A DNA stretch of 64,000 nt from contig DCKU01000186.1 in NCBI GenBank assembly GCA_002320455.1, positions 27,014 through 91,013 of the forward strand, in the 5' to 3' direction. This stretch comes from Salinisphaera sp. UBA1666. GTDB lineage: Bacteria > Pseudomonadota > Gammaproteobacteria > Nevskiales > Salinisphaeraceae. The notes beneath the pieces are model-generated. The model did not search any database and was not told the origin of the DNA. It worked only from the letters and a program-made list of their open reading frames with translations. A program made the position numbers and the translations under genes. Shown piece by piece: positions 1 to 64,000 of the stretch (position 1 is the stretch's first letter; each line of letters starts with the position of its first letter).

Positions 1-37
1 CGCCACCGGCAGCAAACCGTCCGGTAAAGCCGACTAG
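1..37 (+). CDS. 3' end of an upstream gene (partial), low-complexity tail ...ATGSKPSGKAD*
   Basis: Open frame from position 2 to TAG at 35-37. FmdB-family genes with such tails often precede aspS, but only 11 codons are visible. Confidence 0.25.
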   Translation, partial: ATGSKPSGKAD

Positions 38-124
38 CCGCCGGTACGCGGGCGCCGGCCTACCGGGCGCCCCGATCCACTTGATAGACTCTGCGCCTTT
101 TGCGCAGCGACCAAAGGCCCCGCC

Positions 125-1921
125 ATGATGCGATCCCACTACAGCGGCGACGTGACTGCCGCCGCTATCGATCAGGAAATCACCGTTTGTGGCTGGGTCC
201 ATCGACGCCGCGATCACGGCGGGGTGATCTTCATCGATCTGCGTGATCGCTCTGGGCTGATTCAGACGGTGTTCGATCCGGACGAGGCTACGACTTTTGC
301 CGCGGCCGAAAAGCTGCGCAGCGAGTACGTCATCAAGGCCACGGGCCGTGTCCGGGCGCGCCCGGAGGGCACGGTCAATAAAAACCTGGCCTCGGGCGAG
401 ATCGAGGTCTATATCACCGATCTCGAGGTGTTGAACGCCTCGGAAACGCCGCCACTGCAGCTGGATGAGACCGAAGGCGTGGGTGATGCTGCGCGCCTGC
501 GCTATCGCTACGTCGAGCTGCGCAAGCCGCGCATGCAGCGCCATATGCAGCTGCGCGCCCAGGTCACGCGGGCCGTGCGCAAGTCCCTGGATGATTTGGG
601 TTTTCTGGATATCGAAACCCCCATTCTCACACGCGCCACGCCCGAAGGCGCACGCGACTATCTGGTGCCCAGCCGCACCCAGCCCGGCCAGTTCTTTGCG
701 CTGCCGCAGTCGCCCCAGCTGTTCAAGCAGCTGCTGATGGTCTCGGGCATGGACCGCTATTATCAGATCGCGCGTTGTTTCCGCGACGAAGACCTGCGGG
801 CGGATCGTCAGCCGGAATTCACGCAGATTGATATCGAGGCCTCGTTCGTCGACGCCGACGACATCATGGATCTCAACGAGCGCATGATTCGTCAGCTGTT
901 TGCTGACGTCATGGGCGTGAGCCTGCCCGACCCGTTCCCGCGCATGGCCTATGCTGAGGCCATGCAGCGCTTTGGCTCCGACAAGCCGGATCTGCGTATC
1001 GACCTGGAGCTGGTGGACATCGCCGATCTCGTCGCTGATGCCGAGTTCAAAGTGTTTTCCGGGCCGGCTAACTCCGAGACCGGGCGCGTGGCCGTGTTGC
1101 GCGTGCCCGGCGGCGCCAGCCTGACCCGCAAGCAGATCGACGACTATACAGATTTCGTCGGCCGCTACGGAGCCAAGGGCCTGGCTTACGTCAAGATTTC
1201 AGACGTGGCCGCGGGCCGCGAGGGCATGAACTCGCCGATTCTCAAGTTCTTGTCCGATGACGCCGTGGCCGGCATCGTCGAGCGCACCGGGGCAGAAGAT
1301 GGTGATCTGCTGTTCTTTGGCGCCGACAAGACCACCGTGGTCAACGATGCGCTCGGCGCGCTTCGCGTGCGGCTGGGCCATGATCTGGGCCGGGTCGCCG
1401 ACGAATGGGCGCCGCTGTGGGTCGTAGACTGGCCGATGTTCGAATACGACGAGCCCACCAAGCGCTGGTACGCCGCGCATCATCCGTTCACAGCACCTGC
1501 TGTCAACGATCCGGAAACACTCAAGGCCGCCCCGCACGAGGCCATGGCCCAGGCCTATGACATGGTGCTCAACGGCTCTGAAATTGGCGGTGGGTCGGTA
1601 CGTATTCACTCGCCCGAAATGCAGCAGGCTGCGTTCGATGTGCTGGGCATCTCCCGCGACGAGGCCGAGGAAAAATTCGGCTTCCTGCTGGAAGCGTTGA
1701 AATTCGGTGCACCCCCGCACGCCGGTATTGCCTTCGGTCTGGACCGGTTGCTCATGCTGATGGCCGGTGCCGACTCGATTCGAGAAGTCATAGCGTTTCC
1801 CAAGACCCAAACCGCGACCGATCTGCTAACCGGGGCCCCCGGACAGGCCGATGCCGCGCAGCTGCGCGAGTTGGGCATCCGGCTACGCGCGCAGCCCAAG
1901 GCAGACGACTCGGCTGGCTAG
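125..1921 (+). CDS. aspS: Aspartate--tRNA ligase, probably the non-discriminating Asp/Asn type
   Basis: [26 protein letters not shown]-fold, [11 protein letters not shown], motif 2 [16 protein letters not shown], motif 3 GIAFGLDRL. His in RDHGG and Gly in RPEG match the ND-AspRS signature. Confidence 0.98.
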
Positions 1922-1983
1922 TCCCGACACACGGCGTGTTCGTCGTTAGTTGTTGTTTGTAATTGATTTCTCATCGCAGAAAG

Positions 1984-2013
1984 ACGGGGGCCAGAGTCGC
2001 CCCCGTTTTTTTT
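1984..2013 (+). terminator. Rho-independent terminator after aspS
   Basis: ACGGGGGC-cagagtc-GCCCCCGT stem followed by a T-run. Confidence 0.85.
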
Positions 2014-2123
2014 ATGACGCTTGTTTTGACAAAGCGTGACGTTATCCCGTAACTAATTGATTCGCGACCGCAACGCGCGGTCGAGGGAGACGCGACCTTC
2101 GCGTCAACGCAAAGGGGATAACG

Positions 2124-5092
2124 ATGAAGAGCTCGTTTGAAAGCCCGAATCGCCTGCGACGCGCGGTTCGCGCTGCCATTACCGGCACCGCCGTGCTGGC
2201 AACACCGGCCGCGTTCGCGGCCCAGATCACCGTAGATTCCAACAGCGACAGCGCCACGGATGGTTGCACGCTGCGTTCGGCGATCCTTGCGGCGAACAGC
2301 AATACGATGACCAACGGCTGTCAGGCCGGCGACAATAACTCCGACACGATTGTTTTCGCCGACGGTGTAAGCGGCCAGACCATCACACTGTCGGGCACCG
2401 CGCTACCCACCGTGGCAGCCGGTTCTACATTGGTCATCGGTAGCGGTGACGATGACAACGTCACCATCGATGCCAACTCGATGAGCCGTATCCTGACCAA
2501 CCAGGGCAATCTCACCCTCAACGGCCTGAATCTGGTCAACGGCCAGACCGCAGGGGGCGCTGCCAGCGCCGATGATCGCTCCGGCGGCGCGATTCTCAAC
2601 GATGACGGTGGTCTTTTGACCGTGAACGGCGGCTCGATGCGCGACAATACGGCCGATCGTGCCGGCGGCGCCATCGAAGATGCTTCCAGCACCGATATGG
2701 ATGACGACGACTCAGACGATGACGCAGGCGATAACGTCCGTGTCACGCTGAACGACGTGGATTTCTCCGGCAACGATGCCGGCGCCAACCCGGGTAATGG
2801 CGGCGTGCTGCATGTAACCGGCACGGGCGATATCGCCGTCAATGGCGGCACGTTCGATAGCAACAGCGCCACCGAAGGCGGCGCGCTATGGAACAACCAG
2901 GGCACCACGCGTGTTGTGAACGCAACGTTCTCGAACAACCAGACCGACGGCGCGGCCGCGGACAACGGCGGCGGCGCCATCTACGTCGAAGCCGGCAGTG
3001 TCGAAGTCGAAGACTCGCGTTTCGTGAACAACACGGCTGGCGATGACGACGACGAGACGAGTTCTGCCTCGGGCGGCGCCATTCTGGCCAATGCCAATAC
3101 CGAGCTGTCGGTTAGTAACTCCCGCTTTACCGGTAACAGCGCACAGCGTGCCGGCGGCGCGTTCGAAGTATTGGCCGGCACAAGCACCACGCTTGATAAC
3201 GTGTCTGCCAACGACAACGACGCGGGCGACAACCCGGGTAACGGCGGCGTACTGCACGTCACGGGTGACGGCGACGTTGACGTCTTGGGCGGTGTGTATT
3301 CCGGTAACGACGCCACCGAAGGCGGCGCGTTCTGGAACAACCAGGGCGAGATGTCCATCGACGGCGCTTCCTTGGTCGACAACGAAGCCGACGGCGACGA
3401 TGCCACCCAGGGCGGTGGTGCCATTTACGCCGAAACCGCATCAATGGAAGGCGACGACTCCGGCACGCTGAGCGTCACGAACACGCGTATCGCCAACAAC
3501 ACGGCCTCCGGCACCTCCGGTTCGGGCGGCGGCGTACTGCTGAGCCCCGGCGTGACGGCAACGATCTCGAACAGCCGTATTGAAGCCAACTCGGCCAATC
3601 GTGCCGGTGGCGGCATCGAGAACGCAGGCGCCGACTTGACGCTGGAAAGAGTCACCCTGGGTGGCACGAGCAGCGATCTGGGCAACGACGCCGGCAACAA
3701 TCCCGGCAATGGCGGTGGTCTGCATATCGGTGCTGCGGGCACGGCGAGCATCGACAACACCAGCGTGGGCTATAACCAGGCGGTCGAAGGCGGCGGCTTG
3801 TGGAACTCCGGCCCCGGCACGCTCGACGTCAGCACGTCTACGGTGGCCAACAACTCGGCCGATCGCGGTGCGGGCGTGTATCAGGACGGCGAGACGAGCG
3901 CCAACGGCGTGAGCCTGTCCTATGTCACCGTCGCCAACAACGATGGCGCGGGCCTGGCCAGCGGCGGCGCGGACATGGACGTGTCGAACTCGCTGTTGTC
4001 GGGCAACGACAGCACGACCGACGATAACGTAATGGTCAGCGCCGACGACGGCAATCTGGTGGGCGATGCCGGCTTCAACGGCATGTATCGCACCTATGGT
4101 GGCCCGACGGCTACAGTTCCGCTCTTGGCCGACAGTGCGCCATCGACATGACCGACGATTGCGGCGCCACCGATCAGCGTGGCGCCGAGCGTCCGGTCGA
4201 CCTGACTGACGACAGCGACAACGACTGTGATGTCGGCGCCTTCGAGCTGGCCGGTAATCCTGTGTTGAACGTCACCTCCGTCGATCTGGATAACGTCGAT
4301 GCCAGCGATGGCTCGGCCGGTATTGTCACAGCGGCCGCCTTCACGGTGTCCAACGACACTGGCGATGCGGTCAACTTGGGCCACTTCTCCGGCTACATCC
4401 AACGTGATGACAGCCAGCCCAGCGGCGTTGATTTTGCCGGTGCGGATCTGGTGGCTTACGCCGACAGCAACAACAACGGCATGTTCGATGATGGCGACAT
4501 GGCCGTGGGCGAAGGTGATGTGGCCGACGATGGCACGCATTTCACGGTGTCTTTCCAGGACGGCGCGGGTGTATCCATTGCCGACGGTGACGATGCGACC
4601 TACTTCCTGCGTGCCGATCTACCGGGCATTGGTGAAGTCGCGATGAGTGCCATCAAGCAAATCGTCAGCCAGCCGATGCTGGCCGGCGGGGCGCTGCTGG
4701 CGCTGCTGGGTCTGGTATCGGTCGGCGGTCTGCGTCGTCGCTCCCAGCTTGCGCTGGTGGCACTGGCGCTAGCGCTGACGCTCACCGCCTGTTCGGATGA
4801 CCAGAACGTCAATCTGGACAACGGCCCGGACATGGGTAACGACAACGGCGGCGATAACGGTAACGACAACGGCAATGACGACAACAATAACGATCTGAAC
4901 GACAATCAGTTGCGCTTTGTCGTCGATCAGCTGTCGCCGACCGATAACTCGGCCGATACCGCGCTGGTCATTGGCGACGGTCTGCCGGTGTTCGGCCCGA
5001 TCATCACGATCGGCAGCCCGGACGATCCGGTCATGGACAACAGCCAAGACGTCGATGAGGACACCGACAGTACCCAAGACTCGATGAACTGA
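2124..5092 (+). pseudogene. Large acidic secreted/surface protein (CSLREA-like N-terminus, GGAI/GG-rich parallel beta-helix repeats, choice-of-anchor-Q-like motif), split by a 1-nt frameshift near 4140 into ORFs 2124-4151 and 4148-5092
   Basis: Signal peptide ending AAFA-A; VDSNSD..GCTLRSAILAAN; repeated GGAI/NGGVLH/GGALWN motifs; the motif GGPT.T..LL..S.AID...C...DQRG..RP...CDVGAFE is split across the two ORFs. Could be a true lesion or a sequencing error. Confidence 0.75.
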
Positions 5093-5134
5093 TCGGCTCC
5101 GACGGGGCATGAGGACGTCGCCCCGAGCCTGACC

Positions 5135-5172
5135 AAAGCCGGATCGGTCTCGTACCGATCCGGCTTTTTTTT
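5135..5172 (+). terminator. Rho-independent terminator
   Basis: AAAGCCGGATCGGT-ctcgt-ACCGATCCGGCTTT perfect 14-bp stem plus T-run. Confidence 0.9.
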
Positions 5173-5316
5173 GCCCGGGCTGCACGACGGGCTTATCGTG
5201 GTCGGGCGGTGCGTTATACTGCGCGTCCAAAATTCATACTCGCGCGCGGCGTTGACACGATCCGATCGGGTCACTGCCACGTGCATGTCTTAAAGACGTT
5301 CGACCAGGAGTTGCTG

Positions 5317-6606
<1,290 letters not shown>

Positions 6607-6630
6607 CGCCCGCTCCGCAAGACCGCGGCG

Positions 6631-7137
6631 ATGTATTGCCCGTTCTGTCACGAGCGAACGACCCGCGTCGTGGATTCGCGCCTAGCCGCCGAAGGCAGCC
6701 AGGTGCGTCGGCGGCGAGAGTGCCCGAGCTGTCGGGCGCGTTACACCACCTTCGAGACGGCCGAGCTGTTTCTGCCGCGTATCATCAAGACCGACGGCAC
6801 GCCTGAGCCGTTCGACGTGGACAAGCTCCGGCGCGGTATCACACGGGCGCTGTATAAGCGCCCGGTCGGCCCGGACGCGGTCGAAACCGCCATCAGCCAC
6901 ATCCAGCAGCAAATGCATCACGAGGGTGAGCGCGATGTGCCATCGCGCCGGCTCGGCGAGTGGGTGATGGAAGAGCTGCGGGGGCTGGACCAGGTCGCTT
7001 ACGTACGCTTTGCATCGGTGTATCGTCGCTTTGAAGATGTGCAGGCGTTTCGCGAAGAAATCGAGCGGCTCGAGTCAACTCCGAATCGCGACAGCGCCCA
7101 GCTGCCGCTCATCGATCTTGGCAAGGAAACTTCATGA
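6631..7137 (+). CDS. nrdR: Transcriptional repressor NrdR
   Basis: CPFC...VVDSR...RRRRECPSC zinc ribbon, ATP-cone, [10 protein letters not shown]. Confidence 0.97.
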
Positions 7138-8255
7138 GTGCGGACGACGTGCGGATTCGAGTGCACGAGATGTACATGCAGCGCGCGATCGAGCTGGCGC
7201 GTCGCGGCTGGTATACCGCCAAGCCCAATCCGCGCGTCGGCTGTGTGATTTTGGCCGGCACCCGCATTATCGGCGACGGCTGGCATGCCCGGGCCGGTGA
7301 GCCGCACGCAGAGCGCAACGCCTTGGCTGACGCCGAAGCGCGTGGTTTTGACGTCAAAGGTGCGACGGCCTACGTCACGCTTGAGCCTTGTGCACACACC
7401 GGGCGTACCCCGCCGTGCACCCAGGCGCTGATCGAGGCCGGCATCGAGCGGGTCGTGGTCGGCGCCCAGGACCCCAACCCCAGCGTTGACGGGCAGGGTA
7501 TTGATGCGCTGCGCGCGGCCGGTATCGACGTGATCACCGGCGTGCTGGGCGAGCGTTGTGCCGCGCTCAACGCCGGCTTCAACCAGCGCATGACATCGTA
7601 TCGCCCACGCGTGCGGGTCAAGCTGGCCATGAGTTTGGACGGCCGTACGGCCGCCGCCGACGGCACCAGCCAGTGGATCACTGGCGAACCCGCGCGCGAA
7701 GACGTGCACCGGCTGCGCGCCGAGTCCGGCGCGGTGATGATCGGGCGCGGTACCTGCGTAGCTGATGATCCGTCTCTGACCGTGCGCTTGCCCGGCGAGT
7801 GGGACCAGCCGCTGCGCGTGGTGCTGGACTCACAGCTGGCGATGGCCACCGATGCCAAGATGTTCTGTCAGTCGGGCGAGACACTCGTGTTCACTGCCAG
7901 CGACGACGAAGATAAAACCGGGGCGTTGGAAGAGGCCGGCGCGCGGGTTGCACGTGTCGGCGGCGACTCGACCGGCCTGGACCTGGCGCGCGTACTCGGC
8001 GTGCTGGCCGAGCGTGAGATCAACGACGTGCTGGTTGAGGCCGGGCCCACGCTGGCCGGTGCGCTGACCCAGGCCGGCCTGGTTGATGAGTACATCATCT
8101 ATATGGCGCCACAGCTGATCGGCGATACCGGCCGCGGCCTGATGTCGCTGGCCGGCGCGGTTGGCCTAGACGATGCCACGCGCCTTGTTTTCGATAACGC
8201 CGAACCCGTTGGTGCGGATCTCAAGATCACCGCGCGCCCCGTAAAGGATCAATAG
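7134..8255 (+). CDS. ribD: Bifunctional diaminohydroxyphosphoribosylaminopyrimidine deaminase/reductase
   Basis: [41 protein letters not shown]. Confidence 0.97.
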
Positions 8256-8258
8256 CCG

Positions 8259-8852
8259 ATGTTTACCGGACTGATACAGGGCATGGGCGACATCGTCGAG
8301 CAGCAGGCGCGCGACGGTGATACCCGGCTCATCATCGATTGTGGCGACACGGATCTGGGCGGCATCGCGGTGGGCGACAGCGTGGCCATCTCTGGCGTCT
8401 GTCTGACCGCCACCGAGATTGACGGCACGCGTTTTGCCGCCGACGTGTCCAAAGAAACGCTGAAGCTGACCACGCTGGGTGCGTTCAGCGTTGGCACTCG
8501 GGTGAACCTGGAACCGCCGCTCAAAGCCGGCGATCCTCTGGGCGGCCATATGGTCGCCGGCCACGTCGATGGCTTGGGTGTGGTCGAAGAGCTGCACGCC
8601 GACGCCCGGTCTTGGCGCCTGAGTTTTTCGGTGCCCAAGCGCTTGGCCCGCTATCTGGCCTCGAAAGGCTCGATCGCCGTGGACGGCATCAGCCTCACGA
8701 TCAACGAGGTGGACGGTCGGCGCTTTGGGGTCAATATCATCCCGCACACCATGAGCCACACCACGCTGGGCGAGCGGCGCATCGGCGACCACGTCAATAT
8801 CGAAGTGGATCTCGTCGCGCGTTATCTGGCCCGCATCGCCGGCTACGAATAG
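8259..8852 (+). CDS. ribE: Riboflavin synthase
   Basis: MFTGLI N-terminus, GDSVAISGVCLT, GGHMVAGHVDG, KGSIAVDGISLT. Confidence 0.97.
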   Translation: MFTGLIQGMGDIVEQQARDGDTRLIIDCGDTDLGGIAVGDSVAISGVCLTATEIDGTRFAADVSKETLKLTTLGAFSVGTRVNLEPPLKAGDPLGGHMVAGHVDGLGVVEELHADARSWRLSFSVPKRLARYLASKGSIAVDGISLTINEVDGRRFGVNIIPHTMSHTTLGERRIGDHVNIEVDLVARYLARIAGYE

Positions 8853-8897
8853 CCGCCAACCATGCGATAATGCGACGCCGTCCAATCGGAACTAGCC

Positions 8898-9374
8898 ATG
8901 CAGACTCTTCAAGGAGATTTCGACGGCGAAGGCCTTCGTATCGCCGTCGTCGCCACCCGCTGGAACGATGAGATCGTCGATCGTCTGATCGAGGGCGCGG
9001 CCGACGTGCTGACCGATTGCGGCGTGGATGATGACGACATCACAGTGGTCAAGGTGCCGGGCGCCTTCGAGATTCCGCTGGCCGTTGACCGACTGGCCGA
9101 ATCCGGCGATTACGACGGCATCGTGGCGCTGGGCTGCGTGATTCGCGGCGACACGCCGCATTTTGACTACGTGGCCGGTGAATGCTCGAAGGGTCTGACC
9201 GCCGCCATGCTCGAATACGGCTTGCCCGTGGGCTTTGGGGTGATTACGGCGGACAACGCCGAACAGGCCGATGCCCGTGCCCAGCCGGACGAAGAGCACA
9301 ACAAGGGCGCCGAATCAGCCAGCGCGGTCGTGGAGATGATCACGCTGCTTCGCCAGATTGAAGGCGACGAGTAA
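8898..9374 (+). CDS. ribH: 6,7-dimethyl-8-ribityllumazine synthase
   Basis: VPGAFEIP, LGCVIRGDTPHFDYV, NKGAE. Confidence 0.97.
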   Translation: MQTLQGDFDGEGLRIAVVATRWNDEIVDRLIEGAADVLTDCGVDDDDITVVKVPGAFEIPLAVDRLAESGDYDGIVALGCVIRGDTPHFDYVAGECSKGLTAAMLEYGLPVGFGVITADNAEQADARAQPDEEHNKGAESASAVVEMITLLRQIEGDE

Positions 9375-9377
9375 CCA

Positions 9378-10055
9378 ATGCCCATTCGCAATCAGTCGCT
9401 GGGCGACGCCGCCGACGAAGACGAGCACGATAAACACGACGCCGGCGACGCGGCCAAAGACCAGACTGCTCAGGCGCCCGAGGCCGACTCCGGAGCGAAC
9501 GCGCAGGCGGCCGAGATCGCTGCGGCGCAGGCCCCGCCGCCCGACGAAGAGGAGGTCGGTGAAGGCCAAGGTGTCAGCGCCGACGGGCTGCCGGCCTTGC
9601 CGCCCAAGATGCCGGGCGGTGGGCGTATCCGGGCACGTATGGCCGCCGTGCAGGCCATCTATCAATGGCGAATGTCGGGAACCGAGATCGGCGAGCTGAT
9701 CATCCAGTTCGCCACCGCCGGTCGACTACGCGATCTGGATCGGGCGTACTTCGAGATGCTGATTCGCGGCGTGGTCCACGACGTGGCCGGCCTCGAGCAG
9801 GCCTTTGATACCCACCTGTCGCGCCCGGCCGTGCAGCTGGACCCGGTGGAATACGCCATCCTGCTGCTGGCGAGCTACGAGCTGCGCGAGTGCCCGGAAA
9901 TTCCGTTTGCCGCGGTGATCAACGAGGCCACCAATCTAGCCAAGATCTTTGGCGCCACCGACGGCCATCGCTTCGTCAACGGCGTGATGGACGCCGTGGC
10001 GCGGGATCTTCGAGGCGATGAGATGGCACGGAGCCGCAGAGGCCCCGGCGCCTGA
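9378..10055 (+). CDS. nusB: Transcription antitermination factor NusB with a long acidic N-terminal extension
   Basis: RIRARMAAVQAIYQW, LDPVE.AIL, VINEA..LAK.FG..DGHRFVNGVMD; position after ribH. Confidence 0.93.
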   Translation: MPIRNQSLGDAADEDEHDKHDAGDAAKDQTAQAPEADSGANAQAAEIAAAQAPPPDEEEVGEGQGVSADGLPALPPKMPGGGRIRARMAAVQAIYQWRMSGTEIGELIIQFATAGRLRDLDRAYFEMLIRGVVHDVAGLEQAFDTHLSRPAVQLDPVEYAILLLASYELRECPEIPFAAVINEATNLAKIFGATDGHRFVNGVMDAVARDLRGDEMARSRRGPGA

Positions 10056-10070
10056 GCGCCGCTTTCCGCC

Positions 10071-11048
10071 GTGCGCGAGTTCGAGCTGGTCGATCATCTG
10101 CGCCGGCGTCTTAAAACGACGCGGGCCGACACCCGGTTGGGCATCGGCGACGACGGTGCAGTATTGGCCCCGCCGGCCGGCACCGAGCTGGCCGTGACCA
10201 CCGATACGCTGATCGCCGGCCGCCACTTTCCGGTGGACGCCACGGCCTTCGATATCGGTTACAAGGCGGCAGCCGTCAACCTGAGTGATATCGCAGCCAT
10301 GGGGGCGGCGCCGGCGTGGCTGACGGTCGCATTGGCCGCGCCGACGCTCGACGCGGCATGGTGCGGCGCTTTTGTAGACGGCCTGCTGACGGCCTGTTCT
10401 GCGTGTCCCGGCGAACAGCCGATCGATATCGTCGGTGGGGACACCACCCGCGCCGAGTGTCTGATGATCAGCGTGACCGCGATCGGCCAGGTACCGGCCG
10501 GCCGGGCCGTGCGTCGAAGCGGGGCACGTATCGGCGACGTGATTCTGGTGACCGGTACGCTGGGCGATGCCGCGGCGGGTCTAGATCTCTGGGCGCGTCG
10601 CCACGCCCATGACGCCACCATCGACGCCCTCGTCGCGCGCCTGAATCGGCCGCCGCTACGTCGCGGCTCTGCGCTGGCCGGGCGTGCGCACGCGGCCGTG
10701 GATATCTCTGACGGGTTTCTGGCCGATCTCGGGCATATCCTGGCGGCCTCGGGCGTCGGTGCCCGGGTCGATATCGATCTGTTGCCGGCGGCCGACGCAT
10801 TGGCCGATGTCGCGCCCGACGCGGCGACGTTTCGGCGCTGGCAGGCGGCTGGTGGCGACGACTATGAGCTGTGTATCGCCGCTGCGCCGGATCAGGTGGA
10901 TGCCCTGCGTGATGCGCTGGGCTGCGCGCTCACCGTGGTCGGCGAGATCGTGGCCGAGCCGGGGCTGGTCTGTCTGGACCGGTTGGGCCGAACGGTCGCG
11001 CCCGACACCCTGGGGCCGCCCGGCTGGGACCATTTCGACCCAGGCTGA
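10071..11048 (+). CDS. thiL: Thiamine-monophosphate kinase
   Basis: EFELV, GIGDDGAV, VNLSDIAAMG, GGDTT, DISDG, GGDDYEL, GWDHF; GTG start. Confidence 0.96.
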   Translation: MREFELVDHLRRRLKTTRADTRLGIGDDGAVLAPPAGTELAVTTDTLIAGRHFPVDATAFDIGYKAAAVNLSDIAAMGAAPAWLTVALAAPTLDAAWCGAFVDGLLTACSACPGEQPIDIVGGDTTRAECLMISVTAIGQVPAGRAVRRSGARIGDVILVTGTLGDAAAGLDLWARRHAHDATIDALVARLNRPPLRRGSALAGRAHAAVDISDGFLADLGHILAASGVGARVDIDLLPAADALADVAPDAATFRRWQAAGGDDYELCIAAAPDQVDALRDALGCALTVVGEIVAEPGLVCLDRLGRTVAPDTLGPPGWDHFDPG

Positions 11049-11128
11049 TACCGGGCGTCGGCTGCGGATGCGTTGCCCGGCGCGGTAGACTAACGGGCTG
11101 ATTCGAGCTACCCGAGCCATACCCGCCG

Positions 11129-12517
11129 ATGCTGCATCTCTACAACAGCCTAACGCGCGCCCGCGAGCCGCTCACCACCCTCGAGCCCGGCGTGGTACGG
11201 CTGTATGTCTGCGGCATCACGGTCTACGACTACTGTCATTTGGGCCACGCCCGGTTTCTGATCGTCTTCGACATGTTCACGCGGTTCCTGCGCGCACAGG
11301 GCTGGCAGGTGCGCTACGTGCGTAACGTCACCGATATTGACGACAAGATCATCAATCGCGCGGCCGAAAGCGGGGTCGACGCCGACGAAATCGCGACACG
11401 TTTCACCCATGCGATGAGCGAGGATGAAGCCGCGCTCGGGCTGACCGCACCCGACGTCGAGCCGCGGGCCACGGCCCACATCGACGACATCATCGCGATG
11501 ATTTCGACGCTGATCGACAAGGGCGCGGCCTACGTCGGCGACAACGGCGACGTGTATTACGACGTCTCGACGTTCGCGCGCTACGGGGCGTTGTCGGGGC
11601 GTGATACGGCCGAGCTGCGCTCGGGCGCGCGTATTGCCGTCAATGAATCCAAGGACGATCCGCTGGATTTTGTGCTCTGGAAGCCGGCCAAAGACGGCGA
11701 GCCGGCCTGGGATTCGCCGTGGGGGCCGGGCCGCCCCGGCTGGCATATCGAGTGCTCGGCCATGTCGACCTGCTGCCTGGGCGACACCTTCGATATCCAC
11801 GGCGGCGGGCTGGATCTACAGTTTCCGCATCACGAAAACGAGATCGCGCAGAGCGAGGCCGCCACCGGCAAGCCCTACGTCGGTTTGTGGATGCACAACG
11901 GCTTTGTCACCGTCGATGACGAGAAGATGTCGAAGTCGCTGGGCAATTTTCTGACCGTGCGCGACGTGCTGGCCGATTACGACGCCGAAAGCGTGCGCTA
12001 TTTCGTGCTATCGACCCACTATCGCAGCCCATTGGCCTATAACGGACCGGCCATGGATGCCGCGGTCAACGCGCTGTCGCGCCTCTACACGACGCTGCGC
12101 GATGCGCCGGACGACGCTAACGCGGACACGAGCACGCTAGCATCCGATCGCGAGCGGTTTTTTGCGGCCATGCACGACGATCTCAATACACCGGCCGCTA
12201 TCGCCGTGTTGTTTGATCTAGCCCGGCGTGCCAACCGCTGCGACACCGCCGGCGAGGCCGCCGCGCTGGCTGCGCTCATACGCGAGCTTGGCCGGACGAT
12301 CGGCCTGCTCGGTCAGACGCCCGAGACGTTTCTGCAAGGCGGGGGCGCGGCCGAGGGTGATCTCTCGGCCGAGCGTATCGAGTCGATGCTGGCCGCCCGC
12401 CGCGAGGCCCGGGCCAACAAAGACTTCGCCGCAGCCGATGCAATCCGGGACGAACTGACCGGCGCGGGCATCACGCTCGAAGATACCGCCGACGGAACGA
12501 AATGGCGCCGCGGGTAG
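11129..12517 (+). CDS. cysS: Cysteine--tRNA ligase
   Basis: YVCGITVYDYCHLGH, GRPGWHIECSAM, HGGGLDLQFPHHENE, KMSKS. Confidence 0.98.
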   Translation: MLHLYNSLTRAREPLTTLEPGVVRLYVCGITVYDYCHLGHARFLIVFDMFTRFLRAQGWQVRYVRNVTDIDDKIINRAAESGVDADEIATRFTHAMSEDEAALGLTAPDVEPRATAHIDDIIAMISTLIDKGAAYVGDNGDVYYDVSTFARYGALSGRDTAELRSGARIAVNESKDDPLDFVLWKPAKDGEPAWDSPWGPGRPGWHIECSAMSTCCLGDTFDIHGGGLDLQFPHHENEIAQSEAATGKPYVGLWMHNGFVTVDDEKMSKSLGNFLTVRDVLADYDAESVRYFVLSTHYRSPLAYNGPAMDAAVNALSRLYTTLRDAPDDANADTSTLASDRERFFAAMHDDLNTPAAIAVLFDLARRANRCDTAGEAAALAALIRELGRTIGLLGQTPETFLQGGGAAEGDLSAERIESMLAARREARANKDFAAADAIRDELTGAGITLEDTADGTKWRRG

Positions 12518-12550
12518 CGCGCCACCCGCGAGGCCAGGCTCACGATCGAG

Positions 12551-13432
12551 TTACGCCGTAGGGGCAATCGGCGTAGGGCTGGCTTCACGTAGCTCGGCGG
12601 CGCGCAGGGTGTTGGCCATCAACATGGCCACGGTCATGGGCCCCACGCCGCCCGGCACGGGCGTAATCCACGCTGCGCGCTCGGCGGCCGCTTCGAAAGC
12701 CACATCGCCGACCAGCTTGCCGGATTCCAGCCGGTTCATGCCCACGTCGATGACGGTGGCGCCGGGCTTGATCCACTCGCCCTGAATCAACCCCGGTTTG
12801 CCCACGCCCACTACCAGGATATCGGCGCGTGCGACCTCGCCGGCCAGGTCTTCGGTAAAGCGGTGACACACCGTAGTCGTTGCCCCCTTGAGTAGAAACT
12901 CCAGCGCCATGGGCCGGCCCACGATGTTCGAGGCCCCGACCACCACGGCCTGGCGCCCGCGAAACGGCTCGTCCACGGCCTCCAGCAGGCGGATGATGCC
13001 CAGCGGCGTACATGCGCGCAGCAACGGCACACGCTGTGCCAGCCGCCCTACGTTATAGGGATGAAAGCCGTCGACATCCTTATCGGGGCGGATCCGCTCC
13101 AGTACCGCGCTGGCGTTGATGTGCGCCGGCAACGGCAACTGGACCAGAATACCGTCGATGGCATCGTCGGCGTTATACCCGTCGATGAGTTCAAGTAGCG
13201 CGTCCTGGCTGATGTCCGAGGCCGGATAATCGGCCCGTGAGACCAGGCCCACGTTCTCGCAGGCCTGAATCTTCTTGCCGACGTAAACCTGCGAGGCCGG
13301 GTCCTCGCCGACTAGAATGACCGCCAGGCCCGGCGCTCGCTGGCCGCGCTCTCGGCGATCGTCGATCGCCTGTTTTACCGCTTGGCGGTGGTCGGAGGCG
13401 ATTTGTTTCCCATCGATCAGCCGAGCGGACAT
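12551..13432 (-). CDS. folD: Methylenetetrahydrofolate dehydrogenase/cyclohydrolase
   Basis: [40 protein letters not shown]. Confidence 0.97.
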
Positions 13433-13621
13433 AGGCGGCGTGCAACACTATAAGGACAATACGGGCAGCGATTTTCGCACGCGCTCCGCAAGGCGACAAT
13501 TCAGACCGCTGGCGCGCATCCCCGACCTGACGCACCAAGCGCTGCGAGCCCCGACGTGAAATCTTCGCCCTAACGAGATCTTCCCCATGACGGGACAATC
13601 CCGATACACTAAGCGCCTCGT

Positions 13622-13698
13622 CGGGGCATAGCGCAGCCTGGTAGCGCGTCTGCTTTGGGAGCAGAAGGTCACAGGTTCGAATCCTGTTGCCCCGACCA
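13622..13698 (+). tRNA. tRNA-Pro (anticodon TGG)
   Basis: 77-nt cloverleaf CGGGGCA...TGCCCCG-ACCA; D-arm GCGC AGCCTGGTA GCGC; anticodon arm TCTGC-TT TGG GA-GCAGA; GGTTCGAATCC T-loop; encoded CCA. Confidence 0.98.
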
Positions 13699-13709
13699 TT
13701 AATATCGTT

Positions 13710-14432
13710 TTATCGATTGGGCGGCCAGTTCTTGAAATGCTTGGGCCGCGGCGGCGCGTAGGTGCGGATCTTCGAGGTCGTAAGCCCCTGTGTCACCAGG
13801 CTCTCTGCCAGTTTGACCGCGGCCGACACACCGTCGATGACCGGCACGCCGGTGCGCTCGATTACCCGTGCGGTGAGCCCCGACATGCCGCCACAGCCGA
13901 GGCATATCGCCTCGGCGCGGTCGTGCTCGACCGCATGCGCGGCTTTCTCCACGATGATGTCGATGGCCGCCTCCGGGTCGCGCTCGAGCTCCAGTACCGC
14001 GAGGCCGCTGGCGTGCACCGAGGCACAACGTTCGAACAGCCCGGCGAGCTTCAGGCGGTCCTCAATCATCGGCACGGCACGATCCAGCGTAGTGACCACC
14101 GAATACTTGTGGCCCACGAACATCGCCGTGGCGGCCGCTGCTTCGGTGATATCCACGACGGGCACATCGAACAGCTCCTGCAGGCCCTCGCGGCCGTGTT
14201 CGCCGTAGCCGGCCTGCACGATGGCGTCGTATTCGCCCTTGTAGGCGCGGATACTTTCCATGACGGCGACCGCCGCAACATAACTTTCGTAATTACCCTC
14301 GACCGAGTCGGCGCCAAAGATCGGGGTGATCGGGATGATCTCGGTGTCGGGCAGGGCGACGCGACGGGCCTGGTCGGCGATCGCGCGGGTCATCGATTCG
14401 GTCGTGTTGACGTTGGCTACAAGTATTCGCAT
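13710..14432 (-). CDS. Asp/Glu/hydantoin racemase family, likely allantoin racemase
   Basis: NVNTTESMT, AICLGCGGM, GVPVIDGV, TSK..TYAPP; allantoin-pathway context. Confidence 0.85.
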   Translation of the reverse strand: MRILVANVNTTESMTRAIADQARRVALPDTEIIPITPIFGADSVEGNYESYVAAVAVMESIRAYKGEYDAIVQAGYGEHGREGLQELFDVPVVDITEAAAATAMFVGHKYSVVTTLDRAVPMIEDRLKLAGLFERCASVHASGLAVLELERDPEAAIDIIVEKAAHAVEHDRAEAICLGCGGMSGLTARVIERTGVPVIDGVSAAVKLAESLVTQGLTTSKIRTYAPPRPKHFKNWPPNR

Positions 14433-14456
14433 GACAATAATGTCCGCTTGGAAAAA

Positions 14457-15959
14457 TCAGACCGCCGGGCGCGAGATGGCTTCGCCCGACACGTCGGCCG
14501 CCTTTAGATCGTTGGGTGTCATGACGCGATACAGCAGGCCGGCCAGAATCGCGCCAATGAACCAGGAGAAGCCGGCCACGGCTTGGAAGATCGGCAGCAG
14601 GCTGACGAGCACCGCTACGATCGCGGCCGGCACGAGTGCGGCGAACGCGCGGCGATTGATGCCGGCGCGGTAGTAGTAATCGCCGCTGGCGGCCTCGCTG
14701 TACAGATCGGGCACGTTGACGCGCTGGCGGCGCACGAGCCAGTAGTCGGTCATGATCAAGCCGAAGAACGGGCCGAGCACCGCCCCTAGGCCGCCAAGGA
14801 AATACTCGATGACCAGCGGGCTGTTGTAGAGGTTCCACGGCAGGATCACGACGCCAAGCAGCGCGCTGAGCAATCCGGCTCGCTGGAAGTTCAGCACTTT
14901 CGGCGCGAGATCCGCGAGCATGTAGATCGGGGCAACGAAATTGGCGACCAGATTCACGGCGATGGTCAGCACGATCAGCGCCAGCGAGGCCGCCACGCGC
15001 CAGCCTGGCTCGGGAATCGAGCGCACGATATCGGCGGGGCTGGCGATGATCTGGCCGTTGATATGAAACTGGGCGCCGGCCAGCACGATCACGATCGCCG
15101 CGAAGACCAGCATGTTGATCGGGATGCCGACGAGATTGCCCACGACAATCGCGCGTCGATCCCGCGCGCAGCGGGTGAAATCACAGACGTTGAGTGCGAA
15201 CGTCCCGTAAATGACCACCCACAGGCCCGCACCGGCGAGAATCTTCTGCCACATGGCCGCACCGGTCAGCGGCGCATCGACCGACCAGGCGATGTTGAAA
15301 TCCGCCCGCACGAGCACCCAGCCCGCCAGCGCCAGCATGGTGACCAGAATCACCGGCCCGGCGAAAGCCACATAGCGGCGCACCATGGCCATGCCGTAGC
15401 TGACGATCACCACCTGGGCGATCCACAAGAGGGCGAACGACAGCCAGCCCAGTAATGACAGACCCAGCAGGATCGTGTTGTCCAGCGCTGCCAGCGCAGG
15501 GAAGAGCGTGGTCAACAACACGCCCAGCACCGAGGCCGCCAGATAGGTCTGAATACCGAACCAGACAATCGCGATCACGCCACGCGCGATGGCCGGCACG
15601 CGCCCCCCGCGGATGCCGAAGGCGATGCGGCTGACCACCGGAAACGGCACGCCGGTGCGCTCGCCGACAAAGCCCGAGAGCGTGAGCATGCCGAACAGAA
15701 TGAGCGCGCCAATGGCGAACGTGAGCAGAATCTGCCAGGCGCCGAGACCGAGCGCGAACAGGCCGATAGCAAACGTGTAGTTGCCCAGGCTGTGTACGTC
15801 GTTGGCCCACAGCGTGAATACGTGATACGCGCCCCAGGGGCGCTGCTTGTCGGTGACGGGCGCCAGATCACGGTTGTACAGGCGCGGGCTCGGAAAACCG
15901 GCCGATGTCGCTTGGGCGCGCGCGGCCGGGGCGGCGGCTGGGTTCGAGGCGCCACTCAT
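14457..15959 (-). CDS. NCS1-family nucleobase:cation symporter (allantoin/hydantoin permease)
   Basis: LYNRDLAP, GVPFPVVSRIAFGIRG, WFGIQT, LN..DFTR, PWNL; about 12 TM segments; ATGA overlap with the upstream gene sets the start at 15959. Confidence 0.9.
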   Translation of the reverse strand: MSGASNPAAAPAARAQATSAGFPSPRLYNRDLAPVTDKQRPWGAYHVFTLWANDVHSLGNYTFAIGLFALGLGAWQILLTFAIGALILFGMLTLSGFVGERTGVPFPVVSRIAFGIRGGRVPAIARGVIAIVWFGIQTYLAASVLGVLLTTLFPALAALDNTILLGLSLLGWLSFALLWIAQVVIVSYGMAMVRRYVAFAGPVILVTMLALAGWVLVRADFNIAWSVDAPLTGAAMWQKILAGAGLWVVIYGTFALNVCDFTRCARDRRAIVVGNLVGIPINMLVFAAIVIVLAGAQFHINGQIIASPADIVRSIPEPGWRVAASLALIVLTIAVNLVANFVAPIYMLADLAPKVLNFQRAGLLSALLGVVILPWNLYNSPLVIEYFLGGLGAVLGPFFGLIMTDYWLVRRQRVNVPDLYSEAASGDYYYRAGINRRAFAALVPAAIVAVLVSLLPIFQAVAGFSWFIGAILAGLLYRVMTPNDLKAADVSGEAISRPAV

Positions 15960-16492
15960 CGGGGCCACCCGTCGCCAAAGTCGAGCATCACGTTGGCGTG
16001 GATCGGGGTTTCGTCGCAGTTGGCCCCCGGCCCGCCGCGGTGCACCTCGACGAACGCACAGTCGGCGTCCAGCGCGATCATCGGGTGATGCCATACCCCG
16101 CGGTGATAATTGATGCCCTGGTGGCCGTCAGCGACGAATGCCCGAAAATCCGATACGCCCGGGGCCTGGCCAGCGGGCGCCACGACCACTAGATAACGCT
16201 GGCCGTTCAACGGCATGAACACCTGGGTGCCCAGCGGATGACGCTCCATGACCCGTAGTGGGACGGGGCGGGCTTCGGCGACGCAGGTCACGATACTCAC
16301 CGCGGCGTGGCCGCCCTCGGCGTCGAGATCCAGCTGGGCTAAATCCGGAAAACGTCGCCCCTTGCCCTGATTGATCGGGCGGGAGTCGCCGCCGGCCTCG
16401 ATGACATCGCCGAACGGTGCAAAGCCTGCGGCGGTCAGGGGCTCGGCGACGAGATGAATAGGTTGGCCGTGTTGGTTTTGTACGTTGGCCAT
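15956..16492 (-). CDS. allA: Ureidoglycolate lyase
   Basis: PLTAAGFAPFGDVI, MERHPLGTQ.F.P, QGINYHRGVWHHP; GGAGG RBS before ATG 16492. Confidence 0.9.
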   Translation of the reverse strand: MANVQNQHGQPIHLVAEPLTAAGFAPFGDVIEAGGDSRPINQGKGRRFPDLAQLDLDAEGGHAAVSIVTCVAEARPVPLRVMERHPLGTQVFMPLNGQRYLVVVAPAGQAPGVSDFRAFVADGHQGINYHRGVWHHPMIALDADCAFVEVHRGGPGANCDETPIHANVMLDFGDGWPR

Positions 16493-16514
16493 GGGTCTCC
16501 TCCGATGCCGATTC

Positions 16515-17447
16515 TCAGTCGGCTGATTGATACGGATGCACGTCGCGCCAGTGCCGGGCGATCGCTTCGCGGGTGGTGACCCACACGTCGTCAAAGCCGG
16601 CGACGTAATCGAGAAAGCGCGCGACGGCCGCCGCGCGCGCCGGGCGCCCGGCGATACGACAGTGCAGGCCCACCGACAGCATCTTGGGCGCGGTCGCACC
16701 TTCGGCGTAGAGCATGTCGAAGGCGTCTTTGAGATAGGTGAAGAACTGTTCGCCGGAGTTGAAGCCCTGGGGCGCCACGAAGCGCATGTCGTTGGTATCC
16801 AGCGTGTAGGGCACGATCAGCTGCGGCTCGGCCACGCCCGGCACGTGTTCCCAGTAGGGCAGGTCGTCGGCGTAAGAATCGGCGTCGTAGACAAATCCGC
16901 CGTGCTCGGCCACGAGACGCCGCGTATTGGGCCCGCAGCGCCCGGTATACCAGCCGACGGGCGTGATGCCGGTTGCATCTTCGATGGCCGCCACGGCCTT
17001 GTCGATATGCGCGCGCTCGGTCGCCTCGTCGACGTACTGATAGTCGATCCAGCGCCAGCCGTGACAGGCGATCTCGAAGCCGGCATCGGCCAGGGCGCGA
17101 ACGGCATCCGGGTGGCGCTCGGCGGCCATGCCCACGGCGAACACGGTGGCGGTCAGGTTGCGCTGCCTGAACAGCCGCAGCAGACGCCAGACGCCGGCCC
17201 GGCTGCCGTATTCATAGAGCCACTCCATGCTCATGTGGCGCACGCCGGGGCGGGCGTCGGTGCCCACCATCTCGGAAAGAAAGCTTTCCGAGGCCGCGTC
17301 GCCGTGCAGGATGTTGTTCTCGGCCCCCTCTTCGTAGTTGATGACGAATTGCAGTGCCAGGCGTGCGCCGCCGGGCCAGGCGGCGGCCGGCGGCTGGGCG
17401 CCGTAGCCGATCATGTCGCGGGGGTAATCGTTCATACGGATATCCAT
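16515..17447 (-). CDS. puuE: Allantoinase PuuE (polysaccharide deacetylase fold)
   Basis: YPRDMIGYG, QFVINYEEGAE, YEYGSRAG.WR, HGWRWI, PYTLDTNDMRF, GLHCR. Start may be 17435. Confidence 0.93.
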   Translation of the reverse strand: MDIRMNDYPRDMIGYGAQPPAAAWPGGARLALQFVINYEEGAENNILHGDAASESFLSEMVGTDARPGVRHMSMEWLYEYGSRAGVWRLLRLFRQRNLTATVFAVGMAAERHPDAVRALADAGFEIACHGWRWIDYQYVDEATERAHIDKAVAAIEDATGITPVGWYTGRCGPNTRRLVAEHGGFVYDADSYADDLPYWEHVPGVAEPQLIVPYTLDTNDMRFVAPQGFNSGEQFFTYLKDAFDMLYAEGATAPKMLSVGLHCRIAGRPARAAAVARFLDYVAGFDDVWVTTREAIARHWRDVHPYQSAD

Positions 17448-17456
17448 GGATGAAGG

Positions 17457-18179
17457 TCAAGCTCGGCGGGTGCGGCCGAGCAGGTCTGAAAGCGATGGGG
17501 AGGCGGTCTCGGCGGCCGAAAGGTTCAAGCGTTCTTCGCAGTCCTCGAGATGCGCGGCCAGCTCGGCCTGCGCTTCGCCGATATCGCCGCGCTCGATGAT
17601 CGCCAGAAGGCGCTCGTGATCGGCTTCGGCGCAGGGCCCGGCCTCGCGTGTCTCGAACAGCGCGATGATCAGCGAAGAGCGCCCGATCAATTCGTCGAGA
17701 AATTCCAGTAGAACGCTGTTGCCGGCCGGTTCAGCCAGCCGGCGATGGAAGTCCCCGGAGGCCCGAATCATGGCTTGTCGGTCATGGGCTGCGTGTGCGG
17801 CCCGGTCGTCGTTCAGGCAGGTCTGAAGACGTTCGACGAGGCGGGCATGACCGGTGCTGTCCAACCCTGCCAGCGTGTCGGCCAGCAGCGTGGACTCGAG
17901 CAGGCGGCGCGCTGCGAATACTTCGTGGGCCTCGGCCGGGCTGGGCTGCCAGACCACCGCTCCCCGATTGGGACGGATATCCACCAGTTTATCGGCCGCC
18001 AGATGAAACAGGGCCTTGCGCACGACCGTGCGGCTCACGCCGTAGATATCGCCCAGGCCGGTTTCGGACAAACGGGTGCCCGGCGCCATTCGCTGTTCGT
18101 AAATCGCCTCGGCGATATCGCGTCGAATCTGCTGGTCGATTGGCGTTTCAGCGGTGTCGTGGCGCGTGGCCGCACTCAT
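17457..18179 (-). CDS. GntR-family (FCD) transcriptional regulator
   Basis: PGTRLSE..L...YGVSRTVVRKAL wHTH, FH..LA...GN, H..LL..I..GD FCD domain; ATGA overlap. Confidence 0.92.
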   Translation of the reverse strand: MSAATRHDTAETPIDQQIRRDIAEAIYEQRMAPGTRLSETGLGDIYGVSRTVVRKALFHLAADKLVDIRPNRGAVVWQPSPAEAHEVFAARRLLESTLLADTLAGLDSTGHARLVERLQTCLNDDRAAHAAHDRQAMIRASGDFHRRLAEPAGNSVLLEFLDELIGRSSLIIALFETREAGPCAEADHERLLAIIERGDIGEAQAELAAHLEDCEERLNLSAAETASPSLSDLLGRTRRA

Positions 18180-19012
18180 GACGGGCCCAACGAAAGCCGC
18201 GGGTGACGATTGACGTCCTTGTAGAGCAGGTAGCGAAACGGCCCGGGCCCGGCGGCATAACAAGCCTGCGGGCAAAAGGCCCGGAGCCAGAGAAAGTCAC
18301 CAGCCTCGACCTCTACCCAGTCGTCGTTAAGCTGGTATAAGGCTCGACCTTCGAGCACGTATATCCCGTGTTCCATGACGTGGGTTTCGGAAAACGGAAT
18401 CACGCCGCCGGGCTGAAACGTCACGATATTAACGTGCATGTCGTGCGACAGGTCTTCTGCGCCGACGAACCGGCTGGTGGCCCAGACGCCGTCGCAGTCG
18501 GGCATGGACTCGGCCACCACGTCTTGATCGTGGCTGACAAAGCTGCCCGGAGCCGGCCAACCCGGTGCCGGTTCATAGCGCTTGCGAACCCACTGCAGCC
18601 GCGCCGGTGTGGCCTCGGTGTTATGCAACTGCCAGTCGCTGTTCGGGCCGACGAAGACATAGCTGCCGGGTGTGAGCGCGTGGGTCGCCCCGTCGAGCGT
18701 TAGCGTGGGCGCACCGGATAGAACAAATAGCACCGCTTCGGCCCCGGCGTCCGGCTCGGGGGTATCGCTCGCGCCGCCGGGCGCCATTTCGACGATCAAC
18801 TGGGCGAACGTTTCGGCAAAGCCGGTCAGCGGCCGTGCCAGCACCCAGGCACGGCAGTCGTGCCAGCCCGGCAGACGGCTGGTGACGATATCGCGCATCA
18901 CGGTGTTCGGAATGACCGCGTATGCGGGCGTGAAGATCGCGCGATCGCGCGTGCGCTGAGTCTGGGGCGGCAGGCCGGCCGTTGGTGACGAATAACGCCG
19001 TGGCTCGGTCAT
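18176..19012 (-). CDS. (S)-ureidoglycine aminohydrolase (YlbA/AllE-like bicupin)
   Basis: DIVTS.LP.W, DMHVNIVTFQPG, ETHVMEHG.YVLEG, FCPQACYA, YLLYKDVNRH. Confidence 0.92.
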   Translation of the reverse strand: MTEPRRYSSPTAGLPPQTQRTRDRAIFTPAYAVIPNTVMRDIVTSRLPGWHDCRAWVLARPLTGFAETFAQLIVEMAPGGASDTPEPDAGAEAVLFVLSGAPTLTLDGATHALTPGSYVFVGPNSDWQLHNTEATPARLQWVRKRYEPAPGWPAPGSFVSHDQDVVAESMPDCDGVWATSRFVGAEDLSHDMHVNIVTFQPGGVIPFSETHVMEHGIYVLEGRALYQLNDDWVEVEAGDFLWLRAFCPQACYAAGPGPFRYLLYKDVNRHPRLSLGPS

Positions 19013-19061
19013 ATAAACGGCTCATGAAAGATGTAGTTGTCTTTTCTAGCGTGCCGTGATC

Positions 19062-19096
19062 ATTGGATACAATTCGACCTTCGTGTTGTATCCAAT
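19062..19096. promoter_or_regulatory. Pair of candidate GntR operators upstream of the allantoin operon
   Basis: ATTGGATACAAT (19062-19073) and GTTGTATCCAAT (19085-19096); each is near-palindromic and the two are inverted relative to each other; resemble VanR/FadR-type boxes. Confidence 0.6.
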
Positions 19097-19171
19097 TAAA
19101 ATGTTATATAATAACTCCGCGTTGCAAGCGATGCTGCTGCATATGGAACTTGCCCCGTCTTGATTTGTCCG

Positions 19172-19190
19172 AATTGAGACGCATTCTCAA
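19172..19190. promoter_or_regulatory. Candidate Fur box upstream of tonB
   Basis: TGAGACG-C-ATTCTCA matches the 7-1-7 TGAGAAT-N-ATTCTCA form; precedes tonB-exbB-exbD. Confidence 0.6.
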
Positions 19191-19283
19191 AAACTCACGG
19201 CGCACGGCTACAATGTGGCACCGCCCCGCGGTGAGCTGATGTCTCGATCGCGCGTTTTCCGATGCAGGCCCTGAAAGAAGCGA

Positions 19284-20132
19284 ATGAGCGATACCGCGCC
19301 TCAAAAACCATTGCCCGTGGATAGCGCGCGCCGCCTGCGAGGCTGGGAGATCGCTGCACTCGTGATCGGCTCGCTCGGCGTGCATCTGGGGCTGTGGTGG
19401 TTGCTGTCCCAGCAGGACATCACACCGGCCGATATCCAGACCAGCGGCAGCCCGCCGCCCGTCGAAATCACACTGCAGGCGCCGCAGCCCGAGACCCAGA
19501 CCACGCCGTCGAACGATACGCCGAAAATCGATGACAACGCGGTCGAGCCGGCTGATGAAGAGCCCGAGACCAAAAAGCCGCCCGAGCCGAAGCCGGAACC
19601 CAAGCCTGAGCCGAAGCCCGAGCCGAAGCCAAAGCCGGAACCCAAACCCGAGCCAAAGCCCAAACCGGACCCCAAGCCGCAGCCCGAGCCTGAACCGGAA
19701 CCCAAGCCGGAGCCTAAACCGCAACCTGAGCCCGAGCCCCAGCCCGAGTCTCAGGCGAACAGTTCAGCCGGACGCACATCGAGCGGTACTGCCAGCAAAA
19801 ACGCCGAACAAGAACAGGCCGACCCCGGGCAGGGCCAGAGCCAGAGTGTCACGCCGGCCAGCACCAGCGGTGTGGGCAATCGGAATAACCCCAGTCCGTC
19901 GTATCCGGCACGCGCCCGGCGGCGCGGTTATGAAGGCGTCGTGACCTTGTTATTCGTCGTGCAGCCCGACGGGCACGTCACCGATATTCAGGTTGAAAAG
20001 AGCAGCGGTCACCGCTCGCTGGACGAGGCCGCGATCGACGCCGCGCGTGATTCGACGTTCACGCCCGCGCGCCGCGGTAACACGCCGATCGCCGGTTATG
20101 CCCGCAAGGCGTATCAGTTCGGTCTGCAATGA
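19284..20132 (+). CDS. tonB: Energy transducer TonB
   Basis: N-terminal TM with S..VH, long (EP/KP)n linker, C-terminal [14 protein letters not shown]...SSG..SLDEAA. Confidence 0.93.
19578..19748 (+). repeat. Degenerate 12-nt tandem repeat encoding the (PEPK)n TonB linker
   Basis: CCCGAGCCGAAG-like units repeated about 14 times in frame. Confidence 0.8.
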
Positions 20133-20183
20133 GGCCCGGAGCCTAATTATGTTGATCAATCCATCTGTTGAGAGCGCTAATTC

Positions 20184-20915
20184 ATGATCAGTACCGAGTT
20201 GAGTTGGCTCGTCGTGCCCGCGGTTCTATGGGTATTGGTGGTCTTGTCGGTCGTCACGTGGGCGCTTCTGGCGGCCAAGCTGGTGCAATACGGGCGCGGC
20301 CGGCGTGCCGACAAGCGCTTCCAGACCGCGTTCTGGCAAGCCCAGGATCTCGCCGCCGGTGAGCAGGTGGTCGACGCGCACGGCGGGCCGATGGCCGCGA
20401 TTGCTCGTGCCGGGTTCGGCGTGGTCAGCGGTCGAGATATCGCGCCCATGAATCGCGATCTGGCGCATCGTATTGATCGCGGCGAACGTCTCGAGCGCGC
20501 CTTAAAGCAGCAGGTCGAGCGGGAACGCCGCGGGCTGGAAGGCGGGCTGGCGGTGTTAGCCAGCTTTGGCAGCACCGCGCCGTTCATCGGCCTGTTCGGT
20601 ACGGTGTGGGGCATCATGGAAGCGCTGGTCGGCATCGGCGAGACCGGGGCCACCGGGCTCGAAGCCGTGGCCGGTCCAGTGGGCCACGCGCTGATCGCGA
20701 CCGGATTGGGTATCGCGGTCGCCGTACCGGCAGTGTTGATCTACAACTTTCTGGTCCGACGCATGAAGGCCGGCGTGCATCGCATGAACGATTTCGCCCA
20801 GGACTTCTATGCGCTGTGCCAGCAGAGCGGCTTTGGCATGCGCGAGGCCACGGTGCGTTCTGAGACGTCGGCCGCCGATCATGCCCCGGTCGGCCAGTCG
20901 ACCCCCACGGGCTGA
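20184..20915 (+). CDS. exbB: MotA/TolQ/ExbB proton channel
   Basis: LASFGSTAPFIGLFGTVWGIM, ALIATGLGIAVAVPAV. Confidence 0.93.
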   Translation: MISTELSWLVVPAVLWVLVVLSVVTWALLAAKLVQYGRGRRADKRFQTAFWQAQDLAAGEQVVDAHGGPMAAIARAGFGVVSGRDIAPMNRDLAHRIDRGERLERALKQQVERERRGLEGGLAVLASFGSTAPFIGLFGTVWGIMEALVGIGETGATGLEAVAGPVGHALIATGLGIAVAVPAVLIYNFLVRRMKAGVHRMNDFAQDFYALCQQSGFGMREATVRSETSAADHAPVGQSTPTG

Positions 20916-20938
20916 TCGTTAACGCGAGAGGTATTGTC

Positions 20939-21352
20939 ATGGCCATGATGTCGAATAACGACGACGACAACGACGTGCTGTCCGAGATGAACGTCACGCC
21001 GCTGGTCGATGTGATGCTGGTGCTGCTGGTGATGTTTATCGTCACGGCCTCGGCGGCGACCACCGCGGTCAAGGTCAACCTGCCGGCCACGGATGCCGTG
21101 GCACCGCCGGATGCCGATAATCCCCTGCACGTCACCATTGATGCCGACGGGGCTTATTTTCTGGATGACAAGCGTATGGATCTGTCGGCGTTGAAAGACG
21201 CGCTTACCCAGGCGCATGCGAAGCGCCCGGATCAGGCGGCCCAGCTCCAGGCCGACGAAGGCGTGGCCTACGGCCGCGTGGGCAAGGCCATGGCCGCACT
21301 GCAGAAAGCCGGTATTCAGAAAATCGCGGTGCTGAGTGATCCCAACGGTTAG
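20939..21352 (+). CDS. exbD: Biopolymer transport protein ExbD
   Basis: SEMNVTPLVDVMLVLLVMFIV, ADEGVAYG. Confidence 0.93.
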   Translation: MAMMSNNDDDNDVLSEMNVTPLVDVMLVLLVMFIVTASAATTAVKVNLPATDAVAPPDADNPLHVTIDADGAYFLDDKRMDLSALKDALTQAHAKRPDQAAQLQADEGVAYGRVGKAMAALQKAGIQKIAVLSDPNG

Positions 21353-22182
21353 CCGCCGGCCAGTCGCTCGACAACCGACGGGATATCCTCGGGCAAGGGG
21401 CGCAGGCGGCCCGGGGGGAGCCAGAACTGATCGGGGCCGTGGAAGTCGCTGCCGAGCGAGCCGGCTAGCCCCCACTCACGCGCGTCGCGAGCGATTTGCT
21501 GCTCTTGTTGGACGGATGTGGTGCCGGTCGAGATTTCGACCGCCGTACCGCCGGCGGCCACAAAGGCGGCCAGCGCTCGACGACGCCAGGCGCCGGTAAA
21601 GCCGTAGCCGAAGGGGTGGGCGAACACGGCGATGCCGCCGGCAGCACGAATCCAGGTGATAACCGCTTCCAGCGTGGCCCATTCGGCGCGCACGTGGGCC
21701 GGCCGGCCCGGTGCCAGATAGCGTTTGAAGGCATCGGCGACCCGATGCGCCTTGCCCTCGGCAACGATCAGGCGCGCGAAGTGGGCCCGTGTGACCTGGC
21801 CGGTGCCGACCATGGCATCGATTCGCTGGCCTACATCGGTGATCCCCAGGGCCGTGACCCGCTCGACGAGCGCGGCCGCTCGTCGCTCGCGCTCGGCTTG
21901 TTGCGCGGCGACGCCAGCCCTGAGCCCTGCGTGGGTATCGTCGATGCCAAGCCCCACGATATGGAGCGTTCGGCTACGCCAGCCGGCCGAGAGTTCGATG
22001 CCGTTGATCACGTCGACGCCGTATCGCCGGCCGGCCGCTCGCGCCTCGGCCAGGCCGCCTAGTGTGTCGTGATCGGTCAGCGCCAGGCGCGTGACGCCGC
22101 GCTGGTGTACATACGCCACCAGCTCGGCCGGCGACAGCCGCCCGTCAGAGGCGGTGGAATGACTGTGCAGGTCGTCGCTCAT
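21349..22182 (-). CDS. PHP-domain phosphoesterase (YciV/TrpH-like)
   Basis: DLHSHSTASDG, ALTDHDT, GIELS, LHIVGL, AHP, GSDFHG. Confidence 0.92.
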   Translation of the reverse strand: MSDDLHSHSTASDGRLSPAELVAYVHQRGVTRLALTDHDTLGGLAEARAAGRRYGVDVINGIELSAGWRSRTLHIVGLGIDDTHAGLRAGVAAQQAERERRAAALVERVTALGITDVGQRIDAMVGTGQVTRAHFARLIVAEGKAHRVADAFKRYLAPGRPAHVRAEWATLEAVITWIRAAGGIAVFAHPFGYGFTGAWRRRALAAFVAAGGTAVEISTGTTSVQQEQQIARDAREWGLAGSLGSDFHGPDQFWLPPGRLRPLPEDIPSVVERLAGG

Positions 22183-22282
22183 CGATAGGCTTGTCGAGAT
22201 AAGAAAGGGCAGCCGCGATCACTCAGGGCGTCTGCGATCGGGCACTTGTCGTATCATGATGACGTACCGATCGCGAGCGCCG

Positions 22283-23392
22283 ATGTCTATTCTGCCGCAT
22301 GTTCTAAAGACCACCCGTCGTCTGACCGGCCGGTCCGGTGAGAGTCCGGTGGATAGCACCGATTGGGCCGGCTGGGTCGAACGTACGGGCGCGCCCGACG
22401 ATACGGCCACGCGCTTTGACGTCATCCATCGGCGCGCCGGCGTCGCGCTGCGCCACTACCCACGACAGGCGCGCCCGGCCCAGAAAACGCCGCGCACCCC
22501 GCTGGTCCTCGTTCCACCGCTGTCGGTGGCGCTTGGCGTGTATGACCTGAGCGCCGAGCGCAGCCTCGTACAGTATCTTAGCGGGCGTGGGTTTGACCTG
22601 TACCTGATCGACTGGGGCCGGCCGGGCCGGAATCTCGATCGGCGCCGCATGGCTGATTATTTCGCCGGGCTACTGCCGGAAATGCTGGCTCGCGTGCGGG
22701 TGCACAGCGGGCGCACGCGCCTGTCGCTTCACGGCTGGGGCGGTGGCGGCCATTTCGCGCTGTGCCACGCCGCCATGAGCGCGCCCGAACTGGTGGCCAA
22801 TCTCGTGCTCGTCGCCACGCCCATCGACTATCACCACGAGGGCGCGGTGGGCGCGCGGGTGCGCCGGCTGGCTGCCCGCGGCCAGCGGCTGCGCCGGGCC
22901 ACCGGGCTTACCCTGGGCCGGTTGCCGCCGGTGTTGCTGCACGCCCCGGGCTGGATGAGCCAGCTGGCCCTGCGTTGGGGGCCGATGGACGCCTCGGGCA
23001 GCCCGGATACGGCCTACGATGAAGAAAACGCACTACGCGCCCGCGCGGTCGGGCATATCGAAAACGAGGGCATCGCTGCCTATCCGGGCGGGTTCATCGC
23101 AGACGTGATCGATCATCTATGGATCGACAATGCGCTGGCGACGGGGCGCCTGCCGATGCCCGGTGCGGCCGTGGGGCTTTCCGCGGTACGCGTGCCGATC
23201 CTGGCGGTCGTCGGCCAAAGCGATCAGCAGGCCACGCCCGGCTCGGCCCGGCGGCTGGCTGACGTGGTGGCCTCGCACGATGTGATGTTCGACGAGCTGC
23301 CCTGTGGCCACGTCGGCGCGCTCACCGGCGGTGCAGCCGCTCGTTACAGCTGGCCGCGGATTGCCGACTGGCTGATCGCCCACGAGCAATGA
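22283..23392 (+). CDS. Alpha/beta-hydrolase fold, PhaC class III-like; nucleophile position is Gly
   Basis: PLVLVPPL..YDL..ERSLVQYL..RGFDLYLIDWG, ATPIDY, GQSD, GHVG; lipase box reads HGWGGGG. Confidence 0.75.
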   Translation: MSILPHVLKTTRRLTGRSGESPVDSTDWAGWVERTGAPDDTATRFDVIHRRAGVALRHYPRQARPAQKTPRTPLVLVPPLSVALGVYDLSAERSLVQYLSGRGFDLYLIDWGRPGRNLDRRRMADYFAGLLPEMLARVRVHSGRTRLSLHGWGGGGHFALCHAAMSAPELVANLVLVATPIDYHHEGAVGARVRRLAARGQRLRRATGLTLGRLPPVLLHAPGWMSQLALRWGPMDASGSPDTAYDEENALRARAVGHIENEGIAAYPGGFIADVIDHLWIDNALATGRLPMPGAAVGLSAVRVPILAVVGQSDQQATPGSARRLADVVASHDVMFDELPCGHVGALTGGAAARYSWPRIADWLIAHEQ

Positions 23393-23455
23393 CGCGTTGG
23401 CGGGGCGCGGCGGGCGCGCTAAGTTGGTGGAATTGATGGGTGCTACGAGCCGAGC

Positions 23456-25117
23456 ATGCGAGCCGATTGTGATGCGTTGATCGTCGGGGCCGGGCTGGCC
23501 GGCCTGGTGGCGGCCTGTGAGCTGGCCGATGCCGGAAAAACGGTCTGGCTGATCGAGCAGGAGGGCGCCAACAGCGTCGGCGGCCAGGCGCACTGGTCGC
23601 TGGGCGGGTTGTTCATGGTCGACACTCCCGAACAGCGGCGCTGGCGGATCAAAGACTCGCCCGAGCTGGCCCTGAACGACTGGCTGGGTTCGGCAGCCTT
23701 CGACCGGGCCGAGGACGCCTGGCCGCGCGCCGTGGCTGAGGCCTTTGTCGAATTCGCCGCCGGGCCGATGCGCGCCTGGCTGCATCAACTTGGCATGCGC
23801 TGGTTTCCTGTCGTGGGTTGGGCCGAGCGCGGCGGCGGCCACGCCGGTGGTCATGGCAATTCGGTGCCGCGGTTCCATCTCACCTGGGGCACGGGCCCGG
23901 GCGTGGTCGCACCCTTTGCCGCGCGTCTGGCCGAACACGAGCGCTCAGGGCGCGTGCAATATCGGTTTCGTCATCGCGTGGATGAACTGGTGACCGCCGG
24001 TGGGGCGGTGACGGGTGTATCCGGGCATACGCTGGTCGACGACGGCGTTGTGCGGGGCGCGCGCTCGTCGCGACAGACCATCGGTGAGTTCGCGTATCAC
24101 GCCGGCTGTGTGATCGTGGCTTCGGGCGGCATCGGCGGCGATCACGACAAGGTACGCGCGGCCTGGCCGCGTGAGCGTCTGGGCACGCCGCCCGCACACA
24201 TGCTCTCCGGCGTGCCCCACCACGTTGACGGGCGAATGATCGATATCACCACGCGTGACGGCGCGGCGCATGTGATCAACGCCGATCGTATGTGGCACTA
24301 CACCGAGGGTATTGCCAACTGGGACCCGATCTGGCCGGCCCACGGCATCCGTATCATCCCCGGCCCGTCGTCGTTGTGGCTGGACGCCGACGGCAAACGT
24401 TTCGAAGCGCCGTGCCTGCCCGGTTTCGATACGCTGGCGACCCTGCAGGCGATCCGTGCGCGAGAGCATGAGTACTCTTGGTTCGTGCTGGACCAGTCCA
24501 TCATCGAAAAAGAGTTCGCCCTGTCCGGCTCGGAGCAGAATCCGGATATGACCGGCGCCACGTGGCGTGGCGTGCTGGCCAACCGCCTGTCCAAGGGGGC
24601 GCCGCCGCCGGTCGAGGCGTTTAAGAACAAAGGCGCAGACTTCGTGGTGGCCGACAACGTCGATGCGCTGGCCGCCGGCATGAATCGGATCACGGGCGAG
24701 ACGCGCATTACCGCAGAGGGCCTGCGTCGTACCATCGCTGACCGCGACGGCCAGCTGGCCAACGGCTTTTCCAAGGACGCGCAGCTGGCGGCGATCAACA
24801 ATGCTCGCGGCTATGCCGGCGATCGGCTGTTTCGTGTCGCCAAGCCGCACCGGCTTCTGGATAGCGCCCACGGGCCGCTGATTGCCGTGCGGCTGCATAT
24901 CCTCACGCGCAAGACGCTGGGCGGCCTGCATACCGATCTCGACGGGCGCGCGCTGGACGGCCACGGCCGGCCGATCGCCGGTCTGTATGCGGTGGGCGAG
25001 GCGGCCGGCTTTGGTGGCGGTGGGTATCACGGCTATAACGCCCTGGAAGGCACGTTTCTCGGCGGCTGTCTGTTCACCGGCCGGCGCGCTGGCCTACACG
25101 CTGTCACGGTATGCTGA
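23456..25117 (+). CDS. FAD-binding dehydrogenase (KstD-like family), substrate unknown
   Basis: IVGAGLAGLVAA Rossmann motif, GGQAHWSLGGLF, GNSVPRFHLTWGTG, RKTLGGL.TD, LEGTFLGGC. Confidence 0.88.
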   Translation: MRADCDALIVGAGLAGLVAACELADAGKTVWLIEQEGANSVGGQAHWSLGGLFMVDTPEQRRWRIKDSPELALNDWLGSAAFDRAEDAWPRAVAEAFVEFAAGPMRAWLHQLGMRWFPVVGWAERGGGHAGGHGNSVPRFHLTWGTGPGVVAPFAARLAEHERSGRVQYRFRHRVDELVTAGGAVTGVSGHTLVDDGVVRGARSSRQTIGEFAYHAGCVIVASGGIGGDHDKVRAAWPRERLGTPPAHMLSGVPHHVDGRMIDITTRDGAAHVINADRMWHYTEGIANWDPIWPAHGIRIIPGPSSLWLDADGKRFEAPCLPGFDTLATLQAIRAREHEYSWFVLDQSIIEKEFALSGSEQNPDMTGATWRGVLANRLSKGAPPPVEAFKNKGADFVVADNVDALAAGMNRITGETRITAEGLRRTIADRDGQLANGFSKDAQLAAINNARGYAGDRLFRVAKPHRLLDSAHGPLIAVRLHILTRKTLGGLHTDLDGRALDGHGRPIAGLYAVGEAAGFGGGGYHGYNALEGTFLGGCLFTGRRAGLHAVTVC

Positions 25118-25764
25118 AAAATCTCTTGTTCGACCTCGACGGCACGCTCACCGATCCGTTCGAGGGCATCACGCGATGCGTGGCCTACGCGCTGGCTGGC
25201 TTTGATATTCATGTGGCCGACCGGCGGGCGCTGTCCGGCTATATCGGGCCGCCGCTCAAGCAGAGCTTCGCGGACTATCACGGGTTGTCTGCCGATGAGG
25301 CCGGACGGGCGGTCGCCCTTTATCGCGAGCGTTTCGCGACCGTCGGCCAATACGAAAATAGGGTCTATGACGGAATCCCCGAGCTGCTGGCCGAGCGCCG
25401 GGCGGCTGGCCAGCGCCTGTTCGTGGCGACCTCCAAGCCCACCTGCTTTGCCGAGACTATCGCGGCACACTTTGGCCTGGCGGACTACTTCGAGGCGGTC
25501 TACGGCAGCGAGCTGGACGGCACGCGCACGGATAAAAAAGAGCTGCTGGCTCATCTGCTGGCCGAAGAAGATCTATGCCCGCGGGAGACGCTGATGATCG
25601 GCGACCGGCGCTACGACATCGAGGGTGGGGCGGCCAACGGGCTGGCCACGGTCGGCGTGGCTTATGGCTACGGCGGCGAGGCCGAACTGCGCGCCGCCGG
25701 CGCGGATCATCTCTGTGATTCACCGGCCGCGCTGGGCGCGATGCTGGCGGCTTGTCGGGCGTAG
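25111..25764 (+). CDS. HAD-family phosphatase (phosphoglycolate phosphatase/5'-nucleotidase-like)
   Basis: FDLDGTL, ATSK, MIGDR.YD, GV.YGYG. Confidence 0.9.
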   Translation: MLKNLLFDLDGTLTDPFEGITRCVAYALAGFDIHVADRRALSGYIGPPLKQSFADYHGLSADEAGRAVALYRERFATVGQYENRVYDGIPELLAERRAAGQRLFVATSKPTCFAETIAAHFGLADYFEAVYGSELDGTRTDKKELLAHLLAEEDLCPRETLMIGDRRYDIEGGAANGLATVGVAYGYGGEAELRAAGADHLCDSPAALGAMLAACRA

Positions 25765-25819
25765 TACCGCTGACGACAATACGCTAACGTATGGTCATGG
25801 TTTGTTCTGGCCCAAGCGC

Positions 25820-26647
25820 ATGACCGACGCCGATTCTTCTCGTACGCCCCTGTCGCAGCTGCTGGCTGCGATCCAGGCCGCCGATCACGGCGCCGCCGAG
25901 CTGGTTATCCCCGACGACTGGCTACAGGGTCGGGCCATTTATGGCGGGCTATCGGCGGCGCTTTGCCTGCAGTCGGTGCTGTCGCATCTGGGTGAGACCG
26001 CGCCGCTGCGTAGTGCCCAGCTGGCCTTCATATCACCGGCGGGGCCGGGCGTGCGGCTAGTGCCCAGCGTGCTGCGCCAGGGCAAGTCGGCCACGTTTGC
26101 CGGCGCGGATTTGTGTCGAGACGACGGCGGTGTGGCCGCACGGGCCACGTTCTGTTTCGGCAAGGCGCGCGACTCAAAGCTGGCCGTCGATCGCTTGCCC
26201 GCGCCGGACGTGCCCGACGCGAATGACTGCAGCGGGTTCTTCGAGGACGCGAACGGCGTTAATCACGGGCCCAACTTCGCGCGACACTTCGACAGCCGCC
26301 GTGCGGCTGATGCCATGCCGATGTCCGGCGCGTCGTCGCCGGTTTTTACGGCCTGGATGCGTCATCGCGATCGCGATATCGCCTCGACGCCCGTCGCCCT
26401 GGCCGCCCTGGGCGATGCGTTGCCACCGGCCGCCATGGCGATGTTCGAGACCGCGGCACCGGTCAGCAGCATGACCTGGCAGTTCGAGCTGTTGAGCGAT
26501 GATCCGACCACCGAAGACGGCTGGTGGCTGTCGCAGTCGCGTGCCGAAACCATCGGCCAAGGGTATGCCAGCCAGGCCATGACGATCTGGAACCACGCCC
26601 GACAACCTATTCTTGTCGGTCGACAGAGCGTCGCGGTGTTTTACTAG
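25820..26647 (+). CDS. TesB-like thioesterase family protein
   Basis: WLQGRAIYGG, LRQGKS, DALPP, SSMTW, GYASQ. Start chosen at ATG 25820. Confidence 0.85.
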   Translation: MTDADSSRTPLSQLLAAIQAADHGAAELVIPDDWLQGRAIYGGLSAALCLQSVLSHLGETAPLRSAQLAFISPAGPGVRLVPSVLRQGKSATFAGADLCRDDGGVAARATFCFGKARDSKLAVDRLPAPDVPDANDCSGFFEDANGVNHGPNFARHFDSRRAADAMPMSGASSPVFTAWMRHRDRDIASTPVALAALGDALPPAAMAMFETAAPVSSMTWQFELLSDDPTTEDGWWLSQSRAETIGQGYASQAMTIWNHARQPILVGRQSVAVFY

Positions 26648-26798
26648 AGCCCGTAAAAACGTCGTACGCGCGCCGCGCGAACAAGCCCTAAATCGTGGTG
26701 TGAAACGGTTGGCGCTGTATCACGCGTCCGCCGTTGGCCGCCCCGGCGTAGACCCGGCAGAAAGCGCTGATGGCCAAATGCAACCGATTTTCGGTTGC

Positions 26799-26819
26799 AA
26801 ATACGAATAGTTCTTATTT
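26799..26819. promoter_or_regulatory. Candidate Fur box upstream of the siderophore receptor
   Basis: Imperfect palindrome AAATACGAA-TAG-TTCTTATTT in an AT-rich patch. Confidence 0.45.
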
Positions 26820-26876
26820 AGAATCCAATGCGTTGGCCGATCTGGTCGCAGCATGATTCTTCGGGGAGCTAGGGGT

Positions 26877-29156
26877 ATGGCACGCGCAATGGACAGCACA
26901 CGAGTCCGACATCTTTGGCCGATGGCTTTTGTTATAGCCGCCGGCGTCTCGCCGGTTTCGGTATGGGCCCAGGCGCCGGCTGCGCCGGCCGGCGGTGCAG
27001 AGCCTGCCGACACGCTATCGCCGAATGAAGTGCCGGCCCGCCGCGCTGCACCGGCCGCCGAGGCGCCCACCACGAATCTCTCGACGGTATCGGTCACGAC
27101 GTCTGCACTTCGCCCGGGCGAGGGCTATACCAAGCTCGACACCGACGCCGCGACAAAGACCGATACACCGCTGATCCGTACGCCGCAGACCGTGGATGTC
27201 GTACAGCAGGATCAGATCAACGATCAGGGCTCACGCACGGTCAACAACGCGCTGCGCTATACGCCGGGGGTGTTCACCGGGCTGTCAGGCGCCTCGACGC
27301 GCCAGACCGTGGCGGCGCTGCGCGGCTTTGCCGGCGGCGACGTCAACAACACGTTCATGGACGGTCTGCGGCTGCAGAGTGACCCCGGCGCTTACAGCAA
27401 CATCCAGATCGATCCGTTCTTCATCGACAGCATCGAAGTGGTCAAGGGCCCCAGCTCGGTGACCTATGGCCGGGTGCAGCCAGGTGGCTTGATCAACTAC
27501 TCGATGAAAAAGCCCAGCCGCGAGACCCAGCGTCACGTGCGCCTGTACGGCGGCAATTACGACACCTTTGGCGGCGGGCTGGACGTACAGGGCGCGCTGC
27601 CCGACGAATCACTGGGCGCCTATCGCATCGTGGTGGGCGGGGATACGAGCAGCACCCAATACGACGTGGTCGACCGCGATCGTTTCACGATCATGCCGGA
27701 GCTGAGCCTGGATCTCACCGACGACACCAATCTGCTGCTTTATGCTTATATCCAGCGCGACCCGGAAGGGGGCTTTCACGGTGCGGTGCCTTATGACCTA
27801 AGTGTGAGCAATCGTCGCTTCGGGCGTACCGTGGACGAAGAATGGGTCGATACCTCGGCCAACTTCGAGAAGTTCGACCGCGATACCGATATCTATTCGT
27901 ACGAGCTGACGCATCACGTCAACGATCAGATCAAGCTGACGTCAAAAGCGCAGTACACCGATCTCGACGTAGATTTCCAGCAGATCTATCAAACCGGCTT
28001 TGCCAACGCGGCCACGGATCGTGCTGATCCCACCCTGCGTCGCACCGCCGGCGAAGCCGATGAGCATCTCACGGCTATCGTGCTGGACAACCATGCCCAG
28101 TTCGACTTCAACACCGGCGAGATCGGTCACACCGTGCTCGCGGGCATCGGCTGGCAGAAGCGGGATACGCGCGCCCAGGAACGCTACGGCAGCGCGACCA
28201 ATCTCGATCCGTTCAATCCCGACTACTACGAAAGCGAGCCGGTCACCTCACTGGGCGCCTTCGGCGGCTGGAACGCGCGTGAGACGACCCAGTTGGGGCT
28301 CTATCTACAGGACCAGCTCGAATGGAAGGGGCTCAACGTGGTCTTGAGTGGCCGTCAAGATTATCTGGACCGTCAGATCGTGCCGGCCAGCGGTACGATC
28401 GCCTCGCGCAGCGATGACAAGTTCACCTGGCGAGGGGCCGTGCTCTATGAGTCGTCTATCGGCCTGAGCCCTTATTTTTCCTATAGCGAAGGCTTTGCCC
28501 CCGGGGCATTTTCGGCCGACGGCGATAACAATATTTCCGATCCGGTCGAGAGCGATCAATACGAGGTCGGCGTGAAATACAAGCCGACCGGTATCGATGC
28601 GCTTTTCACGGTCGCGCTCTACGACCTGACGCAATCCAACATCCAGCAGCGCGCCACGGTGACCAATCCCACCTTTGTGGGCGTGGGCGATATTCAGTCG
28701 CGCGGGGTCGAGCTTTCAGCCAAGGCGGACATCAACGATCGTCTGCACGTGGTGGCCGGCTACAGCTTCGCTGATATCGAGTACCAGCAGGACATTAACG
28801 CCCAGGCGCTCACCGCTCGCAAGGGCGCCGTACCGGCCCGTACGCCTGAGCAACTGGGGTCGCTGTGGCTGAAATACGACTTTCCGCGCCAGATTCAGGC
28901 CGGTGTGGGCGGCAACTACACGGGCGAGAGCTATGCCGACGGCGAAGAGGACCGAAAGGTGCCCGACTACGCCACGGCCGACCTGATGTTGCGTAGCGAT
29001 CTCGGCGAATGGGCGCGTCAGCTCGACGGCGCCAGCCTCCAGCTCAACGTGAACAACGTGTTCGATAAAGAATACGTGGCGTCCTGCTTCAGCGAAAACT
29101 ACTGCTACTACGGCGATGCCCGGCGCATTACCGCCCAGCTTGACTACCGTTTTTGA
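26877..29156 (+). CDS. TonB-dependent siderophore receptor (FoxA/FhuA-like)
   Basis: ATKTDTPL..TPQTV, ALRYTPGV, IEVVKGPSSV.YG...PGG.IN plug, QYEVGVK, LNVNNVFDKEY, C-terminal Phe. Start uncertain (26853-26922). Confidence 0.95.
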   Translation: MARAMDSTRVRHLWPMAFVIAAGVSPVSVWAQAPAAPAGGAEPADTLSPNEVPARRAAPAAEAPTTNLSTVSVTTSALRPGEGYTKLDTDAATKTDTPLIRTPQTVDVVQQDQINDQGSRTVNNALRYTPGVFTGLSGASTRQTVAALRGFAGGDVNNTFMDGLRLQSDPGAYSNIQIDPFFIDSIEVVKGPSSVTYGRVQPGGLINYSMKKPSRETQRHVRLYGGNYDTFGGGLDVQGALPDESLGAYRIVVGGDTSSTQYDVVDRDRFTIMPELSLDLTDDTNLLLYAYIQRDPEGGFHGAVPYDLSVSNRRFGRTVDEEWVDTSANFEKFDRDTDIYSYELTHHVNDQIKLTSKAQYTDLDVDFQQIYQTGFANAATDRADPTLRRTAGEADEHLTAIVLDNHAQFDFNTGEIGHTVLAGIGWQKRDTRAQERYGSATNLDPFNPDYYESEPVTSLGAFGGWNARETTQLGLYLQDQLEWKGLNVVLSGRQDYLDRQIVPASGTIASRSDDKFTWRGAVLYESSIGLSPYFSYSEGFAPGAFSADGDNNISDPVESDQYEVGVKYKPTGIDALFTVALYDLTQSNIQQRATVTNPTFVGVGDIQSRGVELSAKADINDRLHVVAGYSFADIEYQQDINAQALTARKGAVPARTPEQLGSLWLKYDFPRQIQAGVGGNYTGESYADGEEDRKVPDYATADLMLRSDLGEWARQLDGASLQLNVNNVFDKEYVASCFSENYCYYGDARRITAQLDYRF

Positions 29157-29166
29157 TCGGCGCCCC

Positions 29167-29315
29167 GGGCCTGTTGCGTTTCATATGAGTCCGGGCCGAG
29201 CGCTGCCTGCCGCTGGTGAGTCTTGATTGTGGCACGTCACAACCCGGGGCTCGCGCCTTGCAGCACACACAGCGGACGCTCGACGAAGGCGCTTATATGA
29301 AACCCCAACAGTCCC
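29167..29315. mobile_element. Degenerate MITE-like element / long hairpin with about 25-bp terminal inverted repeats
   Basis: Left arm GGGCCTGTTG-CGTTTCATATGAGT versus reverse complement of right arm GGGACTGTTGGGGTTTCATATAAGC; nested internal stems; no credible ORF. Confidence 0.55.
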
Positions 29316-29440
29316 AAGCGCAAAAAGTTCTATCGCCATTGGGAACAACCGAAAGGTCGTTGTGTCATGAACATTACATGGGGCGATGTAAGCATTGCCC
29401 GACTCCGGCTATCGATTCGACACAACGTCGAGGTTTGATT

Positions 29441-31000
29441 ATGGCGCTACCGTCTCTACAGCTGTCCGGCCGAGCACACGCCGGTGAAGCCCCATCTTTG
29501 GTCAACCGGCGCGGTGCGGCCACGCTGGTATCGCAAACGCACGCCGCGATCGACACCGTGGCCGGGGCCATCGAACAAGCCCGCAAGCCGTGTTCCGGGG
29601 CAACGCCGGCCACGCTGGCCCCGCGTATCTCGCAGATTACGCTGGACGGGCCGGGGATCGGCTTCGACAACGCACTAGACGAGCTGGGCCCGCTCTATCT
29701 GGACCCGGCGATCTATTTTCATCACCCGCGCTACGTAGCGCACTTGAATTGCCCGGTGTTGACGAGCGCTGCGGCAGCCGAGGTGGTGGCCGCGGCCATC
29801 AATACCTCGATGGATACGTGGGATCAGAGCACCGGGGCCACGCTGATCGAGCAGAAGCTCATCGCCTGGACAGCCGAACGCGCGCACCTGCCGGACAGCG
29901 CCGACGGCATATTTACCAGCGGCGGCACGCAGTCCAATCTCATGGCGCTGCTGCTGGCCCGTGAACATATGGGGGCCACCCGCTACGGCCCGGGGTTCAT
30001 CGCCGACAATGGCTTGCCCCCCGAGGCCTCTCGGTGGCGTATTTTTGTCTCCGAGGCCAGTCATTTCTCCAGTGCCAAGGCCGCCTCGCTGCTAGGGCTC
30101 GGCCAGAAAGCCGTGGTCTCGGTGGCGGCCGATGCCGACTGGCGGATGGATATCGGTGCCCTGGGCCGAGCCATGGATGCTGCCGTCGCGGCGGGCGAGA
30201 TTCCCATGGCTGTGGTGGCCACCTTTGGCACCACTGACTTTGGCAGTATCGACGACGTGGCCGGGGCAGCCCGTCTCGCACGCGCCCACGGCGCCTGGCT
30301 ACACGTAGATGCGGCCTACGGCTGTGGGCTGCTGGTCTCGCCGACTCGGTCACACGAGGCCCGGGCGCTCGCGCATGCCGACTCGCTCACGGTGGATTAT
30401 CACAAGGCGTTCTTTCAGCCGGTGGCCTGTAGTGCGCTATTGGTGGCCCAGGGCGTGCATCTTGGCTATGTGACGCATCACGCGGATTATCTCAATCCGG
30501 TCGAGGCCGCTGAGGCGGGTACGCCGGATCAGGTCAACAAATCGCTGCAGACTACGCGTCGTTTCGATGCGCTCAAGCTCTGGATGAGCCTGCGCAGCGT
30601 GGGGGCAGACGCCATCGGTGAGCTGTTTGATGCCGGCTGCGCGCTGGCCCGGGCCACCTATCAGCGCATGCTGGCCGAGCCGCGCCTGGATCTGTTGCAT
30701 GCCCCTGAACTGGGCACGCTGGTGTTTCGGTTTCGGCCCAGTCTGGGGCTGGCCCCGGAATCCCTGGATGCCTTGAACGATGCTATCCGCGCGGATCTGG
30801 CCGCCCGGGGTGAGGCGATGCTGGCCGGTACCAAGATTCGTGGGCGTCGATATCTTAAGTTCACGTTGTTGAACGCTGCCACCACGCCCGAGCAGATGGC
30901 CGAGATCGTCACGCTGGTGTTGAACACCGGCGAACGGCTCGCCGCCGATCACGTGCCGGCGCTGGCGGTCGTGGGCGGACGGGAGAACGTCGATGTCTGA
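29441..31000 (+). CDS. PLP-dependent group II decarboxylase (DesA/DfoJ-like lysine decarboxylase)
   Basis: FHHPRYVAHLNCP, WDQS, FTSGGTQSN, HVDAAYG, DYHK, KSLQTTRRFDALK; GAGG before ATG 29441. Confidence 0.92.
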   Translation: MALPSLQLSGRAHAGEAPSLVNRRGAATLVSQTHAAIDTVAGAIEQARKPCSGATPATLAPRISQITLDGPGIGFDNALDELGPLYLDPAIYFHHPRYVAHLNCPVLTSAAAAEVVAAAINTSMDTWDQSTGATLIEQKLIAWTAERAHLPDSADGIFTSGGTQSNLMALLLAREHMGATRYGPGFIADNGLPPEASRWRIFVSEASHFSSAKAASLLGLGQKAVVSVAADADWRMDIGALGRAMDAAVAAGEIPMAVVATFGTTDFGSIDDVAGAARLARAHGAWLHVDAAYGCGLLVSPTRSHEARALAHADSLTVDYHKAFFQPVACSALLVAQGVHLGYVTHHADYLNPVEAAEAGTPDQVNKSLQTTRRFDALKLWMSLRSVGADAIGELFDAGCALARATYQRMLAEPRLDLLHAPELGTLVFRFRPSLGLAPESLDALNDAIRADLAARGEAMLAGTKIRGRRYLKFTLLNAATTPEQMAEIVTLVLNTGERLAADHVPALAVVGGRENVDV

Positions 31001-32342
31001 ACAGGATCATGGCCCGGTGCATGACGTGGTGGCGATCGGCGTCGGGCCGTTCAATCTGGGCCTGGCCGCGCTTGCCGAGCCGGTGGTCGGGCTGGATGTG
31101 GTCTGTCTGGACGACAATCCGGGCTTCGACTGGCATCCCGGTTTGCTTTTGGAGGGTGCCACGCTCCAGACGCCGTTTTTGGCCGATCTGGTCACGCTGG
31201 CCGACCCGACCAGCCCGTACAGCTTTCTCAACTATCTCAAGATGACCGGCCGGATCTATGCGTTTTATATTCGCGAGCAGTTTTTCATGCTGCGCGCCGA
31301 ATACAACCAGTACTGTCGCTGGGTGGCCGATCAGCTTTCGGGCGTCGTATTCGACCGGCGGGTGACGGCCATCCACTACGAGGCTGAACACGACACCTAT
31401 CGGGTCGAAACTACGGCGCCGGTCGCGGGCTCGTCGCAGGTCTATCGAGCGCGGCATCTGGTGCTCGGCACGGGGCCGGCGCGCTATGTGCCCGAATGCT
31501 GTCGCGGGCTTTCGGGCGAGGTGTTCCACGCGGTGGATTATCTCGATCACAAGGCGGCGCTGGCCACGGCCGAACGGGTTGCCATCGTAGGCTCGGGCCA
31601 GAGCGCGGCCGAGATCTTTCGTGACCGGTTGAATTACGTGGGTGATGGCCAGCGCCTGGACTGGTTCACCCGCTCGCCGCGGTTTTTTGCCATGGCCTAC
31701 GACAAGCTCACGCTGGAGCTGACCTCGCCCGAGTACATCGATTATTTCCACAGTCTGCCGGAGCACACCCGCCAGCGGCTGTCGGCGGCGCAAAAGCCGC
31801 TTTACAAGGGCATCGACCGCGATCTGTCGGCGGATATCTACGACACGCTTTACGAAAAACAGGTCCATGGCATAACCGCCATCGGCATGCAGGCCAACGC
31901 CAGCCTCACCGACGTAAGCCAGGACAGCCACGGCCGATTTTATCTATCGTTCAGCCAGACCGAGCAGGGCGCGGTCTTCGAACACGTTTGTGACGCGCTG
32001 ATCCTGGCGACCGGTTTTTCGCATCACGTACCCGACTACATCGCGCCCATCGCCGATCGGCTGCGCTGGGACAGCCAGAATCGCTACGACGTCACGCGGA
32101 CCTATGCCATCGATACGGGCGGCAGGCGCGTGTTCGTCCAGAACGCCGAAGGGCATACCCACGGCTTCACCGCCTCGGACCTGGGCATGGCGTGTTATCG
32201 CAACGCGGTCATCCTGCGCGAGATCGTCGGCCGTGAGGTCTATCCCGTGGAGCAGGCTATCGCCTTCCAGACCTTCGACGTGACCGGTCAGCCGGCCGCC
32301 AACCCGGAAATGCCGCGCAAGCAGCGACGTCATGAAGGCTGA
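30993..32342 (+). CDS. Diamine/lysine N-monooxygenase (DesB/AlcA/IucD-like)
   Basis: IGVGPFNLGLA, FDWHPG, QTPFLADLVT, GSGQSAAE, ILATG. Confidence 0.94.
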   Translation: MSEQDHGPVHDVVAIGVGPFNLGLAALAEPVVGLDVVCLDDNPGFDWHPGLLLEGATLQTPFLADLVTLADPTSPYSFLNYLKMTGRIYAFYIREQFFMLRAEYNQYCRWVADQLSGVVFDRRVTAIHYEAEHDTYRVETTAPVAGSSQVYRARHLVLGTGPARYVPECCRGLSGEVFHAVDYLDHKAALATAERVAIVGSGQSAAEIFRDRLNYVGDGQRLDWFTRSPRFFAMAYDKLTLELTSPEYIDYFHSLPEHTRQRLSAAQKPLYKGIDRDLSADIYDTLYEKQVHGITAIGMQANASLTDVSQDSHGRFYLSFSQTEQGAVFEHVCDALILATGFSHHVPDYIAPIADRLRWDSQNRYDVTRTYAIDTGGRRVFVQNAEGHTHGFTASDLGMACYRNAVILREIVGREVYPVEQAIAFQTFDVTGQPAANPEMPRKQRRHEG

Positions 32343-32907
32343 GCCGATGATCGTGGCCCAGCGCCAAGTGCCCGGTATCGGCCATCTGGCCGTGCGCGAT
32401 TTTGAACCCGCCGCGGATTGGGAACTGGCCCATACCTGGCTGACCGACCCGCACGCGCACTACTGGGGCATGCAAGACAACACGCCGCACGCCACACAGA
32501 CGTATTTCGCCGATATCGCGGCCTCGCACACGCACGATGCCTGGCTGGGCACGCACGAGTCGCGCCCTGTGTTCCTGGTCGAGCGATATGCGCCGGGCGC
32601 CGACGTCATCGGGCGGTTTTACGACGTGGCGGCCGGCGATCTCGGCATGCATATCCTTATCGCACCCCCGGAGCGGCCGATTCACGGGTTCACATGGGCC
32701 GTCTTCTCGTTCGTGGTGGACACGATCTTTGCGATCGATGCGCCCGAGCGCCTCGTGGTCGAGCCGGATGCGGCCAATACCGCTATTCAGCGCTTGAACG
32801 CTCGGGCCGGCTTTGAGGTGGCTGCCGATATCGATACCGGCGACAAGATCGCGCGGCTGTCGATGCTGTCTCGTGCCCGCCACGACGCGTTACGCGCGCC
32901 CGCCTAA
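32332..32907 (+). CDS. Siderophore N-acyltransferase (DesC/AlcB-like GNAT)
   Basis: W......YWGM, D.GMHILIAP, RLVVEPD..N. Confidence 0.9.
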   Translation: MKAEPMIVAQRQVPGIGHLAVRDFEPAADWELAHTWLTDPHAHYWGMQDNTPHATQTYFADIAASHTHDAWLGTHESRPVFLVERYAPGADVIGRFYDVAAGDLGMHILIAPPERPIHGFTWAVFSFVVDTIFAIDAPERLVVEPDAANTAIQRLNARAGFEVAADIDTGDKIARLSMLSRARHDALRAPA

Positions 32908-32931
32908 CCGCATTATTCCGTTGGAGTCTGT

Positions 32932-34728
32932 ATGACCGGTCAACCCATCACGGCCGCGGCCCGTTCGATCGCGCACATCACGCCCGAGCACTGGCGCAGC
33001 GCGGATCGGCGCCTGGTGGCCAAGATACTGTCCGAGTTCACCCACGAAGGGCTGTTCGAGCCGATCGAGCACTCGCGCGGCGTCTATACCCTGCAAGCCG
33101 ACGATGGGAAACGCCAGTATCGATTTGCAGCGCGCCGCTTTGCGCTTTGGCACTGGCATATCGCGCCTGAGTCGATCACCTGCGAAGCCGACGGCCAGCC
33201 GGCGAGCTTCGATGCCGCTCGGCTGTTGATCGATTGTCGCGACACTTTGGGCCTGGATGATGCGGTTCTGTCGCTCTATCTCGAGGAAATTGCCTCCACG
33301 CGCTACAGCGCGGCCTACAAACACGCCAACGCGCGGCTTGCCGCCGACGATTTTCCGAGTGCGGATTTTCAGGCCATCGAGGCTGCCATGACCGAGGGCC
33401 ACCCGGCGTTTGTGGCCAACAACGGGCGGATCGGCTTTTCCGGGAGCGATTTTCTGGCCTACGCGCCGGAAGCCGCCACCCCCATCCGGCTGATTTGGGT
33501 GGCTGCGCATCGCAGTCGTCTGACCGTGGCCGCCGCGGCCGACCGCACGATTGAGACCCATCTGGGCAGTGAGCTGGATGCCTGCACGCGCGCACGCTTT
33601 GCCGACCAGTTGGCCGCGGCGGGGCTCGAAGCCGACGACTATCTCTATATGCCGGTACACCCGTGGCAGTGGCAGAACAAACTGGTCTTCACGTTTGCCG
33701 ACGAGCTGGCAAGCGGCCACCTGGTCTATCTGGGCTTTGGGCCCAACGCCTACCAGGCCCAACAATCGGTGCGTACGTTGTTTAACCACGACGTGCCCAG
33801 CCGCTGTTACGTGAAGATGAGCCTGTCGATACTCAACATGGGTTTTTCGCGCGGGCTGTCGCCGTATTACATGGGCGGCACGCCGGCCATCTGCGACTGG
33901 CTGGCCGAGCTTGTGGCGGCCGACAACACCCTTCAGGCCATGGACTTTTCGATCCTGCGGGAAGTGGCGGCCGTGGGCTATCGCCACCCGCGCTTTGACG
34001 CCGGGTTGGCCAAGACCGACGGGGCCAACAAAATGCTGGCGGCACTATGGCGGGAATCGCCGGTAAGCCGGCTGGGCGAGGGCGAACGACTCATGACCAT
34101 GGCGGCCCTGCTGCATCAAGATGCTGCCGGGCACTCGGCACTGGCCGCCTTCATCCGAGCCGCCGGCGGCGACGTCGACGCCTGGCTGGACGACTGGCTC
34201 TGGGCTTACATGGGCCCGATCCTGCACTGTTTCTATGCGCATGATCTGGTGTTCATGCCGCACGGCGAGAATCTAATTCTGGTGATGAAAAACCACCGCG
34301 TGGATCGGGTCATCATGAAGGACATCGGCGAGGAGATCGCCGTCATGAACCCCGAGGCGCGTCTGCCCGAGGCCGTGTCGCGCATCGCCGTACCGGTCGC
34401 CGAGGATGTACGTACGCTGTCGATCTTCACCGATCTTTTCGATCTGATCTTTCGCTATGTGGCGCCGACTCTGGCGCTGGAGTGCGACTACCCCGAGACG
34501 CGCTTCTGGAAGCGGGTGGCTGCATGTATTGGCCGTTACCAGCAGGCGCACCCGGAATTTTCAGCCCAATACGAACGCTATGACCTGTTCACGCCGGATT
34601 TCATCCGTTCTTGCCTGAACCGGCTGCAGCTGGCCAACAATCGACAGATGCTGGATCTGGCCGATCCGACGGCCAGCCTGCAGTTTCACGGCCGCCTGAC
34701 GAACCCGATCGCTGCGGGGTCTTTCTAG
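32932..34728 (+). CDS. IucA/IucC-family NRPS-independent siderophore synthetase (DesD/AlcC-like)
   Basis: MTEGHP.FVANNGRIGF, PVHPWQW, QQSVRT, YVK..LSILNMGF, FMPHGEN, KDIGEE, SCLNRLQL. Confidence 0.95.
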   Translation: MTGQPITAAARSIAHITPEHWRSADRRLVAKILSEFTHEGLFEPIEHSRGVYTLQADDGKRQYRFAARRFALWHWHIAPESITCEADGQPASFDAARLLIDCRDTLGLDDAVLSLYLEEIASTRYSAAYKHANARLAADDFPSADFQAIEAAMTEGHPAFVANNGRIGFSGSDFLAYAPEAATPIRLIWVAAHRSRLTVAAAADRTIETHLGSELDACTRARFADQLAAAGLEADDYLYMPVHPWQWQNKLVFTFADELASGHLVYLGFGPNAYQAQQSVRTLFNHDVPSRCYVKMSLSILNMGFSRGLSPYYMGGTPAICDWLAELVAADNTLQAMDFSILREVAAVGYRHPRFDAGLAKTDGANKMLAALWRESPVSRLGEGERLMTMAALLHQDAAGHSALAAFIRAAGGDVDAWLDDWLWAYMGPILHCFYAHDLVFMPHGENLILVMKNHRVDRVIMKDIGEEIAVMNPEARLPEAVSRIAVPVAEDVRTLSIFTDLFDLIFRYVAPTLALECDYPETRFWKRVAACIGRYQQAHPEFSAQYERYDLFTPDFIRSCLNRLQLANNRQMLDLADPTASLQFHGRLTNPIAAGSF

Positions 34729-34734
34729 GGGGGG

Positions 34735-35058
34735 TCAATCGTCAAAGGCGTTTTCGAGCTGCTGGCGGTCCGGGTTGGTGTTCCGCGGGGCCTGCACCTC
34801 GTGGGTGCCGCTGAAGTCGTCGTCGTTGTCGTACCCCAGACGGCGGGTGTGTCGGGGATAGGCCGGCATGGTGTCGGGCTCGGTCTGCGGGGCGCTCGAG
34901 TTACCTGACCGATCGAGCGCGCCTACGTTATCCGCGCTGTCGGCCGGGGCCGGGGCGAAGGCCCCGACATCGTCGACGGCCGCCGCCGGTAAGGCCCAGC
35001 TGCCGGTCACCGCCAACGCGGCCAGGGCAAGCGTTTTTGCAATAGATCGATAGAACAT
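34735..35058 (-). CDS. Small acidic secreted hypothetical protein
   Basis: Signal peptide MFYRSIAKTLALAALAVTGSWALPAAA followed by a D/P-rich region; no recognisable domain. Confidence 0.55.
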   Translation of the reverse strand: MFYRSIAKTLALAALAVTGSWALPAAAVDDVGAFAPAPADSADNVGALDRSGNSSAPQTEPDTMPAYPRHTRRLGYDNDDDFSGTHEVQAPRNTNPDRQQLENAFDD

Positions 35059-35204
35059 GATCAACCGCGAAAGGTTATGAAGTGCTGTCTGCCAGCCTAC
35101 GCCTGTCACGCGCGCTTTTGTATGACACGCCGCCGGCCGCCACGGTGCGCCCGGTGTGATCTGCCATACTCGCGGCTATTCTGAATGGCCAAGAGGAGTC
35201 GGCC

Positions 35205-36134
35205 TTGACCGAATCCGTCATTGATATCAAGGGTCTGTACAAGACCTATGACTCGGGCTTTTCGGCCCTACAAGACATCAACCTGTCGATCCCGAAGGGC
35301 GAAATATTCGCGCTGCTGGGCCCCAACGGCGCCGGCAAGACCACGCTGATCAACACCATCTGCGGCATCGTCAATCCCACCGGTGGATCAATCCGCGTCA
35401 ACGGCTACGACGTGGTACGCGAGTTTCGCAAAGCCCGCGAACAGATCGGGCTGGTGCCGCAAGAGCTGACGGTCGAACCGTTCGCCAAAGTGTTTTCGAC
35501 CGTGAAATTCTCGCGCGGCGTGTTCGGCAAGGCCCGGGACGACGCCCACGTCGAAAAGGTGCTCAAGGACCTATCGCTCTGGGACAAACGCGACACCATC
35601 ACCCGCGAGATTTCTGGCGGCATGAAGCGCCGCGTGATGATCGCCAAGGCCCTGGCACACGAGCCCCAGGTGCTGTTTTTGGACGAGCCCACCGCCGGCG
35701 TGGACGTGGAGCTGCGCCGCAGCATGTGGAATGTGGTGCGCGGTCTACGCGAGCACGGGGTGACTATCGTGCTGACCACGCATTATCTGGAAGAGGCCGA
35801 GCAGATGGCCGATCGAATCGGCGTGATTCAGAACGGCCAGATCGCGCTGGTCGAGGCCAAGACCGCGCTCATGGACAAGCTGGGACAGAAGCGTCTTGGC
35901 GTACGCCTGGCCGAGCCCCTGCACGCGGTGCCCGAGCGGCTGGCCGGCTATGACCTCACGCTCGAAGACGACGGCCGGCGCCTGGTCTATACCTACAGCG
36001 CCCACGATGATCGCGCCCGCATCCAGCCGCTCATGGCCGAGCTCGATGCGGCAGGCATCCACTATGTGGATATCGATACCCAGCAGAGCTCGCTGGAAGA
36101 AATATTCGTCGATCTCGTGGGGGGCAACGCATGA
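35205..36134 (+). CDS. ABC-2 transporter ATP-binding protein (YadG-like)
   Basis: [31 protein letters not shown]; TTG start with GAGGAG RBS. Confidence 0.93.
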
Positions 36135-36892
36135 ACTGGCACGCCATCAAAACCATCTACGCCGCCGAAATGGCGCGCACCTGGCGCACGCTGTTCCAGA
36201 GTGTGGTCAGCCCCATCATCTCCACGTCGCTGTATTTCGTGGTCTTCGGCTCGGCCATCGGATCGCGTATCAACGAAGTACAGGGCGTATCCTACGGCGC
36301 GTTTATCGTGCCGGGGCTGATCATGCTCTCGCTGATGACCCAGGGCATCTCCAATGCCTCGTTCGCGATCTATTTCCCGAAGTTCATCGGCACCATCTAC
36401 GAGCTGCTCTCGGCGCCTATCTCGTTCGTCGAGATCGTCATCAGCTACGTGGGGGCGGCGGCCACCAAGTCGGCAGCACTTGGTTTGATCATTCTGGGCA
36501 CGGCCACCTTGTTCGTGGACATACAGATTGCGCATCCGTTCTGGATGATCGCGTTTCTGGTGCTGACTACCGTCACCTTCAGCCTGTTGGGCTTCATCAT
36601 CGGCATCTGGGCCGACAACTTCGAAAAACTGACCATCATCCCGCTGCTGATCGTGACCCCGCTGACCTTTCTGGGCGGCACGTTCTATTCGCTGGATATG
36701 CTGCCGGCGCTGTGGCAGAAGATCACCCTCATCAACCCGGTGGTCTATCTCGTCTCCGGTTTCCGCTGGAGTTTCTATGACACCGCCGACGTCAGCGTGG
36801 GCTTGAGCCTGGGCATGATCGGCCTGTTTCTGGCTGCCTGTATCGCCGTGGTGGCCTGGATCTTCAAGACCGGGTATCGGCTGAAGTCGTAA
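36131..36892 (+). CDS. ABC-2 transporter permease (YadH-like)
   Basis: [35 protein letters not shown]; 6 TM segments. Confidence 0.92.
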
Positions 36893-36933
36893 GCCGGGGC
36901 GCCGGCGGATACGCCCCGGTACTCCCTATCAGA

Positions 36934-38382
36934 TCAGGCGCTTCTGGCGTGTGCGTGGCCGACATCTCGACGGTGTCGGCCCGGCCGGGCCGACTCGATA
37001 CGCGACAGCAGCAGCGGCTCCAGCTCTTCCAGTGTGCGGTTCTTGGTCTCGGGCACAAAGCGCAGCACCACGGCCAGACAGATCAGTGTGAAGCCCGCGT
37101 ATAGCCAGAACGAAAAACCGCCGTTGAACAGCGCCTGTAGCCACGGGTTCTGATCCAGCAGCGGAAACGTCTGGGTGACCACGAATCCGGCGAACCATTG
37201 ACACGCCACTGCGAACGCCATGGCACGCGAGCGGATGCTGTTGGGAAAGATTTCGCCGATCAGTGTCCAACAGACACAGCCCCAGGAAATGGCGAACGAC
37301 ATGATATAGAGCACCAGACAGATCAGGGCCCCGTAACCCACCGATTGGCTATAGACGATCGTGCCGAGGCCCGCCATGCCGATACAACAGCCTAAGCTGC
37401 CGTAAGTGATCAACGGTCGCCGTCCAACGCGATCAATCAGCAGCATTCCGGCCAGATTGCCGAACACGAAGGCGATGCCCATCACCGACGTCTGGAGCAG
37501 TGCGGTTTCGCTGGAGTCGACCACGCGCTCGAAGATCTGCGGCGCGTAGTACATCACCACGTTGATACCGGTGAGCTGCTGAGCGGCCGCCACGAAAGCG
37601 CCGATCGCCACGATGCCGAAGATGCCGGGTTTGCGCAGGCTGACCCGTTGATGAGCGCGTTCACCGGCAAACGAGGCTTTGATATCGTCAACCAGGCCGG
37701 CAACGCGTTCCGAGGGGTTGGCTCGGTCTAGGACGTGTCGGGCCTCGTTATCCCGGTTTTTTAGGATTAGCCAGCGCGGCGACTCCGGAATCAAGGGAAG
37801 CAGGGCCGCGAACAGAATCGCCGGTACAACCTCCGAACCCAACATCCAGCGCCAGCCGTACGCCGTCAGCCACTCGGGCGTGACCCCGCGGGCAATGAAA
37901 TAATTCACGAAAAACACGATGACCGCGCCCACGGCCGTGGACTGCTGGAACAGACTGATGCTGGTACCGCGCATATCGCCGGGCGAAATTTCCGACAGAT
38001 ACATCGGCGCGACCACGCTGGCTAGACCGACCGCTAGGCCGCCGAGCATGCGGAACACGCTATACCAGAAGAAATCCGCGGCCAGCGCCGAGCCCAGAGC
38101 CGAAACGATGAACAGCGCTGCGGCCAGCCATAGCGCGCCGCGGCGACCGCCATAAAGCGCCGCAGCACCTGCGCCGAGCGCGCCAATGATGGCGCCGATA
38201 ACAACCGACGATACCGCCCAACCGGTCGCGAGCGGGGAGAGCTGGAAGTGGTCGGTAATAGGGCCGATCGCGCCAGAGATCACCGCTGTGTCATACCCGA
38301 ACAGAATGCCGGCCAACGCGGCGATCAAGCTGGTTTGGATGACGAATCGAAAGCGGCGAGAGTCTGTTGCTTGCCGGGTCAT
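36934..38382 (-). CDS. Sugar porter MFS transporter (XylE/IolT-like), probably inositol uptake
   Basis: FGYDTAVISG, GRR, PESPRWL, QQLTGIN..MYY, PETK; divergent from iolB with shared operators. Confidence 0.92.
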   Translation of the reverse strand: MTRQATDSRRFRFVIQTSLIAALAGILFGYDTAVISGAIGPITDHFQLSPLATGWAVSSVVIGAIIGALGAGAAALYGGRRGALWLAAALFIVSALGSALAADFFWYSVFRMLGGLAVGLASVVAPMYLSEISPGDMRGTSISLFQQSTAVGAVIVFFVNYFIARGVTPEWLTAYGWRWMLGSEVVPAILFAALLPLIPESPRWLILKNRDNEARHVLDRANPSERVAGLVDDIKASFAGERAHQRVSLRKPGIFGIVAIGAFVAAAQQLTGINVVMYYAPQIFERVVDSSETALLQTSVMGIAFVFGNLAGMLLIDRVGRRPLITYGSLGCCIGMAGLGTIVYSQSVGYGALICLVLYIMSFAISWGCVCWTLIGEIFPNSIRSRAMAFAVACQWFAGFVVTQTFPLLDQNPWLQALFNGGFSFWLYAGFTLICLAVVLRFVPETKNRTLEELEPLLLSRIESARPGRHRRDVGHAHARSA

Positions 38383-38416
38383 GGCACCGTGCTCCTTGGA
38401 AAACAGGCGCGCCTGA

Positions 38417-38463
38417 TTGGAATTTAATTTCCAAAAATTAATAAAAAAAGAAAATAAATTCTA
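38417..38463. promoter_or_regulatory. Two candidate IolR (RpiR) operators
   Basis: TGGAA-TTTAAT-TTCCA and AAGAA-AATAAA-TTCTA; GAA-N6-TTC motif. Confidence 0.65.
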
Positions 38464-38606
38464 TAAAGACCTTAGTCGTAGATACGACGTACACGGCGCT
38501 GCCAGCGTCTAGAAGATCAACTCGACGACCGGTTAGATAGCACGTGGGCCGACGAGGGCATCTATCGACCAAAGTATGATTCGAAAACCTTTGATGGATG
38601 CCAGTT

Positions 38607-38623
38607 CAGAAAATATATTCTAA
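38607..38623. promoter_or_regulatory. Candidate IolR operator upstream of iolB
   Basis: CAGAA-AATATA-TTCTA. Confidence 0.65.
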
Positions 38624-38654
38624 TTAGATGATAATATAGAACGTAGAGGCATTC

Positions 38655-39467
38655 ATGCAGTTGTTGCTCAAAGCGGCTCGCGACCAGCCGCAGACATTAG
38701 ATACCGCCCAGGCAGAGCAGGCCTTGGACTACGTTCGTTTTCGACACCGGGGTCTGGCCGAAGGCGAGCGAGTGAGCGAGACCAGCGACGACCAAGAACT
38801 CTGTCTGGTCATGTTGTCGGGCAAGGCCGATATTACGGTTGGCGATACCACCTTCGAAGCCGTCGGCCAGCGTATGAGCGTGTTCGAGCAGATCCCGCCG
38901 CATGCCGTCTACGTGCCCAATGATGCTCGGTTTGAAGTACACGCCTTGACCGACGTCGAGCTTGGCATCTGTGGGGCGCCGGGCAAGAGCGGCCACGCGC
39001 CTCGCCACATTACCCCCGAGCACATCAAGCAATCCACCCGCGGCGAGGGCGCCAACGTGCGCCACGTCCACGATATCCTTCCCGAGACCGAGCCGGCAGA
39101 CAGCCTGCTCGTGGTCGAGGTCTATACCCCGGCCGGCAACTGGTCCAGTTATCCGCCGCACAAGCATGACGAAGACAACCTGCCGGCCGAGTCGTTTCTC
39201 GAGGAAAGCTATTACCACCGGCTCAATCCCGGCTCCGGCTTCGGCTTTCAGCGCGTTTATACCGACGATCGTTCAATAGACGAGGCCATAGCCTTCGGCG
39301 ACGGTGACTGTGTGCTGGTACCCAAGGGCTATCACCCGGTCGGTGCCCCGTACGGCCATGACTTGTACTACCTGAACGTGATGGCCGGCCCCAAACGCGA
39401 GTGGAAATTCACGACTGATCCCGATTTCGCGTGGCTGACCCAGCCCTCGAAGAGGTCGCAAGAATAG
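38655..39467 (+). CDS. iolB: 5-deoxy-glucuronate isomerase
   Basis: LLVVEVYTP.GNWSSYPPHKHD, LEESYYHR, GFQRVYTDD, GYHP, YYLNVMAGP. Confidence 0.95.
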   Translation: MQLLLKAARDQPQTLDTAQAEQALDYVRFRHRGLAEGERVSETSDDQELCLVMLSGKADITVGDTTFEAVGQRMSVFEQIPPHAVYVPNDARFEVHALTDVELGICGAPGKSGHAPRHITPEHIKQSTRGEGANVRHVHDILPETEPADSLLVVEVYTPAGNWSSYPPHKHDEDNLPAESFLEESYYHRLNPGSGFGFQRVYTDDRSIDEAIAFGDGDCVLVPKGYHPVGAPYGHDLYYLNVMAGPKREWKFTTDPDFAWLTQPSKRSQE

Positions 39468-39477
39468 GAGCCCCGCA

Positions 39478-39627
39478 ATGACCGACACGACAGGCGTTTC
39501 GAATACCACCCGACGGCCGGGCTGGATAATGCATGTCGTCGACTGGCTCGACCGAGCGGCCTGCCATGCCGGTAGCCATAGCGCGGGCTATATGATGCCG
39601 TTGCGGCCCGCTGCCATGGATCATTAA
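39478..39627 (+). CDS. Putative 49-aa small protein MTDTTGVSNTTRRPGWIMHVVDWLDRAACHAGSHSAGYMMPLRPAAMDH
   Basis: AGGAG RBS overlapping the iolB stop, ATG 39478, TAA 39625-39627, terminator 33 nt later; below the ORF-track cutoff. Confidence 0.45.
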   Translation: MTDTTGVSNTTRRPGWIMHVVDWLDRAACHAGSHSAGYMMPLRPAAMDH

Positions 39628-39659
39628 CCGCTAGCAGCCGCAACAATAAGCAGCTGACC

Positions 39660-39690
39660 AAAGGCCGGCAAACCATTTGCCGGCCTTTTT
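39660..39690 (+). terminator. Rho-independent terminator
   Basis: AAAGGCCGGCAAA-cca-TTTGCCGGCCTTTTT. Confidence 0.88.
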
Positions 39691-39753
39691 GATGCGTGGC
39701 ATGGGCCGCCGTCTACGACGAAAGACGGAATAGGCGATCTCCCTGAATATAGA

Positions 39754-39771
39754 ATAGAATTAATTTTCTAT
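39754..39771. promoter_or_regulatory. Candidate IolR operator upstream of iolG
   Basis: ATAGAA-TTAATT-TTCTAT. Confidence 0.65.
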
Positions 39772-39819
39772 TTTAAGGCGCGCCAGAATAATCCTGCGCG
39801 CGGATTCAGAGGATTGCCC

Positions 39820-40833
39820 ATGTCGCAACGACCCATGAACCTGGCCATCATCGGGGCTGGCCGTATTGCGGCTGTTCACGCTGCTGCTGCGGCCCGCGAT
39901 CCTGCTATTGCGCTCTACGGCATTGCCGACGTGCGCGCAGAGGCGGCCCAAGCGCTGGCTGATGAATACGACGTCCGCGTGATGGACAGCGCCGAGGTAT
40001 TTGCCGACCAGGCCATCGACGGCATCCTCATTGCGTCATCGACCGATACGCATGCCGACTTCTTGGAACAGGCGGTACGGGCTGGAAAAGCCGTACTGTG
40101 CGAAAAGCCGATTGCCCTGGATCTGGAGCGTACCCGATATGCCTTGTCGGTGGTCGAATCCGGCAGCGTGGCCTGTGCACTCGGATTCAACCGTCGGCAC
40201 GACCCGCAGTTTGCCGAGCTCAAGAGGGCTGTAGTCAACGGCGATATCGGCCGGCTAGAAACCCTGACCATTATCAGCCGCGACCCGAGCCCGCCGCCGG
40301 TGGACTATATCGCCCGATCGGGCGGGCTGTTCATGGATATGACGATTCACGACTTCGATACCGCGCGCTGGCTACTCGACGAGCCGATCCGCTCGGTCTT
40401 CGCGGTCGGCGATGCGCTCATCGACCCGGCGATCGGGCAGGCCGGCGATATCGATACCGCGATGGTCACGCTGACCACCGAGTCGGGTCGCCTGTGTCAT
40501 ATTCAGAACTCGCGGCGCGCGGCCTATGGCTATGACCAGCGCATCGAGGCCTTTGGCAGCACTGGCATGATCCAAGCCGTGAACGAAACCGAAACGCGGC
40601 TGCGCCGGACATCGGCCGAAGGCGAGCGCAGCGAGCCGCCCAAGCACTTCTTCCTGGAGCGCTATGCCGATGCGTTCGCCCGGGAGCTGGCCGACTGGGC
40701 CGAGGCCTGGCGCTCTGGACGAGCGCCACTGGCCGGTGCACGAGATGGGTACGAGGCGTTGTCTATCGCCGTTGCCGCAAATCGCTCGCGCGTTGAAGGC
40801 CGGCCCGTTGCTCTGTCCGAAATACAGGGCTGA
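39820..40833 (+). CDS. iolG: myo-inositol 2-dehydrogenase
   Basis: GAGRIA..H, CEKP, GFNRR.DP, SRDP.PP, SGGLF.DMTIHDFD, YGYDQRIE, FFLERY. Confidence 0.93.
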   Translation: MSQRPMNLAIIGAGRIAAVHAAAAARDPAIALYGIADVRAEAAQALADEYDVRVMDSAEVFADQAIDGILIASSTDTHADFLEQAVRAGKAVLCEKPIALDLERTRYALSVVESGSVACALGFNRRHDPQFAELKRAVVNGDIGRLETLTIISRDPSPPPVDYIARSGGLFMDMTIHDFDTARWLLDEPIRSVFAVGDALIDPAIGQAGDIDTAMVTLTTESGRLCHIQNSRRAAYGYDQRIEAFGSTGMIQAVNETETRLRRTSAEGERSEPPKHFFLERYADAFARELADWAEAWRSGRAPLAGARDGYEALSIAVAANRSRVEGRPVALSEIQG

Positions 40834-40928
40834 TCTCTCGTGCGTCGAACGACCGCACATGCCGCCTGGCGCGAGGCCTCGACTTTGGTCGCAGTCGTAT
40901 TGATCGGCACGTTTCACTTGTCTAATAT

Positions 40929-40946
40929 TTAGAATAAATAATCCAA
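40929..40946. promoter_or_regulatory. Candidate IolR operator upstream of iolC
   Basis: TTAGAA-TAAATA-ATCCAA (one mismatch). Confidence 0.55.
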
Positions 40947-40992
40947 TATTGAAGCGCGTGATACACGTGTTTCCATCATGGGAGGGTCAGTG

Positions 40993-42939
40993 ATGCAGAA
41001 GCCGTCGCTCGATGTGATCTGTCTGGGCCGTGCCGCTGTCGACCTTTATGCACAGCAGGTCGGGGCGCGCCTCGAAGACGTTTCTAGCTTTGCCAAGTAT
41101 CTGGGCGGCAGCTCGGGCAACTGTGCCTATGGCAGCGCTCGTCTTGGCTTGGCCTCGGCCATGCTCACGCGGGTCGGCAACGAACAGTTCGGCCGATTCG
41201 TAGTCGAGGCGCTGGCCCGGGCCGGGGTCGATACGTCGCATATGCCGGTCGATGCCGATCGGGCCACGGCGCTGGCGATTCTGGCGCTCAAGGATCGCGA
41301 CACCTTTCCGCTGCTGTTCTATCGTCGCGACTGTGCCGATATGGCCATTGCCGCCGACGATATCGATCCCGATTGGATCGGCTCGGCCAAGGCGCTGGCC
41401 ATTACGGGCACCCACTTATCGACGGAGACGACGCAAGACGCTTGCCGCGCGGCTCTGGACGCTGCAGCGTCGCACGGCCGCCGACGGGTTCTAGACATCG
41501 ACTATCGCCCGGTGTTATGGGGCTTGACCGATCCAGGGGACGGCGAAACCCGCTATGTTCAGGACGCCGAGACCACCGCCCATCTGCAGCGTTGGGTCGG
41601 TGATTTCGATCTGATCGTGGGCACCGAGGAAGAGTTTCATATCGCTGGCGGCACCACCGATACGATCGCCGCGCTGAAAAAGGTCCGTGCGCTGTCGGAC
41701 GCGGTGCTGGTCTGCAAGCTGGGCCCGCTGGGCTGCACTATCTTTGAAGGCCCGATCGGTGACTCGGTCGACGACGGCGTGCGGGTCGAGGGCGTTCAGG
41801 TCGAGGTGCTCAACGTTCTGGGCGCCGGCGATGCGTTCATGGCCGGCTTTCTGCGGGGGTATCTGCGCGACGAACCCTGGGAAACCTGTGCCTCCTACGC
41901 CAACGCCTGCGGGGCGCTGGTGGTCTCGCGCCACGGCTGTGCTCCGGCCATGCCCAGTGAGACCGAGCTGTTTGATTACCTGGCGCGTCAGGACGCGGTG
42001 GCGCGCCCGGATCGCGATGCCCGGCTCAACGATCTGCACGCCAAGACCACCCGCCACCCGGCTGAATGGGGCCCGATCTATGGCCTGGCTTTCGATCATC
42101 GGCGTCAGCTGTTCGACATGGCCGCCGAGCTGGGAGTAGAAGCCAAGCATCTGTCGCCGCTCAAGACGCTGCTGGTGGCCGCCGCCGAGGCCGGCTTTGC
42201 CCGATCCGGCGCGCCGGGCACGCCGGCGGTGCTGTGCGACGACGTGATCGGCCAGGACGCGCTCAACGCCATGACCGGTCGAGGCTGGTGGATCGGCCGT
42301 CCGGTTGAGCTGCCGGGCTCGCGGCCGTTGGTGTTCCAGCACGGAGACGATATCGGCAGCGAGCTGGTGAGTTGGCCGGCCGAGCACATCATCAAGTGTC
42401 TGGTTTTTTATGACCCCGACGACGAAATCGAGCTGCGCTTGGCCCAGGAAGATCGGCTGCGCCAGCTGGAACAGGCACGCCGGGTCTCTGGCCACGAGCT
42501 ACTGATCGAGATCATCCCGCCGAAGAATCACTCGACCGATGACCTGACCATCGCGCGCAGCCTGCAACGCTGTTATCACCTGGGCATCCGGCCCGACTGG
42601 TGGAAACTGCCGCCGATGAACGAGACCGCCTGGGAGAACGTGCGGGAGATCGTGACGCGCTACGACGCCCATTGCCGCGGCGTGGTGTTGCTGGGCCTGG
42701 ATGCTCCGATGGACGAGGTCAAGGCCGGTTTTCGGGCGGCCAGCGGCTCGCAGATCTGTCGCGGGTTCACGATCGGGCGCACGCTGTTTGCCGACGCCGC
42801 CCGCGACTGGCTGGCCGGTCGTATCGACGATGCGCAGCTCGTGGACACGGTCGCCGACAACTATGCCGAGCTGATTACCACCTGGCGCGAGGCCGCAGGC
42901 GATAGCGCAGCCACACGTCAGGTCGCTGGAGGCCTGTGA
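40993..42939 (+). CDS. iolC: 5-dehydro-2-deoxygluconokinase fused to a C-terminal aldolase-like (DUF2090) domain
   Basis: GRAAVDLY.QQVG, DIDYRP.LW, NVLGAGDAF PfkB motif, AFDHR, GRPVELPGSRP, PDWWKL; GGAGG RBS. Confidence 0.95.
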   Translation: MQKPSLDVICLGRAAVDLYAQQVGARLEDVSSFAKYLGGSSGNCAYGSARLGLASAMLTRVGNEQFGRFVVEALARAGVDTSHMPVDADRATALAILALKDRDTFPLLFYRRDCADMAIAADDIDPDWIGSAKALAITGTHLSTETTQDACRAALDAAASHGRRRVLDIDYRPVLWGLTDPGDGETRYVQDAETTAHLQRWVGDFDLIVGTEEEFHIAGGTTDTIAALKKVRALSDAVLVCKLGPLGCTIFEGPIGDSVDDGVRVEGVQVEVLNVLGAGDAFMAGFLRGYLRDEPWETCASYANACGALVVSRHGCAPAMPSETELFDYLARQDAVARPDRDARLNDLHAKTTRHPAEWGPIYGLAFDHRRQLFDMAAELGVEAKHLSPLKTLLVAAAEAGFARSGAPGTPAVLCDDVIGQDALNAMTGRGWWIGRPVELPGSRPLVFQHGDDIGSELVSWPAEHIIKCLVFYDPDDEIELRLAQEDRLRQLEQARRVSGHELLIEIIPPKNHSTDDLTIARSLQRCYHLGIRPDWWKLPPMNETAWENVREIVTRYDAHCRGVVLLGLDAPMDEVKAGFRAASGSQICRGFTIGRTLFADAARDWLAGRIDDAQLVDTVADNYAELITTWREAAGDSAATRQVAGGL

Positions 42940-44786
42940 TGCAAGAAACGGTTCGATTGACCATGGCCCAGGCGCTGGTGCGCTATCTTGGCGCCCAGTA
43001 CATCGAGATCGACGGCCGACAAGAGCCGCTGTTCGGCGGCTGTTTTGCGATCTTCGGCCACGGGAACGTCGCGGGGATGGGCGAGGCCCTTTACGCCGAG
43101 CGTGAGCGTTTTTCGACCTGGCGCGGGCACAACGAACAAGGCATGACCCACGCCGCGATTGGCTATGCCAAACAATATCGCCGACGCCGGATGATGGCCG
43201 TAACCACGTCGATCGGCCCCGGTGCGCTCAATATGGTGACCGCGGCCGGCCTGGCGCATGCCAATCGCTTGCCGGTGCTGCTGCTGCCGGGCGATACGTT
43301 CGCCAGCCGCGCGCCCGATCCCGTGCTGCAACAGGTCGAGCACTACGGCGCGCCGTCGACCACGGTCAATGATGCGTTCGTGCCGGTTTCGCGCTATTTC
43401 GATCGCATCACGCGGCCCGAGCAGCTGCTGGCCAGCCTGCCAGCGGCCGTGGACACGCTTTTAGACCCGGTCGACTGTGGCCCGGCCACCTTGGCGCTGC
43501 CCCAGGACGTACAGGCCGAGGCCTACGATTTTCCGCGTGTGTTCTTCGAGCCTCGCCTGCGGCGTATCCGCCAGCCGGGGCTCGACGTGCACGAACTGGC
43601 CGCTGCCGTAGCAACGTTGGCCGCGGCCGACAAGCCGCTGATCATCGCCGGCGGCGGCGTGCTCTATAGCGACGCCGCCGATACCCTGGCGCAGTTCGCA
43701 CAAACGCACGGCATCCCCGTGGCCGAGACCCAGGCCGGCAAGGGCAGCCTGCGCGCCGATCACCCAATGAACGTCGGCTCGATCGGCGTAACCGGCAGTA
43801 CGGCCGCCAACACGCTGGCCGCTGAGGCAGACGTGATCGTGGCGCTGGGTACCCGCCTACAAGACTTCACCACCGGTTCGCGAGCGCTGTACGGGGCCAA
43901 CGGCCCGCGACTGCTGGCGATCAACGCGGCCCGTTTCGACGGGGCCAAGCACGGCGCACAAGCGCTCATCGGTGACGCACAAGTGGCACTGGACGCTCTG
44001 TCGAGCCGTCTGGACGGCTGGCAGGCCGCATCCGACTGGCAAGAGCGGCTGTCCGTCGCTCGAGGCAACTGGCTGAGCGTGGTGGCGCGCGTGACCGCGG
44101 ACGACGGCACAGCGACCCCCGCCGATAGCCAGGTGCTGGGCGCGGTCAATCGCGCGGCGGGCGAGAACGGCACGGTCGTCTGTGCCGCCGGCGGGCTGCC
44201 GGGCGAGCTGCACAAGCTTTACCAGACCACCGGACCCGGCAGCTATCACGTGGAATATGGCTTTTCTTGCATGGGCTATGAAGTTGCCGGCGGGCTGGGC
44301 GCCAAGATGGCAGCGCCCGCGCGCGAGATCTATGTCACCGTCGGCGACGGCAGTTATCTGATGCTGAACTCGGAGCTGGCCACCTCGGTCATGCTGGGCT
44401 ACAAGCTCATCGTGGTACTGCTGGATAACCGCGGCTATGGCTGTATCCATCGGCTACAAGAGGCCACGGTCGGCGTCGAGTTCAACAACCTGTTTTCAGG
44501 CTGTCAGACCGCTGCCGGCGGTGCTCCGGAGATCGACTTTGCCGCCCATGCCCGCGCGCTCGGCTGCGAAGCCGAGTGGGTCGAAGGTATTTCAGGCCTG
44601 GAGGCTGCGCTCGGCCGGGCTCAAGCCGCCGATCGGAGCTATGTCATCGCTCTCAAGACCGACCCGGATAAGGCCACGGCCGAAGGCGGGGCGTGGTGGG
44701 ACGTGCCGGTGGCCGAAGTCTCCGAGCGTGACGCAGTCACCGAGCGCCGCGGTGCCTACGAACAGAACAAGCAGCGCCAGAGATAA
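42939..44786 (+). CDS. iolD: 3D-(3,5/4)-trihydroxycyclohexane-1,2-dione acylhydrolase
   Basis: RLTMAQAL, IFGHGNVAG, NEQGM, SIGPGA.N, EYGFSCMGYE, TPP motif GDGSYLM..N, WWDVP. Confidence 0.96.
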   Translation: MQETVRLTMAQALVRYLGAQYIEIDGRQEPLFGGCFAIFGHGNVAGMGEALYAERERFSTWRGHNEQGMTHAAIGYAKQYRRRRMMAVTTSIGPGALNMVTAAGLAHANRLPVLLLPGDTFASRAPDPVLQQVEHYGAPSTTVNDAFVPVSRYFDRITRPEQLLASLPAAVDTLLDPVDCGPATLALPQDVQAEAYDFPRVFFEPRLRRIRQPGLDVHELAAAVATLAAADKPLIIAGGGVLYSDAADTLAQFAQTHGIPVAETQAGKGSLRADHPMNVGSIGVTGSTAANTLAAEADVIVALGTRLQDFTTGSRALYGANGPRLLAINAARFDGAKHGAQALIGDAQVALDALSSRLDGWQAASDWQERLSVARGNWLSVVARVTADDGTATPADSQVLGAVNRAAGENGTVVCAAGGLPGELHKLYQTTGPGSYHVEYGFSCMGYEVAGGLGAKMAAPAREIYVTVGDGSYLMLNSELATSVMLGYKLIVVLLDNRGYGCIHRLQEATVGVEFNNLFSGCQTAAGGAPEIDFAAHARALGCEAEWVEGISGLEAALGRAQAADRSYVIALKTDPDKATAEGGAWWDVPVAEVSERDAVTERRGAYEQNKQRQR

Positions 44787-44801
44787 GCCAAGGGATAAGC
44801 C

Positions 44802-45698
44802 ATGACCGTTCGATTGGGTGTAAATCCGCTCCTGTGGAGCAACGACGACTTGCCGCTGCTGGGCGACGAAACGCCGCTGGCCCAGTGTTTGGCCGAGGCG
44901 CGACGCGCCGGCTATGCGGGCGTCGAAATGGGCCGCAAGTTTCCGCGAACCCCCGATGCCTTGTCCGAGGCGCTGGCCGTGGATGGGCTGGATCTGGCAT
45001 CGGGCTGGTATTCGTCCAACCTGCTGGAACACGACGCCGCTACGGAAATCGCGGCGATGCAAGGCCACCTGGCACTGATGCGCGCGACCGGGGTCACGGC
45101 TATGGTGTTCTGTGAAACCGCGCGCTGTGTCCATCTCGATCGCGGGCTGGCCGTGTCGCGCCGGCCGCGGCTCAGCGACGCCGACTGGGCGATACTGGCC
45201 CCAAGGCTCGATGAGGTCGCCAACTATCTGGCCGAGCAGGGCATTCGGCTGGCTTATCATCACCATATGGGCACGCCTGTCCAGTCCACCGACGACGTCG
45301 CGCGGCTCATGGCCGAGACCGGCGACAATGTCGGCTTGTTGTTCGATACCGGGCACTGTCGTTTTGCCGGCGGTGATCCGCTGGAGTGGGTGCAACGCTT
45401 CGGCTCGCGTATCAATCACGTGCATTGCAAGGACGTGCGCGAGCCGGTCATCGCCCGAGCGCGCAACCGCGATGCCAGCTTCCTCGACGCCGTGGTCGAC
45501 GGCGTGTTCACCATTCCCGGCGACGGCGATCTGGATTTTGCCGCGATCTTCGACGCGCTGGCCGCTAACGGCTACGCGGGCTGGCTGGTGGCCGAGGCCG
45601 AACAGGACCCGAGCGTGGCCCCGTCCTGGCCGCTGGCCGAGCGCAGCCGCGATTTTCTTCAAACCACCGCGCAGCGCGCCGGCCTACAAACGGCGTAG
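44802..45698 (+). CDS. iolE: myo-inosose-2 dehydratase
   Basis: NP..WSNDDLP, E.G.KFP, YHHHMGT, DTGH, HVHCKDVR, EAEQDP. Confidence 0.95.
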   Translation: MTVRLGVNPLLWSNDDLPLLGDETPLAQCLAEARRAGYAGVEMGRKFPRTPDALSEALAVDGLDLASGWYSSNLLEHDAATEIAAMQGHLALMRATGVTAMVFCETARCVHLDRGLAVSRRPRLSDADWAILAPRLDEVANYLAEQGIRLAYHHHMGTPVQSTDDVARLMAETGDNVGLLFDTGHCRFAGGDPLEWVQRFGSRINHVHCKDVREPVIARARNRDASFLDAVVDGVFTIPGDGDLDFAAIFDALAANGYAGWLVAEAEQDPSVAPSWPLAERSRDFLQTTAQRAGLQTA

Positions 45699-45733
45699 GC
45701 TGACCGACACCCACAACGCCAAGGATCAAAGAC

Positions 45734-47233
<1,500 letters not shown>

Positions 47234-47256
47234 CCTCGCCCGACCGGGCCCACCCG

Positions 47257-47292
47257 GCACCCGCGCGACCGCGCGGGTGCATTTTCGTTTTG
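47257..47292 (+). terminator. Probable terminator after mmsA
   Basis: GCACCCGCGC-gacc-GCGCGGGTGC followed by ATTTTCGTTTTG. Confidence 0.7.
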
Positions 47293-47326
47293 TTTTTGCG
47301 GCGATCGGCGCCGCCAGGGGATTGTT

Positions 47327-48490
47327 GTGCCTAAAATTCTGAACGTCGGCATCATCGGCACGGGCTATATGGGCCAGGCGCACGCCGAGGCGTTTCGGCG
47401 AGCCGCGGCCCTGTATCCGGACCTGCCGCGGCGTCCGCATCTCTATGCCGTAGCCGATATCGATGCCGCGGCCGCCGAGAACGCTCGACATCGCTTCGGC
47501 TTCGACCGGGCCTACGACGACTGGCGCGCCCTGATCGCCGACCCGAGTGTCGAGGCGGTATCGATCACCGCACCCAACGCCCTTCACCACGAAATGGCGC
47601 TGGCCGCCATCGCCGCGGGCAAGGCGGTTTATCTGGAAAAGCCGATGGCCATGACCGTGGCAGAGGCTGAAGAAATGACCGAGGCTGCCCGGGCCGCGGG
47701 GGTAATCACGGCCGTATCGTTCAATAACATCAAGCAGCCGGCGGTCATGCTGGCGCGCCAGCTCATCGACGCCGGCGACATTGGCCAGCCGATCCGTTTT
47801 CGGGGTACGTTCGATCAAGGGTTTTTCAACGACCCCGAGCTGCCCTGGTCGTGGCGTTGTTCGCGGGCGGCCGGGGGAACCGGCTCTCTGGGCGATCTGG
47901 GCGCTCATACCATCAGTATCGCCCAATATCTGATGGGCGACGTAGCCGCTGTCTGTGCCCAGTCGCAGACGTTTTTTACCGAGCGTCCGGTGCCGTCGGG
48001 CGGTACGGGCTATAGCGCGACGCTGTCTGCCGACGCCGAATGGCGCGCCGTGGAAAACGACGACGCTACACAGGCCCTGGTCAAATTCCGCTCCGGGGCC
48101 GCCGGGGTGCTGGAGTCGTCCAGGGTAGCGGCCGGACGGATCAACGGCGTGTACTGGGAGGTCTCGGGCACCGAAGGCACCTTGTATATGGACGGCGAGC
48201 GCTTCAACGAGCTACAGGTCTTTCGCCAGAGCGACGCCAAGCGTGACCGGGGCTTCAAAACCCTGTTTGCGGGCTCGCAGGTGCCGCAGTATGCGGGCTT
48301 CTTCGGTTTTGACTTCGGCGGCGGTCTGCTGGGGTTTTACGATATGAAAGTCATCGATGTCCACGACTTTGTAACCGCTGTCGCCGGCACGCAAACCGCT
48401 GCAGCCGATTTCGTCTTCGGCCTGGCCAATCAACGGATTCTCGAGGCCATTGATCGCTCCTGCGGGCAAGAAGCCTGGGTGCGTCTATAA
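47327..48490 (+). CDS. Gfo/Idh/MocA oxidoreductase (second inositol-isomer dehydrogenase)
   Basis: GIIGTGYMG..H, YLEKPM, G.LGDLGAH, VENDD; GTG start. Confidence 0.88.
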   Translation: MPKILNVGIIGTGYMGQAHAEAFRRAAALYPDLPRRPHLYAVADIDAAAAENARHRFGFDRAYDDWRALIADPSVEAVSITAPNALHHEMALAAIAAGKAVYLEKPMAMTVAEAEEMTEAARAAGVITAVSFNNIKQPAVMLARQLIDAGDIGQPIRFRGTFDQGFFNDPELPWSWRCSRAAGGTGSLGDLGAHTISIAQYLMGDVAAVCAQSQTFFTERPVPSGGTGYSATLSADAEWRAVENDDATQALVKFRSGAAGVLESSRVAAGRINGVYWEVSGTEGTLYMDGERFNELQVFRQSDAKRDRGFKTLFAGSQVPQYAGFFGFDFGGGLLGFYDMKVIDVHDFVTAVAGTQTAAADFVFGLANQRILEAIDRSCGQEAWVRL

Positions 48491-48816
48491 CGACCGTCGC
48501 CGGGCGGTTCGGCGCGAGCTGTGACCGCGCGACGCCCCCGTTATCCAATCCGATATCGTGGCAACACCGGCGCTGCTCCTTCGCGCTATAAAAGATGTAC
48601 TTGGCTTTGCCGGCCAGGTTAGGGCTTCGTCATCTGCCGTCGCAGCGTCGTTATCGGCTAAATGTGACGCGGCTTAGGGCTGAGGCAGTCTCGCAGCTTG
48701 CGAAAATCGCCGCGCTCACGTTATCGGCAAAATCCCCGTTCGATCTGCTGTGGAGTTATTGGTTAAGTCCATGCTTGGTCGCGGTCTTTAAACCTAAAAA
48801 TTCATACGAACGTACT

Positions 48817-48834
48817 ATGGAATGAAAATTCCAA
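48817..48834. promoter_or_regulatory. Candidate IolR operator upstream of the ABC operon
   Basis: ATGGAA-TGAAAA-TTCCAA. Confidence 0.65.
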
Positions 48835-48896
48835 TCTGATCTAGAGTGGATCTCAAGTCGGAGCCATACCCGGCGCACCTATATCGGAGGGGATTC

Positions 48897-49847
48897 ATGA
48901 CATATCGATCATTCAATCGCTGGCTGGCCGGCGCCGCCTTAGCGCTGGCCGCAGGCTTGGGGCTGGCCGGCTCCGCAGCCGCCGACGACGACATGACCTT
49001 CGCGCTTATCTCCCATGCCGTACCCGGCGACACGTTTTGGGATATCGAGCGCAAAGGTGCAGAAACGGCGGCCCGCCAGCTGGGCGCCGATCTCATCTAT
49101 GCACACCATCCGGCGGCCGGCCAGCAAGCCACGCTGGTCCAGAACGTCATCAACCAGGGCGTGGACGGTATCGCGCTCACGCTGTCGCACCCCGACGCCA
49201 TGCGCGGCGTGATCGCCAAGGCCGATGCGGCCGGCATCCCGGTCATCGGCCTCAACAGTGGCCTTAACGAATGGCAGTCCACCAAGGTTTTTGCGTATAT
49301 CGGCCAAGACCCGGTGGTCGCCGGTGCTGCCTTCGGCGATCGGCTCAACACCACCGATGCCAAGCACGTTCTGTGTGTGAACCACGAGCAGGGCAACGTC
49401 TCACTAGCGCGGCGCTGCGAAGGCATTGAAGATACGTTCGATGGCAAGGTCAGCACGCTTTATGTGAACGGCCAGAACATGACCAGCGTACGCTCGCGGC
49501 TGTTGGCCAAGCTGCAACAGGATCCCTCGATCGATTACGTCGCCACGCTGGGCGCGCCGTATGCCATGACCGCTGTCCGCGCGATTCGGATGTCGGGCCG
49601 ACCGGTGTCACTGACCACTTTCGATTTGAACTCGCGCGTCATTTCGGCGATCGAGCGCGGCAAGATTCGCTGGGCTGTGGACCAGCAGCCGTTTTTGCAG
49701 GGCTATCTCGCCATCGAGTCGCTCTGGCTCAAGGCCACCAACGGCAACGTCATCGGCGGCGGCCAGGCCGTGCTGACCGGCCCGTCGTTTGTGACCGCCG
49801 AAAACGTCGACCAGATCGCTGCGTTTGCCAAGCGCGGCACGCGTTGA
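48897..49847 (+). CDS. Sugar (inositol) ABC transporter substrate-binding protein
   Basis: Signal peptide, H..PGDTFW, GIPVI..NSG, AVDQQPFLQGY, LTGP; GGAGG RBS. Confidence 0.9.
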   Translation: MTYRSFNRWLAGAALALAAGLGLAGSAAADDDMTFALISHAVPGDTFWDIERKGAETAARQLGADLIYAHHPAAGQQATLVQNVINQGVDGIALTLSHPDAMRGVIAKADAAGIPVIGLNSGLNEWQSTKVFAYIGQDPVVAGAAFGDRLNTTDAKHVLCVNHEQGNVSLARRCEGIEDTFDGKVSTLYVNGQNMTSVRSRLLAKLQQDPSIDYVATLGAPYAMTAVRAIRMSGRPVSLTTFDLNSRVISAIERGKIRWAVDQQPFLQGYLAIESLWLKATNGNVIGGGQAVLTGPSFVTAENVDQIAAFAKRGTR

Positions 49848-49869
49848 TTAGCGCGGGAGAACATCCATC

Positions 49870-50913
49870 ATGTCTGACACCATGACCGAGCAAGACAACA
49901 CCGCCCGGGCCCCGGGCTGGGGCCAGCGTCTTGCCGCGTTGATCAAGCGACCGGAAATCGGCTCCGTGGGCGGGGCGATTCTGGTCTTCGTTCTGTTCTT
50001 CGTGCTGGCCGAGCCGTTTCGCAGCCTGGCGTCGTTTTCTACCGTGCTCTATCAGAGTGCGGCTCTGGGCATCCCGGCCGTAGCGGTCGCTCTTCTGATG
50101 ATCGGCGGCGAATTTGATCTTTCGGCGGGGGTAGCGGTCACCACCTCGTCGCTGGCGGCCTCGATGTTTGCCATGCAGGTCGCCGGCAATGTCTGGGTGG
50201 GCGTGGGCTTTGCGTTGATCCTGTCGCTGGCCATCGGGGCGCTCAATGGTTATCTGCTGATCAAGACCGGCTTGCACAGTTTTCTGGTCACACTATCGAC
50301 GTTTTTGATGCTGCAAGGCCTGAACCTGGCCGTTACCAAACTGGTCACCGGTAATGTGGCCACGGGCGATATTTCTACGCTGAGCGGGTTCGACTCGGCG
50401 CGTGCCGTTTTCTCGTCCTATTTCATGATCTTTGGCATGTCCGTATCGATCATCGTGTTCTACTGGCTGGCGTTCGTGGTCATTGCGACCTGGATTCTGC
50501 TGCGTACGCGCATCGGCAACTGGATTTTTGCCGTGGGCGGGCAGGGCGAGTCGGCTCGGGCCGTGGGCGTGCCATTGAACAAGGTCAAGATCGGACTGTT
50601 CATGGGCGTGGGCTTTGCGGCCTGGTTCATGGGCATGCACCTGCTGTTTGACTACGTCACCGTGCAATCTGGCGAAGGCGTCGGCAACGAGCTGCTGTAT
50701 ATCGCCCAGGCCGTAGTCGGTGGCTGTCTGCTAACCGGCGGCTACGGCTCGGCGATCGGTGCGGCCATTGGCGGCTTCATCTTCGGCATGACCACTCAGG
50801 GCATCATCTATGCCGGCTGGGACCCGCAGTGGTTCATGTTCTTCGTCGGCGTGATGTTGCTGCTGGCGACTGTATTCAACGCCTGGATCCGTCGCCAGGC
50901 CACGCGAGGCTAA
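49870..50913 (+). CDS. Sugar ABC transporter permease
   Basis: [48 protein letters not shown]. Confidence 0.92.
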   Translation: MSDTMTEQDNTARAPGWGQRLAALIKRPEIGSVGGAILVFVLFFVLAEPFRSLASFSTVLYQSAALGIPAVAVALLMIGGEFDLSAGVAVTTSSLAASMFAMQVAGNVWVGVGFALILSLAIGALNGYLLIKTGLHSFLVTLSTFLMLQGLNLAVTKLVTGNVATGDISTLSGFDSARAVFSSYFMIFGMSVSIIVFYWLAFVVIATWILLRTRIGNWIFAVGGQGESARAVGVPLNKVKIGLFMGVGFAAWFMGMHLLFDYVTVQSGEGVGNELLYIAQAVVGGCLLTGGYGSAIGAAIGGFIFGMTTQGIIYAGWDPQWFMFFVGVMLLLATVFNAWIRRQATRG

Positions 50914-50917
50914 TCCC

Positions 50918-51700
50918 ATGAGCGAACAAGCGCCTCTAATCCGTCTGTCCGGTGTCAGCAAGTCCTTCGGGCCCATCGACGTATTGCAGAATATCAATCT
51001 CGACGTGCCGGCCGGCGAAGTAGCCTGTGTGCTGGGCGACAACGGGGCCGGCAAATCCACGTTGATCAACATCATCGCCGGCCTGCACCAGCATAGTGGC
51101 GGCACCTTCGAGGTTGACGGCCGGGCCGTGCACTTCGACTCGCCGCGCCAGGCACTGGATCGGGGCATCTCCGCGGTCTATCAGCATCTGGCGCTAGTCC
51201 CGCTGCTGCCGGTCTGGCGCAACTTCTTTCTGGGCTCTGAAATCATGCGCGGCCGCGGCGTGTTCGCCCGCCTCGACAAGGCTCGCATGAAAGCCATTAC
51301 CGACGACGCCCTGCGCCAGATGGGCATCGTGATCAAGGACCTCGAGCAGCCCGTGGGTACCCTGTCCGGCGGGCAACGTCAGTGTGTCTCCATCGCCAGA
51401 GCGATCCATTTCGGTGCCCGGCTCTTGATTCTGGACGAGCCGACCGCGGCCCTGGGCGTCAAGCAGTCCGGTGTCGTGCTGAAATATATCGCAAAGGCTG
51501 CGCGCGAGTCCGGCGTGGGCGTGGTATTCATCACCCACAACCCGCATCATGCCTATATGGTTGGCGACTCTTTTGCCATCCTGGCCCGCGGCGAGATCGA
51601 AATGCACGCCCGGCGCGAGGATCTGACGGTCGACGACCTCATCTATCGCATGGCTGGCGGCGCCGAGCTGGAATCGCTTCAGCACGAAATGGGGCGCTAA
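50918..51700 (+). CDS. Sugar ABC transporter ATP-binding protein
   Basis: GDNGAGKST, LSGGQRQ, LILDEPTAALGV, ITHN. Confidence 0.93.
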   Translation: MSEQAPLIRLSGVSKSFGPIDVLQNINLDVPAGEVACVLGDNGAGKSTLINIIAGLHQHSGGTFEVDGRAVHFDSPRQALDRGISAVYQHLALVPLLPVWRNFFLGSEIMRGRGVFARLDKARMKAITDDALRQMGIVIKDLEQPVGTLSGGQRQCVSIARAIHFGARLLILDEPTAALGVKQSGVVLKYIAKAARESGVGVVFITHNPHHAYMVGDSFAILARGEIEMHARREDLTVDDLIYRMAGGAELESLQHEMGR

Positions 51701-51774
51701 CGCGCGGCTTGACCGGGTAACCGGCATGTGGCGCGGGCGCCGTGCGGGGCTTGATCAGACACCTTCGACCAAAG

Positions 51775-52623
51775 ATGCCAATGACCGATAAACGCGATCC
51801 ACGCGCCCAGACGCCGGCGGAGCTGCAGCAACAGATTCTTAATCGCTATCAAACGCTGTCGCGACGCCTGCAACAGATTGCCCAGTTCGCCATCGATCAT
51901 CCCAATGACATGGCGCTGGAAACCACGGCCGTTATCGCCGAGCGGGCCGGCGTTCAACCGTCGGCCATTATCCGGTTTGCCAAGGCCTTCGACTTCTCCG
52001 GCTTTTCCGAGCTGCAGCGCATTTATCAGGCCCGCCTGGCCGAAACTGCCTCCAGCTACAGCGAACGCCTGCGTCGTCTGCGCAGCGAAGAGCCCACCGC
52101 CGGCGACATGTCGAGCAAAGCCGTGCTCGGCGAATTTTGTCGGGCCAACCGTATTTCGCTGGAGCACCTGGCCGACGACATCGATACCGAGGCCCTGGAA
52201 CGCGCCGCCGAGCTCATGGCCGGGGCCGATCGTATCTATCTCTGTGGCCAGCGCCGCTCGTTTCCTGTTGTCGCCTACATGGGGTATGCCCTGGCGCAGA
52301 TTCATGCCGACGCCGTTCTACTCGACGGCCTGGGCGGTATGCTCGGCCAACAAGCCGCGCGCATGCGCGACAACGACGTGCTGTTCGCCGTCTCCTTCCA
52401 GCCATACGCCGAAGAAACCGCCGATATCATCCAACGCGCCACCGAGGCCGGCACTCCCGTTATTGCTCTGACCGATAGCCCACTCAGCCCGGTGGCCGAA
52501 CACGCTGCCGTGTGCCTGGAAATACACGACGCCGAGCTCCATAACTTCCGCTCGCTCGCAGCCAGCATGTGCGTCGCACAGGCATTGACGGTGTCGGTAG
52601 GGCTTGCTTTGGGAAAGCGCTGA
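51775..52623 (+). CDS. iolR: RpiR/MurR-family regulator (IolR)
   Basis: LSRRLQQIA, VQPSAIIRFAK.F.FSGFSELQ HTH, SIS domain GQRRSFPV, SF.PYA, LTDSPLSP, FRSL. Confidence 0.88.
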   Translation: MPMTDKRDPRAQTPAELQQQILNRYQTLSRRLQQIAQFAIDHPNDMALETTAVIAERAGVQPSAIIRFAKAFDFSGFSELQRIYQARLAETASSYSERLRRLRSEEPTAGDMSSKAVLGEFCRANRISLEHLADDIDTEALERAAELMAGADRIYLCGQRRSFPVVAYMGYALAQIHADAVLLDGLGGMLGQQAARMRDNDVLFAVSFQPYAEETADIIQRATEAGTPVIALTDSPLSPVAEHAAVCLEIHDAELHNFRSLAASMCVAQALTVSVGLALGKR

Positions 52624-52711
52624 AGCAGTTGCCCGGTCAAGCCCGGCGGCGGTGAAACCTGTTTGTTCACCGTAGAGACGCTCAATTGATCACGGCGTGA
52701 GACCGGGTAAG

Positions 52712-54961
52712 CGTCCCAGCTGCGCACGCGTCAGCGAACAGGCGGTCTCGTCACTGCTGTTTATTGGTTCTTTTTTGATCTGCCCATGCGGCAGCGAACT
52801 GGCGGGGTCGACTTTACCCCATCCCGATGCTTTTCTGAGCTGCCTACGCGGCAGCGAACCAGGTACAGGTGTTGCCGTGCAATTGTCGGATTTTCTGAGC
52901 TGCCTACGCGGCAGCGAACCACGCGGCTGGCCTCTTGTGCGGTTGGGAAGTTTTCTGAGCTGCCTACGCGGCAGCGAACGGAAACCGTATTCAACTGGCT
53001 CAACGCCGTCTTTTCTGAGCTGCCTACGCGGCAGCGAACGACCGGCCAATCACCTGGCGCCTGATGAGTATTTTCTGAGCTGCCTACGCGGCAGCGAACC
53101 TGGCGATGTCTGACGCCGGCGAACACCTGTATTTCTGAGCTGCCTACGCGGCAGCGAACGCGGTTTCGCAGCGCGAGGCTGCCGCCGAGCATTTCTGAGC
53201 TGCCTACGCGGCAGCGAACGACATGACATCCAGCTTGGGCGCGCCGTCACTTTTCTGAGCTGCCTACGCGGCAGCGAACGCGCGTTTCAAACGATCCGAC
53301 AAGAAGGCCAATTTCTGAGCTGCCTACGCGGCAGCGAACGAAACGGTGAACCTATGGGACTAATTTTCGAATTTCTGAGCTGCCTACGCGGCAGCGAACG
53401 CCAGGTCGGCCATGGCGTCGGTGACGTCGGCTTTCTGAGCTGCCTACGCGGCAGCGAACATCGATTACGTCTTAGATGGATCCAGGCCCGATTTCTGAGC
53501 TGCCTACGCGGCAGCGAACAGCCATTCGAGCAGGGGAAGAATGATCGCGTCTTTCTGAGCTGCCTACGCGGCAGCGAACAGTAGATTGAAAGGTTGTCCG
53601 GCGCAGTGATCATTTCTGAGCTGCCTACGCGGCAGCGAACTGCGGGCAGCTTGTCGATATCGATGGCGTTTATTTCTGAGCTGCCTACGCGGCAGCGAAC
53701 GCGATCACGGTTTACTTGACCAATCCCCGAGATTTCTGAGCTGCCTACGCGGCAGCGAACAATGATCGTAGCCACGTTGGCCTCGTTCAGCATTTCTGAG
53801 CTGCCTACGCGGCAGCGAACAGCCGTGGCATGTCCCCGCTGCGCGTCATTCATTTCTGAGCTGCCTACGCGGCAGCGAACGGTTTGTCGGTGCTGGCGAC
53901 CGTTTCGCCGGTTTTCTGAGCTGCCTACGCGGCAGCGAACGCGGGAATGATGAACCCGGCACCGAACGCTGTTTTCTGAGCTGCCTACGCGGCAGCGAAC
54001 TCGCCCTTTGAATGGGTGCCGTAATTCGCAAATTTCTGAGCTGCCTACGCGGCAGCGAACTGATCCTTCGTATCAGCATGTCCAAGCTGCAATTTCTGAG
54101 CTGCCTACGCGGCAGCGAACCCCCGCTACTGGGCGAGGAGATGATTGACACATTTCTGAGCTGCCTACGCGGCAGCGAACGCCAGGAGGAAATCAATCCC
54201 GCGATGCCTATGTTTCTGAGCTGCCTACGCGGCAGCGAACGGATCGAACGCTTCACCTTTCCGCTTGATATATTTCTGAGCTGCCTACGCGGCAGCGAAC
54301 GGTTCGACGGAAATGATCGCTCGCTTCTTAGAGTTTCTGAGCTGCCTACGCGGCAGCGAACTCGGACTCGGCGGATAGCTCGGCCCGCATTGTTTTCTGA
54401 GCTGCCTACGCGGCAGCGAACCGTGCGCGTGCGGCCGGACAACTACGACAACTTTTCTGAGCTGCCTACGCGGCAGCGAACACGGGCGTGATCACGCTGG
54501 CCAACTTCCCGGTTTTCTGAGCTGCCTACGCGGCAGCGAACATGCTTGAGATGCGCGATGCGCTGAGCCCCGATTTCTGAGCTGCCTACGCGGCAGCGAA
54601 CGAGCACTGCAGCGCTCACGCTCGCCGCCCCATTTTCTGAGCTGCCTACGCGGCAGCGAACCGATCCGCTGCGCCGTCATTGGCACGGAATCGTTTCTGA
54701 GCTGCCTACGCGGCAGCGAACCGTCTTCTGCCGTGATTGTCTGATAACCAAACTTTCTGAGCTGCCTACGCGGCAGCGAACACGACGGCAGTGAACGAGC
54801 CCAAGGCGGAGCTTTTCTGAGCTGCCTACGCGGCAGCGAACTGCAGCCGGTCGGCGCGCTCGGCCGCCTCGCTTTTCTGAGCTGCCTACGCGGCAGCGAA
54901 CTTCCTACAGCTCGTCGCGTAATCAATCAGACATTTCTGAGCTGCCTACGCGGCAGCGAAC
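52712..54961 (-). CRISPR. Type I-F CRISPR array, repeat GTTCGCTGCCGCGTAGGCAGCTCAGAAA (28 nt); 36 identical repeats (52832-54961) plus 2 degenerate trailer repeats; 37 spacers of 32 nt (two of 33 nt)
   Basis: 60-nt periodicity directly visible; CTGCC/GGCAG Cas6f hairpin; leader on the cas side, degenerate repeats at the far end. Confidence 0.99.
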
Positions 54962-55090
54962 TAGAGCGAAAACTTGCTAAGTATCTGATTTATTAAAGAA
55001 CACTCCGACTCTGCTGTGCTAACCCTTTTTATGAGCGCCGCTTCTAAGTGCTTGATTCAAGGCGCTTAGAAATGGCACCGCAAAAAAGGG
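54962..55090 (-). promoter_or_regulatory. CRISPR leader with two IHF-like sites and flanking inverted repeats
   Basis: Minus-strand AATCAGATACTTA (54978-54990) and AATCAAGCACTTA (55045-55057) versus consensus WATCAANNNNTTR; CCCTTTTT (55023-55030) and AAAAAAGGG (55082-55090) inverted repeats typical of I-F leaders. Confidence 0.85.
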
Positions 55091-55660
55091 TCAGAACCAG
55101 GGCACGGTAGCCTCCGGGCTCAGGCCGTAGCTGTTGAATTGCCCCGGCTGCGGTGCGGACTGCTTTGGGCCGTGTTCGATAAACAAGCAAAAGCGTTGCC
55201 CGGTGCTAGTGCTTCGGACTTGGATGAAGGGCAGGCAGACACGTTGCTCGACGCTATCGGGAATTGCCTCGATCGCTTCGGCTTCGGATACGCCGTGTCG
55301 ACGCATCCGACGACGACGCAGGCGGTCGACGTTGGTTTTGAACTGTCGGCGCCGGACGGTGCGATATTCGGCGTCCGCCGGCACGCGTGAGACGTCGGCG
55401 ACCTGCACGTGATCGTGCATGCCTTTGAGCCAGTCGGTGGCCATGAGCTGTTCCAGCCGTTCGGCCGTACCGTGCAGCCGCAAGATGTCGCCGGGCTTTC
55501 GCGCCCGAACGCCGGTTTGGTGTGTTGGTAGGCTCACGCCGATATCGTCGGCTTCGAGTTCAGCGAGGCCGCGATGGAGTTTGCTGTACAAGGCGCCCAT
55601 GAGCATGGGTGCCGGAAACTCCGGATCGAGGCGCAGGCAGAGTTCCAGATAATGGGTCAT
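55091..55660 (-). CDS. cas6f: Type I-F crRNA endoribonuclease Cas6f/Csy4
   Basis: DPEFP..LM..LYSKLH, IGVSLP, LRLHG, WLKGM.DH, Arg-rich helix, STGQ.F.LFI, FNSYGLS..ATVPWF. Confidence 0.96.
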   Translation of the reverse strand: MTHYLELCLRLDPEFPAPMLMGALYSKLHRGLAELEADDIGVSLPTHQTGVRARKPGDILRLHGTAERLEQLMATDWLKGMHDHVQVADVSRVPADAEYRTVRRRQFKTNVDRLRRRRMRRHGVSEAEAIEAIPDSVEQRVCLPFIQVRSTSTGQRFCLFIEHGPKQSAPQPGQFNSYGLSPEATVPWF

Positions 55661-55662
55661 GA

Positions 55663-56697
55663 CTAATCGGCCTCCCCGAAGACACCGCCGCGGATGAGCG
55701 TGGCCATGACGAAATGCTGTTGTTCGACGGTGGGTTTGTCGTCCTTGAGCATCCAATTGTCGAGCAGGCTGTAGAAATCCATCTTGGCCTTGGGCTGGCG
55801 ATACGCGGTGCCCTGAGTCGTGACTGAGCCGTAGGGCTCGACCGCGATGGGGCCGAGTTCTTTCTCGCCCGCTGCCGGATACCAGGTATCGACCGTGCGC
55901 AAGGCGTTGCCAATTTTCTGCGAGTGCATGGCAGCGACTTCGCCGACGGTGTATAGGGTCTTGGATTTATCGCCGCGGCTGCGATCAAGAACCAGTTCCT
56001 GAGACGGGAACACTTCCTGACCGGCGCCTACACGCGCGAAGGCCACGATGTCCAGCAAGACGTAGTGCTTGCCGGCCAGCCCTGCGGCAATCACCTCGGC
56101 CAGCGAATCGAGATTCTTCTGGTCATCGCCGCTGGCCTCGAAGCCGCGAAGGCTCAGGTTCTGGGCGTTGAATGACCACTCGGTCTGCGTTTCGCCCTGC
56201 GAGACATGACGAATCCGCACTTCGATATCTTCGGCTACGAGCCGGTTGCGCCACAGAAAACGAGCGTTGGCGAGGTTGTAGGCATAACGTGCCGCAAGCG
56301 TGGCGAAGCCTTGTTTTTCGACATAGTCGGCCACGGCGGATTCGAGCTTGGCTTCGTAGTTGGCGTTGTTGCAGGCCGAGGGCTTGCCGGCGCCGCCGAG
56401 CACGCGCAGCGTGAAGTGGGCCTTGAGGGTGTCGGCGTCATGCGGCAGCGTCGCGACGTCGACGGTCTGCAGGTTCGGGTTTTCGATTGCGGCATCGAGC
56501 TTGGCTGGATCTTGCTGGTTGGCCTTGAGCCGGTTGGAAATCGTGCCGCGGACTGATTTTTCGCGCACCGGCACGTAAGCCCATTGCTCGTGGCTGCCCC
56601 GATTGGCCCAGGCGCCGGCCTGGAATAGGGCATCGGACGGGTCGAGCTTGCGGTCAAAGGCAAGAACGGAAGCTTTGAGTTCGTCTTTCTTGGCCAT
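55663..56697 (-). CDS. csy3: Type I-F Cas7f/Csy3
   Basis: [68 protein letters not shown]. Confidence 0.97.
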
Positions 56698-56709
56698 GAT
56701 GTTTCCCCT

Positions 56710-57672
56710 TTAGTTCGCGTGGTGTTTGGCGTAGTCGTTATTGAGTCGATAGGCGCCCTGGTCGAGATCGTTGTCGACATACCAGAGCAGGGCCTCCGGG
56801 CGGTTCAGCCGATGTGGGCTCACCCATTGGCCGATGGAGTAAAGGCTCTCGACAAAGCGAAACGGCGTAGTCGTGTCGCGTGCCCTGGCGACCCCGCCCG
56901 CCTCGTGTAGCGAGCCAAGTGCGCCGTAGCCGATCGGGATCGGGACATGCCAGCCGGGACGGCTGCGGATTTGCCACTGCCCGCGCGCCTCGTCGTCGTC
57001 GACGTGGTACTCGTGATGCAGGCGAGCGAAATCCAGCCAAGCGTCCAGCAAGCTCGCGTTGGCATTGTCTTCGCGCAGCTCGTCGAGCCGGCTGTGTAAT
57101 GCCGGTTCGTTGAGCACGAGCGTGAAACCCGGCAACAGCGCGTGTTTAAGCTTGCGAAAGGCTTGCTCGTAGTCGTGCGCGTCGTCGGACAGGGCGATCA
57201 GCCTCGGCTGTGAACGGCGATCGGTGCGGCTGTTACCGATGACGCTGCCGCCCGCCATACGCATCCCGTGGACGCGATCGTCGATACGCCGGGCCAGTTC
57301 GTCGCGGTCGGCCACGCTATCGGCGCAGCGGTCGCCGCTGACCGAGAACACCAGCGAGATCTCCATATGCATCCGGCCTTCCTCGGCAATAGCGGCGGTC
57401 TTGCCATCCTTGCCGACCGGATTACGCGTCAGGTGAAACTGTTGCAGGTTGTAGCCCGCCGACGACGACTGCACTTCATGCGAGTGACAGACCACGCCCA
57501 CGCCATCGAAGGCCAGCCAATCGTCATCGGGCAGCGCACGCTCGAGCGCATGCATAAAACCGACGAACGCGCTCATCGCCGGGAAACCCCAGGTCATGGG
57601 GCTGGAGATCGCATTCGCGTTTTGGATCTTCAGATAGGGCAGCACGAGAAGATGGCGCGGTTTATTCATCAT
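56710..57672 (-). CDS. csy2: Type I-F Cas5f/Csy2
   Basis: IQNANAISSP.TWGFP, LTRNP, EEGR.H, AGGSV, GW.VPIPIGY, RD..TPFRFVES..G.W.SPHR. Confidence 0.96.
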   Translation of the reverse strand: MMNKPRHLLVLPYLKIQNANAISSPMTWGFPAMSAFVGFMHALERALPDDDWLAFDGVGVVCHSHEVQSSSAGYNLQQFHLTRNPVGKDGKTAAIAEEGRMHMEISLVFSVSGDRCADSVADRDELARRIDDRVHGMRMAGGSVIGNSRTDRRSQPRLIALSDDAHDYEQAFRKLKHALLPGFTLVLNEPALHSRLDELREDNANASLLDAWLDFARLHHEYHVDDDEARGQWQIRSRPGWHVPIPIGYGALGSLHEAGGVARARDTTTPFRFVESLYSIGQWVSPHRLNRPEALLWYVDNDLDQGAYRLNNDYAKHHAN

Positions 57673-59020
57673 CGTCGATAACCTCCGCGAACCCGGCCAG
57701 TTCGGCTTGCAACTCGTATTGCCAGTCGCGATAGGCGGCGGCTAGCGTTGCCATGTTCTCGTCCCGAGCGGCCGATTTCGCGAAATGCCGATGCTCCGGA
57801 TCGCCCATGGCCAGCTTCCAGAAGTACTCGAGCCGCCCGTTGAGCCAGCGGCTGAAGTCTTCGCACACCGTGGAAAGCCAGTCGATATCGGCCATTTCCG
57901 CTCGAAAGTCGGCGTCTTCTGTGGCTCGAAAAGGATCGAGCCAGCACTGATGGGCGAAGGCGAGCCGGCAATGCCAGTCGTCAGTCCAGCCCGGCGGCAG
58001 TTGTTGCATTTCAGAGGTGAAGACGATCAGTTCGTCGACCAGGGCACGGGTGAGTTCGTCTCGCCGGTCACGGGTGCCCATGTTGGGTTCGGGATTGCCT
58101 GCTAGCAGCCGGCCAAGAGAACGTACATTCCGCCGAACATCTGGGCGCCGCCCGAACACTGTGAAGGCAGACGATCCACGAATCGGCGCGATATGTCGCG
58201 AGCGCCATGTCGGTGGCGCGCAGCTCAACAGATAACTGTTGCCGCCGCGTTCGCTGTTCAGTTGCGAGATGTTTTGCGGCTTGCTGCCACCGAAGCGTTG
58301 TACCGCCAGCCCGGGATAATCCACGAAGCCATGGTCGTCGGGGTGATCTTTCTTGCGTGCCTCTCGAGCCGCCTTGGCGTTGTCAGAAAACCGGTCGTCA
58401 TTGATCGTGCGAAAGACACGATGCGCTAGCGACGTGGCATAGAGCGGCGAAATCAGATGAAACGCGTCGTCGAGCGATGGGTCGTCGCCCACCAGCCAGT
58501 AGAGCTGTTTGCCGCGTTTGTGCGAAGACCATTCGCCCGAGGGCTCGGTAATGGTCGCGAAATCGCGCATCAGCTTGGCACCCGTGTCGGCGTCATCACT
58601 CAACGCTGCCGCGAGTTGTGCATCGCCTTGTTCGACCCGCTCCAGCAGCGTCTGGCCGTCGTGTTCCAGCTTGAGGAACTTGAATACATCGAGCGCGGCG
58701 GCGTTGCCGACTACATCCACCGTGAATGCATCGCCCAGCGCGTGCGTGCCGATGGTTTGCGACGGAGTGTCGGAGGCGGGCGGGGCGTAGAGACTGCTGC
58801 CCTTGGCATCCGGATGAACCGGCTTGAGCGAGTGGGTGACGACCTGGAGCTGAGAGACGCGTTGCGCTGCGTTGGCTAGCCAGGTGTCGTAGTTGAATTG
58901 CTCGGTGAGCTTTTGGTGTTGCGGGTCGTCGGGCGACAGCTTCTCGGTTTTAGCCGAAAATCGCTCGCCCAAGAAGCGCTCGATCGTTGATCGAAGCGAG
59001 TCCGCTTGGGTTTGGGGCAT
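57662..59020 (-). CDS. csy1: Type I-F Cas8f/Csy1
   Basis: THSLK..HPDAKG, DVVGNAAALDV, KQLYW, PLYATSL, GGSKPQNISQLNSERGG; GAGGAG RBS. Confidence 0.96.
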   Translation of the reverse strand: MPQTQADSLRSTIERFLGERFSAKTEKLSPDDPQHQKLTEQFNYDTWLANAAQRVSQLQVVTHSLKPVHPDAKGSSLYAPPASDTPSQTIGTHALGDAFTVDVVGNAAALDVFKFLKLEHDGQTLLERVEQGDAQLAAALSDDADTGAKLMRDFATITEPSGEWSSHKRGKQLYWLVGDDPSLDDAFHLISPLYATSLAHRVFRTINDDRFSDNAKAAREARKKDHPDDHGFVDYPGLAVQRFGGSKPQNISQLNSERGGNSYLLSCAPPTWRSRHIAPIRGSSAFTVFGRRPDVRRNVRSLGRLLAGNPEPNMGTRDRRDELTRALVDELIVFTSEMQQLPPGWTDDWHCRLAFAHQCWLDPFRATEDADFRAEMADIDWLSTVCEDFSRWLNGRLEYFWKLAMGDPEHRHFAKSAARDENMATLAAAYRDWQYELQAELAGFAEVIDDDE

Positions 59021-59059
59021 TTATTGAACTCCTCATTTGCACCTTTCTTATGGCAAACT

Positions 59060-59088
59060 GAGGCGCAGAGCAGTGATCTCTGCGCCTC
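59060..59088 (-). other. Perfect 11-bp stem-loop immediately after the mini-ORF
   Basis: Minus strand GAGGCGCAGAG-atcactg-CTCTGCGCCTC; only AGTTT follows, so not a canonical terminator. Confidence 0.8.
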
Positions 59089-59091
59089 GTT

Positions 59092-59133
59092 CTATGCGGG
59101 CCGCCATATTAAGACGGCATGCTCGCTAGACAT
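59092..59133 (-). CDS. 13-codon mini-ORF MSSEHAVLIWRPA (candidate CreT-like toxin RNA ORF or leader peptide)
   Basis: Perfect SD TAAGGAGG (59149-59142) 8 nt before ATG; tandem rare codons TTA-ATA; TAG at 59094-59092. Confidence 0.6.
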   Translation of the reverse strand: MSSEHAVLIWRPA

Positions 59134-59229
59134 GGCGCTTTCCTCCTTATCCAAATTGAACCGTTGGATTCGGCGCGACCGTGTAAAATCGCTGCTTGTC
59201 GCGGCGGCGCTGCAACGCCGCCGCAATTT

Positions 59230-59258
59230 AGTAAATCAGGAGTCCTAACTTTAGTCAA
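59230..59258 (-). promoter_or_regulatory. Predicted sigma70 promoter for the mini-ORF/csy transcript
   Basis: TTGACT (59258-59253), 17 bp, TGn-extended TTTACT (59235-59230); predicted start near 59224 coincides with the first base of a GC-rich 5' hairpin. Confidence 0.6.
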
Positions 59259-59280
59259 CCAGACTGTCGCTAGCTCAAAC
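59259..59280 (+). promoter_or_regulatory. CC-PAM plus 20-nt target site of the mini-array spacer
   Basis: CC-AGACTGTCGCTAGCTCAAAC versus spacer AGACTGTCGTTTGCTCAAAT, 17/20 identical. Confidence 0.8.
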
Positions 59281-59315
59281 TGAAGCGGGAATGCCCATTG
59301 TTTCGCTATCATCCG

Positions 59316-59391
59316 GCTGGCAGCCGCATAGGCTGCTCAGCAAAGACTGTCGTTTGCTCAAATGTTCGCTGCCGCATAGGCAGCCCTTAGC
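59316..59391 (+). ncRNA. crRNA-like regulatory RNA (CreA/CreR-like mini-array): variant repeat, 20-nt spacer, variant repeat
   Basis: GCTGGCAGCCGCATAGGCTGCTCAGCAA (59316-59343), spacer 59344-59363, GTTCGCTGCCGCATAGGCAG (59364-59383); both Cas6f hairpins intact; opposite strand to the cas genes and the main array. Confidence 0.85.
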
Positions 59392-62300
59392 GTTTTTTGA
59401 AGCCGAGCCAGGGATGGCTTAACCATCCCTGGCCTGTTTCGTCATCCCCTCTGAGCTGCAACGTGCCGAACGTCCGCGCGCAGGCATCCAGCGCCATGTC
59501 CCGATCGTCTGCCAGCCGTTGTAGTTCGGTCATGTAGTCGACGTTGGCCCACGGGCTGATGCGCTCGGCCCGCAGCTCGGCATCCGGCACGCGCTCATTG
59601 AAGCGTTGCTCGACTTCCGTCTCGATCGGCGGGCCTTTTTTCTGTTGCTCCGTATGCACCAGTCGGTAGTCGGTGTCGTCTTCGTCCGGCAAGAGGACGA
59701 GGTCGATCGTCGCGCTGTGTTGTTTTCGGAACCGCTGCTGTTGGGGAAGCACGCCAGTCAGCCACAGCTCCGGGCGGCTATAGGCACTGTGGGCCGCCAG
59801 CTCTGGCGGTTCGGGTTTCAGCAACGCGGCGCGGCGGCCCCGCGAGCGATTGGCCGTCGGTGATGAATTCGCGCTGACGTTGGGCGCGAGTAGCGCGGCG
59901 GCCATGCGGGCGTGTTCCAGATCGGTCAGGCGGTGGCTTGGTTCCAGCGGCTCGCGTGCCGTGAGGCGCGGCCGGGAATCGATCACGTGGTATTCGTCGT
60001 CGCGGAGCAGGTCAGTAAGCCGGCGGCTGGTCAGATAGTGATCGCCATCCTCGAAGCCCGGGCGGACGAAAACGCGCTCGTTGGCCCCGCCAGCAACGGC
60101 CCGCCAATTACGGTCGAGCAACACGATATTGGGTTCGCCCACCGCGCCCACGCGATGACGACGCACGCGGCCGGCCAGCTGGATAATCGAGCGCATGGAG
60201 GACGGCTCGACCACCGCCCAGTCGTAGTCATGATCCCGGCCGACTTCGGTGACTGGCGAGCCGAGTACGATGAACAGCTGATCGGCTTCGGTGGCGGTGT
60301 CGAGGCGTCGTCGTATGTTGGGTAACTGATAGACCGCCTCCGGCACGTGTCGATCGAGCGCGTCGTCCAGCGTGCGCTCGATTGCCGCACGCGACAGCAG
60401 TGGGAATTGCGAGTGGTAGACACAGAGATGGATGCGGCAATCGGGCGGTGCGTCACTGGCATATATCGCGCGGGCGACGTCGAACAGCGGGCCGATATTG
60501 GCCATGCGGATCAGGCCGAAGCTCACGCGATGGCCGGTCGCGCTGTCGGTTTCGTGGTGTCGGTCGTGCAACCTGCGCGCCTCGGTCACAAGCTGCTCGG
60601 CGAATTGCTGCGGTAGTTGGCGGCGCTTGGTCGGGGTGAAGGCGATGGGCGTGATCTCGCCGCGCCGCCGAACGGTGTCGCCGGCGAGCTCGTTGGCGCG
60701 CTGCCTGGCGAAGTCGTCATGAGCCGCCCGAAAACGTGCTGTGTCAGCACAGTCCACTTGTTGTCGGTCGTGTTCGTCGAACCAGGCACAACAGATGTCG
60801 ATGGCCTGGCCCGGTTCGCCGCGGTTCTTTTGGAATTCCGCCCGGCCGGATCGATAGGCACGAAACAAGCCTTCGACCATGGCCGGCGGCAGCGTGGCCG
60901 AGGACAGCACCACGCGGGAACCGAGCAGGCCGGCCCAATATACGAGTCGCGTGAGTGCGGGCATGTCGGCCATGCCGAAATCGTCGGGCTCGTCCAGGAT
61001 CAAGTCCGCGCTCATCAGGCGCAGCATGGGCGCGATCTGCTGCCCGCCGCGCAAACTTTCGGTAGCCGGCATGAGATGGTCGATCGTGCAGACCAGAATC
61101 GGCGCGCTGAGCAACGAGCGGGCGTGGGACGATTCGATAACCTTCGACAGCAACGGATGCTGATCGAGCTGGCCGTCGTAGTGCACGTAGCTGTCGCTAT
61201 CAAGCAGCGGTTCGGCCGAGGCGGCACCGCGCGCGTCGAGTTCTGCCTGGCGTTGTGCGAACAGAGCGCGCGTGGCCTGGCCGCCGACGCGAACCGCCAG
61301 ATGATCGCTCGATAGATTGAGATCCCGCCGGTAGGTGTTGCCGGTCTGCAGCGTCAGCGTGCGCAGGCCGAGCGCGATGGTAAAGCGAGTGCCACGGTCG
61401 GGATCAGCCAGCGCATAGCAGATGCGGCCGTTGGCCAGCGTCTTTCCGCAGCCGGTCGAGGCCATGTTGACGCCGAAAAACCCTTGTCTGTCGCTGCGCT
61501 CTCGCAGCGATGCGGATAGATCGAACGCCCGATCCTGCCACCGAAAGCGCGGGTTGGCGCTGCGTTTGCGAAAGCCCTTGTGGCGCGCGATGCGAGGTAG
61601 AGCAGCCACCATGTCGGGCAGCCGATGGGTAATTTCGCCGACCTCGCGAGTAACACCCAACAGGTGATCATCCAGCCGTTGGGCGAGCCGTCCGCTCTTG
61701 TCGGTATTCGCGAACAGCGGGTAGTCCGGGTCGCCCGCGGTCGGGCGGGTTTGCGCGTGATTGCTTTGGCTGGAGTAATGATGGTCAGCCAGCATCAGGC
61801 TCAAGCGCGCGATATGCAGCGCGAAGACGTTGTCCGGAGCCACGTGACCGAGCGCGGTGTGACGATCGAGTGCCTGCCTGGCGAGCCGTCGCGCGCGTTT
61901 TTTCCACGCGTTGCTGCGTGACGGTAAGCCCTCGGGGAAATGCCAGTAGGGGGCAATGATTGTCCGGTCGCGGGGCGCATCGATCTCGTTCCAGGCCGCT
62001 TCGATGCCGCCGGGCAACGTGGGTAACGAGGCGGCGTTGATATGGGTCGCGGCGCGACCGATCGGTTTTTGCTCGCCGTCGTCCCCAATGCTCGGAACCA
62101 CGGGCAGGCGGTGGTGCGACAGGATCAACCAGGCGACGATTTTTGCGAACGCCGGCAAACCCGTCATCGGCAGCGGCGCCGCATCATCCATACCGTCGCG
62201 GATCAACCCATCGAGCCAGCCTTGTTCGTCGATGAGGTCTGGCTCGAATAGCCGATTGAGCCAGCCTTGGTCGTCATCGCTGCCAACGAAAGCCTGAAAC

Positions 62301-62764
62301 AGACGCAGCGATATCCATTCGTGGCGATAGCGATTGCGTTCCATGGTCCGAACACGCAATCGGCCTTGAAACGCTTCGCAGGCTTTGCCGAAGTCGTGGA
62401 AGAGCGCGGCCAGACTGGCCGCGAGATGAATTTCCGTCAGCGTGTGCCAGTCGTTCTCATCGGCCTTGCGCAGTATGTCGCTACGGGTGGTATGCGTCGG
62501 TACGGCGCCTTGCGTGTTGAAGCGCGCCGCGTTGCCGACCACCCACAGCAGTTCGCTGTGATTGAGCCCGCGTATCCAGTGACAGGCGACCGCCGTGTTC
62601 TTGCGGGCGGTCTTACGCAGCATTTTGCGCAAAGTATCGAGCCCGGCTTTTGTGATCGGGGTCTGCCAGGTGCGATCCCCACGCCGTTCGGCGAACTGGT
62701 CGAGTATCCGGCGTGTCTCCTTGAGCGCGTTATTTTGGCATTGGGAGACGAGCAGGATGTTCAT
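59387..62764 (-). CDS. cas3: Type I-F Cas2-Cas3 fusion helicase/nuclease
   Basis: MNILLVSQC..NALKETRRILDQFAERRG Cas2 domain, LFHDFGK HD, ADHHYS, MASTGCGKT, LILDEPDD, SSATL, EVGRDHDYD, QLAGRV.RHR. Confidence 0.98.
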   Translation of the reverse strand: MNILLVSQCQNNALKETRRILDQFAERRGDRTWQTPITKAGLDTLRKMLRKTARKNTAVACHWIRGLNHSELLWVVGNAARFNTQGAVPTHTTRSDILRKADENDWHTLTEIHLAASLAALFHDFGKACEAFQGRLRVRTMERNRYRHEWISLRLFQAFVGSDDDQGWLNRLFEPDLIDEQGWLDGLIRDGMDDAAPLPMTGLPAFAKIVAWLILSHHRLPVVPSIGDDGEQKPIGRAATHINAASLPTLPGGIEAAWNEIDAPRDRTIIAPYWHFPEGLPSRSNAWKKRARRLARQALDRHTALGHVAPDNVFALHIARLSLMLADHHYSSQSNHAQTRPTAGDPDYPLFANTDKSGRLAQRLDDHLLGVTREVGEITHRLPDMVAALPRIARHKGFRKRSANPRFRWQDRAFDLSASLRERSDRQGFFGVNMASTGCGKTLANGRICYALADPDRGTRFTIALGLRTLTLQTGNTYRRDLNLSSDHLAVRVGGQATRALFAQRQAELDARGAASAEPLLDSDSYVHYDGQLDQHPLLSKVIESSHARSLLSAPILVCTIDHLMPATESLRGGQQIAPMLRLMSADLILDEPDDFGMADMPALTRLVYWAGLLGSRVVLSSATLPPAMVEGLFRAYRSGRAEFQKNRGEPGQAIDICCAWFDEHDRQQVDCADTARFRAAHDDFARQRANELAGDTVRRRGEITPIAFTPTKRRQLPQQFAEQLVTEARRLHDRHHETDSATGHRVSFGLIRMANIGPLFDVARAIYASDAPPDCRIHLCVYHSQFPLLSRAAIERTLDDALDRHVPEAVYQLPNIRRRLDTATEADQLFIVLGSPVTEVGRDHDYDWAVVEPSSMRSIIQLAGRVRRHRVGAVGEPNIVLLDRNWRAVAGGANERVFVRPGFEDGDHYLTSRRLTDLLRDDEYHVIDSRPRLTAREPLEPSHRLTDLEHARMAAALLAPNVSANSSPTANRSRGRRAALLKPEPPELAAHSAYSRPELWLTGVLPQQQRFRKQHSATIDLVLLPDEDDTDYRLVHTEQQKKGPPIETEVEQRFNERVPDAELRAERISPWANVDYMTELQRLADDRDMALDACARTFGTLQLRGDDETGQGWLSHPWLGFKKR

Positions 62765-63762
62765 GAGGGCGCGGCTTGTCGGGCTTGTTCGGCCTGTTGT
62801 GACAGATCGTTGGCCACGTGCTGCACCGTCTCGATCATCCCGTCGAGCGCTTCAACCTGCGCCAGCCGTTCGATGCAGGCCTGACGGAATTCCTGTTCTT
62901 CGTCGCCGCGCACGGCAGAAATAAAGGCCTGCGGCAGGATGACACCGTCCTTGACGAGATCGGCCACGTCGAACACCAGCCCGCCGCGTCGTGTCTTGCC
63001 GTGCAGGACGGCCAGGCCGTGGGGTAGCCCCAGCACCCAGCAACAAGTCGCCGCTAGTCCGTAAGCCAGATAGTTGCCGTGGTCCAGGAACCGATTGGCC
63101 GGGTCGGTGCCGCTGCCGCGTTTAGCGCGTGTAAAGTCGCCGTAGTCCGTTGCCTCTACGGCCAGTTTGAACAGGTTCTTCGTTAGCCGGGCCTCGAGCG
63201 TGAGCAGATCGGTCGTAGTTTCAGTCGCGTCGATGGCGGCATCATGCCGGGCCACAGCCTCTTGTAGGGCTTTGGTATCGCAGGCAAAACCCGCGTCTTT
63301 CAAACCACGTTCGTCGATCCAAAGCGTGGAAATCCGCTGAAGGCGTGCTTTCTGAAACTGTTTGGCCGCAGCCAGCCGCAATGCGTCGTCGAACCAGAAG
63401 GCTACCCACCGCTGCAGATATTCGGTCGGCCGGTACTCGCTCTGTGGCGAGAGCCACGCTACATCGACGTCCACGTCGGTCGCAGAGAACAAGGGCGTGC
63501 CGCCGCCACCACAAAACCCCACTAGCACGCCGGCCTTGGCCAGTTCGCGCATCGCTGCTTGGGTAATCGATGTGCCCGTGCCTAGCAGCATCGAAGTGGT
63601 GTTGGCGATCGGGATATTCCAGTATTTCGACTCGCGCCCCTCGTCGGTGACGTAGGACACACGCCCGCCCTTCACGAGCAACCGGCAATACTGCAAGTAG
63701 TAAAGATTCGCCCGTTTGGAATGCAGAATCGTTTTTAGATCGCTCGGTGCGAGATCTTCCAC
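62761..63762 (-). CDS. cas1: Type I-F Cas1 integrase
   Basis: LKTILHSKRAN.YYL, WNIPIANTT, SEYRPTEYLQ, NRFLDHGNYLAYG, HGKTRRGGLVFDVADLVKD; GTG start. Confidence 0.98.
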   Translation of the reverse strand: MEDLAPSDLKTILHSKRANLYYLQYCRLLVKGGRVSYVTDEGRESKYWNIPIANTTSMLLGTGTSITQAAMRELAKAGVLVGFCGGGGTPLFSATDVDVDVAWLSPQSEYRPTEYLQRWVAFWFDDALRLAAAKQFQKARLQRISTLWIDERGLKDAGFACDTKALQEAVARHDAAIDATETTTDLLTLEARLTKNLFKLAVEATDYGDFTRAKRGSGTDPANRFLDHGNYLAYGLAATCCWVLGLPHGLAVLHGKTRRGGLVFDVADLVKDGVILPQAFISAVRGDEEQEFRQACIERLAQVEALDGMIETVQHVANDLSQQAEQARQAAPS

Positions 63763-63897
63763 GCGCGCTCTCTGGTTTCCCCCGTTCAGCGAACTTAAAA
63801 GAAAACGAGCGCGGTGTTCAAACGGCGCGAAGCGGGGTCCGTGGCTTTGAATACACCGTTAGCTTCAAGCGTAGACATGGGGACGCGCGGCGCATAA

Positions 63898-63913
63898 GAT
63901 TTACATGTAAATC
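63898..63913. promoter_or_regulatory. Perfect 16-bp palindrome, candidate operator
   Basis: GATTTACATGTAAATC, 14 bp upstream of the RHH ORF and in the divergent cas1 upstream region. Confidence 0.65.
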
Positions 63914-63927
63914 AAAATGCCGTCCAC

Positions 63928-64000
63928 ATGTCCAAGATGATCAATTTCCGAGCCGACGACGCGCTTGACGAGCGCTTGGCCCGGCTTGCCAAGCTTACCG
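63928..64000 (+). CDS. Partial ribbon-helix-helix protein (CopG/RelB-like antitoxin or repressor), runs off the window
   Basis: MSKMINFRADDALDERLARLAKLT... has the alternating beta-strand plus amphipathic helix pattern of RHH proteins; only 24 codons visible. Confidence 0.6.
   Translation, partial: MSKMINFRADDALDERLARLAKLT

What the first reader, a model, noticed from the sequence alone, without database searches (positions are those of the whole stretch)
59259..59391. Hidden antisense mini-CRISPR between cas3 and csy1 whose short spacer targets a PAM-flanked site at the neighbouring promoter
Seen: two repeat variants on the + strand, opposite to the cas genes and the main array. R1 is GCTGG-CAGCC-GCATA-GGCTG-CTCAGCAA; its stem carries a compensatory change (CTGCC/GGCAG to CAGCC/GGCTG) and it keeps an 8-nt 5' handle. 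R2 is GTTCG-CTGCC-GCATA-GGCAG; it decays just after the Cas6f cut site. The 20-nt spacer AGACTGTCGTTTGCTCAAAT matches 59261-59280 at 17/20, directly after CC. Established: CC is the I-F PAM, Cas7f binds 6 nt per subunit and flips out every 6th base, and short or partial guides bind without licensing Cas3 cleavage. The mismatches are at position 12 (a flipped position) and at 10 and 20 (rU:dG wobbles), and 20 nt is exactly two Cas7f subunits shorter than 32. The PAM abuts a TTGACT -35 box. Inference: a 48-nt crRNA-like RNA reprograms a shortened Csy complex into a transcriptional repressor. The CreA/CreR class is described, but this instance would be missed by standard annotation and its novelty cannot be judged from here.
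Basis: partly seen in the sequence, partly recalled or inferred. Interest (0 to 1): 0.93.

Follow-up and report, generated by a model that had tools for sequence, protein, structure and literature searches.

The report
CRISPR-guarded RNA toxin with rare codons
Between two CRISPR genes of this bacterium sits a miniature CRISPR whose short guide matches a neighbouring promoter-like site and likely keeps switched off a small RNA predicted to be toxic, a known safeguard design, here with a conserved pair of rare codons that would suggest how this toxin family blocks protein synthesis.

Summary
The 20-nt spacer's CC-flanked target is the best of 476,851 CC sites in the genome, and guide and target change together in two relatives. 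Its start-codon hairpin matches the bactericidal CreT RNA of Acinetobacter (PMC10097628). So this is most likely a type I-F CreTA toxin-antitoxin module, a known kind with published cases in the same gap (20-nt spacer, 48-nt RNA). The csy operon is probably co-repressed. Added here: this toxin family occurs well beyond Acinetobacter. In 40 of 45 mini-ORFs found without selecting for it, codons 8-9 are a rare pair (AGA/AGG/ATA/TTA). The window has TTA-ATA, ranks 3 and 4 rarest in its genome. In the source data I read, the synonymous changes at these codons swapped one rare arginine codon for the other, so rare-tRNA sequestration seems untested. Nothing here shows expression of the guide, repression or toxicity, and the window's toxin copy is a divergent one.

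The parts
59316..59343 (+). psiR1, degenerate I-F repeat; stem CAGCC/GGCTG; gives the 8-nt 5' handle CTCAGCAA (59336-59343)
   Evidence: same handle in L002 and L003
59344..59363 (+). 20-nt guide (psiS) of the predicted CreA
   Evidence: co-varies with the target in relatives
59364..59391 (+). psiR2, conserved to the predicted Cas6f cut after 59383, then decayed; its end overlaps the cas3 stop
   Evidence: weak Rfam CRISPR-DR4 match below threshold
59336..59383 (+). predicted mature 48-nt CreA RNA (8+20+20)
   Evidence: inferred from the I-F crRNA layout reported for WCHA45 CreA; not observed here
59307..59312 (+). candidate -10 box (TATCAT) of creA
   Evidence: TACGAT and TACGCT at the same distance in L002 and L003; no clear -35; inferred
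59259..59280 (+). CC PAM and 20-nt target, 17 of 20 matched
59230..59258 (-). predicted promoter: -35 TTGACT abutting the PAM, 17 nt, TG + TTTACT (non-consensus -10)
   Evidence: family consensus TTGA-17 nt-TA...T in 27 loci; inferred
59199..59226 (-). GC-rich hairpin at the predicted 5' end of the creT transcript
   Evidence: hairpins of different sequence at the same place in L002 and L003
59149..59169 (-). hairpin abutting the Shine-Dalgarno site, with an A-T for C-G compensatory change against relatives
59142..59149 (-). strong Shine-Dalgarno sequence TAAGGAGG
59092..59133 (-). creT mini-ORF, 13 codons; start codon inside a 5-bp stem (59134-59118) with 7-nt loop CUAGCGA; codons 8-9 TTA ATA (59112-59107)
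   Evidence: covariance model built without this genus scores it 22.1 bits, the only hit in the window
59060..59088 (-). 11-bp hairpin after the mini-ORF, weak U tail; likely stabiliser or leaky terminator
   Evidence: conserved with covariation in L002 and L003
57662..59020 (-). csy1 (cas8f), first gene of csy1-4, downstream of creT
59387..62764 (-). cas2-3 (cas3f), upstream flank

Best explanation
This is most likely a type I-F CreTA addiction module: an antisense mini-CRISPR predicted to give a 48-nt guide that would park a shortened Csy complex on a CC-flanked site abutting a -35-like box, thereby likely silencing a predicted toxic RNA and probably the csy1-4 genes behind it. Shown in sequence: the two repeats, the guide-target match and its covariation, the Shine-Dalgarno site, the mini-ORF with its start codon in a covarying 5-bp stem, and the rare codon pair TTA-ATA at codons 8-9. 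Inferred steps: (1) Cas6f cuts both hairpins; (2) Csy with two fewer Cas7f subunits binds but does not license Cas3 cutting; (3) binding blocks RNA polymerase at the -35 box; (4) when Csy is lost or blocked by an anti-CRISPR, the creT RNA is made, loads ribosomes strongly, and stalls them at UUA-AUA, tying up the rare Leu and Ile tRNAs and arresting translation, with the start-codon hairpin as a second required element; (5) read-through past the weak hairpin makes the same switch a feedback loop on csy expression.
For: Unique best target genome-wide. Guide and target changed together at 4 positions against L002 and 7 against L003, and cross-matches fall from 14-16 to 7-11 of 17. In 48 related guides the mismatches pile up at positions 6 (40) and 12 (37), and a TTG-like box follows the PAM within 4 nt in 38. 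The window's mini-ORF shares with the toxic WCHA45 CreT the U4:G12 pair, codon 3 AGC and codon 5 CAT; its C5 and A11 are variants that stayed toxic there. A covariance model from 40 loci outside Salinisphaera and Acinetobacter finds the creT of LoGeW2-3, a module reported toxic (31.0 bits), L003 (29.9), the window (22.1) and L002 (19.7). Its one blind hit in 151 genomes lies in a cas3-csy1 gap with a mini-CRISPR. Toxin and guide co-occur: 33 of 40 gaps with the mini-ORF have a guide, against 19 of 112 without (kin are not independent). Rare pair at codons 8-9 in 40 of 45 unselected mini-ORFs, 0 in six shifted registers. AGA, AGG, TTA and ATA are the four rarest codons of this genome. Arg pairs and Ile/Leu pairs exchange at least 9 times on a Csy1 tree. 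Archaeal CreTs kill through AGA-AGA or AUA-AUA, and tandem rare codons kill E. coli.
Against: No direct RNA, binding or toxicity data. The window's copy is divergent: no genome-wide model hit at E 0.1, G at loop position 10 where A10C killed toxicity in WCHA45, and TGG at codon 10 where relatives stop or mostly have G-initial codons. The start-codon stem has a predicted probability near 0 in its local context in all three Salinisphaera copies. L002 has only one rare codon (GAG ATA). In WCHA45 a 27-nt truncation that keeps AGA-AGG lost toxicity, and single synonymous changes in the hairpin abolished it, so rare codons are not sufficient. The ANC3789 homologue was not toxic in A. baumannii. The -10 box is non-consensus. 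No csy1 transcription start was mapped.
Confidence: 0.72

Rival explanations
1. The guide works, but only as a Cas-regulating RNA (CreR). It represses the promoter of csy1-4, and the mini-ORF in this strain is a decayed, non-toxic remnant of the family toxin.
For: No separate promoter was found before csy1. The hairpin after the mini-ORF lacks a U-run. RNA contigs from one sample run from 59228-59230 (3 of 4 runs) or 59180 across the mini-ORF into csy1 (contigs do not show one transcript). I-F1 mini-arrays repress the Cascade promoter. 19 of 112 gaps without the mini-ORF still have a guide. The window's toxin copy scores low and its stem is not the predicted fold.
Against: The Shine-Dalgarno site, all five stem pairs, the loop core and both rare codons are intact in the window, and the stem and ORF are kept in two relatives with compensatory changes.
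Confidence: 0.2
2. It is CreTA, but the toxin acts through the start-codon hairpin and its loop pairing with an rRNA or another RNA during initiation, as proposed for WCHA45. The rare codons only slow ribosomes and are dispensable.
For: Stem complementarity, a start codon and six of seven loop bases were required in WCHA45. The loop begins with a YUNR U-turn-like motif in 36 of 43 members (motif described in PMC6562991). The unselected fifth pair forms in 31 of 40 sequences with 20 double changes.
Against: The window's loop CUAGC has no partner at positions 440-560 of a relative's 23S rRNA, and 5-mer partners are too common to be informative (15 to 63 sites). The loop varies more than codons 8-9, and this reading does not explain the concerted AGA-AGA, ATA-ATA and TTA-TTA swaps.
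Confidence: 0.3
3. The mini-ORF is not a toxin but a leader attenuator: ribosome stalling at the rare pair couples csy1 expression to tRNA supply.
For: It lies 114 nt before csy1, on the same strand, ahead of a strong hairpin.
Against: Homologues killed cells in trans from a plasmid under a foreign promoter.
Confidence: 0.07
4. The repeats are a decayed relic and the spacer match is accidental, or a trace of local duplication.
For: psiR2 overlaps the cas3 stop, and 4 same-genus I-F loci have short gaps without the module.
Against: Genome-wide uniqueness; guide-target covariation and mismatches at positions 6 and 12 across 48 loci.
Confidence: 0.02

Closest known systems
Acinetobacter sp. WCHA45 / LoGeW2-3 CreTA, type I-F (Wang et al. 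2023, PMC10097628)
   Same: cas3-csy1 gap; divergent creA with two psi-repeats; 20-nt guide, 17 of 20 matched, CC PAM, 48-nt RNA; Shine-Dalgarno site plus mini-ORF with AUG in a 5-bp stem and 7-nt loop; codons 3 and 5 identical; one covariance model finds both.
   Different: Here the PAM abuts the -35 box, whereas in WCHA45 the target is downstream of the start site. Codons 8-9 are TTA-ATA, not AGA-AGG. The ORF has 13 codons, not 10. The host is in another order, and the homologues listed in the part of their table I read are all Acinetobacter.
Pseudomonas aeruginosa CreTA1/CreTA2 (bioRxiv 10.64898/2026.06.02.729485)
   Same: Same gap, 20- or 26-nt guides, target upstream of the -35 box, SD + mini-ORF + downstream hairpin; CreTA1 shares its promoter with the cas genes.
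   Different: Their toxin is a 15-nt ORF with two proline codons and no rare codons, and the -35 box lies about 30 bp from the target.
Haloarchaeal CreT (H. hispanica AGA-AGA, H. hubeiense AUA-AUA; PMC8501985)
   Same: Tandem rare codons in a strongly translated mini-ORF followed by a stem-loop; AUA and AGA pairs interchange among homologues.
   Different: Type I-B, archaeal; rare codons near the start; no start-codon stem; no sequence homology tested or claimed.
CreR / I-F1 regulatory mini-arrays (PMC10120712; bioRxiv 10.1101/2023.03.10.532045)
   Same: Antisense mini-array between cas3 and cas8f, short guide, mismatches at 6 and 12, represses without cleavage.
   Different: Described as cas autorepression without this toxin RNA.

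Membership tests
CreTA (type I-F) | Two degenerate repeats that keep the Cas6f hairpin and an 8-nt handle around a short guide | tested here: met
CreTA (type I-F) | Partial guide match to a CC-flanked site at a promoter in the same gap | tested here: met
   the promoter itself is predicted and its -10 box is non-consensus
CreTA (type I-F) | Guide-target covariation among homologues | tested here: met
   4 and 7 co-changed positions
CreTA (type I-F) | Toxin gene downstream of the target | tested here: met
   (candidate by homology)
CreTA (type I-F) | Mature guide made by Cas6f; Csy-dependent repression; toxicity on derepression | not testable with these tools
   only assembled contigs of one RNA sample were available
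WCHA45-type CreT | Strong SD and a start codon inside a stem pairing nt 1-4 with 12-15 | tested here: met
   the stem is possible but not the predicted fold in context
WCHA45-type CreT | Loop bases 5-10 as required in WCHA45 | tested here: inconclusive
   5-9 match tolerated alleles; G10 was not tested in the paper, A10C was inactive
WCHA45-type CreT | Loop pairing with 23S rRNA near G502 (proposed, not shown, in the paper) | tested here: inconclusive
   no partner at 440-560 in a relative's 23S; own 23S unassembled; numbering may differ
tRNA-sequestering CreT (haloarchaeal kind) | Two consecutive rare codons in the mini-ORF | tested here: met
   TTA ATA, ranks 3 and 4 rarest
tRNA-sequestering CreT (haloarchaeal kind) | Toxicity lost on synonymous recoding and rescued by the cognate tRNA | not testable with these tools
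   in the source data read, WCHA45 was tested only with AGA to AGG and AGG to AGA
P. aeruginosa proline-codon CreT | Two proline codons directly before the stop | tested here: not met
   ORF reads MSSEHAVLIWRPA
CreR (cas autorepression) | Targeted promoter drives the cas effector genes | tested here: inconclusive
   no other promoter found, weak terminator, contigs bridge creT and csy1 in one sample

The most novel reading that the evidence does not exclude
The Acinetobacter-type CreT is not a genus oddity but a widespread proteobacterial family of RNA toxins guarding type I-F systems. It kills by a two-part device: a U-turn-like hairpin over the start codon, plus a tandem rare-codon trap at codons 8-9 that evolution swaps among Arg (AGA/AGG), Ile (AUA) and Leu (UUA). 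That would make it a natural bacterial tRNA-sequestering toxin, including a leucine version, and would revise the published rRNA-pairing model.
Probability: 0.45. Interest if true: 0.68.

Novelty: new member of a known kind. Interest (0 to 1): 0.48.

Why it matters
The module itself is a further case of a described safeguard that makes cells dependent on their CRISPR effector and punishes anti-CRISPR phages. The value lies in the comparison it opened. The mechanism of the only tested toxin of this kind was called unresolved, and the natural variation found here points to one untested element, a rare-codon pair at fixed position, that a two-codon recoding and a tRNA rescue would settle. The alignment and covariance model also give a way to annotate these 50-nt toxins, which standard pipelines and Rfam miss.

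Tried and rejected
(1) Exact-pattern scans for the Salinisphaera pre-SD hairpin: 1 of 401 class genomes, the window's own; 2 named Salinisphaera records; 0 in metagenomes. That hairpin's sequence looks lineage-specific. (2) A looser SD+ORF pattern gave 6 hits, 5 of them in unrelated contexts by eye and rejected as chance. (3) Viral scans: 0 hits for the family pattern; one 17-nt hit for handle+seed had no repeat hairpins and was rejected as chance. No phage mimic was found with these two patterns. (4) 23S pairing test uninformative. (5) A pseudoknot between the loop and nt 19-23 was considered; pair fractions were only 22-35 of 43 and the window does not fit. (6) A second conserved hairpin around codons 8-9: the consensus fold shows only the start-codon stem. 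(7) RNA runs: four runs of one sample, contigs only. All four lack cover at 59231-59338 and three stop at 59228-59230, while a DNA contig bridges 58340-59335; cas3 and cas1 are sparsely covered. One study, no strand, and the stop lies 5-7 nt upstream of the predicted start, so this is not used as support for a start site. (8) Consensus promoter scan: none. Rfam: nothing at gathering score among 6 weak hits. (9) Three look-ups in earlier scan notes returned nothing. (10) The hairpin in the cas3 3' end (59407-59433) as a creA terminator: similar in L002, not in L003; left open. Rows dropped: L011 and a second L177 site were left out; L001-L003 were left out of the model on purpose; the tree holds only loci with a rare codon 9 (54 of 55).

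Full report
1. Observation. The locus is a complete type I-F system on the minus strand: cas1, cas2-3 (59387-62764), csy1 (57662-59020), csy2-4 and an array of 28-nt repeats. The 367-nt cas3-csy1 gap holds, on the plus strand, psiR1 (59316-59343), a 20-nt spacer (59344-59363) and psiR2 (59364-59391). Each repeat is 22 of 28 identical to the array repeat, and psiR2 is 19 of 20 up to the expected Cas6f cut. The spacer matches 59261-59280 at 17 of 20 behind CC, with mismatches at 10, 12 and 20. This is the best of 476,851 CC sites in the 88%-complete genome (next best 15), and 0 of 20,000 shuffled spacers reach 16 within the gap.

2. Relatives show selection on the pairing. Of 61 genomes searched, 14 carry csy1; the closest named records are Salinisphaera. 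Two same-genus loci, L002 (G001) and L003 (G020), have the homologous gap with guides of 26 and 25 nt. Guide and target changed together at positions 3, 4, 13, 14 against L002 and at 3, 4, 8, 9, 13, 14, 16 against L003. Self-matches are 14-16 of 17; cross-matches with the window are 7-11. I then collected 216 loci with a csy1 5' end, 170 unique, 152 with the cas3 end. These are the nearest Csy1 relatives, not a random sample. In 48 with a same-strand target, mismatches fall at position 6 in 40 and position 12 in 37, and a TTG-like box starts within 4 nt of the PAM in 38. In 27 loci aligned on that box the consensus is TTGA, a 17-nt spacer, then TA...T, so the PAM-adjacent hexamer is a -35 box across the family. 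The three Salinisphaera copies have T instead of A at -11, with an upstream TG, and may be weak promoters. Guide lengths span 13-32 nt; 25 of 51 are 14, 20, 26 or 32, a tendency towards 6-nt steps but no rule.

3. What the promoter drives. On the minus strand, 125 nt past the PAM, a TAAGGAGG site precedes a 13-codon ORF (59133-59092), followed by an 11-bp hairpin and then csy1. In PMC10097628 (abstract, Results parts 1-3 of 4, Discussion, and parts of supplementary files 4, 5 and 8 read) the Acinetobacter WCHA45 CreT is a bactericidal RNA needing an SD, a start codon inside a 5-bp stem and a 7-nt loop. The window has the same fold: C-1:G16, AUG paired with CAU, U4:G12, loop CUAGCGA. Codons 3 and 5 are identical to WCHA45, and C5 and A11 were tolerated alleles. 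CreA mismatches at 10, 12, 19 and 20 were tolerated there, which covers all three of the window's. A covariance model built from 40 loci with no Salinisphaera or Acinetobacter sequence scored the LoGeW2-3 creT 31.0 bits, L003 29.9, the window 22.1 (E 0.02, only hit in 64 kb) and L002 19.7, with no hit in three control loci. Run blind, it hit 1 of 151 class genomes, and that hit lies in a cas3-csy1 gap with its own mini-CRISPR. It did not reach threshold on the window's whole genome, so this copy is a divergent member. In the alignment 95.5% of cells pair, with 41 double changes (0 of 500 shuffles). Four of the five pairs were selected by my finder; the unselected fifth pairs in 31 of 40 with 20 double changes.

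4. The rare-codon pair. The finder asked only for SD, start codon and stem, and gave 48 hits, 45 unique. In 40 of 45 both codons 8 and 9 are AGA, AGG, ATA or TTA; shifting the register by 1-3 nt either way gives 0. Of 81 SD+start sites without the full stem, 10 had the pair, and by eye all 10 are family members with an imperfect stem. With a looser stem (58 ORFs), 100 of 116 codons at these positions are those four, and the neighbours ATC, ATT, AAA, AGT, GGA and CGA never occur. In this genome AGA, AGG, TTA and ATA are the four rarest codons (0.76, 0.94, 1.27, 1.61 per 1,000 in 1,338 long ORFs), and the window has TTA-ATA, as does L183. On a Csy1 tree of 54 loci chosen for a rare codon 9, Arg pairs and Ile/Leu pairs exchange at least 9 times across well-supported branches; sister loci L087 and L161 carry AGA-AGA and TTA-TTA. 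Module swapping between loci could inflate that count. Named hosts include Halomonadaceae, Pseudomonas, Thauera, Ideonella and Alcanivoracaceae. Haloarchaeal CreTs kill by sequestering tRNA through AGA-AGA or AUA-AUA (PMC8501985, passages), and tandem rare codons kill E. coli (PMC12362730, passages). The WCHA45 source data list only AGA to AGG and AGG to AGA at these codons, both still toxic, so that test could not reveal a rare-codon role. A 2024 preprint calls the WCHA45 mechanism unresolved (10.1101/2024.01.05.574328, passages).

5. Evidence against. In WCHA45 a 27-nt truncation that keeps both Arg codons was not toxic, and single synonymous changes in the hairpin abolished toxicity, so the codons are at most one of two requirements. 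The window differs at loop position 10 and codon 10, L002 has one rare codon only, and the start-codon stem has near-zero predicted probability in context in all three Salinisphaera copies (also low in many other members). ANC3789 creT was harmless in the test host. The proposed 23S pairing could not be supported. The loop starts with YUNR in 36 of 43 members, a U-turn motif used for RNA-RNA contacts (PMC6562991, passages); its likeness to an anticodon loop is my recollection. Public RNA data were contigs of one sample: they bridge the mini-ORF and csy1 but show neither strand, start nor the guide.

6. Mechanism. Most likely CreTA (0.72): the guide-loaded, shortened Csy complex occludes the -35 box; loss or inhibition of Csy releases a translation-arresting RNA; csy1-4 is probably read from the same promoter, as for P. 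aeruginosa CreTA1 (10.1101/2024.10.29.618823 and PMC12980059, passages). The main rivals are a guide that only represses csy (0.2) and a toxin acting through the hairpin alone (0.3, overlapping with the CreTA reading). That Cas7f binds 6 nt per subunit is established knowledge recalled here; shortened Csy complexes lacking two subunits are mentioned.

7. Novelty. The design is known: Acinetobacter CreTA; P. aeruginosa CreTA1 with a 20-nt guide and an assumed 48-nt RNA (10.64898/2026.06.02.729485, parts 1-2 of 6 and passages); I-F1 mini-arrays in 15% of loci (PMC10120712, passages); CreR (10.1101/2023.03.10.532045, passages); a review (PMC12737573, passages). Seven literature searches listed no paper on this module in Salinisphaera, on this toxin family outside Acinetobacter, or on its codon 8-9 pair. 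The library lacks most subscription papers, I did not see the bioRxiv supplementary tables or those of PMC10120712, and I read only part 1 of 2 of the WCHA45 homologue table (a search of seven of its eight files found no 'Salinisphaera'). Those tables may list the mini-array. Verdict: a real, probably functional new member of a known kind. Interest 0.48, carried mainly by the testable rare-codon hypothesis rather than by the mini-CRISPR.

Noticed in passing
window 59339-59358 (+); L002; L003: In all three Salinisphaera guides the variant handle (CTCAGCAA) can pair with the guide itself (window: AGCAAA with UUUGCU, using mismatched positions 10 and 12). Shuffle fractions were 0.08, 0.025 and 0 of 200; not general in the family. 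It might tune loading against normal crRNAs.
   Followed up: partly
L011 (G017), cas3-csy1 gap of 1,034 nt: A same-genus locus has a different module: a 15-nt guide, PAM next to TTGACA, a mini-ORF with AGA-AGA at codons 6-7, and a stretch upstream that by eye looks like a RelE/ParE-type toxin-antitoxin pair.
   Followed up: no
L022 and L023, cas3-csy1 gaps of 1.8-2.0 kb; L025: Pseudomonas loci carry what look by eye like HipBA-type (L022, L023) or VapBC-type (L025) toxin-antitoxin genes between cas3 and csy1; L023 also has a repeat-like element.
   Followed up: no
window 59149-59169 (-): The hairpin abutting the SD has a loop (CGGTTCAAT) invariant but for one base in three genomes and resembling a tRNA T-loop (resemblance recalled). 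Acinetobacter loci have a different hairpin at the same place.
   Followed up: partly
L173 and L189: Mini-ORF candidates with TGG-ATA at codons 8-9; with GAG-ATA, ACA-ATA and GTC-AGA elsewhere, this suggests codon 9 is the more constrained position.
   Followed up: no
window 52700-52800: The two leader-distal repeats of the main array are degenerate.
   Followed up: no
G008 (L008): csy1 match contains internal stop codons, possibly a broken gene or assembly error.
   Followed up: no
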